From Octopus sinensis (Eukaryota): a stretch of DNA of 5,751 nucleotides. Location: positions 1-5,751 of the forward strand of contig NW_021829958.1 in NCBI RefSeq assembly GCF_006345805.1, written 5' to 3'. This document shows, one piece after another, positions 1 to 5,751 of this stretch. The first letter of the stretch is position 1; every line of letters starts with the position of its first letter. Below the pieces are notes generated by a model, which was not told where the DNA came from, made no database searches, and saw only the letters and a program-made list of their open reading frames with translations. Both the position numbers and the translations under genes were made by a program.

Positions 1-315
1 TATGCAGATATGTGACACACGTTCTTGGACTAACTTGTAGCTGTTTTGCAATGTCAGAAGTCTTCGAACGGGTGTCGTTTTTCACATTCTCTTCAAACAG
101 CGAAGCTTCCTTTCCGAGGGCCCAGGTCGGTCGGGACGAAAATCTATTGATTCTTTTCCTTGGCTTTTGAATTGCACTATAATTCTATTAACAGTAGCAA
201 GAGGAATTTGAAGATTTTCGGCAATTTTTCGCTGGCAAAGACCAGCCTCAGATTGCCCAACAATACGACTTCTTTGAAAATCTGACAGTTGAGCGGAATA
301 TTTTGTGCGTGGCAT
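1..315 (-). pseudogene. Tc1/mariner-family transposase, N-terminal DNA-binding region, frameshifted; runs off the left window edge
   Basis: From the ATG at 315 the frame reads [53 protein letters not shown]...[17 protein letters not shown]. This fits a Tc1-like paired HTH followed by a GRP-like linker. TGA occurs at 84-82, but a 1-nt shift near 88 continues as [29 protein letters not shown], which resembles the second HTH, open to the window edge. The DDE domain is not in the window. Confidence 0.85.
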
Positions 316-465
316 GGCTACTCTTCGCAAATGTTTTAATATAGTGGAACCTGGAACGAAAACGAATAATTACATTGAAATTCTACACTGTTAAGAACAT
401 ATTAAGACGCTTAGGTCAGAAATTTTGAAAATTAAAGGTGTTTATTTACTTCCTGCATGTCTGTG
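1..465 (-). mobile_element. Tc1/mariner DNA transposon 5' portion with a candidate terminal inverted repeat at about 437-465
   Basis: The minus strand reads TA|CACAGACATGCAGGAAGTAAATAAACACC about 150 nt upstream of the transposase ATG. It has a TA at 466-467 and resembles Tc1-type TIR starts. Simple repeats begin shortly after. The partner TIR is outside the window, so the boundary is inferred. Confidence 0.5.
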
Positions 466-490
466 TATGTTTGTACATGATCATGCGAGA

Positions 491-600
491 ATATAAATAT
501 ATACACACATACACACACATTTATAACACACACATAGACACACACATACACACACGCACACACACACACACACACAACACACACATATATATATAGACAC
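491..600. repeat. (CA)n/(TA)n imperfect microsatellite
   Basis: Directly visible acacacac/atatat runs. Confidence 0.95.
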
Positions 601-825
601 TAGCGAACATAAATTTAAGACCGATCATAAAAGTTCTATTTCTTACAAAATATTTTGTTGCTAACACCATACAAATTATTTTTATCTTTTACGCCTTATG
701 CAGAATTTATTTCTCTTTCGAATGATGCAGACAATAACTATTTTTATACAACTTGAAGAATTATAATGCTAAATAAATATAAACATTTCAAATTTATTTG
801 GCTATATCACATATATTCTACCGAA

Positions 826-827
<2 letters not shown>

Positions 828-858
<31 letters not shown>

Positions 859-872
859 CTATATATATATAT

Positions 873-912
<40 letters not shown>

Positions 913-1027
913 TATGTATATATATATGTATATTATATATCTATATATATTATAATTATATATATATATATATCTATCTATATCTATCTATATGTATATA
1001 TATATGTGTGTGTGTATATATATCTAT
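828..1027. repeat. (TA)n microsatellite with TC/TG interruptions
   Basis: About 200 nt of alternating TA. Confidence 0.97.
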
Positions 1028-1110
1028 TTTACAATTGCAGCGTGGAAGGTGTTTATAGCCATTTAAGAAACACACAAAGCCGTTCGATTCACTTCAACAT
1101 TTAAGTTTAA

Positions 1111-1160
1111 TTTGTCAAAATATTTTCGTCGCTTTAGACCGCGACCTGTTCACTGACAAA
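1111..1160 (-). ncRNA. Minimal type I hammerhead ribozyme-like motif, G3:C8 core variant
   Basis: The minus strand reads UUUGUCA (stem I) GUGAACA (core) G GUCGC-ggucuaaa-GCGAC (stem II) GAAA AUAU UU (palindromic stem III plus NUH) UGACAAA (stem I'). The predicted cut lies between 1118 and 1117. Confidence 0.65.
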
Positions 1161-1180
1161 AATCCGATGCAGCACGGAGT

Positions 1181-1228
1181 TTTGTCAGTGAACAGGTCGC
1201 GGACTTTAGCGACGAAATATTTGACAAA
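1181..1228 (+). ncRNA. Minimal type I hammerhead ribozyme-like motif, G3:C8 core variant (second copy)
   Basis: UUUGUCA 1181-1187, GUGAACA 1188-1194, extra G 1195, GUCGC 1196-1200 pairing with GCGAC 1209-1213, GAAA 1214-1217, UA-U-U 1218-1221, UGACAAA 1222-1228. Confidence 0.6.
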
Positions 1229-1370
1229 TTAAACTTAAATGTTGAAGTGAATCGAACGGCTTTTGTGTGTTTCTTAAATGGTTTATAAACACCTTCCATG
1301 CTTCAATTGTTTTCGTTTCATCAGCACCGATCTCAGATCAAATTACTTGCTATGCGAGTACATCTCCTAA

Positions 1371-1402
1371 ATATATTATTATATTATATATACTTATATA
1401 TA

Positions 1403-1473
<71 letters not shown>

Positions 1474-1500
1474 CTATATATATATGTATATATATATAAA

Positions 1501-1582
<82 letters not shown>

Positions 1583-1589
1583 TATATAC
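1371..1589. repeat. (TA)n microsatellite
   Basis: Long alternating TA tract. It is the source of the YIYI ORFs. Confidence 0.97.
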
Positions 1590-1764
1590 AGCCAGGTGTG
1601 GCTGTGTGGTAAGAAGCTTGCTTCTCAGCCACATGGTTCCGGGCTCAGTCCCACTGCGTGGCTACTTGGGCGTGTGTTTTTGTACCATAGCCCCGGGCCA
1701 ACCAAAGCCTTGTGAGTGCATTTGGTAGACGGAAACTGAAAGAAGCCCATCGTATATATATTAT

Positions 1765-1805
<41 letters not shown>

Positions 1806-2003
1806 ATAGAGAGAGAGAGAGATATGTATTTATCTGTGTTTGTCCCCCCCCCCATCACTTGGCAACCGATGTTGGTGTGTTTCCGTTCCCGTAACTTAAT
1901 GGTTCGGCAACAAAAGACCTATAGACTAAGTACTAGGCTTACAAAGAATCAGGTGGTGCTCCGGCATGGCCACAGTCAGGTGACTGAAACAAGTAACAGA
2001 ATA
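1590..2003 (+). mobile_element. tRNA-derived SINE family A, copy 1 (diverged; internal (TA)n/(GA)n at about 1753-1825)
   Basis: Collinear with 3003-3413. It has an A-box-like tggctgtgtgg, a degenerate B-box ggctcagtccc, the block tttggtagacggaaactgaaagaagccc, and the 3' end tgactgaaacaagtaa. It lacks the ggggtcgatttgctcgact segment. Confidence 0.9.
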
Positions 2004-2311
2004 AATAAGATGTCTGTGTGTCAGGAACTTAGAACTGGCACATTTCATTTGAAACCGACATATTGTTTATGCTACCCGAGACATGTTGTATTCTCCGTTT
2101 TTGTTTTGTTCTTGTTTTAATTATTCTTAACACGAAGACATTTTAAAGCTTGTTTCCTGGTGTGAATTACACTGCTGCGTATTTGGCGTGGAGGTGGGGG
2201 GGCCAGGATGGATTCTTTCTTACATGTAGGAGTGGGCGGTTGGTTTTGGGGTGGAGATTGCCATTGATATCTTTGGGCAGTGACACTTCCGAAATTCTTT
2301 TAAAACAACAC

Positions 2312-2360
2312 TATCAACAACAACAGCAACAGCAATAATATTAGTAATAGTAGAAATAAT
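2312..2360. repeat. Short (CAA/CAG)n to (TAA/TAG)n simple repeat
   Basis: caacaacaacagcaacagcaataatattagtaatagtag. Confidence 0.75.
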
Positions 2361-2363
2361 CAT

Positions 2364-2416
2364 CCTTTCTGTTATAGGCACAAGGCCTGTAATTTCGGGG
2401 AAGAAGGGGATAGTCA
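2364..2416 (-). mobile_element. SINE family B 3'-terminal fragment
   Basis: cctttctgttataggcacaaggcctgtaatttcggggaagaaggggatagtc aligns with 3424-3470 (tcttctactctaagcacaagacccgaaattttggaggaagggccagtt). Confidence 0.7.
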
Positions 2417-2430
2417 TTTTTGCAGGGTTT

Positions 2431-2593
2431 TATATGTATATATATATAGTTAATCCAAACAAGAAAGCACAAAAAAAAATAATATAGTATATATATATAT
2501 ATATATATATAGTTAATCAACCAAGAAAGCACAAAAAATATATATATATATGTATATATATATATAGTTAATTCAAACAAAAGCGCAAAAAAA
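2431..2593. repeat. Three copies of a roughly 28-30 nt unit GTTAATCCAAACAAGAAAGCACAAAAAA, each preceded by (TA)n
   Basis: Units lie at 2449-2479, 2512-2538 and 2567-2593, separated by TA tracts of different lengths. Confidence 0.92.
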
Positions 2594-2775
2594 ACACAAC
2601 AACGCGAGACTGGAACAAAATATTATTATTGGACGCTCAGGAAAGAAGGAAAGAAGAGGGTTTACGTTTCGAGCGGAGCTTCTTCGTCGGAAACATAGGA
2701 GAAGAAAGATCCGAAGAAGGGAAGACAGAGGAAAAAAAATCGCCAACGGTACACACGAGGACACATTTTGAAATA
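2567..2775 (-). mobile_element. Second probable PLE-derived short element carrying a degenerate hammerhead-like motif
   Basis: It abuts (TA)n at the minus-strand 3' end and contains CCGACGA-A-stem II-GAAACGU on the minus strand. The right boundary is approximate. Confidence 0.5.
2660..2694 (-). ncRNA. Degenerate minimal hammerhead-like motif
   Basis: The minus strand reads GUUU CCGACGA A GA(A)GC-ucc-GCUC GAAA CG U AAAC. It has U4 changed to C, a bulge in stem II, and is one nucleotide short at the cleavage site/stem I. This copy is probably inactive. Confidence 0.45.
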
Positions 2776-2787
2776 AATATTAAGATA

Positions 2788-2888
2788 GGCTCAGGAATGG
2801 TTATGTGATAAGAAGCGTGCTATAGCGTCGGGCCGACCAAAGCCTTGTAAGTGGATTTGGTAGACGGAAACTGAAAGAAGCCCATCCT
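2788..2888 (+). mobile_element. SINE family A, copy 2 (internally deleted, 3' half missing)
   Basis: ggctcaggaatggttatgtgataagaagcgtgc joins directly to tatagcgtcgggccgaccaaagccttg...gaaagaagccc. The B-box/CORE segment is absent. Confidence 0.88.
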
Positions 2889-2935
2889 GTATGTATGTAT
2901 GTATGTATGTATGTATGTATATATGAATGTATGTA

Positions 2936-3000
<65 letters not shown>

Positions 3001-3002
3001 TA
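2889..3002. repeat. (GTAT)n followed by (TA)n microsatellite
   Basis: Directly visible. Confidence 0.96.
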
Positions 3003-3413
3003 GGCGCAGGAGTGGCTGTGTGGTAAGTTGCTTGCTAACCAACCACATGGTTGCGGGTTCAGTCCCACTGCGTGGCATCTTGGGCAAGTGTCTTCTGCTA
3101 TAGCCTCGGGCCGACCAATGCCATGTGATTGAATTTGGTAGACGGAAACTGAAAGAAGCCTGTCGTATATATGTATATATATGTGTGTTTGTGTGTGTGT
3201 GTGTGTTTGCGTGTCTGTGTTTGTCCCCCTAGCATTGCTTGACAACCGATTCTGGTGTGTTTACGTCCCCGTAACTTAGCGGTTCGGCAAAAGAGACCGA
3301 CAGAATAAGTACTGGGCTTACAAAGAATAAGTCCCGGGGTCGATTTGCTCGACTAAAGGCGGTGCTCCAGCATGGCCGAAGTCAAATGACTGAAACAAGT
3401 AAAAGAGTAAAGA
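3003..3413 (+). mobile_element. tRNA-derived SINE family A, copy 3 (most complete; CORE-like; resembles octopus tRNA-SINEs)
   Basis: Starts GGCGCAGGAG. A box TGGCTGTGTGG at 3013-3023, B-box-like GGTTCAGTCCC at 3056-3066, CORE-like TCTTGGGCAAGT at 3078-3089, internal (TA)/(TG) tract at about 3166-3215, and tail GACTGAAACAAGTAAAAGAGTAAAGA. Four homologous copies are in the window. Confidence 0.92.
3013..3066 (+). promoter_or_regulatory. RNA polymerase III internal promoter (A box and B box) of the SINE head
   Basis: TGGCTGTGTGG and GGTTCAGTCCC at tRNA-like spacing. The motifs recur in the copy at 5586. Confidence 0.7.
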
Positions 3414-3417
3414 ATAT

Positions 3418-3608
3418 ATATTCTCTTCTACTCTAAGCACAAGACCCGAAATTTTGGAGGAAGGGCCAGTTGATTAGATCGACTCCAGTACGCAACTGGC
3501 ATTTAATTTATCCACCCCGAAAGGATGAACGGCAAAGTCGACTTCGGCAGAATTTCAACTCAGAACGTAAAGACAGACGAAATACCACTAAGCATTTCAC
3601 CCGGCGTA
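3418..3608 (-). mobile_element. SINE family B (Nin/Deu-like domain), 5'-truncated
   Basis: It is the reverse-complement homolog of 3627-3833, including ccccgaaaggatgaacggcaaagtcgac and aatttcaactcagaacgt. Confidence 0.88.
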
Positions 3609-3626
3609 CTTGTGCCTAGAGTAGAG

Positions 3627-3833
3627 AAAAAACGTTAGTACTCTGGGTGAAATGTTTAGTGGTATTTCCTGTGACTCTACGTTCTGAGTTCAAATTCCGC
3701 CGAGGTCGACTTTGCCTTTCATCCTTTCGGGGTAGATAAATTAAATACCAGTTGTGTACTGTGGCCAATCTAATCGACTAGTCCCTCTTTCCAAAATAAA
3801 TTACGAGCATGTGCCTAGAGTAGAAGAGAATAT
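3627..3833 (+). mobile_element. SINE family B (Nin/Deu-like domain), slightly 5'-truncated
   Basis: B-box-like GTTCAAATTC at 3688-3697. GCCTTTCATCCTTTCGGGGTAGATAAA at 3714-3740 resembles the Nin/Deu SINE central domain, from memory. The 3' end is gtgcctagagtagaagagaatat. Confidence 0.88.
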
Positions 3834-4085
3834 TAATGGTAATAGTGCATGTGATAGTACATGTAATAGTAATAATAATGGTAATAGTACATGTTGGTGG
3901 TTGGTTGTGGTGGCTGTACTAGTGCAATACTCTAACAGCATAAGTAGTATTAGTAGTAGTAGTAATTGTAGCAGTAATAATTGTAGTTGTATTAATAGTT
4001 GTGTTGGTGGCACTAGTTGTACTATTAGGAGTAGTAGTAGTAGTAGTAATAGTAGTAGTAGTAGTAGTAGCAATAGTGGTATTAC
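3834..4085. repeat. Degenerate (TAG/TAA/TGG)n trinucleotide low-complexity tract
   Basis: agtagtagt/aataatagt runs. It is the source of the poly-S and poly-L ORFs. Confidence 0.92.
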
Positions 4086-4489
4086 CAGTAAAAATCTTTT
4101 TTTAATTTTTGCTAAACTGCTGTGTTTCATCATCTCGCATCCCCCCCAATCTACCCTCACCCCACCCTTTAAAACCTAAAAAGAAAAGAAACACACAAAA
4201 GAATGAACGAAAAAATGAAAGAAAAGAAAATCGTTTCATTTAAGTTTCTGAAATATTTTTCGTTTTCTTTTAGTTTCTTTCTTGAATTTTTTTTTTTTGC
4301 ATTTCATTTCTCATTTGAGAGCTACTCCGCCCTGTCCTGCCTTCTTCTTCCCCACACCCACCACCACTGCCGCCGCCCCCGCCGCTGCCACCAGGACTCC
4401 GACATAGTTTTTTTTTTCTCAAGTTCTCAAATATAGCAACACAACGAGAACTGTTCCCCCATCCACCCCTACTTCAATCCACAGAAGTT

Positions 4490-5585
4490 CACCATTACGC
4501 CACCCTCTTCGCTCCTCGCCCTCACCCGCACATCCACCACAACGTCCTTCATCACTACTAACGTCACCAGAACCATCACCACCAACACCACTACCACCAC
4601 CATCACCACCATCATCACCATCATCATCATATTTTCACTACCACCACCACTTCACATCCAGCACTACCGTCACCACTACCATCACAACCACCACAACCTC
4701 GAATCCACAACTATTGGTGTCGCCACCATCAGCACCGTCGGAACCGTCATTGCCATCATCACCATCTACCCTATCACACCACCACCATCATCGCCATCAG
4801 CAGCAGCGTCACAACCACCATCATCAAAACATCTGTCACCACCAGCATCTACGCCACCACTATCATCACCACCAGCACCAGCACCACCATCACAACCATC
4901 ATCAACACCACCTCCACCACCACCACCATCATCATGACCACCACCACTATCCATCAACAACACCACCACCACCACCACCATTAACACATCCGTCACCACC
5001 AGCATCTACACCACCACTATCATCACCACCACCACCACCACCACCACCACCACCACAACCATCATCAACACCACTACCACCACCACCACCATCATCAACA
5101 CCACTACCACCACCACCACCATCATCATCACCACCGCCACCACCACCACCATCAAGACATCCGTCACCATCAGCATCTACACCACCACCACGACTTCCAC
5201 TGCCACTCCCACAACCAACACCACCGATAATTCCATCGCAACCATCATCATCATCATCATCATCATTACTGCCATCATCTCCACCACCACCGCTACCATC
5301 GTTGTCAACACTGACATAACCCATACAAGTAGCGTCTGTATCATCATCACGAATCAACCAGAATCACCATCATAACCATTACCATTACGTCCATCACCAC
5401 CACTACCACCACCACCGACGACAGCCACAACCACAAACCCGTCGGCTCGTACATCCCCATCAACATCCTTTACAAAAACACCTTTACCCTTAGCATCATC
5501 ATCGCCTCAGCATCATCATCCCCTCGGCATCATCATCGCCTCAGCATCATCATCAACATCATCATCACTAACAATATCGCCATCA
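4490..5585. repeat. About 1.1 kb degenerate (CAC/CAT)n trinucleotide tract with internal higher-order repeats
   Basis: caccaccac/catcatcat occur throughout. It is the source of the poly-H/P and poly-G/D/V ORFs. Confidence 0.95.
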
Positions 5586-5741
5586 AGCGTAGGAGTGGCT
5601 GTGTGGTAAGTAGCTTGCTTACCAACCACACGGTTCCGGGTTCATTCCCACTGCGTGGAACCTTGGGCAAGTGTGTTCTACAATAGCCTCGGTGGATTTG
5701 GTAGACTGAATGACTGAAACAAGTAAAAGAGTAAAAAGAGT
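5586..5741 (+). mobile_element. SINE family A, copy 4 (intact tRNA head and CORE-like region, two internal deletions, intact tail)
   Basis: agcgtaggagtggctgtgtggtaagtagcttgc...ggttcattccc...ccttgggcaagt...gcctcgg|tggatttggtagac|tgaatgactgaaacaagtaaaagagtaaaaagag. Confidence 0.9.
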
Positions 5742-5751
5742 ATAAAGGGTG

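What the first reader, a model, noticed from the sequence alone, without database searches (positions are those of the whole stretch)
1111..1228. Pair of hammerhead-ribozyme-like motifs with a compensatory G3:C8 catalytic core hidden in a palindrome
Seen in the sequence: each arm has complete type I hammerhead topology, with a 7-bp stem I (UUUGUCA/UGACAAA), GUGAACA, one extra G, a 5-bp stem II (GUCGC/GCGAC), GAAA, a tiny palindromic stem III and an NUH site. Established: C3 and G8 of the CUGANGA core form a Watson-Crick pair in the active fold, an extra nucleotide after A9 occurs in natural hammerheads, and minimal hammerheads with palindromic stem III typify Penelope-like elements and can cleave as dimers. 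Inference: the two core deviations are exactly a C3G plus G8C swap, so this may be a functional variant that CUGANGA-based searches would miss. It could mark an overlooked ribozyme-bearing retroelement family in this genome. I cannot tell whether it has already been described.
Basis: partly seen in the sequence, partly recalled or inferred. Interest (0 to 1): 0.85.

Follow-up and report, generated by a model that had tools for sequence, protein, structure and literature searches.

The report
Swapped-core hammerhead in octopus retroelement
The palindrome is two head-to-head end fragments of a Penelope-type jumping gene of an octopus, each holding a hammerhead-shaped RNA whose paired core letters are swapped (G-C instead of C-G) in some four thousand genome copies; it likely still cuts RNA weakly, which is untested, and the standard RNA-family search missed it.

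Summary
The palindrome is two head-to-head 5'-end fragments of a young Penelope-like retroelement (Neptune/Nematis type: RT, CxxxCxxC linker, C-terminal GIY-YIG), inserted in (TA)n, tail on one arm only. G3:C8 is the family state (27 of 27 printed copies in the ORF-bearing loci; 3,926 C8 copies), not decay. The sister family and the outgroups carry C3:G8 and one relative U3:A8, so the pair covaries and the swap is derived. Subfamily changes hit loop II (4 of 8 sites) and none of 42 structured sites. Against the 'pair' idea: the arms lie on opposite strands and anneal, burying the ribozyme; copies start upstream of the motif, not at the cut site. Other families here drift too (A9C, U4C), so cleavage may be dispensable. 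Cleavage is untested. I found no natural G3:C8 in print (two key papers not held). This scan noted G3:C8 before on other DNA (phages, other Penelope tails). New variant of a known kind.

The parts
1031..1166 (-). Left arm: inverted copy of the element's 5' end (about +11 to +147 from the inferred start), ending at the first 3' end point, no tail
1111..1160 (-). Hammerhead motif, left arm: G3 at 1153, C8 at 1148, stem III AAUAUU, U17 at 1118
1167..1367 (+). Right arm: copy of the element's 5' end (about +3 to +202), including the tail
1181..1228 (+). Hammerhead motif, right arm: G3 at 1188, C8 at 1193, stem III shortened to AUAU, U17 at 1221
1278..1367 (+). First codons of the element's RT-endonuclease ORF (ATG at 1278); in the long copy L041 this frame runs on into the ORF. 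The hammerhead lies upstream, in non-coding sequence
1311..1367 (+). Tail (about 57 nt) between the two preferred 3' end points, present on one arm only
   Evidence: 28 of 30 head-to-head pairs have exactly one tail
828..1027 (.). (TA)n target array, left
1371..1588 (.). (TA)n target array, right

Best explanation
The palindrome is two head-to-head copies of the 5' end (pseudo-LTR) of a young endonuclease-bearing Penelope-like retroelement, and each copy holds that element's minimal type I hammerhead motif, whose 3:8 pair changed from C:G to G:C in this lineage and which likely still cleaves weakly, as a dimer or with help from the element's protein. Shown: the family, its ORF, the motif's place in the pseudo-LTR, G3:C8 as family state, C3:G8 in the sister and the outgroups, structure kept through subfamilies, two fixed 3' ends, 5' ends piled just upstream of the motif. 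Inferred: a capped transcript starts 15 nt before stem I; the protein cuts (TA)n on both strands and starts reverse transcription inside the RNA at two sites (+147, +206); priming at the sites near the RNA's 5' end gives short cDNAs, one per strand, joined head to head, so that one arm has the tail. The templates were uncut at this motif. Cleavage, if any, would act in the source element's long transcript, which has two sense copies 4.36 kb apart; the window's own pair would be silent because the arms anneal.
For: Repeat family: 5,876 exact matches of a 23-mer, control 0. Motif about 1 kb behind the GIY-YIG ORF in 19 of 20 loci (the 20th contig ends first), and in front of the ORF in L041. G3:C8 in 27 of 27 printed copies in these loci, G3 in 100 and C8 in 98 of the first 100 of 1,652 matches (by eye), G:C in 51 of 57 arms chosen by a distant 3' word, 3,926 C8 against 235 non-C8 matches. 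Sister-type motif: 3,574 matches, C3:G8 in 87 of the first 100 (by eye). 13-row alignment: pair 3:8 paired in 13 of 13 (CG 8, GC 3, UA 1, UG 1), stem II 100% paired, 4 of 5 pairs changed on both sides. Tree: this family is sister to the C3:G8 family (support 100); rows L053 and L060 outside are C3:G8. Common subfamily variants: 0 of 42 structured sites, 4 of 8 in loop II (p 3e-4), 12 of 156 flank sites (p 0.07). In the natural 5' context stems I and II have probability 0.93 and 0.996. The swap rescues cleavage in the laboratory: partly in an Anolis Penelope hammerhead (PMC11167929), and as the only rescuing double change in that motif (PMC9901934). 30 of 60 regions are head-to-head pairs, 28 of 30 with one tail; 20 of 28 short copies carry an extra G at the start.
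Against: No cleavage data. 5' ends do not pile at the cut site (2 of 90 arms within 2 nt). Core drift is common here: the commonest sister subfamily has A9C (about 65 of the first 100), the U3:A8 relative also has C9, and another hammerhead-bearing repeat has U4C in 69 of the first 100. G3:G8 copies are in excess over a control site (47 of 100 against 17 of 78, p 5e-4), so unpaired forms may have spread. The extra nucleotide is G, where the published consensus has H. The AAUAUU duplex is worth only -0.2 kcal/mol and a two-copy fold did not give the dimer form. The 13 rows are related and few: the three G:C rows are one event, and the outer stem I pairs hold poorly outside this family (68% paired). 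Hammerhead mutants did not impair insertion in vitro in Anolis. The tail is longer than the usual 30-40 bp. Pfam gave no family for this ORF itself.
Confidence: 0.75

Rival explanations
1. The motif is kept as a folded RNA element (a binding site for the element's protein, or a control of translation just ahead of the ORF) and no longer cleaves; the 3:8 pair is kept for shape only.
For: Templates are uncut. A9C, U4C and G3:G8 forms spread in this genome. Cleavage was not needed for insertion in vitro; minimal Penelope hammerheads cleave poorly.
Against: G5, A6, G12, A13, A14, A15.1 and position 17, which serve catalysis, carry no common variant in the family, and G5, A6, G12-A14 are invariant in 13 of 13 rows. 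The one double change seen is the one known to keep activity. U17 avoids the G3-C17 mispair that a published remark suggests would slow a G3-C8 core (data not shown there).
Confidence: 0.2
2. The swap is neutral decay of a dead ribozyme in a source element that happened to amplify.
For: Copies decay neutrally after insertion, so copy number alone shows no selection; the element must have passed through an unpaired state.
Against: Two complementary transversions at exactly 3 and 8, plus a both-sided change in stem II, while loop II varies among subfamilies and the 42 structured sites do not.
Confidence: 0.04
3. The palindrome is a MITE or fold-back DNA element with a TA target, and the hammerhead look is chance.
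For: Long inverted repeat in (TA)n.
Against: The arm is the end of an RT-endonuclease element; the centre junction varies from copy to copy and half of the regions hold no head-to-head pair; 0 of 1000 shuffles match.
Confidence: 0.01

Closest known systems
Minimal type I hammerheads in the pseudo-LTRs of metazoan Penelope-like elements (Cervera and de la Pena 2014, PMC4209133)
   Same: Place in the pseudo-LTR, extra nucleotide after 9, G10.1-C11.1, GAAA, palindromic short stem III, NUH site; most copies solo or as opposite-strand pairs.
   Different: G3:C8 core; that paper reports C3:G8 and U3:A8 only, in the parts I read. Extra nucleotide G, not H. Stem I of 7 bp is longer than usual.
Natural U3:A8 core variants (Perreault et al. 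2011, PMC3088659; Schistosoma Cercyon elements in PMC4209133)
   Same: Natural covariation of the 3:8 pair.
   Different: U3:A8 needs two transitions; G3:C8 needs two transversions and puts a pyrimidine at 8. Neither paper lists G3:C8 in the text I read.
PAc, the Poseidon element of Anolis (Frangieh et al. 2024, PMC11167929)
   Same: Hammerhead near the ORF start, two internal start sites of reverse transcription that define the tail, both target strands cut, uncut RNA as template; its engineered C3G/G8C mutant partly cleaves.
   Different: Here the swap is natural, the ORF starts 57 nt behind the cut site instead of inside the motif, the tail is about 57-59 nt, and the protein has a zinc-finger-like linker.
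Neptune / Nematis clades of endonuclease-bearing Penelope-like elements (as described in Craig et al. 2021, PMC8557442)
   Same: C-terminal GIY-YIG, CX2-5CxxC linker, (TA)n targets, partial tandems, inverted 5'-truncated copy, one-sided tail.
   Different: Not placed against named reference elements; I lean to Neptune from recall of its size and targets.

Membership tests
Minimal type I hammerhead of Penelope-like elements | Literal core CUGANGA | tested here: not met
   GUGAACA in both arms and the family; filed as a variant, not a plain member
Minimal type I hammerhead of Penelope-like elements | Watson-Crick pair between positions 3 and 8 | tested here: met
   G:C here; paired in 13 of 13 rows with changes on both sides
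Minimal type I hammerhead of Penelope-like elements | U4 G5 A6, A9, G12 A13 A14, A15.1-U16.1, H17 | tested here: met
Minimal type I hammerhead of Penelope-like elements | Extra nucleotide between 9 and 10.1 (consensus H) and G10.1-C11.1 | tested here: inconclusive
   Extra nucleotide and G-C pair present, but the extra letter is G
Minimal type I hammerhead of Penelope-like elements | Palindromic short stem III | tested here: met
   AAUAUU in the family, AUAU in the right arm
Minimal type I hammerhead of Penelope-like elements | Lies in the pseudo-LTR, sense to the ORF | tested here: met
   19 of 20 ORF-end loci; both ends in L041
Minimal type I hammerhead of Penelope-like elements | Self-cleavage after position 17 | not testable with these tools
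   No assay; only assembled contigs could be laid
Endonuclease-bearing Penelope-like element (Neptune/Nematis type) | One ORF with RT and C-terminal GIY-YIG | tested here: met
   1,010-aa open frame in L034 with RT motifs and a C-terminal YxIxC...YIG block; Pfam RVT_1 and GIY-YIG each in 2 of 24 aligned members, none in this protein
Endonuclease-bearing Penelope-like element (Neptune/Nematis type) | CX2-5CxxC linker before the endonuclease | tested here: met
   CxxxCxxC, conserved in the alignment
Endonuclease-bearing Penelope-like element (Neptune/Nematis type) | Pseudo-LTR, inverted 5'-truncated copy, one-sided tail, (TA)n target | tested here: met
   tail longer than the usual 30-40 bp
Endonuclease-bearing Penelope-like element (Neptune/Nematis type) | Placement with named Neptune or Nematis RTs in a tree | not tested
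   No named reference sequences were available as stored proteins; one search holds unnamed relatives only
Naiad | N-terminal endonuclease | tested here: not met
   Endonuclease is C-terminal
Hydra clade | DKT motif, CxCX5C linker, 2-2.7 kb | tested here: not met
   DKSG, CxxxCxxC, unit of 4.36 kb
Non-LTR retrozyme | Head-to-tail tandem monomers, each with a hammerhead | tested here: not met
   In 60 regions of 700 bp, 30 head-to-head pairs and otherwise mostly single arms

The most novel reading that the evidence does not exclude
An active natural G3:C8 hammerhead fixed in a successful animal retroelement, reached from C3:G8 through a G3:G8 step whose copies still lie in the genome, and paired with U17 to avoid a G3-C17 trap. 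Its clade (G:C, C:G, U:A at 3:8; A or C at 9) is a ready-made natural series for asking what Penelope hammerheads are for, and a sign that CUGANGA searches miss whole families.
Probability: 0.3. Interest if true: 0.7.

Novelty: new variant of a known kind. Interest (0 to 1): 0.52.

Why it matters
The C3G/G8C swap is a classic laboratory rescue that proved the 3:8 pair; I found no natural case in print. Here it is the state of a whole family with thousands of copies, with the ancestral state in the sister lineage of the same genome, so selection on the pair can be read from sequence. It shows that descriptor and Rfam scans miss real Penelope hammerheads. The function of these ribozymes is an open question; sister families with G3:C8, C3:G8, A9C and U4C cores in one animal make it directly testable. 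The copy anatomy (fixed start, two 3' ends, one tail per palindrome) also fits the internal-priming model from Anolis in a distant clade.

Tried and rejected
Naiad idea (that G3:C8 motifs are the missing Naiad ribozymes): the partner ORF has a C-terminal endonuclease, and four GUGANCAG-type words gave 13 places in the held, cut part of the Craig supplement, of which the 7 shown lay in ORF-like or 5' sequence; not a real test of all Naiads. Splice-acceptor reading of the fixed 5' end (a CTAAC, pyrimidines and AG precede it): no common upstream exon appears in 28 short copies, so I prefer a capped start, but no RNA test was possible. Coding constraint as the cause of the swap: the ORF starts 57 nt behind the cut site. 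An older C3:G8 subfamily with this family's own stem II: none in the first 100 of 235 non-C8 matches. Expression: no RNA holder listed on record; four contig sets were laid, which cannot show ends or cleavage. Dimer fold by two-strand folding: not recovered. PDB search: one weak RT match only. No motif found in L052 (none seen in the part that was shown) or in the short contigs L056, L059, L061-L067; L054-L058 seem to hold a C3:G8 motif with G12A (by eye) and were left out of the alignment. Luense et al. 2017 and Hammann et al. 2012 were not held and may list core variants; figures, one 2014 supplement file and bioRxiv supplements were not seen.

Full report
1. Observation. The window is repeat-rich animal DNA. 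A descriptor with a free Watson-Crick 3:8 pair found only these two in the window; of 1000 dinucleotide shuffles 9 gave any hit with both stems of 4 bp or more, 2 with 5 bp or more, 0 as good as observed. Each arm alone folds into stems I and II. Rfam listed 49 matches at E up to 10, none a hammerhead. The arms are about 91% alike over about 140 nt, so the palindrome spans 1031-1310, between two (TA)n arrays.

2. The repeat and its element. The genome G000 (2.72 Gb) holds 5,876 exact matches of a 23-mer from the arm, control 0. A protein named Octopus vulgaris in its record (P0001) matches G000 at up to 99%, so the host is that octopus or a close relative. Two of the first 30 loci shared 1.5 kb upstream of the arm, ending in a GIY-YIG frame. 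I fetched 20 of the 41 listed matches to that frame. In 19 of 20 the arm follows about 1 kb behind the stop codon, in sense; the 20th contig ends first. In L041 a second copy stands in front of the ORF and runs into it, 4,361 nt from the first; L034 has an open frame of 1,010 element residues. The protein has RT motifs, a DKSG block, a CxxxCxxC linker and a C-terminal endonuclease, with 84 relatives. Pfam names no family for it; RVT_1 and GIY-YIG each hit 2 of 24 aligned members. By the features given in passages of PMC8557442 this is the Neptune/Nematis type, not Naiad or Hydra. The ORF's ATG is at +115 from the inferred start, the cut site after +58, so the motif is non-coding.

3. G3:C8 is the family state. 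All 27 copies printed from those 20 loci have it. Among the first 100 of 1,652 matches chosen by flanks, G3 stands in 100 and C8 in 98 (by eye). Among 57 arms chosen by a word about 100 nt away, 51 are G:C, 2 G:G, 2 G:U, 1 C:C, 1 U:U. Genome-wide there are 3,926 C8 and 235 non-C8 matches. In four contig sets from four organism codes no other letter was listed at a core position; 18 rows of that table were not shown.

4. It is derived and compensatory. The sister family (58% protein identity, tree support 100, quick tree) has the homologous motif with C3:G8 and stem II changed on both sides. A pattern for this type gave 3,574 matches, 87 of the first 100 C3:G8 (by eye). Rarer subfamilies read CUGAUGAG or CUGAAGAG; the second differs from this family's core only at 3 and 8; 3 of 20 such loci still carry ORF remnants. 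Of 17 metagenome loci, L053 and L060 have C3:G8 and L051 has U3:A8 with C9. On 13 rows, which I chose as one to three per subfamily, the 3:8 pair is paired in all (CG 8, GC 3, UA 1, UG 1), stem II is fully paired, 83% of cells pair against 72% in shuffles and at most 41% when slid. The rows are related, so this is three states, not 13 events. Within the family, variants at 20% or more fall on 0 of 42 structured sites, 4 of 8 loop II sites (p 3e-4) and 12 of 156 flank sites (p 0.07); two of the flank sites are mostly peculiar to the reference copy.

5. How the palindrome arose (inferred). I took 60 regions from the first part of the list, leaving out some that were already held. They hold 90 arms; 30 regions are head-to-head pairs, 28 with a tail on exactly one arm, none with two. 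3' ends fall at +143 to +150 (38) or +198 to +209 (49). 5' ends: 4 run on upstream, 36 lie at 0 to +8, 15 at +15 to +18 (probably alignment breaks at a variable site), 34 are scattered further in, only 2 within 2 nt of the cut site. In another set, 20 of 28 short copies have a G in front of the start that the long element lacks (p 3e-7 against 0.25), as a copied cap would give (recalled for LINE-1). This fits the Anolis work (PMC11167929, parts 1-2 of 4 read): both target strands cut, reverse transcription starting at two internal sites that bound the tail, uncut RNA as template. An internal promoter is reported for Penelope (PMC2377424, abstract and one section). So the window holds two short cDNAs from the 5' end of a transcript, joined head to head.

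6. Does it cut? For: the swap partly restores cleavage in the Anolis ribozyme, is the one rescuing double change in that motif in a full pairwise screen (PMC9901934, passages), and is noted in a review (PMC8495972, passage). The catalytic letters are kept. Position 17 is U; PMC3884650 remarks, without data, that G3-C8 works worse with C17 (passage). In its natural 5' context the fold has probability above 0.9. Against: minimal Penelope hammerheads are inactive as monomers and weak as dimers (PMC4209133, parts 1-2 of 4); the stem III duplex is -0.2 kcal/mol; templates are uncut; A9C and U4C forms have spread in other families of this genome; G3:G8 copies are in excess over a control C in the same ACA context (47 of 100 against 17 of 78, counted by eye, p 5e-4; the control covers only some loop types), and they occur in old and young subtypes, so a hotspot is as likely as an intermediate. 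I put weak, assisted cleavage at about 0.6. The window's pair is not a dimer ribozyme: one sense copy per strand, buried in a -203 kcal/mol hairpin.

7. Novelty. Perreault et al. (PMC3088659, section 8 read) and Cervera and de la Pena (parts above, plus a word search of two supplement files) report natural U3:A8 only. Searches for G3-C8, C3G, G8C, GUGANCA and for octopus hammerheads gave no natural G3:C8. The Hydra and Chlamys motif table in the Craig supplement (part 2 of 59) has none. A 2026 preprint on ribozymes has no mention of Penelope or octopus in its main text (word search); a second on retrozymes uses canonical and minimal models (part 1 of 5). Two papers that could list such variants were not held. 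This scan has noted G3:C8 before, in phages and in two other Penelope-type tails, unchecked by me; nothing on this genome or sequence. What this case adds is copy number, an in-genome ancestor state and a selection signal. Verdict: new variant of a known kind, interest 0.52.

Noticed in passing
window about 2660-2695, minus strand: A second, unrelated hammerhead-shaped repeat (core CCGACGA, this copy with an extra A in stem II). A 28-nt pattern has 9,276 matches in G000; 69 of the first 100 have C at position 4 and 31 the usual U (by eye). A U4C form seems to have out-amplified the canonical one. Its partner element was not sought.
   Followed up: partly
L068, L069 (G000 sister family) and L051: A9C in the commonest sister subfamily (about 65 of the first 100 matches) and, apparently independently, in the U3:A8 relative L051. 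The sister's stem III is only partly palindromic.
   Followed up: partly
G000, matches: G3:G8 copies are more frequent than a control site predicts: an evolutionary intermediate or a mutation hotspot.
   Followed up: partly
L041 1786 and 1806: A-to-G at 10-18% in two runs guessed to be RNA and under 0.2% in two much larger runs. It would fit A-to-I editing of double-stranded transcripts from palindromic copies, but the runs are from different organism codes and none is on record as RNA.
   Followed up: no
window 1169-1179 and 1294-1304: The start of the unit and the first 3' end point are imperfect inverted repeats that would pair fully, with two G-T wobbles, on the antisense (cDNA) strand; seen by eye, may bear on where copies stop or fold back.
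   Followed up: no
window 82-369, minus strand: Fragment of a Tc1-like transposase N-terminal helix-turn-helix (Pfam HTH_SB, E 3.5e-6, below the cut-off).
   Followed up: partly
window 1590-2010, 2817-2885, 3004-3420, 5587-5745: Copies of a very common interspersed repeat next to (TA)n, also seen in many fetched loci; looks like an octopus SINE-type repeat (recalled, not tested).
   Followed up: no
window 3452-3795: Another long inverted repeat (159-nt arms, 84%) of a different common repeat.
   Followed up: no
window 4500-5440: Degenerate (CCA/CAT)n array; its threonine- or histidine-rich frames are probably not genes.
   Followed up: no
L019, L031: L019 flank holds the end of a different Penelope-type ORF; L031 flank holds frames of an LTR-retrotransposon-like element.
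   Followed up: no
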